Assembly: GCF_963853765.1 (NCBI RefSeq)
Contig: NC_088857.1
Coordinates: 11,532,001 to 11,596,000 of the forward strand
Length of the DNA: 64,000 nucleotides
Direction: 5' to 3'
Origin: Magallana gigas
Taxonomy: Eukaryota
Shown: one piece after another, positions 1-64,000 of the stretch
Layout of the letters: the number at the start of each line of letters is the position of its first letter
Position numbering within the stretch: the stretch's first letter is position 1
The notes under the pieces: model-generated
What the model was told of the DNA's origin: nothing
The model's input: only the letters and a program-made list of their open reading frames with translations
Database searches by the model: none
Program-made: the position numbers and the translations under genes

Positions 1-2354
1 TTCACATACAGTGATATTTATGAAAATTAAAGAAAGGGGACATATTATGCATAAATTCAGAATCAACAACAAAGAATGCAGAAAGGGTACGCCCCTTTTT
101 GGGGTGAGAGAAACCATACTAGCTTGTTATCTCGGCACAATTAGCCTGCGTTGTTTATCAGGTATTGTTCCAGCCAAACCTTATCAGGTTCCACTAAACA
201 GCACATATTTTAATCAAATGCAATTTACCAGGCGTACCTTTTAAACCACAACCTATTACAAGTTTTCTGATGATCAATCGGCGGTTTTCGACTAGCATTA
301 AATTGAGAAATGGCTTTGATTTACACCGAGTGACAAGGTTGTAGGGGGTGGGGTGTCCAATCCAGCATCAGGGGCTCAATCAGGCTCATTGAGTCTGTAA
401 ACAGGCGAATCACCGATCTGTCAAACTCAGCGTTTAATGAAAAATTACATAGTGTACCTCTTAGTCAATATTTGTGAAAATCTAATTATTTTTACAAATA
501 TTGAAAAAATGTTAATACGATTTCTGAAAAAAAGGAACACCAATAATGATGCATGTATATTTGTTTCAGCTCGCGTATTTAGTTATTCTTTTTTAAAGGT
601 ATAAACATGTTTGTATGCATAAAATCAGAATTCATCCTGACGATTTTGCTTTTAGCGGGGAAGTTATTCATTGAAGATTAAGGTGGAAACGACGACAATC
701 GGTTATATACATGCAGGGATCTGCCGAATTTCCTGAGATATAAAAATCTTACGAGCAGTAGAGGTGCGCTATATCAAGAGGGACAAATATTTGCCAGCAA
801 CGCAATAAATTTTATATGGCATGTGTAAAGGCAATAAAAGATCATTATTATTTACACCGAGAACCAAAAAAGCTGAGAGAAAGTTAAAGGTTCCCTAAAG
901 CTCATTTTTAAGACAAAAGCATATTTTCAAAAGAATGTGTGTTTACGTTACTTTAAACAAAAAATTAATTCGTTGATTAATATAAAGACTCAAAAATATA
1001 TTCTCCTGGTGTGTATTTTTTCCTCGACACAATATAGCGCATAACATGCGTCAATGTGTACTTATTTTCGTGTTTTCATTTCATATTAAATAAAATTAAA
1101 TAAGAAATCTTACCCGGTTCAGTTGTGTATATCCTGTGACGATCATCGTACACAAACCGTCCATGTTGGTGGGGGGACAGGGCGGCAGAGTGAGACAAAC
1201 TTTGGGGGGCAGCGTCTTATATCCCCCGCCACGTCTGGGCATTAATCTCAATGTCCTGCCTCGTTAATACGGGGGAAATGCAGCGGAATAGTTTATCGTA
1301 CCTAATTTGTATGTATCGTCCCAAACCTGAATAATTCGTCCATATAATTACACTAACCTTTAAATCAGGAGGAGGGGAAATCACTCTCAAGATTACGTCA
1401 CAAGACCTTTCCATTAAAAGAACCAATTTCAAGCAAAGACAAGGATTTAGAAAATGAAAAATTTTTACAAGGCCATATCGTATCTTTCAAGTGCAATAAA
1501 AGTTGAGGTCTATAAATGAAATGAGTGCTTTGTGACGGCAATTTGACTCGCTCTCGTGTGTGTCGTTAAACATTGGGGCGTGCTGAAGGCTTGCATACAA
1601 ACTAGCCAGTCCTCATATAAAACACAGGAAACTTGCTGATAAATGGAGCCATTGATGCGGTATCCGCACCGAACAAGGGGGATTTTATTCCTCTCCCTCT
1701 TTTTATAGGACAGAAAAGATCGTGTATACTTACATAGATATTAAACTTTAAAAGTCATCTTTAAATTCAATAGTTACCAATAAGAGACGACATGAGGTCC
1801 CTAGCTGTACTCTCCTAGTGGAATTGAGGGTGGGGGGGGGGGGTGACTTGATGCGACATGTTTAATGTCGAGGTAATTGGTGAACTTATCGACTCATTTT
1901 TCCTTAAATTAGCTAAAAAAAATTCTAAAGTTGAAACAATATACACAGATTGGATACGTATTGATTTTTTATTGTTTGAAAAGAAGGATTTGGTAAAATA
2001 AACTTTAAAATTAAAAAATTGATTTTATATATACCGGTATATAAAAAAAGAAGAATAAAATTCCCCTATGAATTTTGTTGCAACGTTTATTGCATGCATA
2101 TTTCATATTCACAAATAAGTCTTTTAAACGCATTGGTCAAATGATAAATTATTAAGATCCGCTACAATGCTAAATAACAAATGCCAAAAATTTAAAAGAC
2201 AAAATATTTTATTTCATATTACTATTATGCTGAAGTATATCGAGTAGACGAAATATGTTCTTTATCAATATATACATGTAAAAGAAAATTTGGATTGTAA
2301 TAAGTCAAGCAGTAAAAAAAATATATTTTAAATAAAGATTTGAAGGCATATACA

Positions 2355-2355
<1 letters not shown>

Positions 2356-2408
<53 letters not shown>
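2356..2408. repeat. (TA)n microsatellite
   Basis: Uninterrupted TA run of about 26 units. Confidence 0.97.
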
Positions 2409-2411
<3 letters not shown>

Positions 2412-2937
2412 GGAATTAAGCAATTTTTTCGATTACCCTATTTCTATTACCGGACAACATCGCAAACCACAGCCAATTTGAATACAATCCTCTCCCATCT
2501 TGGAAGGAGTTATGCGGACTCCGGACCGTGGCTTGAAACGTTGTAACTCGGGTTCAGATTGAATTTTATGAGAGGAAATAAAAACAACAACAAAAAACGA
2601 ACTGTTGCCTCCAACGAACAGCTGCCTTCTTTGTTAATTTTTTTATGGGCGTAATGGTTTTCAAAGACAATTGGGTATATTCTATATATAGTTAACAGGG
2701 GACGTAAACTTATTAGTCTTTGATACGTGGCCATCCCCTGAGGATACAATGGGATACCGGAAAACCCTAAATAGATACATATAGGATTATAGGATATAAT
2801 CTACATCTATCTATATTGGAACAGCAGGTATTCCTATTGTATTTCTGCCTATTTATACCACTAGTATACATGTACTTATGTCCTTATCTGTCCTTATTGG
2901 TTTGGCGTTCACTACTATTGGTATGTGACCATTCATA

Positions 2938-5900
2938 ATGTCTGGTAAATGGGGCATCACGGGATATGTCGTCCTCTCGGTCATAACTTGGGGACTGGCG
3001 ACAGACCCCCCTCTCGGTAAGTTGAAATACTTTATGAACCTAATGTACGTACACAAATGTGCATCTTTAATAAAATGGTACTTCAAAATGCCATACATCT
3101 CGCCAAAAAAAAAAAAAACCCAATCAATTAAACGCTGTATATTCAGTCTTCGCAGGCTTGATGCTCAACAAATTATGGATACTTATCGGATTGACTTTAA
3201 AAATTAAGATATGATTCTCTTAGACTAAAATTTCATTTATGAAATTTCTAATTTTGTAGCTCCTTGTATATTTATAAAGAGCTCTTTTTAAAATCCGACA
3301 TTGTCCATTGCTGATGTCATTCGGTGTTTTTGTCTCCACAGAGACCTACAATGTTGACAGATCCGGGTTATCAGTCTCCGGTGTGTCATCAGGGGCCATC
3401 ATGGCGTCACAACTACACGTCATCTACTCCAGCAAAATCATGGGCGTCGGATTAGTGGCAGGAGGTCGGTTTGAAAACTTAAATGACCTATATTTATTCG
3501 ATTTCAAGGACATCAGCTTTATATATAAACTTCGTTATGCAGATTACTTGAAACACATCACAACATAAATTATTCTGTATTTTTTTTTGTCTACAAACAC
3601 ACCGCCGTTTCATCATCAACATTAAAAAAAGAGTGCTCAGATCAGATTCTCAAAATCATCCTCCAAGACCATAGACAGAGAATTTATCAATCTTCGCATT
3701 TTGTATACAAAAGTTGCGATATCTAAACTTTGGCATAGTATACTCTCATATTGTAATTTATTGATAACTGGGTGGGTGTAAATATATAATTAACGATATG
3801 ATAACTGTAAATTTATTTTTATAACCACCCAGTTAATTCAAAATTTACAATATGACGGTAGTAAGTCGATAAGTTCTCAGTTTATGGTTTTGGGGGTTTG
3901 AACCAAACTCTATGACGTCATTGATAAAGTGCCCTTCGCCTGCTCGGGGGGTAGTCTGGCGGGACTGTCCACGTGTATGAAGGTCCCGTCCCTGGAGTCG
4001 GTTGCCACATTCACGGCCCTAGTTACCACGGGGGCATTCTTTGGGAACGTGGACGCCACCTACCACATGCGTCACGACAAAGTGTTCATCTTCAGCGGAC
4101 AACAAGACTCCGTGGTACATCCGGGTGAGTGAGAATTTTGACGCATATTTTGAGACATGACGCCTCCATATCTGCTGTGCATTTTATATAAGAGGTGTTT
4201 AACTTTAAACCTGACTTGGAATCGTAAGGTTTTTTGAGAAAAGGGCTACATTTTATTGATGTAAATGGTACAAAACAGTTTCCCGCCAAGAAATAAAAGT
4301 AAGGGAATGGTCGATATACTTGAAACCAGAAACTCAATAATTTAGTTTGAAAATTGTAATTTTGCAGGAAAAGATTATTTATTAATTAAAGTGTGGTGTT
4401 TTTCAAGCTTAGGCATATGGCTCCATCATGTACAATATAGCTTTGTATTAAAAGTGAATGATTGGGACTACATCTAAATGAATTTTAATGGAATGGTTGT
4501 ACACCCTGTTTTGTAGACAACGGTCCAAACATCGCTCGTTTTTATGAGCACTTCATCCACGACAGCCACAATATCAAAAAGGTTTTCAACCTGCAGACAG
4601 AACACTGTATGGTATATATCGCCATTCATGATGTTGTTATACAGTAATCGGATATGTTTATCGAAAAAAAACCCACCAAGTTATGACGCAAACGTAAGAA
4701 AAACTTCCGCAACACCAGAGCGAGTAGGTGTGGAATGGGATTCCACATTATCAGAATTGTCAAATATGTCAAAATTGTTAAGGACACACCAACGTACTTT
4801 CTTGTTCGTCGAGCGAGCGAGCAATTAAATAATAAAAGTATTTTTTTTTATATATTTCTTCATCTTGTTTCTGATTTATAAATTAAGACTATTTACAATG
4901 CAAAATAGAGCGGAAATAGAACAGAAAACATGCAGCGCAGAATTTCCTGGATGCGGGATATTTTAATATTATTAGTATAGTTTTATTTAGATACGAGCGC
5001 GCGGGTCCGACGAACAAGGAATTCTATTGATGTGGCTTAAATGTTTGCTCATATAAAATTATTTCAAAGGTAAACAATGTAAAATCTCCGTCAGACTCAC
5101 ATATTTTAATTTAACTGACTGGGCTACACGGTTAAACAACAAGAGCGCTGATGATAATACTAAGTTTTTGGTTGTTTTTAATGTGTATTGCATTAGGAAA
5201 TAACGTGACAACGTCACGTGTCTGTGCTTACCTTAGATGGTAATGCTAGTATGGAGTCAAATTAACACATGGAGAATTATCATAAAATTCACTTTATCTG
5301 AAATATTTTCTGCTCAGCTATATTTACATTTTCTGCAGCCGACGGAAAATTTCGGTGGTTCCTGTACAGTACTCTCAGACACAAACTATCTCAACAACTG
5401 TGGCTATAATGGTGCGTTCGAAATCCTCAACTTCATTTATGGGGGACATTTAGTGGTATGCATGACTTTATAAAGCAACCCTTTACTCTTCATCACGTTT
5501 ATTAGTTTAAAACATTTTTAAAATCCTCTTTGTCACAAAAAAATTTGTTTTTCAGAGACCATCCAGCAATACGGCGTTATCTGGCGAGGTAATTAAGTGG
5601 TGAACAGCCCCACAACCCAAGTACAATAAGTTGTAAAATATTTTGTACACTAGTAATATGGATTCTTTGTGTTTCTTTGTACTCTAAGTCGTCTTCAGAT
5701 TCAAAATTCTGTGACCGCGATCATTCTCTGTGTTTATAATGTTTCTTGGTCACAATACTCTTGACTTTAATATTGGTTGGAGCAGGCAGACTTGAGGGCA
5801 AACAATTTTTGACTTTCGAAGCAGTCCTTAAACTTGACATCTTTGTACATGTAGTTGCGGAAGTTTAACCAGGCGGAGTTTTTCACGGCACCACCCCTGA

Positions 5901-6931
5901 CCTATAGTTTTGACACCACCGGGTATATCTACATACCATCTAGATGTCGGGACAAATCACACAGTCAGTGCATGTGTACTCGGATATTCCTAGTACTCTT
6001 AACAATTAATTAATAGTCAAAACACACACACACCCCTTCTAGAAACTGACAGATTTGTAATTCGGTGTTAAAAACTTTTATTAAACTATTGGTCTAGCAA
6101 GTAGCAATCAGAATGTCACAATTTTGAATTCTACGTCTGGTTTTTTTTTTCAATTTTAGAATGCAAACTCCACGTGGCCCTGCACGGATGTAAAATGGGC
6201 AGGTGAGGTTCATATACCAGATTTAGTTAATACCAGGATAAAATTCCGCTCAGATTGAGAACGAGAGCATCTTTAATAGACCGCCTCATTATTCCCAGGC
6301 ATGCGCAAGCTCTTTATTACGCTATATCTGCGATAACCCTTAGCTTATTTTGAATGCGTATAGTAATCGGATATTAGAGGTTTCATTTTCTAATTACGAT
6401 AGAAAATGTGTAGGGGTTCTTTTGATTAGTATTTTAGTTTTGTGGTTGGTGGGTGTTTTTTGTTTGGTAGGCAGTGTTTTTGCTTTTTATTGTTTTGTGC
6501 ACGTGGGTAGTAGCTTTGTTAATTTGTATTGCTGTTTAATTAAGTTCTAGTACGATTGAAATGTGTAATGTATGGCGGCTTGTTCTATGGTTATCAGACA
6601 TTACATAAATGAGGACTACGTCAGACACGGGGGATATAACGAGGTGGGGGAGCTGAATGACGTCATCATCCTGTACCCCCAGGTCGTTCCCATCCCCCTC
6701 AACCCCTACGGTTGTTGGGATGGGTATGGATACACAGGCGCCATGTTTGGTACGTTTCCTAATGTAGTATAATGTTTTTCATTTTCTATAATTGATAGAA
6801 ATGTAAATGCATTGAACTTGAAATATTTAATATGTGTGTACTTAACTTTAATTTTGATTTCAGCTACTAACAAAGGATTCCAGGAGGAAGGCATCAGACG
6901 AATGATGAGACAAGTAATGGGAGGATGGTGA
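2938..6931 (+). CDS. Secreted poly(3-hydroxybutyrate)/PHA depolymerase-like serine esterase, 10 exons, 337 aa
   Basis: Exons 2938-3016, 3342-3464, 3930-4124, 4517-4611, 5339-5455, 5556-5588, 5855-5963, 6160-6202, 6598-6749 and 6864-6931 are all GT-AG with matching phases, totalling 1014 nt. The N-terminus is hydrophobic and signal-peptide-like. It has the nucleophile motif SVSGVSSG, a candidate Asp (SGQQDSVV), a candidate His (TEHCM), and the motifs CKLHVALHGC, GYNEVGELNDVIILYPQ and NPYGCWD, typical of the fungal/bacterial extracellular PHB depolymerase family. Confidence 0.88.
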
Positions 6932-7312
6932 TGGTCACGTGAAGATCACGTGATGAGAGTCACATGGTTTATCTACACAATAATTCCATTAGGAAGAGTA
7001 TTTTGCTATTGAATTTGATAATAATAGCATTTTGATAACAAGCCTTTAATAATAATAAAATGACATACATTATGGAGAATTGTTAAACATTTTGTATTTT
7101 TGCTGATACAGAAAAAGTGTGTGTGTGTGTGTGTTGTTTTTTTTTTGTGTTTTTTTTTGTATACAGAACCCAGTATCAAATTTATGTAACCCATGCAACA
7201 TCTGCAGCGTATGAAAAATAAAACCTCTCCCTCTCACATCTACACAACACGTACACATGTACACACAAACACACACAGACACACAACACAGATGTATAGG
7301 TTCATGTGGCCT

Positions 7313-10300
7313 TCAGAAACTCCATTCCTCTGTCACATTCATCTGCTCCATCGAGTTTATCACAGAATCTACTGCTTTATCTACAAAAGATGGCAGAATA
7401 CAGTGAATTATTACAGGAATTTTAGAGCTTTCTTTTCACTTTTTAAATTTCATTCACTGAAATGTGAACAAACTGTAAAGGTAAATACAAGTATATGATG
7501 CATACCACGGATGACAAGGGTATCTCAACTGTTTACAGTACATGTACTTTTAAACTAATGATAGAGTTATCCTATTTTATTGAAGTCAGAAATGGTAAAA
7601 TACATGTATTCGGTCAATACAAAACCCTTAACTTTTATCGTACTAACCATAAGAAACATGGCCAAAGAAGCCAACATACCATAAAATACATTGGCTAGAT
7701 TAGCCAGGTTTATTGGAATCAATGTAAGAGAAATTATGACACCCCTCTTCTTACTGTACTTACAGTCAGAAACATTGGCAAGGTTAGCCAGGTTTATTGG
7801 AATCGATGTAAGAGAAATTATGATGCCCTCTCTTCTTACTGTACTTACCGTCAGAAACATTGGATAGGTTAGCCAGGTTTATTGGAATCAATGTAAGAGA
7901 AATTATGATGCCCTCTCATCTTACTGCACCTACCATAAGAAACATTGGCTAGGATAGCCAGGTTTATTGGAATCAATGTAAGAGAAATTATGATGCCCTC
8001 TCGTCTTACTGTACTTACCGTCAGAAACATTGGCTAGGTTAGCCAGGTTTATTGGAATCGATGTAAGAGAAATTATGATACCCTCTCGTCTTACTGTACT
8101 TACCGTCAGAGACATTGGATAGGTTAGCCAGGTTTATTGGAATCAATGTAAGAGAAATTATGATGCCCTCTCATCTTACTGCACCTACCATCAGAAACAT
8201 TGGCTAGGTAAGCCAGGTTTATTGGAATCAATGTAAGAGAAATTATGATGCCCTCTCGTCTTACTGTACTTACCGTCAGAAACATTGGCTAGGTTAGCCA
8301 GGTTTATTGGAATCAATGTAAGAGAAATTATGATACCCTCTTGTCTTACTGTACTTACCGTCAGAAACATTGGCTAGGTTAGCCAGGTTTATTGGCGTCA
8401 GTGGCTGTAGGAGATTTGGCAGTGCCTCTGAGGACCTCTTCTTCAGGTGTTTAAACATTGGGTCTGATAACAAGCCCTCCGCTGATGGTCTGAAGAAAAT
8501 TTAGATATACTAATGAAAATGTACAAAGTAAATTTTTGTAGCTGCCCCTCTTGATGGAAGTTTTTGTGAACAAGACCCCAATTAGACATTTTGTATATCA
8601 GTATGATGGTTATTTATAAAACTCAGTTATAAATGAAAACAGTTCATAAGTTACTGATAGAAAGATCTTGTGTGTGTGTGTGTTGACTCCTCCAAAATTT
8701 CAAGAATAGAAGACACCGTAATGAATATTCAAACACATTAACCATACAAATAAATCAAAACCATGGAGAACTCAAATGTTGTACGTGTATCTGAATTAAA
8801 TTTTAATCTTACACAGTAACATGGCCTACATTTACCATGAAATAGCACACATCAGGTAGATTTCCTGATTCATACCTGCACTTTGGATTCTTCTCTAAAC
8901 ACCTGTCAATCAAGCTATGGAAATGGGAGGAGAATTTACGAGCCTTTGCTAAGGCAACAATATCAATTCCGCCATTCTCCAGCTCCGCATTGTGTTGAGC
9001 TGTAAATGTAAAAAGCAAGACAAGGAATAATTTAACAGCCACTCCCAACTTTAGAATCAATAAAGGCGGCACTAATTGATACATGTATCTATTCAATAAA
9101 GTACTACCGGTAGTAACAAAATTATTTCATCAAAGGCCAGTGTGAATTTCTATTGAGTAAGTAAAAATAGCTCACTGCACTATTTAATTACAATATTTCC
9201 TTTTTTTCGTGGAAAAATGGGGAAAATATGTAGCAATTTTAATTTTTGTGATTTTATGAGTTTCTTATAGAAAATACATGTAATACACAATATAATTTCT
9301 GAATATTCAGTATTTTGCGATTTGAAAGAGATCGCAAATGAAGCAAAAATTAGATCATTGCGAAAATTACTGGATATACAGTGTTATGTGTGAAGCCTTA
9401 GACTTGATGGAGGCCATGATTTTAATGACATACCATGCTCCTCTCCAGTGAGGTCTGAGATGGTTGTACAGTCCAGCAGCATTGGCTTAGTACCATTCAC
9501 TTTCTCAAGCAGCATCTATTCAAATATACAGCATATATATATATACATCCTAAATATAGTACAATTATTTTAAAGGGTGATGTATCTCAAACATGTTACA
9601 AACCTGAGTCACTGGCATGTCCTCAAACGGAGGATAGCCATTGGCCAGCTCCCAACTTGTGATTCCGAGGCTGTATATGTCTGATTTTGTGTCATATCCT
9701 GACAAATTCTAAAACAAAAATAAAATAATGTTAAAAACAGAATAATGTAGTTTTGTGTCATATCCTGACAAATTCTAAAACAAAAAAAGAGTAATACATG
9801 TATTAAAAACAGTTAAATAAATTAATGTTGTTTTGTATCACATCCAGACAAACTCTAAAACAAAAATAGAATAATATTATAAAAAAGTCAATAAATGTAG
9901 TTTTTGTGCATTAATAGAATAAATGTACTGCATACTGTTTTGAGGATTCATGAATTGGTCAACAGTGGCCTTACTCGTAAAATTGGTCATACTTCTCACT
10001 TTATTGAGCACATAGTGTTATACATCAACTCAATAACAAAATCCATGAAAGAAAATTACCAGTGTTCAATGAAAAATGATAAATCTACAGTACATGTATA
10101 TGAATTAATAAATTCATGGATTCTATTTAGTGTGTGTGATTGAGATGTTTTTACCTGCTCAAGGATTTCTGGACTGAGCCACTGCAAGTCGGCACTACAG
10201 GCCTCGGGGTAGTTATGAACCTGGTTCCACTTCCTGCCATGATGGAACATGTGGTAGACTTTGCGTAGGCCTGATAAACACACACTGCCATTGCCACCAA

Positions 10301-12285
10301 TCAAAATATGGCTTGCCCTCACGCTCCTACAAGCATTTAAAATTTCATTTGCCAAAAATCAGGGATATGTCTGAAACAGATGGTCAGGGCTTCAAAAAGT
10401 AATTTGAAACTAAATATAATAGTTTCTTAAATCAGATCCATGGCTCAATACAGAGTCTTTGTTCCTAGATGCTATCAAATGGGTCCATGTGTGTTATTTA
10501 GTATTTAAAAGTAATCAGATCTAGATAGTTTTGAGGTAGTAAGTGTCACCTGTGTATGATTCCTCGGTGATGGAGATATTCGAGCGCATTCAGTACATCC
10601 CGCAGGATGTAGGCTATTGCTGTCTCTGGCAGACCAGTCTTAAAATAGGCGTGTAAAACATCTCGAGCTGACCCTGTTATAAAGAAAAAAAGCCACTGTA
10701 ATATCATGTGGTTTAGAGGTTATCTACAGATATTCTTGTTACATTTTCTTCCTTGAAAGATGAATACTGTAACCAGGGTTATTTTCGCCCCATGTTATTT
10801 TTGCCTTTCTTCACATGAATGCGGATTCGCTCCATCTTGAATTCACCCAGACATAGTTGTATTTAAGGAAAGATAATACAAAACATTGGAATTCACCCAG
10901 TCTTAAATTTGCCCGCTGACAACAAGAACAAAAGGGGCAAAAATAAAATGGAGGTGAATATTTCCCTGTATACAGTACACTTATTCATATAAATCAAGTG
11001 AAAACATGTAAGACAGTTTGGCTTCTCACTTACCATATCCGAGGAGAGGCATCACGCTCCACAGCTCATTGTTATGGACGAACGTACACAGATACTTGAC
11101 GATGTTTTCATGACACATCTGTCTGCATAGAATCACTTCATCCTGAGAGCAGAAAGAAGAAGCCATTTTGTACATGACAGAATTAGATGTGCTTAGGAGC
11201 TAATACTTCAACATCTAAGGTATCTGGGAGATAGTATATCAAACATTATTTGACCAATTAGATCCAAATAGGTTACATAAAAATACAGTACATCCAAGTT
11301 TTTTTCCGCATGTCAAAAACTGACAAAAATAGGGAAAATGTCATTTTTTTTTATTTGCATCAGTTATTTTTTGTGATTTCAATAGTATCTTATAGAGCAC
11401 CACAAAAATTACTGCATATAAGGTATATAAATTATCAAATAGGTCATTTTCACCTGAAAAATGTTGAATTCCACAGGGCTGTTTTCAATATCAATACATT
11501 TTATTGCTATTTTCTGTCCACTAGGGATATGTTGGGCTAGGTGAACAGTAACATTTTCAAAGGATCCTTTACCTGTTGTAAAATAAGGAAAACACAACAA
11601 CAATCATTTTCTAGCTTTCAGAAGTAAAGGATTAACACATGAAAAAAATCATAGATGCTCATCTGAATTCCAACTCAATAAAAATAAGGTAATGAACAGA
11701 ATTATATTACCTCAAAATGTCATGGTTTAGGTAATTACTAATTACAAGTGTGTAGTTATATAATCATAACCTTGTGATTATATCCTAAAAGTTTGGGACT
11801 TTTTTTTGGGAAAATTGCTTTACATGGATAGGGGGCGGAGACATCCAGAACACCTAGGCCTTTCATAGAAAGGCCTGAGGTGTTCCAGATGGAAATGGAG
11901 AGAAGCATTGGAAGATTGTGTACAAGAAGTTTCAGATCATTTGGTACTGTAAATTCCTTATTCTATGCAAGTACTTAATTCCGTGATTCAACCGTTTTGC
12001 ATCAAATTGCGAGAATATAAAACTGCAAACCCCAAATTTTCATCATAGTTTTGCTTCATTTACATGTGTCCGAAAAATAAAAGTGAGATTTTAAAATCTG
12101 TGAGATGTATTTCTCATGAATTTACGGGGATATTAATTTGTTATGTATAATTAGGAATCTACAGTATACAAACCTATGACGGCATGAAGTTTATACTTGG
12201 TGGTGTCTGGCTGCAACACAATGTCACCAAATCGTCCATTGTTGCTCTCCTGACTGCCAAAGCTCTGGGAGCCGGACTTCGAGGC
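7313..12285 (-). CDS. STRAD: STE20-related kinase adapter protein (STRAD pseudokinase); 5'-most coding exon uncertain
   Basis: Minus-strand exons 12174-12285, 11454-11572, 11034-11142, 10550-10673, 10155-10326, 9604-9708, 9434-9515, 8876-8999, 8359-8489 and 7313-7380 splice in frame. Kinase fold with STRAD hallmarks: [10 protein letters not shown] in place of HRD, SGLR in place of [20 protein letters not shown], and C-terminal EEWSF matching the MO25-binding WEF motif. A possible micro-exon at 14144-14159 (MHK, phase 0) may supply the start; this is unverified. Confidence 0.92.
7690..8395 (-). repeat. Tandem array of 84-85-bp units (~8.5 copies) spanning the STRAD penultimate exon end and its splice donor
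   Basis: GCCAGGTTTATTGG recurs at 7703, 7787, 7872 and onward to 8382. On the minus strand a unit is 37 nt of exon (…CCAATAAACCTGGCTAACCTAGCCAATGTTTCTGACG) plus GTAAGTACAG and ~48 nt of intron. Confidence 0.95.
9685..9900 (-). repeat. Three degenerate ~66-80-bp copies spanning a STRAD splice acceptor
   Basis: TTTTGTGTCATATCCTGACAAATTCTAAAACAAAAA occurs at ~9686 and ~9751, with a diverged copy at ~9831. On the minus strand this reads polypyrimidine tract, TTTTAG, then the exon start AATTTGTCAGGATATGACACAAAA. Confidence 0.85.
10767..10975. mobile_element. Tc1/mariner-type MITE (TA-flanked, CTGTA…TACAG ends)
   Basis: Imperfect TIRs CTGTAACCAGGGTTATTTTC / GAATATTTCCCTGTATACAG with TA on both sides. 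Lies in a STRAD intron. Confidence 0.6.
11947..12164. mobile_element. Tc1/mariner-type MITE (TA-flanked)
   Basis: TIRs CTGTAAATTCCTTATT / AATTAGGAATCTACAG with TA flanks. Ends 10 nt from a STRAD donor. Confidence 0.65.
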
Positions 12286-13412
12286 CTATACATTATACAA
12301 ACAATCACTGGTGAACAATTCTAAAAACTTTTCATTTCTGCATCCCCTGAATCAAAATAGGCAACATATTCCCAGAGCAATGGTGTTCCTTATTTTGCAA
12401 TTTCAGTACATGTATAAATTTGATGGTTTGTAGGCAAACATCTACATCATGTACTGATATAATGATGATAAATATGAAAATAATTCATTATAAGATACCT
12501 AACATAGAATATCCAAAGAGATAATGAGTGACAATGTTCTTGCTATGAACTATGAAGTGCTGCTCAATGATATTTGACGAAAATCTTGCTACAAAAATAA
12601 AATAATGAGCTACAACAACGCATTAAATTAAATTTTTTTTTTAAAAACAAACTCAGCTTAGTAACTACACTTAGAATTACAAATTACATGTTTTTGAAGG
12701 TGTTACTTATAAATACCTACTACCACCACACGGAACCAATCAACACACAAAGCATAATGGACCCCAAGATCAGCGTTATTACAGTCATCTACCAATACAG
12801 GCTAAATCAAAAACCAGATAATCAGCACAAACCAACTTCTGTCTCCATCAGTCACTGTCCAACAAATCTAGATTTATTCTTCGTTTTTAATATTCTTTAA
12901 GATATTTATCAAGTCAGAGAAATACCAAATTTCAATACAGTCTTGCACATCAGATCCCAACCCCACTGGTGATAACAACTTTACTCATAGACATGATTGT
13001 CATTTGTATCCAACGATCAGTCTTACACTGAGTGAATGAAAACATACTGATATAGATGCTTCATTGATCTATATGTACAACCTCTGATATTTTCAACATC
13101 TATTCATTATCTTAAGTTATTCAATATTTTAAAGTGATTTCATTTTAAATCCCAACAACTGTTTATTTACATGTGCATACATCCACATCTACTAGATACT
13201 TTTGCAAATCACAGTACTCATTCATGACTTTGACCTGACAAAGTTTAACCTAAGAGATACAACTTTAAATTACTTGTCACCCTTTTTTTTTAATTACCCT
13301 CAAAGATTTTTTTGTCCATGTTCAGTATCTTTTTAAATACAATATTGTTCCAGTGAAGGATATATACAAATGTTTTGTGTTTGCTTATGTTTGTAAATGT
13401 TTTAGTTTTAAC

Positions 13413-13479
13413 CACAGGGGCATCATATCCACTCTACACTCTATGACATATATATACGAGCGGATACGATGCCCCTGTG
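13413..13479. mobile_element. 67-bp mini inverted-repeat element
   Basis: 18-bp arms CACAGGGGCATCATATCC / GGATACGATGCCCCTGTG (1 mismatch), flanked by the direct repeat TTTTAAC at 13406-13412 and 13480-13486. Confidence 0.6.
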
Positions 13480-15654
13480 TTTTAACCTGAATCTAATTGA
13501 AATATGCACTTTCAAGAATGTAAAAAATGTGTAAACTTTATAAAGCATGAGGAAAAAGGGGAGAGTGTGGATGGAAAGATTTGAATCCAAAATCATAAAT
13601 TAAATTAAGCTGATGTAAAGAATGATTTTGTTTGTTTTCCTCAAGAAGAAACTTTGGAAAAAAATATCCATGATTAATTTATTTTTTAAGAAACATACTC
13701 ACAACACTGACTTGAAACAAATTTCAATAAATGACAACAATGAAAATTTACATGACATCAACATGCTAATTTAATACACATGTATTTAAAACTGAATCCC
13801 CCAAAACATATACAACACAACATACCTTGCATATATGTAAATTATACATGATATAATTATATATGTCCACTAATTCCATAACATTCTGAGACAAGAATAT
13901 ATAATAATCAAACAACACCATAACTGGTGACAAACAGAAATTGTTGAAAACTAAAAAAATTACAGAATTAAAAAAAAAGAAAAAAAAAACAATGGAAAGC
14001 AAACTTATCAATTAATTGTGCTGTACAACGAATGAACTAAGAATGACAGATGCTAGTTTTAACAAGTGAAAGTTTGAAGGTTGAGACGTTTACAGAAGAA
14101 CTAGTACAGTATGGCATGCGCTGCAGGGTTATCCGTACATTACCTTATGCATATTCACCCTGTAAGGATTTTATTGCTAATTATATTAGTAGATTTATCT
14201 GAAAACAACAATAATAAAATGAGATATATACAAGCAAATGATTCATATCCAAAATTTTAATTTTACCTGATCGATGTTGATTAACATTAATATATAAATT
14301 AATAAATATAGCTTTCGGTACTTAATCCCCCAACACATGTGAAACCCAACTAACATACACTTGGAATATATACAAAATTGTGTACACAAGAGAGAAGTTG
14401 TGCGGCACGAAAAAAAAATAATGGAAAGTTAGATATGATGCAACTATATGATGAATTATTTCTCTGTCACTTTAATAATTTAGTACACGTACTGTAATTA
14501 GATTCCTTCTTCCTATTTGATTAAATTTGATTTAGTGAAGAATGAAATCTTTTGATTTCTAGAAAAAAGTGGTTTGATATGAAGTCTAGCAACTAGCTTT
14601 GATGCTTTAGTATAAAACTTACCACTTTCATTGGTTTATAATAGGGCACATTTCCACCTGAATCAAGTGTCTGAGATTTCGTACAAGATGCACAGTTCTA
14701 CAAGAGAAGCAATTTACGATATCTCTACTTTTGTAGCTTAAAGATGTGAACATCAAACCTCTATTTGCATTGCTAGAGCAAATTATGCGTAAATTTTTGA
14801 CTGAAAATATATTTTTCTCTTCATATTGGTTATATATGATAATATATAATAATACGTAAACATTTATAGTTCAACGTCCGTGCATTTTTTATCATAAAAT
14901 TTATGATTTAAACTAGCAAAGAAATAATTATATACTGAAGAATCATTCTATTAAATACATTTAACTACATTTACAATTAAAGACATACCAATGACATTGG
15001 AATTCAGCACATCACACCTTTAAAGATAACATTTTAACATGTTTATTTCAAATTGTAAAACACAACAAATTTCAGCATTAAATCCAAAAACAATGTCTTT
15101 TTTTTAAAATTCTTGTACCTTCATTAATTAGTGGCGTATTGAAATAGTCTATTAAATATGAAACTTTGATTTATTTTTTTTCAATTATTGAGCTTTTAAC
15201 TTTGGAGAGAGAAAAAGTGAAGTGTCTATAACAAAATCTTGTACAGGGAACTTTCAAGTACCAGTCAATAAAAATTTTGTAATTCGGGGTAACGCAGTAC
15301 TTACCACAGAGCCAGAGTGTTGTATTAATCTTTATCTTCCAAAACTAATTACAATAAGTTAGCTATAACCTACTTATTTAATCAAATTATCAATGTTTTG
15401 ACAAGTCAGTCAAGTGTCAACTCCAATCTGAATTTCCTTTAGTTCAGATTGTCATTTTTATTTCCTTTGACTGGAGAGTTCTTTGAATAACTTGTACGTA
15501 AACTGTTCGCATTACACAAAATTATTCTGCACGATGCATAAAGCAATTTACAACGGGAAAATTATTTGAGAAAGTAGAAATTTTTTAGGTAAATTATTTG
15601 AAATATTTTAAATTTAATATATAATTCATTATTAATTTGTAGATAAAAGAACAA

Positions 15655-16675
15655 GATTATCCCCGAGTACCCAAACTCCGTCACCATAAGCAGAAAACCT
15701 CCCGCGTTTCTCTGTAAATTATTTTTTGTGGTTTTTATCATTTGCAATCACTAAATATAATCTGAAACAATATAATTTATAAAATTATTAACAAAAATAT
15801 TTTTATTTTTATTCAAATAAGCCCTCTGAATACGACGTTTATCACACGTGCTATCATAACTTATGAACCTAACTCCGTCACCCACATGCTCTATGATATG
15901 GCAGGGAATAAAGAAACATTAACAATTTAGTTAAAACTCAATTTGTATCTAGGTCAAGTTATAATAAGTAAAAATGGTGCATACAATTTAAATTGTATTT
16001 AATTTCATCGAAATGAAATGATCGCCAGAATAAAAAATGGGTCCATGTAACAACAATCACAATGGCCTTTTCAGAATTTATGGATGCCGTTTGATTTATG
16101 TCCTTATATATTTAAAATATTTTATATCATTAATTAATATATTACTTATTAAATTATTTATTTATTACATTTTTAGAAATGTAGCATATTTTAAATAGCG
16201 ATATACCGGATATTTCTATACCCTGTATAAGGCAAAAGTATCGGCATGAGCGATTTGACGTTATCATCAAGAGTAGTGCATAAAGGCTATTGCGGTCTGA
16301 AAAAAATGTATTAATTACCTTAATCAAAAACGTATTACATGTGAAATGTTTCATCTTGACCTCTCTAAAAATGGCTGACCACCGTAAATGATCGAATGGG
16401 CCCGCATGTCAGAAATATCGATATTTTAGTGCACCCGTGAAAAAGTTTTAGCTGATTTCACACAATTAATGGTGCATAAAATGAACAAGGTTTAATTCTG
16501 TTATTTTTTGACATATTCTTAAATTTAACCGTTGCAAATTGTTGACATTTGATTTAAGATTTTTGACATGTAAAAAATGACGTCATAATCGTACTTGATT
16601 TCAAACGGCGAGGAGTTTCCCGAAAGTGACGGAGTTAGGGTAGTGACGGAGTTAGGGGGCTATGCGATAATAATC
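15655..16675. mobile_element. Degenerate inverted-repeat element relic
   Basis: The motif (CT)AACTCCGTCAC occurs twice on the left (~15674, ~15871) and twice inverted on the right (16626, 16643). No clean TSD seen. Confidence 0.35.
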
Positions 16676-17502
16676 ACACAATGTAGAATTTTTAATACTG
16701 TACATACTCCAAGTAAATGAAATAATAAAACTTTACCATGTTTACATACTGACTTTGTGTATGACCCAGTGTCCATTAATCACCATATCTAGTATATGAA
16801 ATGCATTGTTCTGCATGCGATACTTCACACAGTCAATCAGTTCTTTTGACTTTGGCACATATCCAAAGTGTAATATTATGCTGTTCAGTTTACGTAAATA
16901 TAAGGTAGTTAAGATTTTTAAAAGATTATCCTTGCACATGTATCTGCAAACAAATTCCTCACACATTGGATTAATGTAAATTTGACAATGTACCTGGTGA
17001 CCAGTTCAAGAGGTTGAGGGTGCAAGAAGCTACACATGGATTATATATATATGAGGTGTGTTCAACAGGGCAAGTGCTTGCGAGCGCTTGCTAAACTTTG
17101 TTTTGCAGGTATAGAGACTTTTGGCAAGGGCCTAAGTAACTGCTCTGATGAACACGCCTCTGGCTTCATAAATATTAACAATTTTGGTTTTTACATGTAC
17201 CTTTCAAAATATATAGAGAGTGACTTATTTAATTACATATATACATGTACATGTAACTTTTGAATTGAAACATATTGTGAAACATATCACGAATGATCTT
17301 TTTCTCAATGTGCCCAATGTACCGTAATAGGCTTGTATCACTAGAAAGGACAGAACAAAGGTGATTAAGATAGCCAAGTTTTATTTCACAATTTTTTAAT
17401 TTTTGTCCAACATTTTTAAAATATCTGAAATATACCAATTGCTATGAATTCATAATATAGTTATTTCACATAAATGTAACTTGGGTATTTCAGGTATTAT
17501 TT

Positions 17503-20500
17503 TCAATCAGTGTCCATGGTTTCTTCTTTTTTCTCTCCCTTATCATCCTTCTTTTTCTGCTGTTCCTGCATAGCCTTCACAAATGCATCAAGATCTGTAG
17601 AAGAAAGAACATCCATAATTATCAAAACAAACTTTGCATTTAGGGGGGGGGGGGGGGGGTGTTGATCAACATTTTATTAATAGGATCACTGAAGCATGAC
17701 TGACCTCCCTCGGCAGCAGCATTAGCTACATCCTCTCCTAGGTCAAACTGTGACATCAGGGGGCCCAACTGACCAGACTGCAAGGCAGCACTGAACGATG
17801 ACAGTGCCTGTAAACATAATTAAAACAGTAAGGTCTCCACGGCATTCAGTATCTACACATACTTAATTTACATATACCAGTAATTGTAGCAACATTGAAA
17901 ATCTTCGTTAAAAGTTCAGAGTTTGGCAATGAACATCAGTTTTCATAGCATGTGCAAAAGCTCACAGGCTAACAGGTAAGTGAAGAAAAGAAGAATCAAA
18001 TGATTAGCATGTAAATTAAGAAATCTTTGTGGGTTATGTGTTATTTCTTAATTAATCTTTGCAAAGGGATTTGTGAGCAATTGGCTGCTTAAGTTTTGTG
18101 CATAATACTAGATATAAAACTACTTAATATCAACAAATTGAAAAATATAACTACATGTATTGCTATATGACATCAATCTCTGCCTAAAGTAAACCTTGTT
18201 AATTGTTGCATTTTTATGTACCGTAACTTTGACTGAATAAAACATTTGCTTTTTGCTCATCTCAACATTATTACAACATATCAGAAATACACATACTTGT
18301 ATTTCAAGAGAAAGTACAGAGCTTTTAAATTTTTATCTTAACATCTGCTGGAATATACAGGTAGGTGAGTATGTGTGTTTTGAAAGGCAGAGAGGTTTTC
18401 TCACTAGAATGTCTGAGAACACCTAGTCCTTTACCTGCTGAAACTGTGGGGATTGCACAGTGTTACGTAGCTCTCCCTCAGTTTTGGGGAGGGACTCGCC
18501 CTCCGGCAGGAACTTGATTAGTCGCTCCTGAACGTCCTTGTTGGCCAGTATGGGGATCATCGACTCAGGGTTCAGAGCACTCACCAGGTCAATCTCTAAA
18601 AGGGATCAATGCAACATCAGTAACTGCACATACTGACTGTCAGTCTACCACTTTGTTAGGTAGAAGAGTTATGAAATAATTTTGCTTACAACTTACTATA
18701 ATTTCAATTTATAATTTTAGGACTGATATCCCTTTTTGGTAGCCTGAATTTTTTTCATTGTCAACGAAAATTGTTTTAACATTATTGGGTAGTATACAGT
18801 AATAAAGATCATATTTTGTAGTACTTACGGTCTTTGGAAGGTCCTGATGGAACTGAAATTAAAATCAAACTTAATGTATTAAAAGCAAAAAATCTGCTTT
18901 AAACTGTGTAAAATATCAAATACATAACTTATTGGCTGTTTAGGTGGAAAAAAGACAACAAAATTCCATTTCCTTAGTCCAAATGTTATGTTCAGCTATT
19001 GAGGATAAACAATTTCCCTTGACTGGAGCACTTAGGGGAGATACAAGAAGTAAACAATAGTCATGAACATTCTGAGCAATCATTACTGACCATTCATGGT
19101 AGACAGGATGTTCTGTAGGTCACTCAGACGGATGGCCTGCCTCGGGGTAGTGGTCCCCGCTGCAGGGGGCTGGGATGCAGTTGTTGTGGGTGTCTGGGAG
19201 GGTAAGGCCGCTGCAGTCACCGGTCTCTGGGAGGTTTCTGATGTCCCGCCACTTCCTCTCGTTCCCGGGGATGACTGCACTCTCATAGGCCTAAAAACAC
19301 ATCATTATTCCATAAATATGAGGTGTTCACATAAATTGTAACATTCATCCAAAGACATGATGGCATATTATATGTAGTAAATTTTTAAAAATATTGATTT
19401 ATATTTTGTTGAAGATAAGAAAAGCCATGGATTCATTCTAAAATTTTCTGACCCACAGACTGAACTTTGTATATCATTTTCTGATATGGTAGACTGAGTA
19501 TACACACAGTAAATATCTTTTATTTTTGATATGGTAGACAGACCCCATTTAATACTTACGGTTCTGATGCAGTTGACTGGGCACTGCTTGGTCTTCCTCC
19601 CATCAGGGCAGACAGACCCCCACCTGGTCCTCCCATTCCGATACCACCTACAGGTACAAACACATGCTAGGTACTCAAACAGTGACAGCGCATCAAGTTA
19701 ATGATAAGTAATAAAATCATGTAAAAATAATCAAATAGCAAACTCAAAATCAAGTTGATGAGAGAAAATATTATCCTTGAAGGTTTCTCACCAATAAGCT
19801 GCATAAACTGTTGCTGACTCATTCCTCCAAGGATGTTCTGTAAATCCTGGTCACCTGGAGAAAAAAAATTCATGTAAAACAGATTCTCCAATCATCTCTC
19901 ATTGTTAAATACTTCTTAAATATCAAGTGTTTTCATTAAACCTGTACAAAATAATTGACAAATGGAAACCCTGTCTTGAAGTGAGTCTAAAACTGCCTAC
20001 CCAGTCCACTGAGCTCTGAGGGGAGCCCCGAGGCTAGTCCGCCTCCTCTACTGGAACCAGGGGTTGGGGGGTTGTTCAGGCTGTCATTGACCTTCTTACA
20101 GAACTCCTCATCCTTGTCAGTCTTCGGTTCCTGAAAGAAATAATATGCATTGATTTCAATAATTCTAAAGTAAAGAGCTCCTGAATTACTTATTTGAAGA
20201 GACTTTCAGAACACCATATTTAAGTTTTCAATCTGCTAAAATATAACAGCATTAGATTGTGAATTAGTTTTGTATTCTATTGGTCAGTGAACCAGATCTT
20301 TACTCACCTGCATCCAGAAGAAGAATTTCCGTGCAGGCGACTTGAACTTTAGTACATAGACTCGCCCAGTGGTGCATTGTGGTACAAGTTTAAATTCTGT
20401 GTCCTCTGGAAATATGATTAAATCCTGCAAAAAGAAAAACAAAACAATACATGAGTTTAAAAAGCAGCTTTAGTCTGTCCCAAGTTATTGCTTCCATCGC

Positions 20501-21510
20501 TTTTTGATGATTTTTAATAAAATTACACATTCATGTGAAAGAAATACAGTTGAAATCGTTAAAAGGGAATATATAAAAGATATCTTCATTGAACAATTAT
20601 CCCTTTTCACTCATAAAATTTCACAGGAATGAAAACAATTCTCTTACGGAGATTTATAATGGGAAATGTTTAAATCTTTTCTCCATTCGGAAGTACTCGG
20701 GATGCCTTGCGCAATTTTTTAACGTTATTATCCGGGCTTATTAATGGCTGATGCAATGCAAAATCTCCATATAGACTTACAATTTTGGGATAAGAGGGGG
20801 CGTTTCAAAACAGATAATCTGGACATTTTACATATTAGTGAATGAACGCAGTTTGAGCACAAAGGTATTTACTATTATTGAAATATCAGGCAAAAAGTGG
20901 TGGAAGCAAAAACTCAGACGGAGTATACAAAATCAAGTAAATTTAAAGGACTAAGTTAAACATGTAACGCAACAAGGAATTTATCAAACTCCAAAATCTT
21001 ATCTCTCACCTTCGAGTTTTGCTGAGAAATTTTAATTAAAATTCATCTTATTTCCATAAATTGGGTACAACACCATTATATAGCTTACTGCTAATTGGTA
21101 GCAAACCATCATCTCATTTCCATAATAAAGAAAGAAATATTCTATTCATATTAGTTTACCTTAATCTAACATTAGCGTTATTCGCGTGACAATTATTCCT
21201 GCAGATACTCTTGCATTTACACTTTATAATAAATTTGTTGATTTGAAAGTTAGGAAGTTAAAAAATATACGACAGAGGAAATTCGGTACGATGACAAATC
21301 AAAAATGCTTACATCCTCAACGGTTCCGTTCGTACGGTCTTTCCAACAGAAGTGCATCAGAGCATCGTCCGACTGGTAGACGTATACCATTCCCTTCCTC
21401 TTGTCAGGATGGACCATTTTACCCTTCATAAACATTTTACCGGCCCTGAATTCGACCAGATTTTTACTCTGGGAACGCCCGGTACTGCCAAACAATGCTC
21501 CTGAAGCCAT
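17503..21510 (-). CDS. ADRM1: Proteasomal ubiquitin receptor ADRM1/Rpn13, 10 coding exons
   Basis: Exons 21313-21510, 20308-20424, 20001-20130, 19792-19854, 19560-19647, 19091-19290, 18829-18852, 18435-18595, 17705-17807 and 17503-17594 splice in frame. Pru domain LVEFRAGKM…[28 protein letters not shown]…DLIIFPED…[11 protein letters not shown]…FFWMQEP; C-terminal [33 protein letters not shown]. Confidence 0.97.
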
Positions 21511-21609
21511 TTTTTCTTCGAAAAGTGTAGAGGCCGGTTCGATTTGCTCTTCTAAATACCGAAGAAGAGTCTTCCGCTTTAAGAAAACGTGTTCGTTTTA
21601 TCTAAAACT

Positions 21610-21617
21610 ACTTCCGG
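21610..21617 (+). promoter_or_regulatory. ETS-type motif (ACTTCCGG) in the transposon left end, between the ADRM1 and Myb start codons
   Basis: Exact ACTTCCGG. A mirror copy (CCGGAAGT, 26854-26861) lies upstream of the transposase ATG. Function is inferred only. Confidence 0.4.
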
Positions 21618-21667
21618 TAGATCTTCTGCCTCTTCCATCCCGCGAGCAGAAGAGACTGGAAAACAAT

Positions 21668-23792
21668 ATGGCGGATGATGGCGGGTAAGTAAAATTATGA
21701 AAAGATTTTCAAAAATGTTTATTATTAGTAGTAGTTAATCGGATAAAATTATCAACAATATGTATAAAATATGCATTAGTAATGTCAAAAAGATAATTAA
21801 CAGATTAATAAAGTATTTTAAGGTAGCAGTTAACCAGTTAACGTGGTTTATAAAAAGGGTTTCAAGTTTTGGCATGAGTGGAAAGTACAGCGAATGCGTG
21901 TATCGTTTAAATTATTGCTATGTTAATGCATTTGATTTAATGATTTTATTTTTTATAGATTCACGAATGTCAACGTTACTTTGGGGAACGGAAAACTTGT
22001 ATCTGTCCAAGTATCGCCAGAGTTGTTTGGGCACTTTACCTCATCAGGTTTTTATTCTTTAGCATACAATTAACGTGAACACATTTTTAAACATTACACA
22101 TGCATGTTTATTATAATACCTTATACCTATAATACTTGTATCTACAGGCACGTAGCATCGTTTTTGAAAGTGGGGGGGGGGGCAGACTCATCCAAAAAAT
22201 CATGACAAGCAAAAAAAAAAAAAAGAAAAAAAAAGGGAATTTTTTAAGTTTCCCAAAATCTTCAAATTCCTAATCCGGGGGGGGGGGGGGGGGGGGGGGA
22301 GGGGCTGGTGTAGTATAGCCTATAACTTCAATTTCACTTCTTATTTCCTTATTTTCAATTTTATTTTTTACATACTCCCAAAAAAGTGTGGGGGGGGGGC
22401 CAAAAATTGTTCCTGCGAGAAAAAGTGGGGGGGGGGGGGGCCAGGCCCCCCCTGATGCTACGCGCCTGATCTATTATAGATGTAATGTTAAGAAACAATT
22501 CTTACAATTAGAACTAATTCTACAAATTAAATAATAATTTAATATTTATTTTTTTATTAAGTTAATTTGTATTCATTTGTTATATAGAATATATATTTTT
22601 ATAACAGATCCTGATTTAAAACAGTTGGCTAAACAACTCATCATACAAGCAGCTATGGAGAAAGATAGTGAAGCAGAATGTGAAGAATTGCCAGGTATTT
22701 TTTCAGACATTATTTCTCCTTAAGTTTATAAAAAGGCATACTATCCTAAAGTCTGTCTCAAGATATTTTTGCCACACATTTTCTAAAATTATTCTATATC
22801 AAAATTCTTAAATTTTAATTTTATTTAATATTTTATTTATAAATACCTTTGGATTCAAATGATGTTCATTCAATAGCATGAAAAATCCAAAGATTTTCCC
22901 TTTAAATGCCCCCTCTACCTTGTCAGATTTCAATACACAGCTACATGTACAAATTAAAGGTCTACAGGGATTTTGAATTGCAAAAGAGATAAAAATACCC
23001 TGATCGTATATCATTGAAAAATTGTGCAAGGTAGTCCGAGTTAAACTTCCAAATGGAGAAAAGGTGTCAACATTTCCCATTATAAATCTCTGTAACAAAT
23101 CTGTTTTCAGTTTTTTAACTGATTTTTCTCTTGTCATTTTTGTAGACATTCCAACTGTTCCACAGACCCCAGAGAATTCACCGAAGCCTACACCATCAGG
23201 CATTTTTACATATGAACAAACTATCTTTTTAATTTCTGCCTACAAGGAGAGAAAAGAAAAGTTCTTATCACCCACTCACAAGAAAAAAGCACTGTGGCTA
23301 GAAATCACAGAAGAGTTAAACAAATGTTTTAAAACTGAGTTCACTGTGGCCCAAGTTGAAGGCAGATGGAAAACACAACTTAGTGCGTACAAGAGGCATC
23401 AAACCGACCAGGCTAAGTCAGGGAATGAAAGGAAAGAATTTCTGTATGAAGAGGAATTCCAGGATATCTTCAGTGATCGACATGATATAAATCCAAAGTT
23501 TGTGGTTTCATCTTTATCCTCAAGCTCAGATAGTGGAAGTTTCACTCAAGATGAGCCCTGCACAAGCTCAAGTTCTGGTGAGCCAGCAGGTATCACAGAT
23601 CCCCAGCCCAAAAAGAAAAGGAAAATTTCTTCCAGATCTAATTCTTCTCAAGTTATCCATTTTTTGGAAGATTATGTTGAAAATCAAAATAAAAAAAATG
23701 AAGAAAATATGAAAAAAATTGAGAAAATGCATGAGGAGAAAATGAAAATATTTAGTGGTTTCCTCTCAGTTTTTAAGAGTATGAAAGATTAA
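21668..23792 (+). CDS. Harbinger Myb/SANT(MADF)-like DNA-binding protein, 4 exons, 279 aa
   Basis: Exons 21668-21684, 21959-22047, 22608-22694 and 23146-23792 have phases 2/1/1 and total 840 nt; the exon 2 donor (GTTTTT) is weak. Trihelix/Myb-like segment FTYEQTIFLISAYKERKEKFLSPTHKKKALWLEITEELNKCFKTEFTVAQVEGRWKTQLSAYKR, then an S-rich linker, a PKKKRK NLS-like motif and a coiled-coil C-terminus. Confidence 0.85.
22145..22468. mobile_element. Poly-G/poly-A-rich MITE nested in intron 2 of the Harbinger Myb gene
   Basis: TIRs CAGGCACGTAGCATC / GATGCTACGCGCCTG (1 mismatch), with the direct repeat ATCTA on both sides. Confidence 0.8.
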
Positions 23793-24073
23793 AATATTCA
23801 TGTCTTCAAATCTCTGTTAAGCATTGAAATGTAGGTCTATGAATTCTGATGTAATGTTTTGATTTGTTTCTGCTTTATATGGTCTTTTTCCATCATGCTG
23901 TTTTCAAATATGGTATTTCATATTGATTTTCCAAACTTGTTGTATTTTTTAATTGATGTTTAGTTATTCACCAGTAACTGACTTTCCATTTCAAGATTTG
24001 AAAATTATCTGTAATTTATAGAACTGCTATGTTGGGTGCAACAATTTGATGTGTTTACTATTTTCTTTTACAG

Positions 24074-24759
24074 GATATGCATATTTATGCCACTTGCCTC
24101 CAGAAATAATATGCAAAATATTGACATACATTCCAATTCCAGAGTTGTACCATTCTGTATCTAAAGTTTGCAGTTCCATGAATTGTCTTTTTAAGAGTGG
24201 CCTTGTATGGAATTCAATAACTGACTTGAATTTTTTCAATGAAGGAATGAAAGATATATTCACTGTAGAATTTTTGAAACTTTTTGGAAATTGTGTTAAC
24301 CTTACCATGGATGCAACACTTCTGCAAGATTGTGATTTTTTGGGTAGTTTCAAAAATTTGAAATGTTTGGATATCAGGGGTTCCAAAAACGAAAATATTT
24401 GCAATGAAAACATTGTTAAAAATTTATCTAAGTGCAGATCTATGGAGAAACTCTTCATTAGCAGTTTGCCAAACTTGAGTGATGATGGTCTGTTGTTATT
24501 ATCTAAGGAGATGGGGGGAACACTGCAGTATTTACAAATTCGTAACTCTGCAGAGATCAGGCCAGAAACTTTTCAGGTTTTGATGAAAAATCTAAAGTGT
24601 ATTAAGGCCATCAGTGTGACTCCTTCTGGAGATTATGAAAAGTGGGCAAAAGTTCTAAATGAAAATGCTGTAAGGTGCAGTTTTGGGCATGAAATTCTTG
24701 ATTTTGTTCCAAAGCGATATCTTGTATATGACAGAATGTTTTACTCTCTGTTGCCCTAA
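24074..24759 (+). CDS. F-box plus leucine-rich-repeat (FBXL-like) exon inside the Harbinger element
   Basis: Stop-free frame 24046-24759. F-box-like LCHLPPEIICKILTYIPIPELYHSVSKVCSSMNCL, then LRR-like repeats (NLKCLDIRGS, SMEKLFISSLPNLSDDGL, TLQYLQIRNSAEI, CIKAISV). A strong acceptor TTTTCTTTTACAG ends at 24073; an in-frame ATG at 24049 is an alternative start. Confidence 0.8.
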
Positions 24760-25217
24760 ATGATTGTTAAAAATTGTCTGTGGAAGTTGAAGTGTGATTT
24801 AACATGCCCTTTAGTGGGCTTTTTCAGTCGCTGTATGTGAATATGTATGCGAGATTCAAGCGATATTCTTTATTTTTTAAATGCTAATTAAGCCAATATG
24901 TGATTTGTTTTTCCATAATATTGATCTCAGGTGGTTTTTAAAAAATATATTTATGTTTATAAGCATCAAGAAGATGATTGTTTTGAATAATACATTTATT
25001 ATATGTTTTTTATATAATAAAACAGTTTTTTACATGAATAAGATATGCATTGCTTTATTTTAAAAGAAGAATACACTTTGGTTTGTTCCATTAATTAATC
25101 CAATGTGTGAAAATGATTCAGAAAAAATTTCTAACACAACGTATACCAAATTTTCATTGCCAAACTGATTTCTTTTACATATATATGGTTAATTTTAAGT
25201 ACCGGTACATGCAGATT

Positions 25218-26814
25218 TTAGGTGATAGCCAACTGTCGTGTAAGTAATTGTCTCTTTAACTGTCCTTCTGCATCATTTTCAAACATTGGAATAATTAAAG
25301 GAACCTGCTGAGGGTCATTGTCAAAATGCTCATCAAGTTCGTCTTGGTTCAGGATACAAATGTTATGTAGGATGCAAGCTGTTATAATAGCCTTGACAAC
25401 ATAAGAAATGTCATTCATTTCAACAAATTGGAGACGCCGAAATCTGCCTTTCAATATGCCGAATGAATTTTCGATGATTACTCTGGTACTTGATAAAATC
25501 TGGTTGAACTTAATTTGATCCCTAGTAAGGTTTCCTCTATTTCTGTATGGAGTAATCAGCCACCGCTTGCACGGATATGCCCCATCACCTAACAAATGGC
25601 ACTGACCACAAAGAATTGGGCCTCTTTGCCTCAATGGAGAATTTTGAAAAACACGAGCATCATGCACTCGTCCTGGCCATCCACAGAAAATGTCTGTAAA
25701 TCTTTTATCTCCTCTGCACACTGCTTGAAGAATGACAGAGTGAAATTTTTTCCTATTAAAATAATCATTTGAATGTCCACTAGGGGGTTTAATGCGTATA
25801 TGTGTAGAGTCGATTGCTCCAATCACACCAGGGAAGTTCTTTTTTATCTCAAATTCATTGTTTACAGTCTGCAAATCATTTGGCCAAATCACAAATTTTT
25901 GAAGAAAGTATTTTTGGAAACATCTAACAACCTTCTGTTGTGGGAATGGAATGTCGATTCAGATACATTAAATCGATCTGCAATTGACCGAATTGTTTCT
26001 TGTGATCCTATGTACCACAGCATCATCAGTAAATCTTTTTCATGTGAAATTTGAGGTCGTCCAGCAGCTGGTTCTCTTAGTAGTAGTTCTGGAATATGCT
26101 GAATATTTTCCAATATAGCTTCGAATGTAGTTTTTGAAACACGAAAGAAGGTCTTGAATGTGTCTAAGGAATATCTTGAAACAACATCTTGCACAAAGCG
26201 TTCCACTTTATATCGTTTTCTTTGCTCCTGTCTGAAAACAAAGTTATTAATTAATTAAATTTTAATAAATTCTTGCATATTGATAGATTGTTGAATATCT
26301 TCAAATAATTTTTGTAGGAATTAGCAGAAATGTAATTTAACATTAGGTGCTATGATGACAAGCCTTAATAAATTTATGACATAGAAGTACAGGCATGTAG
26401 CATCAGGGGAAATCAGTGAAATTTAAGTTATAGGTAAACTTGCCCCCCCCCCCCCCCCCCGGATTATTATTTTAAGATTTTTGGATGACGATGCCCCCCC
26501 CCCCCCCCCCCCCCCGACTTTCAAAAACGATGTACGTGCCTGAATTATTTATAATTCAAATCAGATAAAGATAAGGTGATTCATAATATTGTGTATGTTA
26601 TTCCTTGTATTTTTTAAATGTAGACTACACATGAAAGCATTAACAATCGCTATGATGTGTGAATAAAAAGCATATAAAATTACTAAGTCCCTTACATATC
26701 ACTGCAAGCTGCAAATAGTGTAACAAATGAAAATTCTTCATCTGGCAAGTCAAAGTCTTCATCCTCAGTCATTATAATTATTGCAGCGCTAACTAAACAT
26801 CGTTTCGACGCCAT
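25218..26814 (-). pseudogene. HARBI1-like DDE transposase (DDE_Tnp_4), 2 exons, one 1-bp frameshift in this sequence
   Basis: Exon 1 is 26696-26814 (MASKRCLV…, GTAAG donor) and exon 2 is 25218-26231. HTH region (LWYIGSQETIRSIADRFNVSEST) and catalytic motifs GAIDSTHI, LLGDGAYP, RVIIENSFGILKGRFRRL and LHNICI are present. The spliced length is 1133 nt; adding one T to the run at 25918-25920 gives a 377-aa ORF (LLDVFQKYFLQKFVIWPND). Confidence 0.88.
26390..26542. mobile_element. Short MITE of the same family as 22145-22468, opposite orientation, in the transposase intron
   Basis: TIRs CAGGCATGTAGCATC / GATGTACGTGCCTG. The reverse complement begins CAGGCACGTACATCGTTTTTGAAAGT, matching the 22145 copy. 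Flanks AAGTA / AATTA. Confidence 0.75.
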
Positions 26815-28750
26815 ATTGAATCAGAAGATCACTGTTCGATTTAGCAAGAGAAACCGGAAGTTGAAAGATGACATTTTCCTCTTCTAGGAGGTGCAAATCG
26901 AACCGGCCTTAGAAGGGTAAAGTTAGAGAGTTTCCGATCTTTATATATTTTTTTTGTTAACTTGTACCAATAACGATTCGCGGCGCTGAGTAGTTACGAT
27001 TGTTTATGAGTCAAGTTTGGATGACTTCATCGAAGCTGTGTGTTCTCTCCTTGTCACATGCTAAATTCAGCATCCAAATTCCTCACAGTTGTTTAGAGCA
27101 ATTAAGAGTTCCCAGCAATTAAGAGTCCGAATGAAGTTCTAATATTAGAAGATTTTCTATGGTGTCATACTTTTTTTCATGTATTTAATGTCCGTGTGGG
27201 CGTTCCCTTAGTCAACTAGCTCTTAATCACATTATTTTATACTTTCTTTAAGCCCAACTTTATTGGAATTGAGACAGAAATCTTGAACGGTGGTTAACCC
27301 AGTCACAAACAGTTCAATTACGCAACGATTCTGCTTAGTTAAGCAGTTAACTTTTTGCATAACTGACCTTTTTATGAAGAACTGTAAAAACATATCTACC
27401 TGTACAATAAGATACAAGACATTGCATACTCATTAACTATATAAAATCTTGATTTTTCAACGTGCATGCAGCTAGCCTCAGCGATGCGAAAACGTGCAAC
27501 CTGTTAACATATTAAAATTAAAACTCAGCTTCTTTTTTACACATTCAATTTTTCTCTCTGAATATACCAATTTAAGGACTAGGGAATCATTCTTTGACTT
27601 TTATGAGGTAATCATTACAGTCGGGACCTTGATCAAATAAAAAAAAAAGCCAAAGAAAACGTATTTGAAATATTTTAAAGTTCCAAATGTTGAACAGATT
27701 GTAAGAGCAGTACGAATAGATAATGTCCCCCGAGAAGAGTTTGAGTGTTTGAAACAATTTTTGACCATATAAACGAATACATTAAAAGTTTTTCTTTATG
27801 AGACCTCATTTCACGAAGAGGACTCTTAACCCTCCCCCAAAAAGTACTTATGATCTTTTCAACAGTAAATGTTGATCACGATCACATGTGTCGGTCAATT
27901 ATCAGCTTATATTTGTTTTGTTAAAAAAAATCTTGAATCGCATCTGTCCTCCTATTTAGAGTTTTTAAAAAGAGACCCGCTCTTTCCATATTTTAAGCAT
28001 TCGCATGTTACAAAAGTATAATAAAAATAACCAATATCATTTATTCACATTTATTCGAATATCACGAAAAGTAAGTTGATGTTGACACCCATTAAGACAA
28101 CAAAATACAATATACATCCAAAATGTTACTGTTTGCAGTCTATATAGGCCATGTTTACACCAATCACATAGACATATTTGAAAGTTATGTAAATGGGGGT
28201 GGGGGCTACTTAAAGCCATTTGCCATGCAAAAAATTAAAATGAATAAACAAACAAACTACATGTACTTCACCTAGCCTCAAATAATTTTAATCCGTCGTT
28301 GTGGTGGGGGGCTCCCAAGACGCCCCCCCCTTTTGTCACGTTTCTAAAAAAATAAAGTGCTGTCATTTCAATTCATTCTAAAATTTTAATCAGTCCTCGA
28401 TTGTTTTGTTCAGGTATTGCCGCTAGCTGCTGCAGGTTACTGAGTGTGTGGCCACTGGGTGGTGAGATGTCAGGACAGCTCTCAATGTGTTCTTGAGACA
28501 ATAATCAATGGTAGAAAGACACACCCTATTTGGCAGAAATGTCGAAAAGAATAAACATGCCATCATAACACGATCCCGAACCATTAAAGACGTTGGTGAT
28601 TTTATTTTTCTTTGTGTCTTTTTATTTATTTATTTATTTATTTATTTGTTTGTTTTTTAATTGCTTCTTCAGCTTGATAAGTACATGTGCATACATTACA
28701 AGACTATATAATGTCTTAAATTTAATCGGTATGGTTGTATGTATTTTTAA

Positions 28751-29907
28751 TTACATAAATTGTAGGTCAGTTAACCACTTCCTCTGTCCGCGTGACCTCG
28801 TGTGACGACGGCTGGGTCTCCACAGTGGATGCCCGGAGTCGGCGGGAATTATCCCTGTCGAGTGGTGATTGGGTTTCCGGAGAAAGATGGCGGCAAATAC
28901 CCGCTCCCTGACTTTGTCAGTCAGCGCACAATACAGGATAAAGTTGGCAAAACCTTGGGAACTATCTCCGACTCCCTGAAAAAAACAACAGCATTTCGTC
29001 ATTAGCTGGAGTGTAAAGTGATGTCAACCATATTTGTTCATTAAAGTAATTGAGCTTATGACTAATGGTACATGGTGAGTTACAGTACTGTGTGTAATTC
29101 ATTATTTTTATGCCACTCGTTTCTCATGTAAATCTGTTTCATACAGAAAATACATCAATTATACACATTTCATACAACCATCTGTTGCTGTGGTATAATA
29201 TGTTTAGGTACTCGACGCATTTTCAAGAATCCTCGATCGGGCGCTAAATTCTCGACGTATAACTGCTTTATACTATAAATCGTTTAATACAGGTTATATG
29301 CGTTCTACATAAGACCTAACATGGAGAATAGAGTACATGTATATTGACAGTAGTTCAATCTAATTTCAAAGGTATTTACAAGTCGTAATTTAGACATTTG
29401 CTAATGACGACCAAAACATATATTTCAATGCTAGTGCAAGTATCTGCTCAACAACGTTTAGCTTGGACGCCTAATCTACGTCGACATCGTAATGACGTCA
29501 TCTTACCCGCTGGGTTACTACTTGACGTTACAGCATTTACAACTTCTAAATATAATTAGTTAATTTGGTAAAACGGGTTCTTCAGAAATAAGTATTTTGT
29601 GTCACTAAGTCCTTGTAAAAGAAGATGGGTTTTGATCAAAACTCTGTATTTGTTTTGGCAAGATGTCTGGCATTTTATACATGTATAGACAACGAACTTG
29701 AGTTAAACGAATAAGTTTAAAGTAGCTGACCTGTAGGTAAGTGATCCAGGGGGCGTCGTAGTGAGCCAGGCTCCCCATGAGGAAGCGGAGGGTACCCCAC
29801 ACCCGCAGGACGATGAACACTACGGGGACAAAGGTCAACTTCAGGTTGGCTTCCTGTAACGCAGCCTTTCTGGACTTCTTCTTACTCACCGCCAAGCTTT
29901 TGCTTGC
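28751..29907 (-). CDS. GPR157: GPR157-like (cAMP-receptor-like family) GPCR, TM6-TM7 and C-tail exons only
   Basis: Exon 29731-29907 encodes EANLKLTFVPVVFIVLRVWGTLRF and exon 28751-28975 encodes GVGDSSQGFANFILYC. These resemble GPR157 TM6/TM7 (ADKKLVLIPLIFIGLRVWSTVRF; GIGNTFQGGANCIMF, recalled from memory). Upstream exons not found; an extra terminal exon near 28425-28527 is possible. Confidence 0.7.
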
Positions 29908-30693
29908 CTAGAAATTATACATTGTACATAAAGATTATTTTGTGTCCCTTCGAGAACCTTTCACGTATTAGAAAACAGATAATTTACCAATATCCACCTA
30001 TTTAGACCTCTGCTTGATACGCACACAGTCGAACACCATCGGTAGCAAACGGCACGGTAGATCTGTTTTACGGTGGTCTCTTCGTGCACAGGCAACTGAC
30101 GTAATATATTTTTCTCATGATAAAGATATATAAAATACATGATTACTATCTTGAAATATAAGCTTTATTTGGGCGAAGGTAAGAAAACGTGACAGAGCGC
30201 GAGGCTTGGCAATCCTTCTTCAGGTTTTCGACTCGAGCCCAAATATCGCTTTTATTTCAAGGCAATTGTCATTTATTTTGTTTATCCTGCAACAAAATAT
30301 CACATTTTGCGCCTAAAATGAGCTTTATTCGACAAATTTCGGTGTATTTTTGCAGTTGAAACTATGACGCCATGGCGTACAAACGAAGCAAGAAAGATGG
30401 CGTACGTCACATTGCATTTGACGTCGGTTAAATGCACGAGGCTTGACCGAATATAGCTTTGGTTTATTGGGTTAGCCTACCTTTATTCGGTCAGTGCAAG
30501 GGGAAGTGGCAGGATAAATACTCTCTACCTAATAATACAGTGTACACAAGGTGTTTTATTAAGTGAGGCATATTTTTTATTATGAGTCAAATATATAACG
30601 TCAGGTGCTTGTGTTGTTGCGATACCTAAGAACGAACGGATATGGAAATGAATATTTCCGGAACTCATAGTCTGAGCAGAGCGGACAATAAAC

Positions 30694-30893
30694 NNNNNNN
30701 NNNNNNNNNNNNNNNNNNNNNNNNNNNNNNNNNNNNNNNNNNNNNNNNNNNNNNNNNNNNNNNNNNNNNNNNNNNNNNNNNNNNNNNNNNNNNNNNNNNN
30801 NNNNNNNNNNNNNNNNNNNNNNNNNNNNNNNNNNNNNNNNNNNNNNNNNNNNNNNNNNNNNNNNNNNNNNNNNNNNNNNNNNNNNNNNNNNNN
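30694..30893. other. Assembly gap (200 N)
   Basis: Run of exactly 200 N, typical of a fixed-size scaffolding join of unknown true length. Confidence 0.99.
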
Positions 30894-30894
30894 T

Positions 30895-31299
30895 CAGTGG
30901 CGTCGGATGCAAATTGAAAGGGGGGGGCTAGATTAATCCTCCGAAATCTTGACAAGCAAAAAAAAAAAAAAATAAAAAACACACAAAAAAAACTTATTCC
31001 CAAATCATGAAAATCCTAATCTGTTGGGGGGGGGGGGGGGGGGGGGGGTGGTGTACCTACAGTTTCAAAAAAATCCTAACCTACCAAATAAATGTTTTCC
31101 CAAATCGTGAAATTCGATAATCCGTGTGTGTGTGTGTGGGGGGGGGAGTATACGTATGACTCCAACTTCTCAATATTCCATCTTCTCAAGATGCTATGTG
31201 CCTAATGGTTAGGTCTAACTTTGCCCAAAAAAAAGTGGGGGGGGGGGGGGCTAAGCCCCCCACCTAGCCCCCCCCCCCCCCCAGGTTCCGACGCCTATG
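30895..31299. mobile_element. Poly-G/poly-A MITE related to the 22145 family, abutting the gap
   Basis: Ends CAGTGGCGTCGGA / TCCGACGCCTATG. Shares internal GACAAGCAAAAAAAA, CCTAATC and CCAAAAAAAGTGGGGGG blocks with the 22145 element. Confidence 0.65.
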
Positions 31300-31620
31300 G
31301 TCTTTCTTATTTATCATCCTCGCTACTAGCTGTTTATACATGTACTGTGTTTATTTCTTGTGATAAGTCTTATCCTGGTTTTATGTCATGCTGAAATATT
31401 CAGGTCTTCAATTCTTAAATTGGGGGCCAACCCCCCCCCCCCCTTCCACCCCTGCAAAATTTTAATTTCTTTAGATCACATTATAAAATTACCAAAAATA
31501 TGCCTCGGACCCCCCCCCCCCCGGCAAACTAAATAACCGTCGGACTTAACCCCCCCCCCCCGAAAAAAAACCTGGATCCGCGCATGATACGGTTACTCAG
31601 TATTTAACTTACGGTACAAT

Positions 31621-32658
31621 GGGTGCGTTCAGAGTACTGCCGTTGACATACAAAAGTTACCATTGGCAATTTCTTTTACCATTGGTATACCAACGGTACC
31701 AATGTTTGCCGATAAAATTTACCATAGGTAGACATTTCTGCAGACGATCTAGAGCTCTGTTAGCGATGGTAACTTTTTTATGACGTCACAAAAATGGCGG
31801 ATATTTTGTATGCACTGAAGGCAACAGATTAATTTCACAGCTTTTCCACCTTCAACCTTGTTGTAGCTGAACAATTCCTTTAAGCATTGTAACATTCCAA
31901 AAATACAACTGAAAAAAATTCTTTCCGTTGCTGGTGTTTGGGGAACATTGGTTGGAATGTGACTGCCATCTAAAGCACCAAAACATTTAGAAATTGAAAG
32001 TTTTCTCCAATTATTTGCTTAATTGTGATGAAGGCTATCTATTTGGCCTTAATATTTTTTAAGGAGGAGAAAATACTCTATAAAAAACTTCCTTTTGAAG
32101 ATGTTCTAAAACCGTTCAGCCATGCATCGAAAGTTCTCAAACGTAGTTTCCACAAAACACCAATAATTCCTTTTCAACATTAGGGGTGGGGCCAATTAGA
32201 TTGTTGTTGGTATTAACCATAGCATTGACTTACAAATGTGTTCCTGGACAAACGGTATCAAAATCATCGGTGTCTATATGATGGTATTAAAGTAATCGCA
32301 TAGTTATGACTCGCTCTAGCCATGTTTTTCCAAAGATATACACACGTTTTATGGGAGAAGAAAAACTATAAGAAAAAATTCTTTAATGTACACAAATTAT
32401 AATTTTGAATGTATCCTTTTGGTGCAAAATGATCAACAAGGCAAAAATATTGCATCTTGGTTTGACATTTTCCGCTAAATAATCAGCCAGTGTTACCAAT
32501 GGTACACCAAAGGTACCATTGTTAACATTGGTAAATTTCCTACTATCTGTACCCTAAAACACGTTCAAAGTATATATGGGTCCAAATGCACCAATGGCAC
32601 AAATTTTTACCATTGGCAAACTGGTATTGGTACCACTGGAAATACTCTGAACGCACCC
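31621..32658. mobile_element. Non-autonomous TIR element (PIF/Harbinger-like, 3-bp TSD), 1038 bp
   Basis: Perfect 16-bp TIRs GGGTGCGTTCAGAGTA / TACTCTGAACGCACCC with AAT direct repeats on both sides. Subterminal clusters of ACCATTGG/ACCAATGG motifs at both ends. Confidence 0.85.
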
Positions 32659-34431
32659 AATATCTCTCTGACAAGAGAGATAAATGTGTGTGCAAAACTA
32701 AATTTCAATTACAAGTTGGTTCAAGTCTTAGAATAAAAATGAAAGTATAGAATATAACGCAAGTCAACAAAATGAATATTTGGTATTTGCTGTATTTAAA
32801 ACCGGCATATATGGAACAGTTGTTGATAGAAAACTATGTAAGGACAAACTACACTATCGTCAGGTTTTTCTTGCCATAAATAATTAAACTGATAGATTCC
32901 AGGTCCCATTTGATCTGTTGATACGTTACTACTGTGCTCTATATCGTAAAGGTGGGGTATAGAATAGATCATTACTTCATATCGTGACCTGATCGAGTAT
33001 TTTCAATGCAACCATACCCCGCCTCCAAACAAACAACGCCTGTATATACAGCAATTTGTTGTAGTGTGTTCGGTTTGTTTACTTGATTATTAGAGAAAGC
33101 AAACAGTTGAGTTCAAAAATATCAATAAGTACTCAATACGTACTCATTTCATTTTGTTATGAATGTTAGTTTGTGTATTTATCAAGATGTAATCAATTTG
33201 CCTACTCCTCACTCAACTAGTGAACATCGCCCCGCCAGATCCATCCATAGGTAGAAGTGTACTGAATATTTATTTGAAAATAAATTGCCTGTATATTTAT
33301 ATTACTTTTGCTCGTGTCAGTCTTCCTTTTCTTCATTAGATTTTTTTCTGTGGTTTTTATGTAAAAACTGAACATTCGTCGCGTGACCTCTTTATGATTC
33401 GAAATGGATTGCTGCATTTTCACCACTTCATGTAAATATACCGGTACATACCTAGCTTAAATTGTTTTGGTGTCAATGAGACTGGATGGTCAACAAATTT
33501 ACCATCAGATTTACCTTGAAAACCTAAAAATTTCAGCTTTAATTTGAATATTTTCTAAATATTTCTACAAAACACTTCTCTGGTTTTAATTATTAATAAA
33601 CAAGACTGAATATAGTCTTGATAAGGAGGCTAGGTGCACGGTCAACAGATGCATGGTCAGATCTAACTAAAATTTTTGAGATACGATTTGTTTAACTAAA
33701 AACATTTGTTTTAGTAAAAAATAAATCCATATATTTGACCTTATACATTTGGTATTTTTTTTTATATAGAACTTTTTCCAGAGACATAAATGCTATTTAT
33801 GTCTCTGTTTTCCTCTAAAGGAGATCAATACCTGCAGTCTGTAAAATGGTCACGACCACCGAACCCTCTTTTAAATATTAAAAAACCACAGTCATCCAAC
33901 CCTTTTATAACCATGTATAACATGTTTAGTTTAATATAACAAATCATCGTCTCCAATTTCAGAGAAAAATAACCTTTTGTTTTAAATTTGTTCATCTTGA
34001 ACCTGACCAAATTTGCATTTCCCCCCTCTGCTCTATATAATGAATTTATCTAAATATTTAAGAGGGGGAGGTGCATATCGAGCCCCCCCCCCCCCTTCCG
34101 CCAATTCATTCAGGGTGAGCTAAAACAGCTTCTTGTGAACTGAATTTTTTTATCATTTGAATATCCACTCATCCCACCCACCCATCCCTTTTATAATGGA
34201 AGTTGTGACTGATCCACAGACCATTTAAGACGTAGGTCATAAACACTTTTGACATTCCCCTAGTCGAGAATTTCCGGCTGCGCATGTCCAATGGCTTCTC
34301 GCCATGTTGTCCTGTTTGTTTTGGAAGGCTGAGGTCATAGTACACTGACAATGTGCAACGCAGTTTGTATAGAAGCTCAAAAATAGATCGACATTATCTT
34401 TCAAGGATTCTGGACTTCTTTGTGGGAAATA

Positions 34432-37400
34432 ATGAAAGAGGTTTTGTCTCCAACGCAGTTAAAACATTTAAAAGAGCATCAATATAGTGCTTCGGGACAG
34501 TCGCTTATCGAGCCGTGGTTTCAAGTCTTCTGGCGGTGGCTGATCGAACAAGTCCCTTTGACATGGGCCCCCAACAGCATCACTCTACTCGGTCTTGTAA
34601 TCAACATTCTGACCACTCTGCTGCTAGTTTTTTGTTCTCCAGACGGAGCAACAGAGGTAAATATTTTGGCCAAAATCTATTTCCGGTTTATCTCATGAAC
34701 ATTTTTAGGGGAATTCTCAGGAGTTAGGAAAGTTAACCAACGCACAGCTGTTAATTTCTTTACGGATGACTGCTTAGGTTTTGTTATTTTGTTTCTGTGC
34801 AAATGTGGCATCGAATATATTAAAATGTAGTTAATCGCTGTAGATTGAACAACAATACACTTTGGAAATGAAAGATCACATGAGACAGACGATGGAGTCA
34901 TTGACCTTTAGACAGGAAAACTAAGCTTTCAGTTTTGCTGTGAAAACAAATTATTTCATATAGGGCTAAATTTTAAATGCTGTTAAAATATAATAGAAGA
35001 CACTATATACTTAATAGGTGGTAAATGATTTTCATGAGTTCATAGAAATCTATTTATAAAGTATCTGGTTATACTGAAAGGGAAAAGTTGTACAGGTTTA
35101 AATAAGATGTAGATATACAGGTACATGTTCTATATGGAAATGTTTTAAAGGAAAAAACGTGTACTTTAGTATTTCCCATAAAAACCAATTGAATGAAGCC
35201 CATTGAATTTTAAAATATTTATGTTAATAGTTTGGGTTTTATTACTATATCTGGAAATTAAAAGGTTTTTCCAAATTAAAGTTTATAGATCTGAAATTTA
35301 AAGTATTCAAGATGAATATCCTGTTAATGAACTGAGTCAGTTGGGATACCCAGTATGTTATGGGTGGGGGCAGGGACGTATATACGTCCCTGGTGGGGGT
35401 ACCCACAAAATCCACAAAAATTGAGCCACTACAAATTCCAGTGATTCAACATACAGTGTCTAAACATGTATTATATAATGTTGAAACATTTCATAAAGAA
35501 GAAGAAAAAAAACCCCAAATAACATCAAGGACGTATATACGTCCCTGATAACATATAACATGTATTTAATTATTATTTGTAGTTTTTCTCTGTCGCTAAA
35601 ATAAGATTGTTCCCAACATGATATTCTAGCTATTTTTTGCATGTCATTTCATCAGCAGTCCATGTTGAATTACATAATTTGCTGTTGATAACTAGATCGC
35701 AGTGACGATAAACAAAACTTGTATGTGGCTATTTATAGATATAATTTGTCAATAATCTTAAAGATCTTAATATATAAATAACATACATAATGTATAGTTT
35801 TGTATATGACTGTGTATACCACAGCCTGTAAAAGTGAATTTGTTCATTCATTTCTGTTTCGTGTTCAGTTTTTACCGCACATTTTATTTTAGTTCATTGT
35901 TCAATGTTTTCATTCACATCGCATGCAACAAAGTGTGACAGACATTACATGGAGATAAATGGTAATGAACAAGAAATCTACCATCTCACTTTCTTTTGTA
36001 GGCTCCCAGAATAGTGTACCTGCTATGTGCAGTAGGCCTCTTTATATACCAGGCTTTAGACGCAATTGATGGGAAGCAGGCACGAAGAACCAAGACCAAC
36101 ACTCCTCTGGGAGAATTGTTTGACCATGGGTGTGACTCCATATCCACGGGTAAGACTGGACATGTAAAACTGTGGATAAGTTATCATAAGTAAGACAGTG
36201 CAAAAGTAAGACTATCCATATCAAAGCAGAACTCTACTCATATAAGGCATTGTCCGCCATATTTCTCTTTCATCGCCACTTTCCCTGCAACCCCTATATA
36301 AGCCATAACCTCTTAACAGTTCAAAGTATTTTGCTTTAGAGGTCTCACTTGTGTGGATGTACATCTTACATCATTTTGTTACTCGGTCGCAATGAAATTA
36401 TCAATTTTTATGCACCTTTTCCAAGCCAGAGAAATACTAACATCAAGCATAAAGGTTAATGCATTATTTACGAACAGAAAGTGCACATAAAACAAGAAAT
36501 AAATGTACACGATCTAAGACTACTTAAGAAATTCTATACAGGGGCAACGAGTGTCAGGTGTGAACAAAATTAAATGGTTTATATACCTGTGTGAAGGACT
36601 GAAGGGCCCTATTTTTGAGCCGTGTTCAGCTTTATTAAGGAATGTGGATAAGTTGGACATTAGATAAGTAAGACCGTGGATAAATAAGACTGTGGATAAG
36701 GCCTAACAAAAAATATAGTTTGTTTCCACTTTCATGCTGAAAAAAAGTAGGGTCGGTCGGTCAGAATTTTTTTTTTATTTTTTCAAATATTTTTTTTCCC
36801 TTTAATATTGCAGTATCCATACATGCCGGTTAGATACTGACACTGCTGATTGGTATAAAATGAGATATAAATGTACTTTTAATATCATTCCTGACTATTA
36901 AGCTGGTTTTAAGAAAACACAGATATGATATTATATATCAGATACTTCCTCTGCCAACGATGAGAGCATTATTAAAATCTATAACATATGGAAACATACA
37001 GCCATTTTGAAAAAAAACGTTTGAGTTACACTGATTTGAGAAGAGTAACTGCTTCAAGCATTTTTGTGAACATTTTTCAGTAATTTATTTTCTAAATTGG
37101 ATAAAAACGAAAATAAACAATTTTCCATCAAAAATCCTTTAAAAAAGTTTTGAGTCGGGTGGTAAAAGCTAGAGTCGGTCGGGAAAGCGGAAACAAACAA
37201 TTTTTTTTCTTAGGCCTAAGTAAAACCATGGATAATTAAGACAATGGATAAGTCACTTAAAAGCTTAAATGTTATAAAGATAAACTTAGAGACTTCTGTA
37301 GAAACTAGGAGATGATATTTCAGCTAATGGAATAAACATTGTCAAGTGTGTGTGTACTTAATGTTAATTTTGTTTGATTGATGTGTTAATTATGACACTT

Positions 37401-40400
37401 TTCCTGTGCTTTTATCTACTACTTAGTAAGGTATGTAATCCAATGCAACAGATGGACAGCTTCCAAATACTCACTGTCAATTGCATTCACAGATTGACAA
37501 TGTCATAACTACGTTAGGGGGTCCAGCTATTTGTGACGACTGAAGGGAAGCTGGTCTTAATTAGGGTGTAATTGATGTATGTTATAATGTAGAGTACATC
37601 CTGATTACCTACATAACAACTGTCTTGGGTGATCATCAGATGATGTCAATGCCATGTTACTTAGCTCACCTGAGCCAGATTTAAAATTATTTAGCTCACC
37701 TGAGCCAGATTAAATTTTACTAACGATAAGCGTATAGATTATGTAATACTGCATTTTCTGAGTAAGGTCGAGATAAACATACCAAGGACTCAAATAATTA
37801 ATAAATATGAAATCACCTTGAACTTTGACCCTAAATTGAAGGTCATAATTCTTGATGAATGACCTGTACCTGAGCGGTTGATGAATTCTATGAGGTTTTG
37901 TTGCAGTGTTTGTGAGTCTTGGGGTGACCATCGGCCTGGAGCTTGGTAAGGATGTCTACTGGATGATGTTCGATGTCTTTCTGGGCCTGTTCCTGTTCTA
38001 TATGGCTCATTGGCAGACCTACGTCACAGGAACTCTCAGATTCTCCCAGTAAGTATAACTCACTGACCTACGTCACAGGAACTTTCCGATTCTCCCAGTA
38101 AGTATAACTCACTGACCTACGTCACAGGAACATTCCAATTCTCCCAGTAAGTATAACTCACTGATAAACTACATCACATGCAGGTGCCCTCTAATTCTCC
38201 CAGTAAGTATAACTCTGTGGCTTGAGTATACAAAGACCCACGTCAATAGTTAGAGCAATAGGGATGATTCTTGTCTTCTTTTTTTAATTAAAATCAAAAG
38301 TTTATTATTGCAAATCAATGTAAGTTGTTAATATATTTGACATACCTGTTAATACCATACAAATTAGAATAAAAGTAAAAGATAATGAAGAAATAAATGT
38401 TGTTAAAAAAACCATTCCATTGACATGTTTTTTTCTTTGCTTATTTTAGGTTTGATGTCACAGAGACGCAAGTGACGATCATGACTTTACACCTGTTTAA
38501 CTTTTTATTTGGATCTCATATATGGAGCTTTCAGGTAAAACTCAATACAAAATATTATTTAACAAATATACCAATCAAAATGACTGTTGTCCATTGACTA
38601 AAGACATACTGGATAGAAATATTTGAGATGAAACTCAAAAAAACTGATTTCATCCTTTGTTTATAATATTTTAGCATCTTGTACAGATTTTTGATGTCAT
38701 GAAAGGAATTTTCCTTCTTTTTTTTGTTGTTGTTTAAAGGCGGGAATAACTCAAATTTTAAAATTTCAAACATAAAATTGAAATTTAGAGTAATTTCCCT
38801 TTTTAACATGGCATTTAGCAGCATATATGTAATGACCAGATGTGGCTGTTCCCGAGACACTTAACATAAGTGCAATTTTATTTTGTCTAAGCCTATGTTT
38901 CAATCAGTGCCTAAGTGTGAATTAACCTTTGTAATTTCCAAAATATAACCCTGAAAACAGCCACCTTTATAGAACTTTGCTTTACTTTGCAGCTTCCCGT
39001 GCTGGGAATTCCGCTACGTCAAATTGTAGTGTACCTGAGCCTCGTTCCAGCATTTTTACAGTTTTACAACAACATAACCATCATTCTGCATGGTGGTTCT
39101 GGAAAAAATAAATCCACAATAGCTGTGAGTTAAACTGTAATGTTATAATTGGCCACTAGGCTACTAAAAAATATTGCAGCAATAATCCGGCATTTTTGGT
39201 TAAAAATTTATGCTGAAATAGAAACAGTCAATATTCGAATGCCATTTCAAAATGTAAATTAGTGATGTTTTGTAACTTAGATATTAGATTGAATTTAATT
39301 TCTACCTATGCTATATGATATAATCAATATAAATTAACTTGGGGCAGTTTACACTGTAACTGTTAATTCCTATTTAAACGCAAGGAATTTATAGCCCTGT
39401 AAAATCTCGAGAAGCAGTATCTGGCTTTTAATTTTCTGACATTTGTAAACAACATGAACAGATTTTATGTTCTTGCAATTAGATGGAAAACTGTTGAATC
39501 GCAGAATTAAGTACTCCAGTATAATAAGGAATCTACAGTATTCAAAATTTAAATGTAACGTTACACGAATTAATATGCTTTGCGTACTATAACATAGGCT
39601 AGATATGTTAAACAATAATATAAAGAATTTGATAAGCCAATCAAATGAAATGTCACAATCTTATCAGAATTGAATTATTTGTAGATTACAGGAATAATTT
39701 TTGATGTGTTACTGTTTGTAGGGCACCAGTACCATATTTCCTGTGTTTCCTATAGGAATCGTGATAACATTAGCCGTGGTAATAGCCCACAAGTCTCCTT
39801 CTAATTTATATGAAAACCATCCATGTCTCTACCTCCTTAGCTTTGGTATACTGTCAGCAAAAGTCATCAACAGATTAATAGTAAGTACTGTCAACAAAAG
39901 TCATCAACAGGTTAATAGTAAGTACTGTCAGCAAAAGTCATTAACAGATTAATAGTAAGTATTGTCAGCAAAAGTCATCAACAGGTTAATAGTAGGTACT
40001 GCCAGCAAAAGTCATCAACAATTTAATAGTAAGTACTGTCAGCAAAAGTCATCAACAGGTTAATAGTAGGTACTGCCAGCAAAAGTCATCAACAGGTTAA
40101 TAGTAAGTACTGTCCACAAAAGTCATCAACAGATTAAGAGTAAGTACTGTCGGCAAAAGTCATTAACAGGTTAATAGTAGGTACTGTCGGCAAAAGTCAT
40201 CAACAGGTTAATAGTAAGTACTGTCAGCAAAAGTCATTAACAGATTAATAGTAAGTATTGTCAGCAAAAGTCATCAACAGGTTAATAGTAGGTACTGTCG
40301 GCAAAAGTCATCAACAATTTAATAGTAAGTACTGTCAGCAAAAGTCATCAACAGGTTAATAGTAGGTACTGCCAGCAAAAGTCATCAACAGGTTAATAGT

Positions 40401-41425
40401 AGGTACTGTCGGCAAAAGTCATTAACAGGTTAATAGTAAGTACTGTCAGCAAAAGTCATCAACGGGTTAATAGTTAGTACCCTGATTAATAGTAAGTACC
40501 CAGATAAGTAGTAAGTACTGTAAGCTGTTTTATAGTACAGTGTTAACCCATTAAAGGGGCATGGTCACAATTTTGGTCAAATTTTATTTTTCTAGTTTTA
40601 TTGTTTACAATGCTTTAGAAATGCATTTCTAATGATTAAGGAAAATTGGAGTATCAGTCGTAGAGTTATAAGCAAGATACAGAGTTTACAATTCTTTGTC
40701 ATTTGCAGTTTTCTTCGCATATGTTTTCAAGGGAGGGGAGCATAAGTGTTTTACAAACATCTCTTGTTGGTAAATGAATTAAATTATGCATCTGCTTTAA
40801 TTTTTTTACAGGTAGCTCACATGACAAAGAGTGAAATGGATTTGCTAGACTTGGGCATTGTAGGTCCTCTGTTGCTCTTTGTGAACCAATACTTCAACTG
40901 TTTAGTAAATGAAACGCTGGTCCTGTGGATTTGTTTTGTAAGTACTTATATTTGATCATATGATGTAGAGTCTTTCAGTACTCTCTATATCAAATGTTGT
41001 CACCAGTTACAATCAAGAGTAGTGATAGTATACGAACAGGAAGAACAAATCTATCGTTTTTGTAGGACTCAGTGTTAAATTTCATCTCCTTTTCCCAATT
41101 CTGGCTCTAAATTATATTAAATTTAGAATACATTTCTCATCTAGTAAATACGTCAGCGTTTTTTCTCCTGTTAAGGTCTATTATAACAAGATTTAGATTT
41201 TTTTTGAAAAATCACTAGTATAATCACTTAAAGAGAAAAGCTGTATATGAATGACCCGAGGGATGATCAACCAATGATGAGGTTGTTCTCTACTTTCAGA
41301 TTTACGTAATACAGGACATTATCCGCTATTGTATGGCTGTGTGTCAACAGATTTGTCAATTTTTAGGGATATATTGTTTTGATATTGTTACACCTTTTCC
41401 TAAAAAGACCACCAAGAATTCATGA
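34432..41425 (+). CDS. CEPT1: Choline/ethanolamine phosphotransferase (CEPT1/CHPT1 family), 8 coding exons, 380 aa
   Basis: Exons 34432-34656, 36002-36149, 37907-38048, 38450-38534, 38993-39124, 39722-39880, 40812-40937 and 41300-41425 total 1143 nt in frame. CDP-alcohol phosphotransferase motif [26 protein letters not shown], plus [21 protein letters not shown] and FDVTETQ. An acceptor at 34405 implies an upstream exon. Confidence 0.95.
36700..37216. mobile_element. PIF/Harbinger-type MITE with TAA TSD, 517 bp
   Basis: TIRs GGCCTAACAAAAAATATAGTTTGTTTCC / GGAAACAAACAATTTTTTTTCTTAGGCC; TAA at 36697-36699 and 37217-37219; subterminal GGTCGGTCGG motifs. Confidence 0.82.
38016..38215 (+). repeat. 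Tandem array of 49-bp units (3 good copies plus 1 degenerate) spanning the CEPT1 exon 3 end and donor
   Basis: Unit GACCTACGTCACAGGAACTCTCAGATTCTCCCA|GTAAGTATAACTCACT starts at 38016, 38065, 38114 and ~38163: 33 nt of exon plus 16 nt of intron. Confidence 0.95.
39849..40500 (+). repeat. Tandem array of 37-bp units (~17 copies) spanning the CEPT1 exon 6 end and donor
   Basis: Unit TACTGTCAGCAAAAGTCATCAACAGATTAATA|GTAAG: 32 nt of exon plus 5 nt of intron. Diagnostic variants recur 296 bp (8 units) apart. Confidence 0.96.
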
Positions 41426-44400
41426 GAGGAATCACCAGCAGCAAGCAAACAAACCAGATGATTGGGAAATAGAGAGACGTGTGCAAGAAACATCTGCCGA
41501 AATGTTTTATTCTTTTTACATATTTATGTATGAAAAGTGTGTACAATCATTTTATTTTTTTAATTTTTGGTACAAGTGATGCATTCATTGGTCAGGGTTT
41601 TATTTATAGCTTGTGGAGTAATCTTAGAATAGTAATCCAGTATTTCTATCCACTCTCTCAATAGGCTAGTCTTTAAAGGTGGCATGCTCAGACATTCTAT
41701 TGCAGTCAGTGCCCTCTCTTCACACGTGATGAGTCATTGAAATTTTTTTTATATATAACCGGTATTGGCATACAACATTCAATAGGTTATTTTTTCATTT
41801 TAAGAATGTTTTGAATGGGTATTTTTATAATTTTTTTTTTGGATATGATATGGATTGTTTAGCTTTTTATCCACTCTCAAAGCCTGTATTCCAAACAATG
41901 CAACTTGATATTGAACTAGTTGGTGTTAACTGTGCTTTCCATTGTGTGTAAAAATGTACTTGGAAGTTGTACAATGGTTATGATGACTTAGATCAAACTT
42001 GTCCCTCAAGATTGTGAAAGGTTGTTTCATTTTATTCTGATTCACTCCTCAGGGAAAATGGCCAGGTCCTCCTGTTACCAAAATCTCAAATAATTACTGT
42101 AAAAGAAAAGTGCATAAATTTGAGGTCTTTACTTGGATGTGAGGCTGAGTATTGACTCGAGGAAAGTTGGTGACGGTGGGGCCAGACTGCTCTGGATACT
42201 GTATGCCTTTGCGACCTTCTAGGTGCTTCTTAGTCACAAATATTTGGATAGAACTTATATTATATGTAAATGTAACTGATTTGTTTTAGTATTCAGTCAT
42301 GATATGAGTGGGGAAAAAATTAATACTGGTGAATAGCAAAATAAATAAGATGTTGTATGCCAATGAAAGTTGGCTTAAGTACTGGTAGATGGAATGAACA
42401 AGAGTTTGAAATTGTCCTTGTAGGACCTGCATTTCTGAACAGATCAACCTTATCCACTTTGAATTTTTTTTCGTAAATTTAGACATGTGCTTCTTTGAAT
42501 GGACTGCAACACAAATTTTCCAGAATATTTCTTCCAAGCTGCTGTATGCAGTACTGAAATTTCAGTGGTTATTATCCAATTTGAATTATTTCTATAACTT
42601 TAGAGGCCTTTAAATGTTTTCTTGTACGTGTGGACTGCAACACATATTCTTTAGAATATTTCTTGCAAGATGATGTAAGAGGAAGTGATAGTTTTCATCC
42701 TGAAATTATGTGTAAATATCAAAATGTGTAGAATTGTGTTTTGTATTGCCTGTGTTAAGTCAGCAATTTTATTGAGCTCAGGAGTGATACAGGTAGATCA
42801 AAAAAAAATTCACTCAGGCTTTAATTGTGAACTTTAATTTATATTTTTTTATATGTAAAGGCCATGTGATGTGCTTTTGATCTATTTACAATGTAAATTG
42901 TAACATTTCTTTTTTGGGGGGGGGGGGGGGTGCTACAGTCAGACTAGTAGATTTATAAGTGCTGCATGTGTTACAATATGATATCCACAAAAAAAAAATT
43001 GTGAAATTACTTGAACCTGATAAGGTAAAAGAATGTACCCCTAGACAATGGCCGCATATTACAAATTTGAAAAACTTGGAAATATTTGCAGTGTGATAAC
43101 ACGATCCTCAATATACACAATTTATACAAAACAATTTATTCTAAGCTGTTATAAACTCTATCAGTAGATTTCACTGATATTTATTGAAACATTCTGTAAT
43201 TTATTAATAATTATTGGAATTTGGTTGTAGTGGTGGCCACTTTTATAATATGCTGCCAAAGTACCATCAACTGTGATCCAACAGTGCCCTTGAATTATTG
43301 TTCATTAAACAACCTATGAAGAGTGTTGTAAATACTCAGTTGCATCATTAGAATATTTACCGGTTTACAATGATTTTTTTAAATGTTTCTTTTTTTCTAA
43401 ACTAAAACTGATCTTAGGTCAGCACTCAACAGATCCTTTTTTATGTTCGGCTAAATAACAAGACAAGTCCCATAACCCATTATAAGCCAGTATCTTTTTT
43501 ACTCTTTAAATTTTACTTGAGTTGTTGACTAATCATTGACATTTATCTTTGGTACGTGTACGTTTGATCAACTAAGTTTCATATGGGGGGAGGGAATCAT
43601 TAACATATGTCAGAGAAAGTTTCCTGAATATTTAATAGATAAAGTCCCAATGCAGGGTATTAGTGAATTTAACTTACTACATGTATATCTGTGTTGTCTC
43701 TTCTTTTATTACAATACATTAAAACAATTGTCTCCGTGTGATTTAACAAATTATGGACATTCTTGCCTCTGATATGATAGATACACAGGCAAGAATAGAT
43801 TGAAAATTTCAACGATTTCAGCAAATATTAATGCCTCTTAGTAGAAATGATACAGAAGATGTAAAAAATATTATACTGTAAAATCCAAGTACAGGCATGA
43901 TATGCATCATTTTTTATTCACGATTGACCAGATGAGAACTTATCTGCTGTGATCAAGCTATGATCATTTATCAACACCAAATGTTGATTTTTATTGTCAA
44001 GAAGTGTGTTTTAATAGCGATAAATACTGAGCAAAGGTGACACAGTATTTGCTCATCTTGTGGTTATGTATCATACATATATAATACTATCATTCGAAAC
44101 ATTTGGACTGGCCATTTTTTTTTCTGTTACAGTATTTTAAATAGTCCTCAGCATGTTGAATGCATTGTTTTGTATGGGGTACAATATATGTACCAATATT
44201 TAATTGTTTGATGGTAACTATTTTATAAAATCATTTGATGGTTTTCTTACTTTTACTTTCATTTTGTTTTGATTGATCTTTATGATTTGATTTTTATCTT
44301 GCTTTTAACAATCTATAGGATTTTTTGTGTCTCTGTATTAGCTATTCATATTATCCCCATTATGTTTTGCAAGAGTTGATCGGGAGGTGTGTCTGTGATT

Positions 44401-46051
44401 TTATTTCATCAAAATACAATAAATATATTATTTCATGTGCTTGACACGTGTGTTTTTAATATTAAAAATATTGTGACCAAGCAACTGATTACCTTTCATA
44501 AAGGAGTTTGTGTACAATATAACAATAAAGAAGTGTTAACTCACATGAGAGAATACGTATTGTATTTTAAAAGTTAATCAACATACATGTACTTCCAGAG
44601 TAACAAACTAAACCTACCGTACATGAAGTCCAGGCTATTGCATACATTACTTATACTGGATTTAAGCACTGTGGTGATATGAAATGGTTTCAGTTTGAGC
44701 TCAGAAATTTTAGTTATAGATATATTTACCCAACTCGGTATCAAATTCTCTTGGAGTATACTAGTATCTCAAACTATTCTCTAGCTAACTGATTTTAATT
44801 TTTTTGTTAGGAGCTTTAATTAATTTGAATTATTATTATCAGCTCAAATTTCCATTGTACCGGTATATCCAATAAATATTTCATGAAATAAATTGGGTTC
44901 ACTATCTTATCAATGAGACAGTCTTCATGACTACATGCTATAATTAACAACCTGAACAATCAAAATATACTTTGATAATTAAAAATAATATCCCAAAATG
45001 TTGCCTTAAAATGAAAGAGAAGACGTTTTTATTCAAAACAAAACTTTATTATATATTGAAAACAATTCATTCAAAACAAATTTTATGCTTGCTTCTCAAA
45101 TAAAAAAATGCATACTTAATTTCTGTAAAAGCGAAGTCTACAACAGAAAACCCCAAAAACTATGTAACATAAATCAGTTCTAAACAAGCACACACTGGGA
45201 GTGGGGTTTACGAACGTATGAGGGACGTCCTAACTAGCAGGATTCAGTCTCCATACTTAACCCCGTTCAAAGTAAAAGGATAAGAAAAACCTCTAGATAT
45301 TGGCCTATCCTAAACACTGAGTTTTGATTAAATCGAATGATAATAAAATGTACAAAAATGTGATAGGGAAACAGGACGGCAAAACTGATTATATTGCATG
45401 TTTTTGAGACAATCCAGTTTCATAGTTGCCAAGTGTCCGCCTTGTGAACTTATTCCAAAAACAAAAATTTAAGTATTTATAGCTTAATTACCCGCATTCT
45501 TTTTTAACTTCTGTAAGTTTCTGAGCCAAAAATTTTTAGATTATAATGCGTCAGACAGCTTCTCAATTTTTATCACAATAACTGAAAAGGGGCAACACAA
45601 TATTTTTTTCCCCTTACTAACAACTCAAAAATTTAATTTTATTTTTTTTCAATATGAATATATTATTAATCAATGAGAAAACATTTAATCTGAAGCAACG
45701 CTTCCTGAGAAACATTGGTTTAAAAAATGTTATTTTAAGAATAAATTTCATTTTGATTTTAAAAAGGTTGATGTAATACTTACATGAAAGCCAATACCAA
45801 AGCAAATAAATTACTGGTATCTTTATCGTTATAAAACAATTTTGGCAAGTTTTGAAATATGCATAATTCACAAAAAAGGTTTGGTTTTCTTTTATGAATA
45901 TTCAACCTCCCAAATAGTTCTGTTACAAACATACACAAAATCTATCTACTTTCTACACTACTGAGATTCTTGCAATTCAAAAGCACCATCTACAAACTGA
46001 AATGGCAACAAGAGATTCCATCTTAACATCTTGTACACTATCAAATATATA

Positions 46052-46431
46052 CAGCAAAACTCAAATATAACGAACATGGATATATCGAATTCAAGGCTTA
46101 TTTATGTCTCGGCAACACTGTTATTTAAACCTATATATAATTACCGCATATAACAATCATGGCTATAAGATGCGTACATAAAATTCTCAAATTACCTGGT
46201 ACTATATTATACAGATTTATTTTTTAAATGAAGTGAATAAAATATGTCGACAATTTTTCTATAAATGACGGTTATATTGATATTATAACTTACATTAGTT
46301 TTAAGAACTGACAGCTTATTATTTATAACAGATTAGCTAAAAGATTTCTTATGAATTTGTTATGAATATAATGAATTACGGCTATAGAGAAGTTTTTTCC
46401 ATGGTCCCTTCGCTATAAACGAGTTTTGCTG
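46052..46431. mobile_element. Tc1/mariner (Tigger-like) MITE, TA-flanked, 380 bp
   Basis: Perfect TIRs CAGCAAAACTC / GAGTTTTGCTG with TA on both sides. Confidence 0.75.
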
Positions 46432-47799
46432 TATATTAAAGAAAAAAAACCTCCAAAAATTGTGAATATTGATTGATAAATAAATCTCTTAGATATATAC
46501 ATCAACATCATCATCATCAGAGTATTCAGAGAAAAAAGATATGATCTTGTAAATTCTGTAAAGGAATGCTAGTAAATAATAAAGGTCCTGGATTTCAGAA
46601 AAACTGATTGTCATAATCTTTAGTCTCATAATCTCATATTCATCTTAAACATTTGAAATTCAGATCTAAAAGTGTCATTTTTTAAAGGAATGTTGATTCA
46701 CACAACATTAAAAATTGAAAAATAAAAAGCAGTGTAAATTACACAAGAACTGGTTTCCCTTCTGTTGGATTGAACATATTTTGATGAATTTTTTAAAGTT
46801 GTTTAAAACTGACTACTATTTTCAACACAATATTAAAGGTTTTGCAATCCAATGTGATTTTCTCCAAACAAATAAAAAATTAACTAAAAAATAAAGCAGC
46901 TTTCAGAATCCAATTCCTAAGAGCATTGGCAAAGGAAAATTACTTCCCAACTTTTGCAAGTTTAATAATTTCATAAAAATTGTTCATAGAAAAATCCTCA
47001 AAATAAAAGAGAGCATTTAAAAATCATTTACTCTCATGGATCTTTCATTCACAAACAAACCTAATAAATAGTGTGTCCTATTCTAACCTGAAAAAAAAAT
47101 AAAGAGACCAAAGGATTTCAGACAATGAACCAACAAAATTACAGTAATTATCTTCCATAAAATCATGTTAATGATTCATGTACGATTCACTTTTATTAAT
47201 TAGGGGTTAGTCATGATCTAGAAACACGATACACACTATTCATTTCAGTCATGGCAATATGCTTAGCTTCAATACCTCTCTCTCAATGGCTAGCACACAC
47301 AAATGTTACAGTGATCGATGTATACTGTTGTTTTAAACAAAATAATCTATCACTCGGTGTTATAAATATGACCAGAAAACACGGTGCAAGAAATCCGACG
47401 AATAACACAGAAAAATAAAAAATAATCAGATATTATATGCACTTAATTAATAAAAAAACAGACTCAAATATCACAGATGCACTGCTTCTATATACAGTGG
47501 TCACCAAGCCAACATACTGAGTGAATTGTCATTTATGTTTACATGTTTTACCAAAACTACAATTAAGTACAAGTACAGGAAACGTAAAACAATTCCCCAA
47601 ACCTTTTTTAATTTTGCCGTTTTTTGTTTTTTTTGTTACTATAAGTCTGCGTCTGACACAAATCAAAATAATACTGAGACTATGACTACTTGTAAGATCA
47701 ACTTTCCTGAGGAGAAATAAAAGCCATTCTTCAGTCAGTGGATTGTGACTTTTCATCTTTCACTGAATCTGTATCTGTCGAATCAGGCCACAGTCTCCA

Positions 47800-50700
47800 C
47801 TACTCCACAGGGACTGACCATTCATGTTTTACTCTTCCATACTACAAACAAAGAGAAAAAATGTCAACAGTATATACATTACAAAATGTTAAAGTAAAGC
47901 ATTTTTATCAATCAGTGTGTTATAGACTAGTTACCTGTGTGTCTAGCAGTCTGTAGTACATTAGTTACCTGTGTGTCTAGCAGTGTGTTATAGACTAGTT
48001 ACCTGTATGTCTAGCAGTGTGTTATAGACTAGTTTAATACCTGTGTGTCTAGGAATGTGTAGTACACTAGTTACCTGTGTCACTGTGTCTAGTAGTGTGC
48101 TGTAAACTAGTCTCTGTGTGTCTAGCAGTGTGTTGTATACTAGTTACCTGTATGTCTAGCAGTGTGATGTACACTAGTTACCTGTATGTCTACCAGTGTG
48201 TTGTACACAAGTTACCTGTATGTCTACCAGTGTGTTGTACACAAGTTACCTGCATGTCTAGCAGTGTGTTGTACACTAGTTACCTGTATGTCTACCAGTG
48301 TGTTGTACACTAGTTACCTGCATGTCTAGCAGTGTGATGTACACTAGTTACCTGTATGTCTACCAGTGTGTTGTACACTAGTTACCTGTATGTCTACCAG
48401 TGTGTTGTACACAAGTTACCTGTATGTCTACCAGTGTGTTGTACATAAGTTACTTGTATGTCTAGCAGTGTGTTGTATACTAGTTACCTGTATGTCTACC
48501 AGTGTGTTGTACACTAGTTACCTGTATGTCTACCAGTGTGTTGTACACAAGTTACCTGTATGTCTACCAGTGTGTTGTACATAAGTTACTTGTATGTCTA
48601 GCAGTGTGTTGTATACTAGTTACCTGCATGTCTACCAGTGTGATGTACACTAGTTACCTGTATGTCTACCAGTGTGTTGTACACTAGTTACCTGTATGTC
48701 TACCAGTGTGTTGTACACAAGTTACCTGCATGTCTAGCAGTGTGTTGTACACAAGTTACCTGTATGTCTAGCAGTGTGTTGTACACTAGTTACCTGTATG
48801 TCTACCAGTGTGTTGTACACTAGTTACCTGTATGTCTACCAGTGTGTTGTACACAAGTTACCTGCATGTCTAGCAGTGTGTTGTACACAAGTTACCTGTA
48901 TGTCTAGCAGTGTGTTGTACACTAGTTACCTGTATGTCTACCAGTGTGTTGTACACAAGTTACCTGCATGTCTACCAGTGTGTTGTACACAAGTTACCTG
49001 CATGTCTAGCAGTGTGTTGTACACAAGTTACCTGCATGTCTAGCAGTGTGTTGTACACTAGTTACCTGCATGTCTACCAGTGTGTTGTACACAAGTTACC
49101 TGCATGTCTAGCAGTGTGTTGTACATAAGTTACCTGCATGTCTAGAAGTGTGTTGTACACAAGTTACCTGTATGTCTAGCAGTGTGTTGTACACTAGTTA
49201 CCTGTATGTCTACCAGTGTGTTGTACACTAGTTACCTGTATGTCTAGCAGTGTGTTGTACACAAGTTACTTGCATGTCTACCAGTGTGTTGTACACTAGT
49301 TACCTGCATGTCTAGCAGTGTGTTGTACACTAGTTACCTGCATGTCTACCAGTGTGTTGTACACTAGTTACCTGCATGTCTACCAGTGTGTTGTACACAA
49401 GTTACCTGTATGTCTAGCAGTGTGATGTACACTAGTTACCTGCATGTCTACCAGTGTGTTGTACACTAGTTAACTGTGTGTCTTGCAGTGTGTTGTACAC
49501 TATTTACCTGTATGTCTAGCAGTGCATTGTACATTCTCATTGTGAGTGGAGCTCCTTTTGACATGGTAGGAATGTCTAGCCATTGAGATTTGTACAGAAT
49601 CTTCTCCACAGGACAAACAACACAGGCTGTGCCTGCTCCAAAGAACTCCTTCACCTAAAAGTCAAGTTGTGTCACACAAATTTAAAAAATCTGGGGATTA
49701 CCTTACAATTTCAGGTTTTCTTAATTCTACACATGTCATATTTGTTAACTTTATTCAATTCTGTACATTATATACACTGTTCAATATGGTATATTTTAAA
49801 CTAAGTGTAGAATAATGTAATGCAAATCCTCTGCATGCATGATAAATATACATACCCTGTTTTCATTCAATCCTTTGACTAAATCTTTCATGGTGTATTC
49901 CCGCTCTGACACCTTGAATTCTCCCTATGAAGCAAGAGACACATTATTCAGTACACATTTAACCTTTCTCAAAAAAAAATCATAATATAACAAGTTATGA
50001 AAGTTTATGATAGCACCAAATGTCAAATCATTAAGATCAACTGTATAACACTGAACTTTAATCTAAGTGACATGTACACATGAAATTAAACAAGAAGTAG
50101 AATATTTTGGCAGTATTGTTTAGAGGCCTTTCTGCCTTACCCATGATTTGGCCAGCTCCAGCAAACTTTTTCTGGTCACCCCCGGCAACACCAACCCATT
50201 CAGGGGACACGTCACCAACTCATCCTCTGTCAATGCAAAACGTTACTGATTACCTTAACGTAGAGCTATTAATCTACAACCATATCTGAAGAAGCTATGC
50301 CATTTTCCTTTCCAGACATAAATTCCATAATGAGGCTCACATTGTATGTTATATAACGGAACTTAAGACTTTATTGCAGTAACCTTCCTCAGGTTTTGAT
50401 CACAAAGTTCTTGATATCTTAAATCACATAGAGGAGCTACAATAATTGCTTCATGCACCATTGTCAATGCACATGTACTACGAAAAATAAAAATGTTTAC
50501 TTAAAAACCAGCGAAGTTTAAAGCATGATGTTAGAAGCTGATATCTTATGAATTTACCTCCTTGCTCATTGGTCCAGAACATGAACAGATTCATGGCTCC
50601 GACCTCGGTGATCTGTTCCTCCTCCCCGAACAGCCAGAGTACCTGCTGACAGCCCTTGGCCGCTGCTTCCTGCTGGATAAACATGGTGGGGGCATAATTA

Positions 50701-53700
50701 CTGAAAGAAACAGCAGCGCAATGCTTCTTTAAATCTCCATAGTATACATACATAACAGAATCTCAATCCATTCAGTTAGGCAACTGAATGTCCACATTCA
50801 TCTTAATCTAGCAGCAGGACTGTACCTTCTCTACTCCAGCATCAGAAACTGTGGTTAGTCTCCCAAAATATGCTTACTAACCATGGGCCAACTCATTGAA
50901 ATTCTCGTTTATGACTATATGCATGTGTAAACATAAACTGGATTTGGAAGATTTCCATCACACATGTGTGAGGAACCAATCAAAACAGTGCTTTTCAAGA
51001 GGATGAAAAACTTTTAATGAGTACTAAAGATTCCTTAGTTATTTTACATGATTACTTAATTTCGCAAATCCAAACGTTTTGCATAACACTGCAAAAATAT
51101 AAAATCTCAAAAGCCAAATTTATCATATAGCGCACATCTATCTGAAAAATAAAGGTGAGATTTTGAAATTAGTGAGAGTTGCTTCTCCCAATTTTATGCA
51201 GATATTACCGGTAATTCCATTTAATTAGGAATGTATAGTTTGCCTATGGTCAGTATGTACATATGCAAGACTTGCCATGGATTTCTGATGATGCTCCATA
51301 ATAAAGCTATCCCATTGTCCCCCCCCCCCCCCATCCATTCTGTCCCTATACCTACCATCCCATCTTAAAGTTTCCACTTCCTCCCGGCCACGCTCGGACA
51401 TATTTTGGGTCAGCCAACAGGGATACTGGTTTGAGTCCGGTGGGGTAGTATGCTCCCACTGGACCAACCAACACAAACAGCAGGGCCTCCTTAGGGGCAT
51501 CTACACGTAACACGCCCTGCAGCAACAAAATAAGATACAGCTTTTTATCTTTCAAATACATGTAAAAACCACCATAGAAAACAAAAACTTTATTATTTCA
51601 AATAAAGGTTGTCAAAGATGTACAAGACAAACCTCTGTTCCTATCAGAGTGGGTCTGATGTAGAGGGAAGCCTTATTAGAGTTGGGTACCCAGTCTTTTT
51701 CAATGCTAACCAATTTTTTGATGCACTCGATGAGTTCATTTCCATCAAAAGTCTGAAAGAAAAAAGTAAGTCTACGCTCATTAGTGCAAGCAAAATACTT
51801 TTCAAGAATTTGCTTTATCACATTTCAGAAAAAAAAAAATCATAATGTAGTATTAAATATTTTAAAAAAATTTGCAGACAGTAAAAATAATTCTTGTCAG
51901 ATTTGAACCATTGACTTAACCTTACAGGAAGTGAGGACCGCGTGGCCGAGCTCAACATTCGGGCCATGTTCTCTGTCGGCCGAAATAGATTCACACTTCC
52001 ATCCGTTGTTTTGTAAGCCTTCATTCCTTCAAAAAGCTGTAAATAAACAACAGAAACTCTTCTTCACAACGTAGCATACATTAGGCCAAAATAAAATTAT
52101 TGTTGGTTGGAATTGCCTCACACCTCATTAAATACCCCCAGCTGATCAAATTTTATTAGCCAAAAAAAAATTAACTTTTTTCATATGGAATTTTTTTTTT
52201 ACCTATTTTGAATTAGTTAAACTTAAAGTTTGAAAAAATCCCTCCCTCCCTCCTGGATCGAAAAAGTCCTCCAGGCAGCAATTCCAAACAAATATTATTT
52301 TAAGGATTGCCTTACAGTAAAAGAATAATAAAGAGAAAGTAAAGAAATTAAGGACAAAGAATGTGATGTTATGTGTAGTAAAAGGTTGGGTATATGATAA
52401 TTTTCAGCATAAAAACATTTTTATCACTTTGTTATAAAAGAAAACTTATCACCATCTGAATTAAAGATCTTCAGTTGCAAGCTTGGGTTGAAGAAGTGAA
52501 TAAAATAGAATAATCAATTTCTGAATAAAACTCGAGCTTTTCGTTTTTTAAGTACCAGTAAAGTTTGAGAGAAGTCTGTTTCACTTCATATATTGCTATT
52601 CAAAAAATAATTCCAGTATAAAACCAAGACTAGGGCAAGATGCCAAACAAATTTCTCTGTCATATTCCAACCATGTCTATGTAGATGTGCTAATAAAGCT
52701 TTAATAAAGTATTTCTTTTCAACCCAAGCAAATGATGCATATTATTTACCATTTTATCGTTAATAAACTACCGTAGTTGCTTTTTGACATGGGTGGGTGA
52801 AGACTGGTAATAAAACAAGTGCTTCCCTTAAAAAGAAGAATTCTAAGAAAAAGAGAAAGTATTTACCTCCGTGGCATAGTGGAAACATTTGGCACCTGGA
52901 TGGAGGTTGAGGTTGTGTACTGGGGATATCTGGGGCTTCCCCCAGCCACTGCTGGCTGACCAGCTGACCTCCATCATGTGGTCACTGAAGCAATGACCAA
53001 ACGCCACGCTGTCCGGATCATCCGGCTTCGGCTTTGGGGAGGTAGTCAGCTGTATTTGTAGATCTGAAAACTGGTAAACATAGTAGACGTTCAAAGCAAA
53101 GTCTGAGAAACCAGAGTGGGAAAAACCAATTGGAGCGGTTCTACTAAAAGCATCACTACAGTGTCATTTTTCTTTAGAAAAACAAGACTAATAATTATAA
53201 TAATATTCCAAAGATTTCCCCTAAGTTTTTAGACAAACAGTTCCCAATTAGATTGAGAAGAAAAAGATGATTTGTATAAATGAAACATTGTACAAGTGAT
53301 CTAAAGTTTACTCTTCCCCTAAAATCAAAAGTAGAGTCAAAAGGAAAAATATGACATGACACACACTTTTACCATCCTATCCCATATGTCTCACAATAAC
53401 TAAAATTTAAAAAGAAACTAGAGAAAGTAGCACTTCGAATTACAATGTGAAACAGTTAAGACATAAATTAATAGTTTTAATAATAGAATAAATGTTGACA
53501 TGAAGTAGAACCATTCTGATAGGGCCTTGGACTTTCAGTAGGACTTAACTATCTATTTCTGGCTTTAAAAAACAAGTTAAAATGACATCGATTGAGTAGT
53601 ATTATCACAAAAGCCAGACAAATCTTGTTGATTTCAAAGAGCCATGGTTGAGTGGCCTACAACGAAATAGACAGGCCTAGGTTACATTGCCTTTGAGACA

Positions 53701-53914
53701 ACTACCCAAAGTCCAAGCTCTTGTTAAAATGGTTTCAGGTTCTAAAACTTGGTATCTATACTATTCCCAGATGGTAGGAAAAATTGGCTGAACAAAGAAG
53801 ATAACTACAGACTTCAGAAATGGGTATCCTTACCTTGAATGTGCTGGAGGAGGCATATCTATACTGGCTCAATATGTGACATCGCTTCAGGGGCTGAATG
53901 TTCTTTAGCAAGTT
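47800..53914 (-). CDS. BCAT2: Branched-chain amino acid aminotransferase, mitochondrial type; first coding exon not located
   Basis: Exons 53834-53914, 52867-53070, 51926-52036, 51633-51752, 51356-51516, 50558-50700, 50141-50226, 49856-49924, 49508-49654 and 47800-47841 total 1164 nt in frame. Motifs [19 protein letters not shown]-lysine [39 protein letters not shown]. Transit-peptide-like RYASSSTFK exon. Confidence 0.95.
47915..49533 (-). repeat. Tandem array of 34-bp units (~47 copies) spanning the BCAT penultimate exon end and donor
   Basis: Minus-strand unit TGTACAACACACTGCTAGACATACAG|GTAACTAG versus the true exon end TGTACAATGCACTGCTAGACATACAG|GTAAATAG: 26 nt of exon plus 8 nt of intron. 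The array fills almost the whole last intron. Confidence 0.97.
52084..52311. mobile_element. Degenerate PIF/Harbinger-type MITE with TTA TSD
   Basis: TTA at 52081-52083 and 52312-52314. Imperfect TIRs begin GGC and share TTGGAATTGC / GCAATTCCAA. Confidence 0.55.
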
Positions 53915-54731
53915 CTGTGAAAACATCATGACAACATGCAGTAGAAACACTCAAGACACAGACGATTCAACAAATCTTAAATACTGGTAATACCGTAATA
54001 CTAGATGCAACTGGTTTTTAAATGCATGGAAATTCTAGAGCAAATACATGTATTTAATTAAAGCACAGGTATACCAGGGGGGTTTTTCTGCCGCATATAA
54101 ATGATACAAGGCTTGATCAAAAAGTAATGCCACACATTGCATCTTGCTACTCATTAGAGCTGTAAGGTGAATATTTTAAAGTACAAACTTCTGTCATGAT
54201 TGTACATGATTTTATCGAATTTGTGGCATTACTAAAGTCTTTTGGATCAACCCTCCTACCATACTTGGTGATTGATGAGCAGTTTTAAATTTGTTTCTCA
54301 AGCCAAGAGTCAGAATAAATCCATCATCAATCTCTCCACAAATTTATTCTTATTTCACAAATGGAAATGATTTAGTTAATTAGGATATAAATCTGAATTA
54401 TTTCAATTAGTATCATTCTACATGGCCTCATTTTACATGCAAATAATATGATATTTTTTTTCATTTGATGAATGCTTAATTAATAAGTTTTTAGTATGCT
54501 CTCATTGCTCTGAAAATTTTGACAAAAAGAACCTTCACAGGTAACCTGGGCAATTTAAAAATATTACTTTTTGGATACACTTTCGTAAAGTAATACATTA
54601 CATGTTTGTATATTTATATCTCATATCTATTATTTCCATCTATTCATTAGACAAGAAAAGGGACGTGAAATGCTCAACATTCAACAATTTAATACAACTA
54701 TAGCACTATTGAAAATAAACGTAATTTACAC

Positions 54732-56445
54732 AAAACAAGAGGCCCAGGGGCCACATCGCTCACCTGAGCAACAATTGCCTTAATTCTGATCAAATTAGCA
54801 TTACAGTATCAAAATATCTTGACAACTGAGTACAGTAGATCTTGCTAAAAAAAATTTGAAAATCTGCCAATTTTTATCCACCTCTTATTTTTTGGTAAAT
54901 ACCAAGTTGTACCTCTAAGATTTTTCTCTATTCCTATATACCCCCCCCCCCCATTTCTTGGCCCCACTATTCTCTAGGGAATCATGGTTTCACCAAACTT
55001 AAATCTACCTTTACTCTCATAACCTGTGCTTTCACACTAAGTACTGAGTTTTGGACCAAAAACTTTCCCAGAATATTTTTAAAGATTTTTTCTATATATT
55101 CCTATGTAAAAATTCAAACCGCCATCACGGTCGCGCCCTACCACTAGTGATTTTGCAAACTTGAATTTACACTACCCGAGGATGCCTCTACACAAGTTTA
55201 AGCTTTTCTGGCCAAATAGTCTTTAAAAAGAAGATTTTGAAATATTTTCTCTATATATTCCTAAGTAAAATTTCATCCCCCATTGTGGCCTCACCCTACC
55301 CCTGGACTATTATTTAAACAAACTTGAATCTATATGATCTGGGAATGCCTCCACTCAAATTTGGGCTTTCCTGGCCTAATACTTTTGAGACTTTTAAAAA
55401 TTTTCTCTATATATAAAAAGGTATCCCCCATTGTGGCCCCGCCCTACCCCCAGGGACCATGATTTGAACAAACTTGAATCTACATTATCTGAGGATGGTT
55501 ACAAATTTGAGATTTCTTGGCCAAATAGTTATTAAAAGAATTTTTTTTTTAAAGATTTCTCTATATACTCTTATGTAAAAATTGATCCCCGAATTGTGGC
55601 CCCACCCTACCCCCGGGGACTATGATTTGAAGAAATGTGAATCTACACTACCTGAAGATGCTTCCATTTTAATTTGAGCTTATCTGGCCTAATAGATTTT
55701 GAGAATAAGATTTTTAAAGATTTTCTCTAGTATATATATTCCTATGTAAAAATTGATCCCCCAATTGTGGCCCCATCCTACCCCCGGGGACCATGATTTG
55801 AACAAACTTAAATCTACATTTCCTGAGCATGCTTCCAATTTAATTTGAGCTTTTCTGGCCTAATAGTTTTTGAGAGGAGGATTCTTAAAGATTTTCTCTA
55901 TATATTCCTATGTAAAACTTGAACCCCCAATTGTGGCCCCACCCTACCCCCGGGGACCATGATTTGAACAATTTTTAATCTACACTACCTGAGGATGCTT
56001 CCATTTAAATTTGACCTTTTTTGGCCAAATAGTTTTTGAGAAGAAGATTTTAAAAGATTTTCTCAATATATTCCTATATACAACTTGATCCCCCAATTGT
56101 GGCCCCACCCTACCCCCGGGAACCATGATTTGAACAAACTTGAATCTACCTTACCTGAGGATGCTCCCATTTTAATTTGAGCTTTTCTGGCCTGATAGTT
56201 TTTGAGAAGAAGATTTTTAAATATTTTCTCTATATATTCCTATGTAAAACTTGATCCCCCTCTTGTGGCCCCTCCCTACCCCCGGGGACCATGATTTGAA
56301 CAAACGTGAATCTACACTACCTGAGGATGCCTCCACACAAGTTTAAGCTTTTCTGGCCTGATAGTTTTTGAGAAGAAGATTTTTGAAAAATACAAACAAA
56401 TTTTTAATAATTCTCAATTATCTCCCCTTTAAAAAGGGCGTGGCA

Positions 56446-56477
<32 letters not shown>

Positions 56478-56587
56478 TAGTGGTGCTTTGTGCCAAATTT
56501 GGTTGAAATCTGTCCAGTGGTTCTTGAGAAGAAGATGAAAATGTGAAAAGTTAACAACGACAACGACGACAACGACAGACAACGGAC

Positions 56588-56619
<32 letters not shown>

Positions 56620-56640
56620 TGGCTCAGGTGAGCTAAAAAA
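54732..56640. mobile_element. Non-autonomous Helentron-like (HINE-type) element with a Cg170-like satellite core
   Basis: Left box AACAAGAGGCCCAGGGGCCACATCGCTCACCTGAGC. The right end has an (ACAACG)n microsatellite and a hairpin AGCTCACTTGAGCC-TTT-GGCTCAGGTGAGCT. Subterminal inverted repeat GCTCACCTGAGC / GCTCAGGTGAGC; inserted in an A-run with no TSD. This layout is known for oyster Helentron/HINE elements. Confidence 0.8.
55060..56400. repeat. ~166-bp tandem satellite (Cg170/HindIII-like), ~8 copies
   Basis: TTGTGGCC(C) recurs at about 55283, 55432, 55594, 55765, 55931, 56097 and 56264, with spacing converging on 166-167 bp. AAGCTT sites occur in some units. Matches my recollection of the oyster Cg170 monomer; not database-checked. 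Confidence 0.8.
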
Positions 56641-56688
56641 GCTATGTATATATAAAATTAAATACTTTGAACATTTAATAAGTTAATT

Positions 56689-57256
56689 TAGGGATGTCAA
56701 ATCGGTCAATTTTTAGTACTCGATTACTCGGACGATTTTCCAATAGAGTACCCGGGTACTCGGTAAAAGTGTAAATAAATATGAAGAAGTATATTGGTAA
56801 CTGTAAAAATATTACCAGACTTTTGAAGTCGGTGGCGGCATTTTAGGTCTGTTCAATTTTTCTACTGTGTGCCATCTAATTTATATAATAGACTATATAA
56901 ACAATGTTAAGTGAAAACAAATCATTAAAGTAAGCCAAAAATAAGGGTAGAAGACAGCCAAAGGTGAGAAAAGCTAGGTAACAGGTGCTTGGTCACGATA
57001 ATTACTACATGTATATAAACACTGCCACAGGCGATAACGGTCATTTAGCATATTTAGAGGCGTAGGAAATCCTAATTACTGTATGTACAAGTGCAATGGA
57101 CATTTTAAGTTTTAAAACCAATGTTTTAATGCATTATTAAATAAACTTAGAAATATCAAAAAATATACATCCGAGTAACCGAGTACCGATTTTAGTATTC
57201 GATACTCGAACGTTCGATCGAGTACCCGGTTAACCGGGTACTCGTTGACATCCCTA
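56689..57256. mobile_element. hAT-like non-autonomous element, 568 bp
   Basis: Perfect 12-bp TIRs TAGGGATGTCAA / TTGACATCCCTA with the direct repeat GTTAATT on both sides. Subterminal TACTCG/CGAGTA motif clusters. Confidence 0.82.
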
Positions 57257-57397
57257 GTTAATTTTATATTTAACTGATTGCTTGTATTAGTACATGTAGT
57301 TCACAACCAAGAGATCTGGATACATGTATATGGCATTATTGCAAAGCCAAACTGAAAAGCAGCTTAAGCGTTATACAATGTATCTACATATACAGTA

Positions 57398-57609
57398 CTG
57401 TAAACGTATTGTATTTGGCAATTAGATATTTTGCAGAAATGACTTTTTGAACAAGTTGGCGTGGATTATAATTAGCGTATTCCTGAATGTGACTACCGGT
57501 ATTTTTATGCATTTATGCATGGCATTCAGCGATGTACTTGAATTAGCGGAACCTGCATTCTGCCAAAAGCGCTAAATAGAATACACAGACAAATGTAGTA
57601 CGTTTACAG
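57398..57609. mobile_element. Tc1/mariner-type MITE (TA-flanked)
   Basis: TIRs CTGTAAACGTA / TACGTTTACAG with TA flanks. Confidence 0.7.
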
Positions 57610-59078
57610 TATTTTATGGTTGTCAAATTTACCACATCAAGAAAATCAGATGATCATCAAAATATACTAAACCTTGATCCAATTTATTGAACAATAATTG
57701 ACAACACAAAATGAATCTTTTACACTACAAGTCTTCGATAGAATGTTCTATCGTTAAAATGACAGATGTCCTACGGACCCGGTTTAACCTGTGATCTGAG
57801 CATAGCCTGGTCATGGTAAAATCATTCTTTCCATACAAATCTATACTCCTTTAAGAATAACTCATATGGTACATATCATTTTGAAATATTAAAGGAATGT
57901 TGTCATAATTTCCCCATCAATATGATGCAGAGTACAGGTATAAATCTACAAAAATATTTACACACTGCTGATAAGAAAGACATGTGAGTGAACTTTTATG
58001 TAAACATCAAACACACCTCCACGAAATAGACCAATCAGTGGTGAGATAGCGGCACACCTCCAAAAATGGGGTCAGTTAGCAAATGCGACTTTTCTTTATC
58101 ATGTTTATAACACTATGTGATAATAAAAGAATTCACTGCTACACAGATAAATAATGCGCAAATCTCTTACTAATCTTAAGAATGTACAAAACAAAAATAA
58201 AAAAAGAAAACAAAACAATTATTTGCTTGTTAAAATCTTTTAGTAAAACTCTGATATCAGAACAAAGGAAAAAGGACAGCTGAATATTATGAAATAGAAA
58301 TAAAAAATAAAAGTAAATAATAAAAAGTTTCATCTAAAACACAGACCAATGCAATTTATTTGAGTGTGTATACAAGTCTGTCTTCCTGATTCATGAATTT
58401 AAATAAATTAACACCATTAAAAGTACATCCTGTTTGTCTGCATTGTTCGATCATTGTACCATGATTACTAAAGATTATGAGGCAATTGCTTGTTTTGATT
58501 CAATGATATATACTGTGTATACATAACTTTTTTTCACTGATATCAACTGTTCATGACAAATCAGAAGCTTGTGGGATTTTTATTCAACATTTATTTACAA
58601 AAAACTATCGAAACATTGACCACTTCGCAGGAAGAATATTGCCGTATTATTTTTTTATCCCCTCAAAGAAAAAAATGTCAATACCAAAAATTACAAAATC
58701 AAGAATGTTTCCTTCATTATCAATTCATGACAACGTGATATTTCCTACTGAAAAACCTGCATCGACCTTGAAAAACAATAAAGCAGTGTATTCAAAGACG
58801 AAGGATTGTGCTGTGTTTAGCAATATTTCTCAATTAAAATCACTTAGTTGAGTATCCAAATACATACACTGTTTACATATAAATCTCACCTTACTTATCT
58901 AATTCATTTTTAAGGGAAAATAATGCCAATAAAATACGTAAATGGGTTACATAAATGTTTACGTTCTTACCATGCAGCTGACCGCCATCTTGTATTATGA
59001 GTGCACTCGTATGTTGGAGGCATTTTTATACGGAAATCACCCGCGAAATTTAAAATATAGAAATGCGTCCAGGGAGGC

Positions 59079-59080
<2 letters not shown>

Positions 59081-59157
<77 letters not shown>
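59081..59157. repeat. (CT)n microsatellite
   Basis: About 38 CT units. A second (GA)n run lies at 59454-59487. Confidence 0.97.
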
Positions 59158-59161
<4 letters not shown>

Positions 59162-59449
59162 TATTGGCACTTAGATTGCGAAAATACCCCCTCTATAAAA
59201 AAGAATAAGCTACGTGTGCAAATTAAATACTTAAAATACTGTAAGTAGAGGAGAATTATCAAAAACTGAAAATGTTTGGTTGAAAGTCAAGTGTTTGTAT
59301 GGTAACCTGATACACATACTTAAACAGTTGAATAGGTTGGTACTACATGTAAGAGATTTTTCTCTATAATAAATGAGAGTCCTCACCTTTATGACAGACC
59401 TGCACGGCAGAACGTAAGAAGTCCTTGTATGCATAAGTGAACGAATGTC

Positions 59450-59488
<39 letters not shown>

Positions 59489-62400
59489 ATGAAAAATATA
59501 TTTATTTATTAATACAAATGCTTCAAACTTGATAAGTTGTGTTGTGAACAATACGATTAAGTTATTTTTAATATTTAATATACCAGTAATTCGGTTTATA
59601 ATTGTACATGTACATATGTTGTGTAATCTCATTTGGGAAGTTATTTGAATTATTTAAAAATTTAAAAAACCTTAAAGAAAAAGTCTAAGACAAGCTCTTT
59701 CATTATGATCAGAGTACATTTGTAAATGCATTAACCTGTTTCTGAAATTTAGTAAAAAAAAAAAATAGTGAACTTTTATTATGTTTATAACAGAAACCAA
59801 GTGCCTTTAGTTGATAGTTTAATGTGCATGGAAACTTGGAAGAGTTTACTTAATTGGTTCAAAAGTAAAAGTCAAATATTAATTTTATTTACAGACAGAG
59901 GAATATAAAATATGCCACCAATTTTTAATCTCCATTAGCATGACAGTGATGTAAGATAAGGTGTAGACTTATTGATCTACACTGTGTACCTATGAACAGA
60001 ATCTGCTGAATTTATTTAATGCAACCAGCTTTGAAAAGAAACTAAGGTAGAAAAAAGAATAGTGTATGTAATATCAGCTTTCATTCTGAGAAAATAGTAT
60101 TGATGAAATTAAACACAAATAAGCTGTGAAAGGAATTCCAAGAAATGAGAGTGTCAAGAATTATTCAACTTTTTTTTTTTTTGCCTAGTATTCTAAATAG
60201 ACTTGGATTTGGAGTTATCTCTCTTATCATGTAATCTGCGATATTGCTGAGGTTTCTAAAGATCTTAAAAACAACAAGGTTTTCTTCTACACTTATAGCC
60301 CATATGAATCACCACAGAAAGCATTATATTGTTTAATATATCATAGGTATTTACATCCCTCTCCCTGCATCTCTCTTCAAATATCCTTAATATAAAGTGA
60401 GTAAAATTACATAAATTATTGTTATTGTCCGACGATACATTGCAAAGATGGAACAGCCAATATTTTCATCCATGAATTGTCTACTAGCTACAATTATTTG
60501 GAAGTCTAGTGTTTGTTTGTGCAGTCCATGCTCTCAATGTAGCCATGCTTTCTTCAATCACGGAAAAATCAAGACAAAGTCAACCCAAAAAACACCATTA
60601 ATTTGTTTACACATTATTTATTATAATATGAATTTGAATAAACATGGCAACTGACTTACCAAACTGAACACTGCCTCATAATGCTGTTGAAGGCTTTTTT
60701 TTGTTAACATTGAAGGAATGTGTATGCTCATAGGTGAACAGTTTAAATATTCAAATTTAATCATGAATCTTTTACAAATTTAATAATTTAATTTGGTGTC
60801 GTCAGATTTCTTAAGAAATTAAGGAAACAAATACTGAGTGAAATGAATATTCTCTTATACAGTAAAAAATCAGTTACATAGTGAAGTTCTAGGGTCCAGT
60901 AGATTTAATTCGCTATATTCGAAATACATTGTATCTTTTTTTAAAAGATTACGGCATTATAATAAGTGAATTGAATTTGAAATTCAATGATTTCTTGTAC
61001 ATGCATGGCTACCCTAAGTGCTCAGTGGGGCACTAGATAAAAGACTATTCTTTTAGAAACCAAAATTATCACATTGGATAATATGGGGAAATAATTCTTT
61101 CAATCAACAAAGTTAACATTAAAACATTTAACACTATGAAGAGTTCATTATGTAATCATAAATTATGTAAGTTTTGTTAATCTATTTTTTCCTCTACAAT
61201 CCAAAAATTAATATTTCATCCGAGTTTGTTATAACTGTAAAATTTTGTCCTGATTTGTACAAAGTTTTGTTCAGGGCGTAAAGAAAACTTTGCTATATTC
61301 ATGATTTCACTGTATAATTATTTGTGTTCTTAATGAACAACCTTTACTGTATATTTAAAGTCTATGAGGACAATTTCTGCATTCATTCAGTCAGTAGCAA
61401 CCATTTTCATCATCTGTCCTCAATAAATTGAATAGTTAAGCCAAGAAATATTTAAACTTTCACATCAAACAAAACAATAAAAGTGAAGTTCAGTTAATAA
61501 TCAGTTTTATTTCATTAATCTGAAGTCACAAATAATCAGAATTATCAAATCTATAACTTATCTACCATGGCTAAATATTGGACGAATTCATCGCATCAGT
61601 TGTATGTTAATTTGTAACAAAGAAAATAATTGGTCAGTACAGATGTTCTAGGTTGGGACCACAAAGGTGGTCGTACAATTGTTAATGTAGCCTTTTTAAA
61701 GGCAGTCATCTACTATATGGTAAGAATATTTCGAGTACATGTACCGTAGTTTATAAAGATTTTACCCACAAATATCATTTTTATAACAAAAAAAAAAATG
61801 CATAGGGCCAAACTAACAAAGGCCAAGTCTGGTAACATTTTCATTTTTATAACAAATATCGTCCTGATATTGGACAAAAAAAAAGAAAGAAAATTAAGAA
61901 ACAACTAAAATATATCTGACAAAAAATTTCCACCAGTGTGACAGAAGAATAATTCCACTGCTTTTATCACTATGACTAGCATATTTCAGACAAGCACTTT
62001 CAGGGGGTACCCCTCACAACATCACAATGAATATCTATATTTAATGATGTCTCCCTCATTAACATTCACAAAATTCAGCTGGGGGAAAAAAAATCGACCT
62101 TGTTATGATTTCATGAGCATTGACCCATTTATCATCAATTAACTCTGATTCTTGTTCCCATACTTTTTCTCCCCTTTTTTCACCAGAGAACAAAGAAAAC
62201 TTCTAAGAAGAAACTGAACACTACTGGGGCTACATGTACAGAATTCCTCGATTTATACATATATAATGACTTGGGTATACTGTCAGCTTTCATTGGAAGA
62301 CTACTCATGTCATGTGACCTCTAGAGACATGTCATGTGACCAGGGTAAATTTTCTTGCGAAAAAAAAACCGACTAAAAAAAAAGAACGGTAACAGAATCT

Positions 62401-64000
62401 ACAACAAAAACATAAACATTGGCACGGAACATTATTGTTGGTCAGATATCATGAGTACACGTACACCTAAGCATATCCCACGAAATACAAAAATCATTTT
62501 GCTATTGAATGCCAATACAGTGTTCATTTCAAAAGGATAATTGTCGGTTTTCATAAATAACAAATAAAAAAAAGAGACCCAGATTTCATCATAAAAAAAA
62601 TGGTATAAGCAGTGTATTACTTTATTATGGCATAAAATGAGCAAATGAATATATAAATAAAGGGCTTTAAAATGTGTTCTGTCTGTCACAATAAAAGTTG
62701 TTTATCATTAACAGAAAAATTACATCAAAAGTACACAATACTAAATAAGGGATCGACTTCAGGCCTAAAAAGTACATTAGGAAGTTTAAAAGGCATAGAG
62801 GGGTCCAGCAGAAGTCAATCAATTAAAGCGACTTCTTTATTATCCAAAGACCCAACATCTTCAAGACATCTTAATAGCCAATTTTATTAACAATAGGTTG
62901 GGTTGACAGGGGCATATTTTTGAAGCTTTGTGAAGAAATCTGTAGGATTAATATTATCCCTTCCATTATCCTAACCAAGGATTTTATGCTTAATAAATCA
63001 CTGTTAATGTGTGTTTAACCTTAGATATCAACAATATTCCTGTAATGTATTTGTGAAAGCTTTGAAAACGGAAGCCCATACAAAATGGCATATAAAAACC
63101 TACTATTACTTGCGTCTTTCTGACGTGGATCAGATTTGCATGTCCTTTTATGCCACCAAAAAGACGTGCAAACAATTCATTGACACTGGAATATGGTAAG
63201 ATTTATAATGAAGCCAACTTAACCTTCAAATGTCTGTATTATAAATGTCCAGCTTTTTAATTTCAATTTTGTAAAATGCATGCACAAGTTTTTTAAATTG
63301 CTTTTTGAATTCTGTTTTTGTGATAAAGGTACAAAAGATGATTAAAAAAAATCAAATTAAAAAAATAAACTAGGTCCTAAAACAAGTTTTATTATAGACA
63401 GGGGTATGACAAGATGCAGGAAAAAAACAATTTTTAATGAACAATAGATAAAATACGTCTCGACAAATGGAAAAATGCGCACTTTCTCAAGGAAACATGA
63501 GTAAAATGACAAAAGGAATTCTATTTTTGTGTCTATAACACTCCCAGCAAGGGGAAAAATTAACACAATAAAACCTGGATGACAATAGTTGGACCCTGTG
63601 TGGTTATATGCTCGTAACAGGCAGTGCATGAACAAATGGATTTGGTCCTAACGTCGAACTTCCTTGACTATATTTCTGATGTATAATCGTATATAACACA
63701 TGAATAATAGAATAATAATAAAATTTATCTAACATTAATAATAATAATCAATAACATAATAGTATACAAAAAAAATTGTCCCAACTGCGGACGTCGTCAT
63801 AGCAACCATATCCTATACATGAAATAAGCACATTCTTTTACATTTGCGTAATAAGCTGTTTTTGCTCTATTTTACAAGACAGCACTAAATTCACAACAGA
63901 GATATGTGGTTACAGTCCTCTAGCATTCATTGGTAACTCCCTGTAGTGTTCTCTACAAACCTGTCGTACATATATACATATATATTTACATGCAAATAAC

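Follow-up and report, generated by a model that had tools for sequence, protein, structure and literature searches.

We conclude, with a probability of about 0.6, that the assembled haplotype of Magallana gigas carries a genuine cut-and-paste insertion of a Harbinger transposon in the 5' untranslated region (5'UTR) of ADRM1, that the insertion is rare, and that it makes this a hypomorphic or null haplotype carried heterozygously. All coordinates refer to the window, the whole stretch of 64,000 nucleotides that was analysed. The insertion is delimited by the following features:

21531..26909, plus strand: PIF/Harbinger DNA transposon, 5,379 bp; ends from comparison with the C10 copy and from empty sites
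21528..21530, no strand: left copy of the target-site duplication (TSD), TAG (CTA on the gene strand), read from the sequence
26910..26912, no strand: right copy of the duplication, TAG; joint 21528 to 26911, three letters fitting both sides
21531..21552, plus strand: left terminal inverted repeat (TIR); repeat pair of 22 nt, 91%
26888..26909, minus strand: right terminal inverted repeat, partner of the left one

The left end of the transposon lies 20 nt upstream of the ADRM1 ATG. In an independent copy of the element (the C10 copy, 98% identical), homology begins exactly at AGGCCGG and ends exactly at CCGGCCT, and this copy is flanked by its own 3-bp duplication, GAT. The inverted repeats of the ADRM1-site element are complementary at 20 of 22 positions and identical in these two full copies. 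The initial annotation had located a transposon of about 5.4 kb 20 bp upstream of the start codon, with the ATG at 21510-21508 and a duplication at 21528-21530. All three placements hold: the exon-1 reading frame on the minus strand matches Rpn13_ADRM1_Pru, and TAG is found at both 21528-21530 and 26910-26912. Because the C10 homology stops exactly at both ends, next to a duplication of its own, and because the empty site is found verbatim in other animals, the arrangement at ADRM1 is far more than chance. It is very improbable that a mis-join during assembly put the transposon at ADRM1 in an animal that really has an empty site. Although no reads or contigs from outside the assembly were found to bridge either filled junction, a mis-join would neither duplicate perfectly three letters that empty alleles have once nor stop exactly at both TIR tips. 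Moreover, the ADRM1-site copy is no duplicate of the C10 copy, from which it is 48 substitutions and several indels apart, and its flanks are single-copy in the genome.

The site is empty in 10/10 independent Logan genomic contigs (L016-L025) and in the C. angulata reference (L026). The empty site reconstructed in the initial annotation is matched letter for letter by DNA and mRNA contigs of other animals, and in the comparison of oyster alleles that it had proposed, empty alleles do join 21530 to 26913. Depth at the empty joint (21528 to 26911) is 117 versus 135 in the flank in a DNA contig of X4, and 18.4 versus 18.4 in one of X11. Seven of the ten ADRM1 mRNA contigs (L027, L029 and L032-L036) are collinear through the empty site, where the triplet is present once, as CTA in 3/10 and CTT in 7/10 genomic contigs. 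The empty joined pattern occurs 0 times in the assembly itself, so the alternate haplotype is absent there.

Exact look-ups returned no records for the open reading frame (ORF) across the filled left junction, the left-end ORF with copy-specific SNPs, the frameshifted transposase ORF or the F-box ORF in its copy-specific form; its C10-type counterpart, used as a control, returned 215 blocks. There are no ORFs across the right junction, so the ORF look-ups cover the left one, for which a scan of metagenome contigs also gave 0 matches. Private SNPs of the ADRM1-site copy at 21700 and 21869 are missing from X4, X11 and X15. From these private SNPs and the ORFs without records we infer that the copy is rare, although the contigs returned were the longest available, a selection that disfavours filled alleles, and the assembled animal's own runs may not be among the searched data, so that 'rare' could be overstated. 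The filled allele may occur in the assembled haplotype alone; in M. gigas and C. angulata the empty one is the common form.

The element is a young, low-copy PIF/Harbinger DNA transposon, with the following contents:

21610..21617, minus strand: subterminal CCGGAAGT, an ETS-type motif pointing outward to ADRM1, 100-107 nt upstream of its ATG
21668..21684, plus strand: putative first exon of a Myb/SANT-like gene (MADDGG, GTAAGT donor), based on sequence; sole in-frame acceptor at 23111
23111..23792, plus strand: Myb/SANT-like ORF (Harbinger accessory protein); weak Pfam match and Atlas neighbours
24049..24759, plus strand: F-box/LRR ORF; Pfam F-box-like, E 5e-7; Atlas FBXL clusters, 0.96
25218..26231, minus strand: transposase exon 2 (HTH and DDE_Tnp_4); PF13359, E 3.2e-35, full 158-position profile
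26232..26695, minus strand: transposase intron (GTAAGG...TTTCAG); joint 26231 to 26696 in an X15 RNA contig
26696..26814, minus strand: transposase exon 1 (ATG at 26814), in frame with exon 2 after removal of the RNA-defined intron
26854..26861, plus strand: subterminal CCGGAAGT, mirror image at the right end, from a motif scan

PIF/Harbinger transposons are two-gene elements that encode a DDE transposase and a Myb/SANT-like DNA-binding protein, with TIRs and a 3-bp TSD (PMC2213677). The ADRM1-site element likewise combines a DDE_Tnp_4 transposase with a putative, convergent Myb/SANT-like second gene, short TIRs and 3-bp TSDs, and its family is low-copy and polymorphic for presence and absence, as cut-and-paste transposition predicts. 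The Myb/SANT-like gene model is an inferred one: the ORF matches Pfam Myb_DNA-bind_5 at E 0.009 and 16.4 bits, under the 21.7-bit cut-off, and its nearest Atlas clusters, as language-model neighbours, are Myb_DNA-bind_4 (0.95, 199/256 features). The ATG that the initial annotation had assigned to this gene is present at 21668, 158 nt from the ADRM1 ATG and followed by the GTAAGT donor, and is a putative Myb start; spliced RNA joining 21668-21684 to 23111 was not seen.

The element differs from typical PIF/Harbinger transposons in three respects. The TSDs of the family (TAG at ADRM1, GAT at C10 and CGA at a site on C6) are off the usual TWA preference. A third reading frame, the F-box/LRR ORF, is added and is expressed, as seen from plus-strand polyA RNA in X21. 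Finally, the transposase of the ADRM1-site copy is frameshifted by a 1-nt deletion at 25917 (A3 versus A4), with a stop after ...RRLLDVSKNTFFKNL; the transposase of the C10 copy is uninterrupted once the RNA-defined intron is removed. All ten population contigs (10/10) have A4 and the A3 frameshift is unique to the ADRM1-site copy, but its position is a homopolymer run, and it may reflect an error of assembly. The family remains mobile in M. gigas, since X15 holds a copy (TSD CGA) at C6:4861028-4861060, a site that is empty in the assembled genome with the triplet present once, and the ADRM1 site is filled here and empty elsewhere.

The coding region of the target gene is intact, and its 5' region is split by the element:

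17503..21510, minus strand: ADRM1/Rpn13 coding region, 10 exons, 391 aa, intact; GT/AG splicing, layout in agreement with mRNA contigs L027-L036
21313..21510, minus strand: coding part of ADRM1 exon 1 (Pru N-terminus), donor GT at 21312-21311; Pfam PF04683, E 2.7e-15
21511..21527, minus strand: native leader still joined to the ATG, 17 nt; same as the end of the 5'UTR in most other alleles, single SNPs in a few
26926..26933, minus strand: native ADRM1 mRNA 5'-end cluster, at -34 to -41 relative to the ATG of empty alleles; probable start sites
26950..26990, minus strand: displaced proximal promoter block; inverted CCAAT at 26967-26971, CpG patch at 26974-26986

After splicing, the protein of 391 aa has the same sequence as P0273 (XP_011425386.2, Magallana gigas), the cluster of which carries PF04683 and PF16550 (Pru, RPN13_C), the domains of the animal proteasomal ubiquitin receptor ADRM1/Rpn13, and an X15 RNA contig covers 21312-21490 at a depth of 287. 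The genome holds one Pru-domain locus, so ADRM1 is single-copy, and compensation by a paralog was rejected on this ground.

The native start sites are probable ones, as contigs cannot prove a start. The 5' ends of mRNA contigs lie 41 (L033), 36 (L035) and 34 nt (L034) before the ATG, and Illumina adapter is fused at -34 (L027) and -38 (L036); one contig extends farther, to 26968. L037, which has a different N-terminus, was rejected as an ADRM1 transcript form: it is a trans-chimera with C3:23240988. In the initial annotation the native promoter was taken to lie beyond the right TIR, which it does; since native mRNA 5' ends map to 26926-26933, the element is nevertheless inside the 5'UTR and not between promoter and start site. 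It sits about 15-22 nt downstream of the native start-site cluster, as mapped by mRNA contigs from other animals. Together with these start sites, the promoter has been moved 5.4 kb from the coding region and is directed into the transposase gene. The CCAAT box and CpG patch previously noted at about 26960-26995 are present and invariant in 10/11 gigas/angulata haplotypes; the assembled haplotype is without 27 bp at about 26985-26988 that 10/10 other contigs keep. The upstream region could be aligned in gigas/angulata only, so that promoter conservation is uninformative either way. In L017 and C. angulata, 283 nt of different upstream sequence have no match in the M. gigas assembly and therefore belong to no repeat family of the assembly.

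5'-leader and promoter alleles of DNA transposons are classically known from 5' insertions of Drosophila P-elements and leader insertions of maize Mu/Ds, some of which are read out from the element end. The ADRM1 insertion resembles them in lying between start sites and ATG, and the same outcomes have to be weighed: null, hypomorph, transcription out of a promoter in the element, or removal of the element by splicing. Of the outcomes named in the initial annotation, the indirect evidence favours a hypomorph or null; it leaves room for an outward promoter and makes clean splicing-out unlikely. We propose that transcripts from the native promoter would run into the element from its right end, in the sense orientation of the transposase gene, and that most should stop inside it. 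The filled haplotype would then give little or no canonical ADRM1 mRNA, and would persist through heterozygosity of its carrier, the usual situation for the many hemizygous transposable element (TE) insertions of oysters. Adrm1 +/- mice are viable with the weight of wild type, and -/- mice die within a day of birth (PMC4519129). Intact transposase from sister copies could excise the ADRM1-site copy in trans.

It is improbable that the element is removed within an intron, with native or upstream-exon transcripts splicing over 5.4 kb to an acceptor before the ATG and giving near-normal mRNA. An AG at 21517-21516 (TTTTCGAAG/AAAAAATG) does lie between insertion point and ATG, in mRNA contig L031 upstream sequence is fused precisely to 21515, and the element itself supplies a functional donor on that strand, at 26696/26695. 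However, the L031 junction is without a GT donor and that of L030 without GT or AG, and both look chimeric. The native leader ahead of the element, about 15-22 nt, is donor-free, and a branch-point-like CTCTAAC with its pyrimidine tract has been displaced by 5.4 kb. If the transposase donor were used, ADRM1 would be preceded by the transposase ATG and by an upstream ORF in another frame. The acceptor at 21515 was also considered as proof of splicing-out and rejected, because in L031 and L030 the junction between the upstream GPCR exon and the leader lacks the GT/AG pair.

A functional allele under transposon control is more probable than this, though still a minority prospect. Here the left end, the promoter region of the Myb-like gene, would fire both ways, and ADRM1 transcripts would begin 20-100 nt inside the left TIR, reading outward. 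The 64-kb window holds only two matches to CCGGAAGT, one per element end; a perfect one lies on the ADRM1 strand at 21617-21610 and the other is its mirror image. From 21635 to the start codon the ADRM1 strand contains 0 ATG, the ADRM1 genes of O. edulis and S. echinata carry CTTCCGG about 50-65 nt ahead of the ATG, and in the X15 RNA library a contig passes out of another copy, through its left end, into the flanking sequence. That contig is unstranded, however, and may reflect read-through or DNA, and CCGGAAGT may instead be a binding site for transposition proteins. Stranded polyA RNA of X21 has zero coverage on both strands at 21648-22045 with about 1% of the run read, so at that depth the Myb promoter is weak or silent in that sample. 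The left-end ETS-type motif 100 nt from the ATG and the ATG-free stretch of 125 nt are features that speak against a hypomorph or null and could support outward transcription. Somewhat less probable still is a reciprocal promoter swap, in which the ETS-type transposon promoter drives the ATG-free ADRM1 leader and the allele is fully functional, while the housekeeping promoter drives the transposase gene. If this were true, a core proteasome subunit would be run from the bidirectional promoter of a mobile element and segregate as a polymorphism.

The rare insertion should be seen against a background in which TE-related events make up 62% of the heterozygous deletions of C. gigas (bioRxiv 10.64898/2026.02.10.705023). 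Like the hemizygous TE polymorphisms of oysters described there, the ADRM1 insertion is TE-derived and kilobase-scale, and the assembled haplotype carries it where other individuals and the sister species lack it. Unlike them, it affects a single-copy housekeeping gene of the proteasome, whose 5'UTR it interrupts 17-20 nt before the start codon, a position at which selection against insertions is expected. It is thus an ordinary kind of oyster TE polymorphism in a notable position.

For users of the reference, the ADRM1 5' end is that of a rare allele, and RNA-seq of other animals mapped to it will show an apparent 5.4-kb non-canonical 'intron' there. An F-box-bearing Harbinger family is shown to be still moving in M. 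gigas. The ADRM1 allele is a natural, fully delimited insertion in a proteasome gene that is single-copy, and the species carries a very high load of segregating TE insertions and recessive deleterious alleles. Carriers, if found, would provide a ready-made test of what a 5.4-kb transposon does 15-22 nt after a start site (loss, read-out or splicing), and of whether such alleles add to the genetic load in oyster crosses.

The ADRM1 gene, which encodes the proteasome ubiquitin receptor Rpn13 on the minus strand, carries 5,379 bp of inserted DNA in its 5' leader, between two copies of a target-site duplication (TSD). The initial annotation had placed the ADRM1 ATG at 21510-21508 and the duplicated TAG at 21528-21530, with the element following; the TAG triplets, the second at 26910-26912, and the terminal inverted repeats (TIRs) were found there, and these coordinates are therefore right. 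Homology between the window copy and a second full copy in the genome ends exactly at the TIR tips.

Features at the ADRM1 insertion (window coordinates)
21510 to 21313, minus: coding part of ADRM1 exon 1, with ATG at 21510-21508, donor GT at 21312-21311 and a match to the Rpn13/ADRM1 Pru domain (E 2.7e-15)
21528-21530: left TSD copy, TAG on the plus strand (CTA on the gene strand), 17 nt upstream of the ADRM1 ATG
starting at 21531: left TIR, 22 nt, AGGCCGGTTCGATTTGCTCTTC
23111-23792, plus: Myb/SANT-like reading frame; weak Pfam match (E 0.009, below the cut-off), nearest Atlas clusters Myb_DNA-bind_4 at 0.95
24049-24759, plus: uninterrupted F-box/LRR (FBXL-like) reading frame between the Myb-like gene and the transposase, also at L002:3121-3828
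within the element, minus: transposase with HTH and complete DDE_Tnp_4 domain (E 3.2e-35)
ending at 26909: right TIR, inverted partner of the left
26910-26912: right TSD copy, TAG, directly after the right TIR
28413-29910, same strand as ADRM1: region of the upstream 7tm_2 GPCR gene, stop at 28751

The element contains three reading frames, two on the plus strand and one on the minus strand. PIF/Harbinger transposons are defined by a DDE_Tnp_4 transposase, a Myb-like partner gene, short TIRs and 3-bp duplications (PMC2213677). Judged by its sequence, the inserted DNA is such an element, with a DDE_Tnp_4 transposase, a putative Myb-like gene (weak Pfam match), short TIRs and 3-bp TSDs. Its TSDs show no sign of the usual TWA target preference. 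The transposase intron (26232-26695, minus strand, GTAAGG...TTTCAG) is spliced out in an RNA contig from another animal, and its removal brings the ATG-bearing exon 1 (26814-26696) in frame with the HTH/DDE exon. The F-box/LRR frame is covered by plus-strand polyA RNA in X21, and the C10-type version of this frame was found in 215 blocks of public assemblies, adjoined by the transposase every time. Elsewhere in the genome there are one full copy, 98% identical and bounded by its own 3-bp duplication, GAT (C10:36338906-36344121), and one degraded copy on C4.

The element also harbours, in inverted orientation, a high-copy repeat marked by long poly-G/poly-C runs (22145-22450 and 26381-26542). 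It sits within the putative Myb-gene intron and the transposase intron and has hundreds of genomic matches (75-88%); 151 bp of this repeat (22300-22450) are missing from the C10 copy.

Reads and contigs of four public runs from other animals (X4 and X11, DNA; X15 and X21, RNA) were compared with window 21250-27200, and all four are non-carriers. In DNA contigs of X4 (organism A) and X11 (organism B), 21528 is joined directly to 26911, with 5,382 nt skipped and three letters fitting both sides; these contigs thus represent an empty site with the triplet in single copy. Depth at this joint versus the flank was 116.7 versus 135.5 (X4) and 18.4 versus 18.4 (X11). Searching for exact matches to the exon-1 ORF yielded ten genomic contigs, each from a different run, all of them empty (...AACTTTACCCTT-CTA/CTT-CACTTTTCGAAGAAAAAATGG) and collinear with the window from 26911 upward and from 21531 downward. 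The C. angulata reference chromosome (GCA_025612915.2) is likewise an empty site. The insertion had been made to depend on empty alleles joining 21530 to 26913; they do so in both DNA runs, the ten contigs and C. angulata, and the finding stands. The target triplet is itself polymorphic (CTA in three and CTT in seven of the ten contigs), and the element inserted into a CTA haplotype. The filled junctions are known from the assembly alone; that they are an assembly artefact is very improbable, being hard to square with a triplet that empty alleles have once and that is perfectly duplicated here, or with a window copy identical to no other.

The window copy is set apart from the C10 copy by 48 substitutions and several indels, and at positions such as 21700 and 21869 the three other animals examined have only the alternative letter. 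At 25917 the window copy has A3, as against A4 in the C10 copy, the X15 and X11 copies, an X4 contig and ten further population contigs. A3 shifts the transposase frame, which then ends after the HTH; it reflects either a mutation private to this copy or an assembly error in the homopolymer. Exact look-ups of the junction-spanning ORF, the left-end ORF, the frameshifted transposase ORF and the window copy's F-box ORF returned zero records, and a metagenome scan gave zero matches to the filled junction. Within public records that may not include the assembled animal's own runs, the ADRM1 copy is therefore rare or private. The X15 RNA library contains an element copy that lies in different flanking sequence, with CGA as its duplication. 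Joined, these flanks have one perfect occurrence in this genome, the empty site C6:4861028-4861060 (L042), and this reciprocal presence/absence polymorphism shows that the family remains mobile.

Ten spliced ADRM1 mRNA contigs were retrieved via the exact protein, seven of them collinear across the empty site. The collinear contigs start at -41, -36 and -34 (relative to the ATG) in three cases and run into fused Illumina adapter at -34 and -38 in two; of the remaining pair, one extends to -76 and the other is unspliced for 680 nt upstream. The 5' ends cluster at window 26926-26933, 17-24 nt beyond the right TIR; contig ends cannot prove starts, but five independent ends within 8 nt make a good case for start sites here. 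The initial annotation had located the native promoter beyond the right TIR, which these ends bear out; they also refine the picture, since the element must then lie inside the ADRM1 5'UTR, about 15-22 nt downstream of the start sites. The CCAAT box and CpG patch it had described are present in the proximal promoter (inverted CCAAT 26967-26971; CpG patch 26974-26986) and invariant in 10 of 11 gigas/angulata haplotypes. The promoter now points into the element's right end, sense to the transposase gene; the transposase ATG lies 95 nt in from that end. The assembled haplotype is without 27 bp (AGCTCTCAAAAAAATAATTTTTAAAAT) of the proximal promoter, at ~26985-26988 and flanked by AGC microhomology, a stretch present in all 10 other contigs and C. 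angulata. Structural polymorphism upstream of ADRM1 is very high.

Some haplotypes (L017:1536-1818; C. angulata, L026, ~9630-9900) have an unrelated stretch of ~283 nt at a point ~100-110 nt before the ADRM1 ATG (window 26987/26999), with no match anywhere in this genome. Two of the ten mRNA contigs (L030, L031) and another one retrieved separately (L037) were set aside as chimeric. In L030 and L031 the upstream GPCR gene's last exon or 3'UTR is connected to the ADRM1 leader at junctions without GT/AG; both are probably chimeric contigs or template switches.

The ten window exons of ADRM1, spliced at GT/AG, encode 391 aa identical to XP_011425386.2 (Magallana gigas), a match that also assigns the assembly to this species; in the C. 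angulata protein a single residue is different. The flanks of the insertion are single-copy. The Pru domain occurs at one locus only in the genome, and ADRM1 has no compensating paralog.

The insertion has physically parted the ADRM1 coding region from its start sites and proximal promoter, which now lie 5.4 kb away. Transcripts from the native promoter would carry ~20 nt of ADRM1 leader at their start, cross the right TIR and enter the transposase gene, where its intron would be spliced and most of them would terminate at the gene's 3' end; only read-through of 5.4 kb over three genes would carry them to ADRM1. With most transcripts ending there, the filled haplotype would give little canonical ADRM1 mRNA (probability of this reading about 0.6), and a heterozygous carrier would be expected to be healthy. 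Adrm1 +/- mice match the wild type in weight and survive, and -/- mice die at birth (PMC4519129). Of heterozygous deletions in C. gigas, 62% are TE-related, and hemizygous TE insertions are very numerous in oysters (bioRxiv 10.64898/2026.02.10.705023).

The main alternative, that ADRM1 is transcribed by read-out from the element's left end, seems unlikely but deserves weight. On the ADRM1 strand there is a CCGGAAGT motif 100-107 nt upstream of the ATG, the stretch from 21635 to the start codon is ATG-free, and a CTTCCGG is found similarly far from the ATG in ADRM1 of O. edulis and S. echinata. However, stranded polyA RNA of X21 has zero reads at 21648-22045, so the left-end promoter is not obviously active. 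This ETS-type motif occurs just twice in the 64-kb window, at mirror-image subterminal positions (21610-21617, minus; 26854-26861, plus), each 40-50 nt upstream of the adjoining element gene's start codon; the two could be candidate promoter elements or binding sites for transposition proteins. Splicing of the element out of the leader is improbable, as the short native leader has no splice donor and the AG at 21517-21516 is separated from its former pyrimidine tract and the branch-point-like CTCTAAC.

The filled haplotype represents a new insertion allele, with a polymorphic PIF/Harbinger element in a species already noted for such polymorphism. Its position is noteworthy, in the leader of a single-copy proteasome gene and 17-20 nt from the ATG, as is the head-to-head layout, which hands a housekeeping promoter to the transposase gene. 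The element itself stands out for its expressed F-box/LRR frame, its non-TWA targets and its current mobility.

Follow-up and report, generated by a model that had tools for sequence, protein, structure and literature searches.

A bivalve PIF/Harbinger transposon with a conserved F-box/LRR exon, probably an alternative 3′ end of its Myb/SANT gene

PIF/Harbinger elements are textbook two-protein transposons. The locus described here, which lies in a window of 64,000 nucleotides from the oyster Magallana gigas (contig NC_088857.1, positions 11,532,001 to 11,596,000), raises the question of whether such an element can own a third coding module, an F-box/LRR reading frame, and, if so, how that module is expressed and what it might do for the element. 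Our results suggest that the locus is a copy of a PIF/Harbinger transposon that was active in the recent past and belongs to an old bivalve clade, and that its Myb/SANT gene has two alternative C-terminal ends, one of them supplied by the F-box/LRR frame. We give this reading a probability of roughly 0.6.

The region at 21531-26909 is a genuine cut-and-paste Harbinger transposon, comprising a Myb/SANT gene, a convergent DDE_Tnp_4 transposase and, between the two, the F-box/LRR exon. The original prediction had described 17-bp perfect terminal inverted repeats (TIRs) with a TAG duplication, the two canonical Harbinger genes, an open F-box and LRR exon of 686 nt between them and MITEs in the neighbouring introns, and all of these were found where they had been placed (Table 1). 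The two genes are a spliced Myb/SANT gene on the plus strand and a DDE_Tnp_4 transposase on the minus strand. Extended to 22 bp, the TIR pair is 91% identical. The MITE-like repeats of the Myb intron and of the transposase intron pair with each other in inverted orientation, and each has more than 40 genomic copies. Copies with target-site duplications (TSDs) other than TAG, which had been proposed as a check on the family, do exist. A full second copy on another chromosome (G000:C10:36338906-36344121) is 98% identical to the window element and has the same termini, but it lies in different flanks with GAT duplicated on both sides, and RNA-library contigs contain a third insertion site with a CGA duplication as well as a fourth flank. 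The usual Harbinger TSD is TWA; the short TIRs and the 3-bp length of the duplications fit a Harbinger, whereas none of the three sites (TAG, GAT, CGA) is TWA. The genome thus read holds full copies on C5 (the window) and C10 and a partial copy on C4, and further insertion flanks are found in other individuals. The copies are young and transcribed, and their insertion sites vary among individuals.

The transposase of the window matches PF13359 (DDE_Tnp_4) at 121.5 bits (E 3e-35). It also carries a frameshift that the original prediction did not mention, one A having been lost after 25917 in comparison with the C10 copy and with RNA-library contigs; the C10 copy has an intact transposase frame of 345 aa. 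The two reference copies between them supply an intact frame for each of the three coding parts, and the window copy is decaying. For the Myb exon of the window, Myb profile matches are sub-threshold only (17 bits). This exon shares 45% identity with the Myb exon of Pecten, whose RefSeq product (P0024) reaches 29.3 bits for Myb_DNA-bind_4 (cut-off 27), and 27% with the protein of the C9 copy, for which the score is 59 bits, and it is via these Pecten and C9 relatives that the second gene is recognised as the Myb/SANT gene of a PIF/Harbinger. Compared with the Ostrea edulis copy, Myb exon 4 has a dN/dS of about 0.11 as a whole and of 0.17 for the tail past the internal donor discussed below. 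Myb intron 1 was retained in all RNA-library contigs seen.

Table 1. Features of the element and its immediate flanks, in coordinates of the window.
Feature	Position	Strand	Evidence
Target-site duplication TAG, left	21528..21530	none	same TAG 3′ of right TIR
Left TIR, 17 bp, perfect	21531..21547	+	C10 copy terminus identical
Myb exon 1 (predicted): ATG, 5 codons + 2 nt	21668..21684	+	sequence; matches N-terminus of C. virginica RefSeq homologue P0180
Myb exon 2	21959..22047	+	joint 22047>22608, GT..AG, in X1, X2, L078 and L079 contigs and in spliced protein P0179
MITE-like repeat with poly-G tracts, in Myb intron 2	22143..22470 (about)	none	more than 40 genomic copies, 84-88% identity
Myb exon 3	22608..22694	+	joints 22047>22608 and 22694>23146, GT..AG, in RNA-library contigs
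Myb exon 4: Myb/SANT trihelix, Ser-rich linker, KKKRK, C-terminal helix; stop 23790-23792	23146..23792	+	
Predicted alternative intron	23578..24073	+	frame arithmetic; donors and acceptor conserved in O. edulis L055
F-box/LRR exon, 686-nt open frame; stop 24757-24759	24074..24759	+	Pfam, AF2 model, sense-strand polyA reads
Transposase exon 2: HTH and DDE_Tnp_4, frameshifted	25218..26231	-	sequence, profile match
Transposase intron, with MITE at about 26380-26545	26232..26695	-	joint 26231>26696, CT..AC ends, X1 and X2 contigs
Transposase exon 1; ATG 26814-26812	26696..26814	-	sequence; joint in X1 and X2 contigs
Right TIR	26893..26909	-	17 bp, perfect pair of left TIR
Target-site duplication TAG, right	26910..26912	none	sequence

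The F-box/LRR exon of the window scores 29.8 bits for PF12937 (F-box-like, cut-off 24.3) and 26.9 bits for PF00646 (F-box, cut-off 20.5), and the F-box of homologues scores up to 45.9 bits. Its product is predicted to have an FBXL-like fold with a C-terminal LRR solenoid: the AF2 model (pLDDT 87.7, pTM 0.83) has about six strand-helix repeats, and the best structural matches returned by Foldseek are SKP2 (E 4e-7), FBXL17 (TM 0.6), FBXL2, FBXL15 and SKIP19. The repeats are followed by a conserved C-terminal cap with the motif W-A..N...FGH.I.D.VP..L...R..YS. A co-fold with SKP1, which the original prediction had suggested together with the AlphaFold model, scored 0.79 in 3 of 3 runs, whereas the best control scored 0.02; at least 76% of contacts were common to the runs and the partner pLDDT was 75 or more. 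Among solved complexes 51 of 78 attain the mark used, among mismatched pairs 2 of 108. The predicted interface joins SKP1 residues 96-156 to F-box residues 3-36. Binding to SKP1 is a prediction of the model, and since SKP1-F-box complexes have been solved many times, the high score may reflect structures that the model has memorised.

The module is not confined to the window family. The order Myb gene, F-box/LRR exon and inverted transposase recurs at at least five further oyster loci and in four other bivalve species, which bears out the expectation that other copies would share the three-part layout. In the oyster genome the loci in which the module stands next to a Harbinger are on C9, on C2 and C1 (L045, L043) and, by coordinates, on C4 and C8; in other species they are L055 in O. 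edulis, L071 and L072 in Pecten maximus, L074 in Mizuhopecten yessoensis and L075 in Ruditapes philippinarum. Two contigs that had been selected by F-box similarity alone (L080 and L081) show the same order, and the linkage of the module to Harbinger transposases is near-exclusive. The two C8 loci found by F-box similarity are decayed relics in which neither Myb nor transposase is recognisable. The transposases of the F-box-bearing elements, which come from four bivalve families, are down to about 35% identical, and in a midpoint-rooted tree of 14 transposases without an outgroup the deepest split has F-box carriers on either side, and an exon-less lineage is nested among them (exon absence being shown for L048 only). 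Separately, two loci of an ENA assembly (L076 and L077) carry an intact ORF of the F-box/LRR type, and within 8 kb of it there is no Harbinger gene; this stand-alone ORF may be a case of domestication.

Between the oyster and O. edulis copies the dN/dS of the F-box exon is 0.27 (95% interval by bootstrap 0.17-0.42; none of 500 replicates reached 1); it is about 0.42 over the first 48 codons, which span the F-box motif, and 0.24 for the LRRs and the C-terminal cap. The two reference copies differ at 14 of 2660 sites in coding exons against 24 of 1464 non-coding sites (p = 5e-4), all four differences within the F-box exon being non-synonymous. In this genome no host FBXL gene was found that could be a close parent, host matches covering the short F-box motif only, and capture of a host gene was accordingly rejected as the origin of the exon. 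The substitution pattern, together with the retention of the frame across divergent Harbinger lineages and bivalve species, indicates that the exon is a maintained part of the family under purifying selection. The original prediction had anticipated such maintenance, and had also supposed that the exon is something other than a fragment of a host FBXL gene peculiar to one copy; both views agree with these data.

The part of the original prediction that was not supported as worded is the description of the frame as a separate third gene. The F-box/LRR frame is probably an alternative 3′ exon of the Myb gene, because most copies have no start codon, the acceptor is strong in nearly all of them, internal in-frame donors are conserved and RefSeq contains Myb-F-box models in three bivalves. 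Twelve open frames were examined, from 10 distinct families. Eight of them, in 6 families, lack an in-frame ATG before the F-box, and 10 have a strong polypyrimidine-AG acceptor immediately 5′ of it. In the window the acceptor consists of a polypyrimidine tract and ACAG, with its last base at 24073, and the candidate phase-1 donors are at 23577/23578 (CTG/GTGAGC) or 23589/23590 (CAG/GTATCA). The Pecten RefSeq model splices from a donor homologous to the oyster internal donor. The phase of the donors matches in the oyster copies too; that of the C9 copy is a GC donor which, like its acceptor, is in phase 2, at a position that matches the intron of Pecten L072. According to Pfam, single proteins combine Myb_DNA-bind_4 with the F-box in Ruditapes (XP_060565376), Pecten (XP_033729762, XP_033729909) and Mizuhopecten (XP_021340221), all of them computed gene models, and the exon maps of the fused models (that of Ruditapes being taken from P0054, an isoform of P0026) place the donor inside the Myb exon. 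A fusion by way of another donor, at 23778/23779 just before the Myb stop, was rejected, since O. edulis does not have this donor and in the C10 copy it is disrupted.

The RNA evidence from oyster bears on how the exon is transcribed. The joint 23577>24074 was not seen in oyster RNA (four runs, with raw-read runs sampled at about 1 in 100, and the RNA-library contigs), and the RNA-library contigs are all unspliced between the Myb exon and the F-box exon; the X1 and X2 libraries have an even, DNA-like depth, and some of these 'RNA' contigs may be DNA. Two polyA libraries show sense-strand coverage over 24235-24990 with an abrupt onset near 24235, inside the exon and 3′ of the F-box motif, and leave the Myb exon almost uncovered (the probability of zero reads is about 3e-9 for 23479-24045). 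This onset could mark an internal start that gives an LRR-only product. The polyA coverage favours a stand-alone third gene, translated from its own transcript either with the ATG at 24049 or, as an LRR-only product, from ATG 24247 after an internal start near 24235, and so do the in-frame ATG at 24049 itself, which lies 5′ of the acceptor in the window family and in no other, and the O. edulis RefSeq entry in which the F-box exon is listed by itself as a partial protein. We nevertheless regard a stand-alone gene as unlikely. The ATG before the F-box is missing in most homologous elements, the strong acceptor and the fused models of three species point to splicing, and contig L078, which contains spliced Myb exons and the F-box exon within one molecule, argues for co-transcription with the Myb exons. 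An LRR-only product would moreover be made without the F-box, yet the F-box motif is conserved.

If the Myb gene does have two alternative ends, read-through of the internal 5′ splice site would give the canonical Harbinger DNA-binding protein with its short C-terminal helix, and this helix would sit where the transposase is bound in other Harbinger systems. Transposase binding in canonical Harbinger systems is assigned to the C-terminal region of the Myb protein (PMC9392472, PMC7282668), and in the Harbinger Myb proteins ALP2, HDP2, NAIF1 and Ping Myb the nuclease-binding region is likewise C-terminal (PMC7282668). Splicing of the internal donor to the 686-nt exon would replace this tail by the F-box and about six LRRs, in a Myb-F-box fusion of about 420 aa. 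Such a fusion would keep the Myb domain and could be located on the element's own DNA, where the F-box would bind SKP1 and bring in a CUL1-type ubiquitin ligase, and the LRRs with their conserved cap would present a substrate, the candidates being the transposase complex (for turnover or self-limitation) and a host chromatin or silencing protein. More tentatively, and at somewhat less than even odds, we propose that the bivalve-wide Harbinger clade makes a spliced Myb-F-box/LRR SCF receptor that is tethered to its own ends and ubiquitylates either a host chromatin or silencing protein, as anti-silencing in cis, or its own transposase complex, for self-limitation or disassembly. This would, if true, be the first cullin-RING ligase adaptor known from a eukaryotic DNA transposon; the literature searched yielded no description of an F-box module in any transposon.

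Repressor isoforms of the P element arise by alternative splicing, and by analogy the F-box isoform might be a short-lived dominant-negative repressor that occupies Myb sites and recruits no transposase, the F-box merely destabilising it. The isoform would indeed be without the C-terminal part through which the Myb protein of related systems binds the nuclease (PMC7282668). However, conservation across clades is highest in the LRRs and the C-terminal cap, which would be superfluous in a mere instability tag, and we find this explanation quite doubtful. Splicing of exons 1-3 directly to the F-box exon, with exon 4 skipped as in alternative last exons, would be in frame, since the exon 3 donor (22694/22695) and the acceptors at 23145/23146 and 24073/24074 are all in phase 1, and would yield a small F-box/LRR protein having its N-terminal 60 residues in common with the Myb protein. 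It is improbable, as all annotated bivalve fusions retain the Myb domain with a donor within the Myb exon, and the joint was not seen in the oyster RNA runs. DNA transposons do capture host fragments, and the non-synonymous differences between the two copies would suit a passenger, a transduplicated FBXL fragment useless to the element, but this idea is largely refuted by retention of the exon among such divergent transposases in four families, by its dN/dS and by the absence of a host parent.

The element, with its Myb gene of probably two ends, is best understood beside known systems. It shares with canonical two-gene Harbingers such as zebrafish Harbinger3_DR and rice Ping/Pong the DDE_Tnp_4 transposase, a separate Myb/SANT trihelix gene, short TIRs and 3-bp TSDs, and differs from them in the sequence of its TSDs and in adding between the convergent genes an F-box/LRR exon, which is probably part of a second Myb isoform. 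With cellular FBXL proteins (SKP2, FBXL15, FBXL17, FBXL2 and plant SKIP19) it has in common an N-terminal F-box, a short LRR solenoid and a canonical predicted SKP1 interface, whereas the oyster protein is only 13-19% identical to them, has its own C-terminal cap, is encoded by a transposon, is probably fused to Myb and has no host orthologue in the genome. Polerovirus P0 and the poxvirus ankyrin/PRANC proteins are comparable as cases of a selfish element with its own SCF adaptor. Pfam gave a faint PRANC match for the F-box/LRR frame (E 0.18). There is no sequence relationship, and the viral proteins hit host defence in trans, untethered to DNA. VANC of VANDAL21 is an anti-silencing protein that acts on its own element family, and it and the P-element repressor resemble the oyster product as accessory transposon products, the former in its own-family action and the latter in alternative splicing, although there is no homology and the activities, putative in the oyster element, differ.

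The closest functional parallels are Harbinger-derived host pairs, ALP1/ALP2 with PRC2, HDP1/HDP2 with a histone acetyltransferase complex, and HARBI1/NAIF1 (PMC7282668, PMC9392472), in which a Myb-type adaptor likewise stands between DNA or transposase and a protein-modifying complex. Those pairs are immobile, domesticated and single-copy, whereas the oyster adaptor resides within mobile copies and would recruit, as its complex, an SCF ubiquitin ligase. In plants and vertebrates the Myb proteins of Harbingers have more than once turned into adaptors of chromatin complexes, and the adaptor role may pre-exist in the mobile element. A conserved third module would tie the Harbinger DNA-binding subunit to the ubiquitin system and, if so, would be a new route by which a DNA transposon controls itself or its chromatin.

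The sequence comparisons point to the F-box/LRR frame of this transposon being an exon of the element's Myb/SANT gene. The original prediction had made it a separate third gene of a Harbinger element; its place within the element stands and its independence probably does not, because such frames mostly lack an ATG, are preceded by splice acceptors and are fused to a Myb domain in RefSeq models. Of the 12 open frames that we examined, 8 (representing 6 of the 10 distinct families) have no in-frame ATG ahead of the F-box; the window family, with its ATG at 24049, is an exception. Ten of the 12 have a strong polypyrimidine-AG acceptor, situated 10-40 nt before the F-box motif. Myb_DNA-bind_4 and F-box/LRR occur in one chain in four RefSeq proteins (Ruditapes XP_060565376, which also has an isoform, Pecten XP_033729762 and XP_033729909, and Mizuhopecten XP_021340221). 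When placed on the genomic sequence, the models use a donor within the Myb exon, bypass the remainder of that exon together with its stop, and continue into the F-box exon.

Features of the transposon in the window
Feature	Position	Strand	Evidence
PIF/Harbinger element	21531-26909, 5379 bp		termini are perfect 17-bp inverted repeats; TAG on each side
Transposase DDE_Tnp_4	exons 26814-26696 and 26231-25218	minus	121.5 bits; intron joint in contigs from two RNA libraries
Myb/SANT gene	exons 21668-21684, 21959-22047, 22608-22694, 23146-23792	plus	introns 2 and 3 by GT..AG joints and spliced protein P0179
F-box/LRR frame	24074-24759	plus	open over 686 nt; above Pfam cut-offs for F-box-like and F-box
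MITE-like repeats	22143-22470 (Myb intron 2) and 26380-26545 (transposase intron)		>40 genomic copies; long poly-G/poly-C tracts

The donor used at one Pecten locus (L071; AG/GTGAGG, after a Ser-rich linker) is homologous to 23577/23578 in the window (CTG/GTGAGC), and a second candidate donor lies at 23589/23590. Both are phase 1, as is the acceptor at 24073/24074, so that Myb and F-box would be joined in frame; all three sites are retained in O. edulis with their phase unchanged. In one clade the donor of this intron appears to be of the GC-AG type (AG/GCAAG), in scallop (L072 11605/12155) as well as oyster (L052 ~9205) copies: the oyster copy on C9 has a GC donor (AG/GCAAGT) and an acceptor, both phase 2, at the site of the annotated GC-AG intron of Pecten L072. 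In addition, a 2.5-kb contig from a public RNA library (L078) is spliced at Myb introns 2 and 3 and extends on through the F-box exon, which places the Myb exons and the F-box exon in one transcription unit. This evidence favours a single gene with a donor inside the Myb exon, the Myb domain being kept.

In two stranded polyA libraries, every read over 24235-24990 has a minus-strand first mate, whereas the first mates over a neighbouring minus-strand host exon are on the plus strand, and thus the F-box exon is transcribed in sense. No reads fall in 23479-24045 where about 20 were expected, which fits removal of the proposed intron (23578-24073). The sense coverage climbs sharply near 24235, within the F-box exon, past the F-box motif and beside an in-frame ATG at 24247, and this could reflect an internal transcript start or a sampling effect. 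Coverage is nearly absent from 24074-24234 and from the Myb exon as well, and no read across the predicted Myb-F-box joint appeared in the oyster RNA sample of about 1% of each run, so that an internal start is a possible alternative to removal of the intron. Contigs of the 'metatranscriptomic' libraries X1 and X2 have even depth over both genes, flanks included, and so may partly be DNA. In run X22, the few reads over the transposase exon (25180-25935) share the mate orientation of the F-box reads and so run antisense to the transposase gene, perhaps because transcription of the Myb/F-box unit reads through into its convergent neighbour.

Purifying selection acts on both the Myb tail and the F-box exon. 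Between the oyster copy and O. edulis, dN/dS is 0.27 for the F-box exon (bootstrap 95% interval 0.17-0.42, 0 of 500 replicates at or above 1), 0.24 for its LRR part (0.14-0.39) and 0.17 for the Myb tail after the internal donor (0.06-0.40); the transposase (~0.08) and the Myb exon (~0.11) have point estimates without bootstrap. With both alternative ends under purifying selection, splicing would be alternative and not constitutive. Between the two full copies in the reference assembly, coding exons differ at 14 of 2660 positions and non-MITE non-coding sequence at 24 of 1464, threefold fewer in the coding exons (p = 5e-4), and the F-box exon alone at 4 of 686 (p = 0.04). All four of these F-box differences are non-synonymous and private to the window copy relative to the commonest allele in public runs (P0205), which fits a window copy that is now decaying.

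The second full copy was found by searching the window's own assembly (564 Mb, 10 large contigs, of which C5 carries the window at 11532001-11596000), and lies on another chromosome (G000:C10:36338906-36344121, 98% identity) with identical termini, unrelated flanks and GAT on both sides; C4 carries a partial copy. RNA-library contigs from other individuals join the element termini to further flanks, one with CGA on both sides. Because these copies share termini and differ in flanks and 3-bp duplications, the element is mobile, young and inserted at differing sites between individuals. It shows the defining features of PIF/Harbinger, and its duplications (TAG, GAT, CGA) are not TWA. The inverted repeats, TAG duplication, two canonical genes, intact F-box+LRR frame and intronic MITEs of the original prediction are all present in the window. 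The two full copies have both MITE-like insertions in common, which dates the transposition of the element to after their gain; from the first insertion, the C10 copy is missing 127 bp. The defects of the two copies are complementary: the window transposase is frameshifted by one A absent after 25917, and a TTA>TGA change creates a stop in the Myb exon of the C10 copy, at the site matching window 23317. The C10 copy and RNA-library contigs keep the A and an open transposase frame of 345 aa, contigs from other individuals have neither defect, and the F-box exon is open in both reference copies. The spliced Myb protein P0179 is present in 20 public runs. Named relatives of the Myb protein occur in Crassostrea virginica (76%), in Saccostrea cucullata and in Ostrea edulis, which marks the window as oyster DNA.

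A 9-bp motif, ACTTCCGGT (21610-21618) and ACCGGAAGT (26853-26861), is present as two inverted occurrences, one 79 bp inside the left end and the other 48 bp inside the right end, so that each of the two inward-facing genes has one upstream of it. It is similar to a promoter motif of the ETS type, or might be a Myb binding site. The insertion is 20 bp upstream of the start codon of a host gene (ATG at 21510; 21253-21530, minus strand) in which an Rpn13/ADRM1 Pru domain (PF04683, 57 bits) forms the first coding exon. This exon is well expressed in the polyA runs.

The F-box/LRR protein has the sequence and fold features of an FBXL-type receptor. A confident AlphaFold2 model built with 12 homologues as input (pLDDT 87.7, pTM 0.83) predicts an F-box of three helices and, after it, about six leucine-rich repeats, and its best structural matches are SKP2, FBXL17, FBXL2, COI1, FBXL3, KDM2B, FBXL15 and SKIP19 at 13-19% identity. 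As partner we used a 162-aa SKP1, P0077, which is about 90% identical to the central SKP1 exon of the oyster's own gene at C5:51108841 and which we take to be molluscan. The co-fold score was 0.79 in 3 of 3 runs, whereas the highest of the three controls reached 0.02, with at least 76% of contacts common to the runs and partner pLDDT of at least 75; the mark used is attained by 51 of 78 solved complexes and 2 of 108 mismatched pairs. The predicted interface is canonical (SKP1 residues 96-156 with F-box residues 3-36). Many SKP1-F-box structures have been solved, and the result is therefore a sign of likeness, short of proof of binding.

Full-length F-box/LRR matches in the oyster genome comprise two copies of the window family, intact frames on C9, C2, C1, C4 and C8, two decayed relics on C8 and one fragment on C3. 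The exon is thus neither confined to this copy nor a fragment of a host FBXL gene, host F-box genes matching only the 45-residue motif. All the intact frames stand tail to tail with a Harbinger transposase; near the relics (G000:C8:269548-270188 and C8:40541920-40542467; 71-75% DNA identity, many stops) neither Myb nor transposase could be recognised. Among 1.84 billion representative proteins, a profile search retrieved 49 clusters, and genomic context was inspected for 10 of them. The order Myb, F-box/LRR, inverted DDE_Tnp_4 recurs in O. edulis, at two Pecten maximus loci, in Mizuhopecten yessoensis and Ruditapes philippinarum, and in two contigs selected solely by F-box similarity. The exception is an intact 242-aa F-box/LRR frame on two large contigs (L076/L077, ENA ERZ25069870, 8001-8729); it has neither a Myb gene nor a transposase within 8 kb and may be a domesticated copy. 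In a midpoint-rooted transposase tree of 14 sequences without outgroup, F-box carriers lie on both sides of the deepest split (~35% identity), and nested among them is an exon-less lineage; the absence is demonstrated for L048, where the 640-bp gap between Myb gene and transposase is too small for the exon. This arrangement suggests an ancestral module with secondary loss. A one-off capture of the exon was rejected, as the module recurs in several bivalve species and beside Harbinger transposases.

In the literature searched, Repbase and Dfam lying outside the search, no Harbinger and no bivalve transposon is described as carrying an F-box, and the main text of a 2025 survey of F-box genes and TE domains mentions neither Harbinger, Myb nor molluscs (PMC12062965). 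Viral F-box proteins, VANC and the P-element splice repressors are analogies, to the F-box/LRR module, the accessory product and the alternative isoform respectively, and not relatives. Harbinger Myb proteins bind the element ends and import and recruit the transposase (PMC9392472), and the nuclease-binding region is C-terminal in ALP2, HDP2, NAIF1 and the Ping Myb (PMC7282668). The fusion isoform would retain the Myb domain and have its C-terminal part swapped for a SKP1-binding F-box and LRR with a strongly conserved cap. Such an isoform would carry an SCF ligase to the DNA of the element itself, with either the transposase complex or a chromatin or silencing factor of the host as candidate substrate; a purely dominant-negative role is a weaker alternative. 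That the cap is so highly conserved speaks for a conserved partner rather than a fast arms race.

Follow-up and report, generated by a model that had tools for sequence, protein, structure and literature searches.

An oyster Harbinger transposon whose Myb-like helper gene is alternatively spliced to an exon predicted to encode an F-box/LRR module

The transposon and its genes

The window, i.e. the whole 64-kb stretch of oyster DNA analysed here, contains a PIF/Harbinger DNA transposon of 5,379 bp at positions 21531-26909, which is young and insertion-polymorphic. It is bounded by a perfect 17-nt terminal inverted repeat (TIR; left end AGGCCGGTTCGATTTGC, 21531-21547, plus strand; right end 26893-26909, minus strand) and by the 3-bp target site duplication (TSD) TAG at 21528-21530 and 26910-26912. 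The homology with the second genomic copy (G000:C10), which is 98% identical to the window copy, begins exactly at 21531. Further signs of mobility come from RNA data, which add two insertion sites and an empty allele of the window site: RNA contigs of the data sets X1 and X3 continue precisely from the element boundaries 21531 and 26909 into different flanking sequences, with the TSDs ATT and CGA, and in X4 a transcript of the neighbouring gene ADRM1 passes from 21531 directly to the sequence past 26909. The TSDs at the four insertion sites (TAG in the window, GAT in the C10 copy, ATT and CGA) deviate from TWA, the classical consensus of PIF/Harbinger elements.

The first coding exon of ADRM1/Rpn13 (21313-21510, minus strand; Pfam Rpn13_ADRM1_Pru, E 2.7e-15) lies in the host flank outside the element, and its ATG sits 20 nt from the transposon end. 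Within the element, the subterminal motif ACTTCCGGT was detected at 21610-21618 on the plus strand with a partner at 26853-26861 on the minus strand. These are its only two occurrences in the 64-kb window, one by each element end and in inverted orientation, whereas 0.19 would be expected by chance. Motifs of the CCGGAAG type were also detected close to the end of the element of Pecten. ACTTCCGGT is therefore regarded as a candidate binding site of the Myb domain described below.

The transposase is encoded on the minus strand by two exons, the first of which (coding part 26696-26814, ATG at 26814-26812) is separated by an intron (26232-26695, GT..AG on the minus strand) from the second (25218-26231), which encodes the HTH and DDE_Tnp_4 domains (PF13359, E 3.2e-35). 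The joint 26231/26696 (CT..AC) is present in RNA contigs of X1 and X3. The transposase frame, with a dN/dS of 0.09, is intact in the C10 copy (377 aa), whereas the window copy carries a frameshift due to a 1-nt length difference at 25917 and reaches a stop after about 153 aa; an additional A follows this position in the C10 copy and in all RNA contigs. The intron also holds the second copy of a nested short repeat with poly-G runs. The first copy (22140-22475, no strand assigned), located in intron 2 of the helper gene, has more than 40 genomic matches of 84-88% identity, is spliced out in all RNA contigs and adds no coding capacity.

The second gene of the element, on the plus strand, begins with three short exons comprising 193 nt in total, with GT donors, AG acceptors and a final phase of 1: exon 1 (21668-21684) provides the ATG and 17 coding nt (donor CGG/gtaagt, phase 2), exon 2 (21959-22047) 89 nt (donor CAG/gttttt, phase 1) and exon 3 (22608-22694) 87 nt (donor CAG/gtattt, phase 1). 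They are followed by the Myb exon, which starts at a phase-1 acceptor (tttttgtag/AC, 23146) and whose part common to both transcript forms described below (23146-23589) encodes a predicted Myb/SANT-trihelix domain and a disordered linker. The junctions 22047/22608 and 22694/23146, the latter already drawn in the first-pass annotation of this locus, were found in RNA contigs of three studies (X1, X3, X4) and in the Logan RNA contigs L054 and L055. The splice 21684/21959 was likewise detected in L054 and L055, which derive from a roughly 95% identical copy (protein P0045, MAEDGGFTNVNV...), and was not seen in the RNA contigs of X1 and X3, which retain intron 1.

In the Pfam search the window's own frame (23148-23789) gave a weak Myb/SANT match below the cut-off (E 0.006), and five of the eight aligned homologues matched Myb_DNA-bind_4 with a best E of 4e-16. 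The AlphaFold model of the Myb exon has three helices at exon residues 22-90, for which Foldseek returned the GT-1 trihelix, Sap1 and Zeste with probabilities of 0.95-0.98. Based on this sequence and model evidence the gene is assigned to the Myb/SANT-trihelix class; the Myb region has a dN/dS of 0.06.

Retention and removal of an intron in the Myb exon

The Myb exon contains an internal phase-1 donor (23589/23590, CAG/GTATCA), which is joined to a phase-1 acceptor at 24074 (ttttcttttacag/GA), thereby removing an alternative intron at 23590-24073 on the plus strand. The joint 23589/24074 has GT..AG ends, is in frame and was found in RNA contigs of two studies, with a mean contig depth of 27.5 in X4 and 11.8 in X1; a single X4 contig contains it together with the exon 2/3 and exon 3/Myb junctions. 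The unspliced path was detected in all three studies, with a depth of 9.7 in X1 and 11.6 in X4 (23561-24100) and as a continuous contig with a depth of 29.4 in X3, where it is the only form. As assembled contigs, these data establish the presence of both forms and not their proportions. Since the depth of intron 3 is zero in X1, the material of this study represents RNA and not DNA.

Both the retained and the spliced form have an open reading frame. In the retained form, 23590-23792 encodes the tail of a 279-aa Myb-like helper, consisting of the nuclear localisation signal (NLS) PKKKRK, a long C-terminal helix and the stop at 23790-23792, and the remainder of the intron is the spacer up to the acceptor. 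The spliced form encodes 440 aa, the first 212 of which are common with the helper and include the predicted Myb/trihelix domain; the NLS and the conserved C-terminal helix are replaced by an F-box/LRR (FBXL-like) module. The 440-aa isoform is thus without the sole obvious NLS. According to the AlphaFold model the donor falls in a disordered stretch (112-164) between the trihelix domain and the C-terminal helix, the latter being modelled with a pLDDT of about 90. The tail has a dN/dS of 0.23, is conserved throughout the Harbinger helpers of this genome and keeps its motif even in Harbinger families that are devoid of the F-box.

The event is best described as intron retention or the use of an alternative 5' splice site in a coding exon and not as a choice between alternative last exons, since contigs read on past the Myb stop into the F-box exon without a splice and the one ATTAAA behind this stop, which overlaps it at 23788, is not conserved in the related element L044. 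Contigs cannot show RNA ends; the two forms probably share their 3' end, and the 3' UTR of the F-box exon probably extends to about 25040 (AATAAA at 25016).

The first-pass annotation had proposed exactly such alternative last exons, with the exon 3 donor (22694) spliced to one of two acceptors, that of the Myb exon or that of the F-box exon, the latter giving an F-box protein of 292 aa which would share 64 residues with the helper and lack a DNA-binding domain. Its sequence observations are confirmed: the donor 22694 and the acceptors 23146 and 24074 are all phase 1, a joint of 22694 with 24074 leaves the frame open over 879 nt and 292 aa (...AECEELP-G-YAYLCHLPPE...), and the distance between the Myb stop and the F-box exon, given there as about 280 bp, measures 281 nt. 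Skipping of the Myb exon would indeed preserve the frame, given that phase 1 is common to every intron behind exon 2 in the copies from oyster, L044 and Pecten, and rare isoforms can drop out of contigs. Moreover, in a distant element of the same genome (G000:C9) the F-box acceptor is phase 2 and fits the exon-1 donor alone, which would give a stand-alone F-box protein. However, the agreement in phase is weak evidence because it is expected in one of three cases by chance and, with all introns after exon 2 in phase 1, any donor fits. Furthermore, the junction 22694/24074 is absent from X1, X3 and X4, despite a depth of 10-50 in the flanking exons, and from the raw reads of X21. In the RNA contigs donor 22694 is joined only to 23146, and the donor that leads to the F-box exon is 23589, which lies within the other supposed terminal exon; the Pecten gene model also takes the internal donor. 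Direct splicing from exon 3 to the F-box exon therefore seems unlikely.

The earlier interpretation is thus partly supported. That one gene gives rise to two proteins agrees with the occurrence of both forms in RNA; what they share is a segment of 212 residues with the Myb/trihelix domain instead of a 64-aa N-terminus. Similarly, the suggested division into one DNA-binding and one SKP1-binding protein has to be modified: as judged from the sequence of the shared segment, both proteins should bind DNA and one would additionally carry the F-box.

The F-box/LRR exon and its conservation

The F-box exon (24074-24759, plus strand) comprises 227 codons behind its phase-1 acceptor and ends with the stop at 24757-24759. 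A Pfam search with the frame 24076-24756 revealed an F-box-like domain above the cut-off (E 4.8e-7; PF12937, 29.9 bits with a cut-off of 24.3; PF00646, 27.0 bits with a cut-off of 20.5) and weak matches only for LRR. In the AlphaFold model (pLDDT 78.8) the exon forms alternating strand-helix repeats, and the top Foldseek matches were SKP2, FBXL2, FBXL3 and FBXL17 with a probability of 1.00 and a TM score of about 0.5. The exon should thus encode an F-box/LRR module of the FBXL class for which docking to SKP1 is predicted. Since both genomic copies and all relatives have it, the F-box exon belongs to the transposon.

Both splice sites, with their phase of 1, are conserved in L044 (73% identity), in Saccostrea cucullata (L053, 82%) and in Pecten maximus (L046, F-box 35% aa identity), and the annotated Pecten gene model P0029 joins Myb_DNA-bind_4 to an F-box-like domain at the homologous Gly codon. 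By sequence comparison the splice pair is therefore conserved as far as scallop. The expectation that acceptor and phase would be kept in other copies holds for these three relatives and not for the C9 element, which has the same order of Myb, F-box and transposase on the opposite strand. Its F-box acceptor is phase 2 and its internal Myb donors are phase 1, so that a Myb-F-box fusion is out of frame in this copy as it stands. In L048 a helper-like tail exon, the F-box and the transposase follow each other on the same strand. An F-box is missing from the most closely related other Harbinger family of this genome (transposase 49% identical), and no Myb or transposase was detectable by tblastn and a purpose-built Myb HMM near the distant F-box relatives P0008, P0011, P0012 and P0017. 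The F-box family has a C-terminal motif (W-A-x-I/L-N...FGH-x-I/L-D-x-VP) which is common to distant relatives.

It could be argued that the transposon has a separate third gene, formed by the F-box/LRR frame and driven by a promoter within the 281-nt spacer, with a start at 24049, where an in-frame ATG is located that is retained in Saccostrea. Stranded poly(A) reads of X21 map in sense orientation to 24205-24952, and the few raw reads lie on the F-box exon, with none on a junction and none on the Myb exon; in X1 the depth of the F-box exon exceeds that of the Myb exon, although the contig also contains transposase transcripts. However, the X21 pattern is equally expected from a 3' bias on a long shared transcript, the ATG is situated within the polypyrimidine tract belonging to an acceptor whose use is evident from the RNA contigs, and it is missing from L044, L045, Pecten and the C9 element; in the last of these the spacer between Myb and F-box is down to about 70 nt. 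An independent start at 24049 was consequently rejected as not conserved in relatives, and in L044, L045 and Pecten the F-box exon depends on splicing because this ATG is missing there. A scan for bacterial promoters and terminators was set aside as irrelevant to an animal genome. A separate third gene thus appears improbable, and the earlier view that the F-box exon needs no promoter or start of its own holds, as the exon is spliced to the transcript of the Myb gene by the joint 23589/24074 in the RNA contigs.

Alternatively, the F-box exon might be a captured fragment of a host gene and the fusion transcript functionless splicing noise. Harbinger elements can capture host sequence, the donor CAG/GTATCA is weak, and all four differences in the F-box between the window copy and the other copies change amino acids. 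On the other hand, the frame is open in both genomic copies, L044 and Saccostrea, and with a dN/dS of 0.26 relative to L044, over about 30% protein divergence, the sequence comparison indicates that it is under purifying selection. Donor, acceptor and phase are kept in Pecten, and a protein search of the oyster's own genome revealed no host parent or paralogue of the F-box, the only matches being element copies, the C9 element and decayed fragments on C8 and C3. The surroundings of the F-box fragments on C8 and C1 were examined and provided no informative context. Taking this evidence together, mere capture and splicing noise is slightly less probable again than a third gene. That the joint 23589/24074 reflects a DNA copy with an internal deletion is very unlikely, considering its canonical GT..AG ends with a long polypyrimidine tract, its open frame, its position on one X4 contig with two other splice junctions, the presence of 23590-24073 in both genomic copies and the conservation of the site pair across genera.

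Proposed role and comparison with known systems

We consider it likely that one helper transcription unit gives rise to two proteins by means of the weak GT donor in the last Myb-coding exon, and the long form would act as a DNA-tethered substrate receptor. RNA in which 23590-24073 is kept would yield the helper with its N-terminal region, Myb/trihelix domain, linker, NLS and long C-terminal helix, and removal of this stretch would let the first 212 residues run in frame into the FBXL-type F-box and LRR. The Myb domain of the long isoform would then recognise the same sites at the transposon ends as the helper, possibly ACTTCCGGT. Through its F-box this isoform would bind SKP1-CUL1, and a substrate held by the LRR would be ubiquitylated at the transposon. 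As substrate we would favour the transposase or the transpososome, leading to turnover or self-limitation; alternatively, a host chromatin or silencing factor may be targeted as a counter-defence. Furthermore, the long isoform may compete with the helper for binding sites, since what it has lost is the very tail that every Harbinger helper of this genome has conserved.

A more general proposal, which we put forward tentatively and at somewhat less than an even chance, is that a bivalve lineage of Harbinger elements encodes a DNA-tethered SCF receptor and that regulated splicing switches between the recruitment of transposase and of a ubiquitin ligase at the transposon ends. If true, such a switch could serve to clear or restrain the transposase once transposition has taken place, or to degrade a host silencing factor located at the element. 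A conserved and expressed isoform fusing the DNA-binding domain of the helper to an F-box/LRR module would represent a third Harbinger activity and provide a testable handle on the regulation of eukaryotic transposons, the dismantling of transpososomes and the fight against host silencing. In the literature we found no paper on a Harbinger element with an F-box and nothing pertinent on a transposon-encoded F-box protein, and to our knowledge no other cut-and-paste transposon encodes a ubiquitin-ligase adaptor directed to its own DNA. Recruitment of Harbinger helpers as chromatin adaptors of the host has occurred repeatedly, as exemplified by NAIF1 and the MSANTD genes (PMC9392472). With respect to such domestication, the helper of the oyster element would already be a modular adaptor while still within a mobile element.

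Similar to SKP2, FBXL2, FBXL3 and FBXL17 of the FBXL class, which are the best structural matches over its full 227 residues, the oyster module is predicted to consist of an F-box followed by an LRR solenoid. It differs from them by its low identity of 14-16%, its shortness (about six repeats), its family-specific C-terminal motif and the lack of a host copy in the genome.

Canonical PIF/Harbinger elements such as Harbinger3_DR encode two proteins, a transposase and a Myb-like helper which has an NLS and binds the transposon ends and the transposase, according to Sinzelle et al. 2008 as summarised in PMC9392472. The oyster element resembles them in its DDE_Tnp_4 transposase, its separate helper gene of the Myb/SANT-trihelix type, its short TIRs and 3-bp TSD, and the NLS of its helper. 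It differs by an additional 3' exon of the helper gene and by an internal donor, the use of which replaces the NLS and the C-terminal helix with the predicted F-box/LRR module.

In the P element of Drosophila, retention of the third intron leads to a 66-kDa repressor instead of the 87-kDa transposase. As in the oyster element, one intron is retained or removed to give two proteins with a common DNA-binding domain and different effector parts. However, the gene concerned in the P element is that of the transposase and the retained product is a truncated repressor, whereas in the oyster it is the helper gene and the spliced product gains the predicted ubiquitin-ligase adaptor.

F-box proteins are also encoded by viruses, e.g. 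P0 of poleroviruses, Clink of nanoviruses and the ankyrin/PRANC proteins of poxviruses. Like these viruses, the oyster transposon is a selfish element that encodes its own predicted SCF substrate receptor, which would redirect host ubiquitylation. The viral proteins, however, are stand-alone F-box proteins acting against host defence or cell-cycle proteins, whereas the F-box of the oyster element is fused to the putative sequence-specific DNA-binding domain of a DNA transposon.

Splicing of the helper gene

For the helper gene, the Myb-like gene of a PIF/Harbinger element, the first-pass annotation had proposed alternative last exons, the exon 3 donor (22694) being joined either to the Myb exon (acceptor 23146) or to the F-box exon (24074-24759, plus strand). 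The underlying sequence facts were recomputed and are correct: the 5' exons 21668-21684, 21959-22047 and 22608-22694 (plus strand, GT donors, AG acceptors) have a combined length of 193 nt, which leaves phase 1; both acceptors are phase 1, and a 292-aa open frame results when 22694 is joined to 24074. The Myb stop lies 281 nt from the F-box exon. According to Pfam, 24076-24756 contains an F-box-like domain (E 4.8e-7) and 23148-23789 a weak Myb/SANT match. The first intron (21685-21958) is retained in contigs of the RNA sets X1 and X3 and spliced out in the Logan RNA contigs L054 and L055 (copy roughly 95% identical; product beginning MAEDGGFTNVNV); the proposed 5' exons are therefore real. The phase match alone has a 1 in 3 chance and does not single out a donor, since phase 1 is shared by every intron downstream of exon 2.

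The RNA comparison covered 21400-27000 and comprised contig sets from three studies (X1, X3, X4) and one raw poly(A) read run (X21). Junctions 22047/22608 and 22694/23146 were seen in all three sets, while the proposed 22694/24074 junction was found neither in their contigs nor in the X21 reads of this region. Instead, the F-box exon is joined from a donor inside the Myb exon: the GT..AG junction 23589/24074 was found in X1 at a depth of 11.8 and also in X4, where the mean depth of the contig is 27.5. A single X4 contig of 640 nt runs through exon 2, exon 3, Myb positions 23144-23586 and 30 nt at the start of the F-box exon without extra letters. This donor (CAG/GTATCA) is phase 1, so that the frame continues via a Gly codon into the F-box frame. 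The unspliced path across 23561-24100 was also detected in X1 (9.7), in X4 (11.6) and, as the sole form, in X3 (29.4); the contigs show the presence of forms, ratios and RNA ends being outside their reach. An internally deleted DNA copy is an improbable alternative source of the 23589/24074 joint. The depth of intron 3 is zero in X1, so these contigs are RNA-derived. In X21 a few sense-strand reads map to 24205-24952 and none to the Myb exon; these thin data are consistent with a 3' end past the F-box exon, with AATAAA at 25016.

The proposal thus holds in so far as there is one transcription unit with two mRNA forms, both with open frames and diverging within a predicted disordered linker. 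However, no branching at exon 3 was seen in these RNA data, and alternative last exons in the proposed sense do not describe the event. Transcripts in X1 and L054 contain flanking host sequence, hence at least some expression reads in from outside the element. Spliced helper and transposase transcripts (X1 contigs; L054:1-155) reach hundreds of bases into the host flanks of other insertion sites, which suggests read-in transcription from host promoters. Part of intron 3 (22819-23108) is another dispersed repeat; in X3 and X21 it is deeply covered and shows variant letters, and locus L036 matches it twice.

Protein products and their conservation

Retention of the intron yields the 279-aa helper, and its removal a 440-aa product in which 227 F-box/LRR residues stand in place of the 66-residue helper tail. 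Both have the first 212 residues in common, not the N-terminal 64 aa expected from the exon 3 junction. AlphaFold models the Myb exon as a three-helix domain (exon residues 22-90), a disordered segment (112-164) in which both the NLS PKKKRK and the donor (residue 147/148) lie, and a long confident C-terminal helix (166-213). The tail motif M-H-x-E-K-M...F-x-x-F-L is kept even in F-box-less Harbinger families of the same genome. The F-box exon is predicted to fold into an F-box with about six LRRs behind it (best structural matches SKP2, FBXL2, FBXL3 and FBXL17); by sequence and fold it fits an FBXL-type F-box protein, putatively binding SKP1. Compared with the second genomic copy (G000:C10) and the RNA copies, all four differences in this exon (24287, 24309, 24497, 24526) change amino acids, too few to test.

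Donor, acceptor and phase 1 are kept in three relatives: a Logan contig (L044, 73% identical; CGG/GTATCT, TTTTCTTTTACAG/GT), Saccostrea cucullata (L053, 82% identical over 23114-24777; CAG/GTATCA, TTTTTTACAG/GA) and the scallop Pecten maximus (L046; AGCTCAG/GTGAGG at 8138/8139, ttgtag/GT at 8555/8556). In Pecten the TIR of the element is similar, and an NLS-and-helix tail lies between donor and acceptor; the deposited gene model P0029 is spliced at precisely these two sites and combines Myb_DNA-bind_4 (E 1.1e-6) with a following F-box-like domain (E 1.1e-7). An ATG equivalent to that at 24049 is absent from L044, the relative L045 and Pecten. Comparison of the window copy with L044 gave dN/dS values of 0.06 (Myb part), 0.09 (transposase), 0.23 (tail) and 0.26 (F-box). 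An F-box is lacking in the nearest other Harbinger family, whose transposase is 49% identical. In a metagenome contig (L048:1076-2864) a tail exon resembling that of the helper, with NLS and helix, precedes an F-box/LRR exon with the tandem acceptor cagtgcag; a DDE_Tnp_4 frame comes next and is encoded on the same strand. The wider family therefore has no fixed arrangement of these three parts.

The conservation of acceptor phase does not extend to a much more distant, single-copy Harbinger element with six helper exons (L033:4400-7560 = G000:C9:40987400-40990560, minus strand), whose gene order, with a convergent transposase, equals that of the window element. Its F-box acceptor, about 70 nt after the Myb stop, is in phase 2; of its donors only that of exon 1 is compatible, the internal ones being phase 1, and no usable start codon exists in the F-box frame. 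Either this copy may be damaged, or an F-box protein on its own may be produced in that lineage; its only relatives are decayed ones on C3 and C2.

The element and its insertion sites

The stretch 21531-26909 is a PIF/Harbinger transposon of 5,379 bp, in which every feature tested for such elements was found. Its ends form a perfect 17-nt inverted repeat (AGGCCGGTTCGATTTGC); the C10 copy is 98% identical across 21531-26909 and shows no relation beyond, and the 3-bp TSD is TAG in the window and GAT on C10. Besides the helper gene and the F-box exon (both plus strand), the element contains a two-exon transposase gene on the minus strand (ATG 26814, intron 26695-26232, based on an RNA junction and the frame) with DDE_Tnp_4 at 25221-25892 (Pfam E 3e-35). 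A one-base length difference at 25917 relative to every other copy shifts the transposase frame in the window; in the C10 copy the transposase is intact (377 aa), but the Myb exon is interrupted by a TGA at the equivalent of 23317. Each copy is thus broken in a different gene, and neither lesion occurs in the expressed copies of the RNA data.

RNA contigs pass from the element into two more flanks (TSDs ATT and CGA), with 21531 and 26909 as the exact exit points, and X4 contains an empty site within the ADRM1 5' UTR. The family has therefore been recently mobile, and the window insertion is polymorphic. The left flank encodes the Rpn13/ADRM1 Pru domain (Pfam). The element lies upstream of the ADRM1/Rpn13 start codon, 20 nt away (21510-21531), in the 5' UTR; the ADRM1 transcript of X4, at a depth of about 130, runs across the empty site. 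The former ADRM1 promoter side (26910 onward) now faces the transposase gene in sense orientation.

Further repeats were noted within the element. Two nested copies of a very abundant poly-G short repeat (>40 genomic matches at 84-88%) lie in opposite orientation in helper intron 2 (22140-22475) and the transposase intron (26380-26545); both are common to the C10 element, the first being 127 nt shorter there. A 39-nt inverted repeat (25085-25123 / 25266-25304, 90% complementary) sits between the F-box 3' UTR and the transposase coding end, where the convergent transcripts meet. The motif ACTTCCGGT occurs inverted at 21610-21618 (plus) and 26853-26861 (minus), its only two occurrences in the 64-kb window; CCGGAAG-like motifs are also found near the Pecten element end.

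Possible role of the F-box isoform

F-box proteins bind SKP1 and serve as substrate receptors of SCF. The 440-aa isoform would retain the DNA-targeting domain, with ACTTCCGGT, once near each end, as candidate site, and would trade the helper tail for a ligase adaptor; it would thereby recruit SCF to the element or act there as a competitor of the helper. According to the account of Sinzelle et al. (2008) in PMC9392472, the trihelix domain of the Harbinger helper binds the transposon ends, and the helper binds the transposase and imports it to the nucleus. The favoured substrate would be the transposase or transpososome, implying self-limitation or disassembly; alternatively, it may be a host chromatin or silencing factor, and the data fit both equally.

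Full-text searches of the literature gave no report of a Harbinger element with an F-box. The helper switch resembles that of the P element, in which intron retention gives two proteins with a common DNA-binding domain. Likewise, the Harbinger F-box exon may be compared with viral F-box proteins, by which a selfish element supplies its own SCF receptor.
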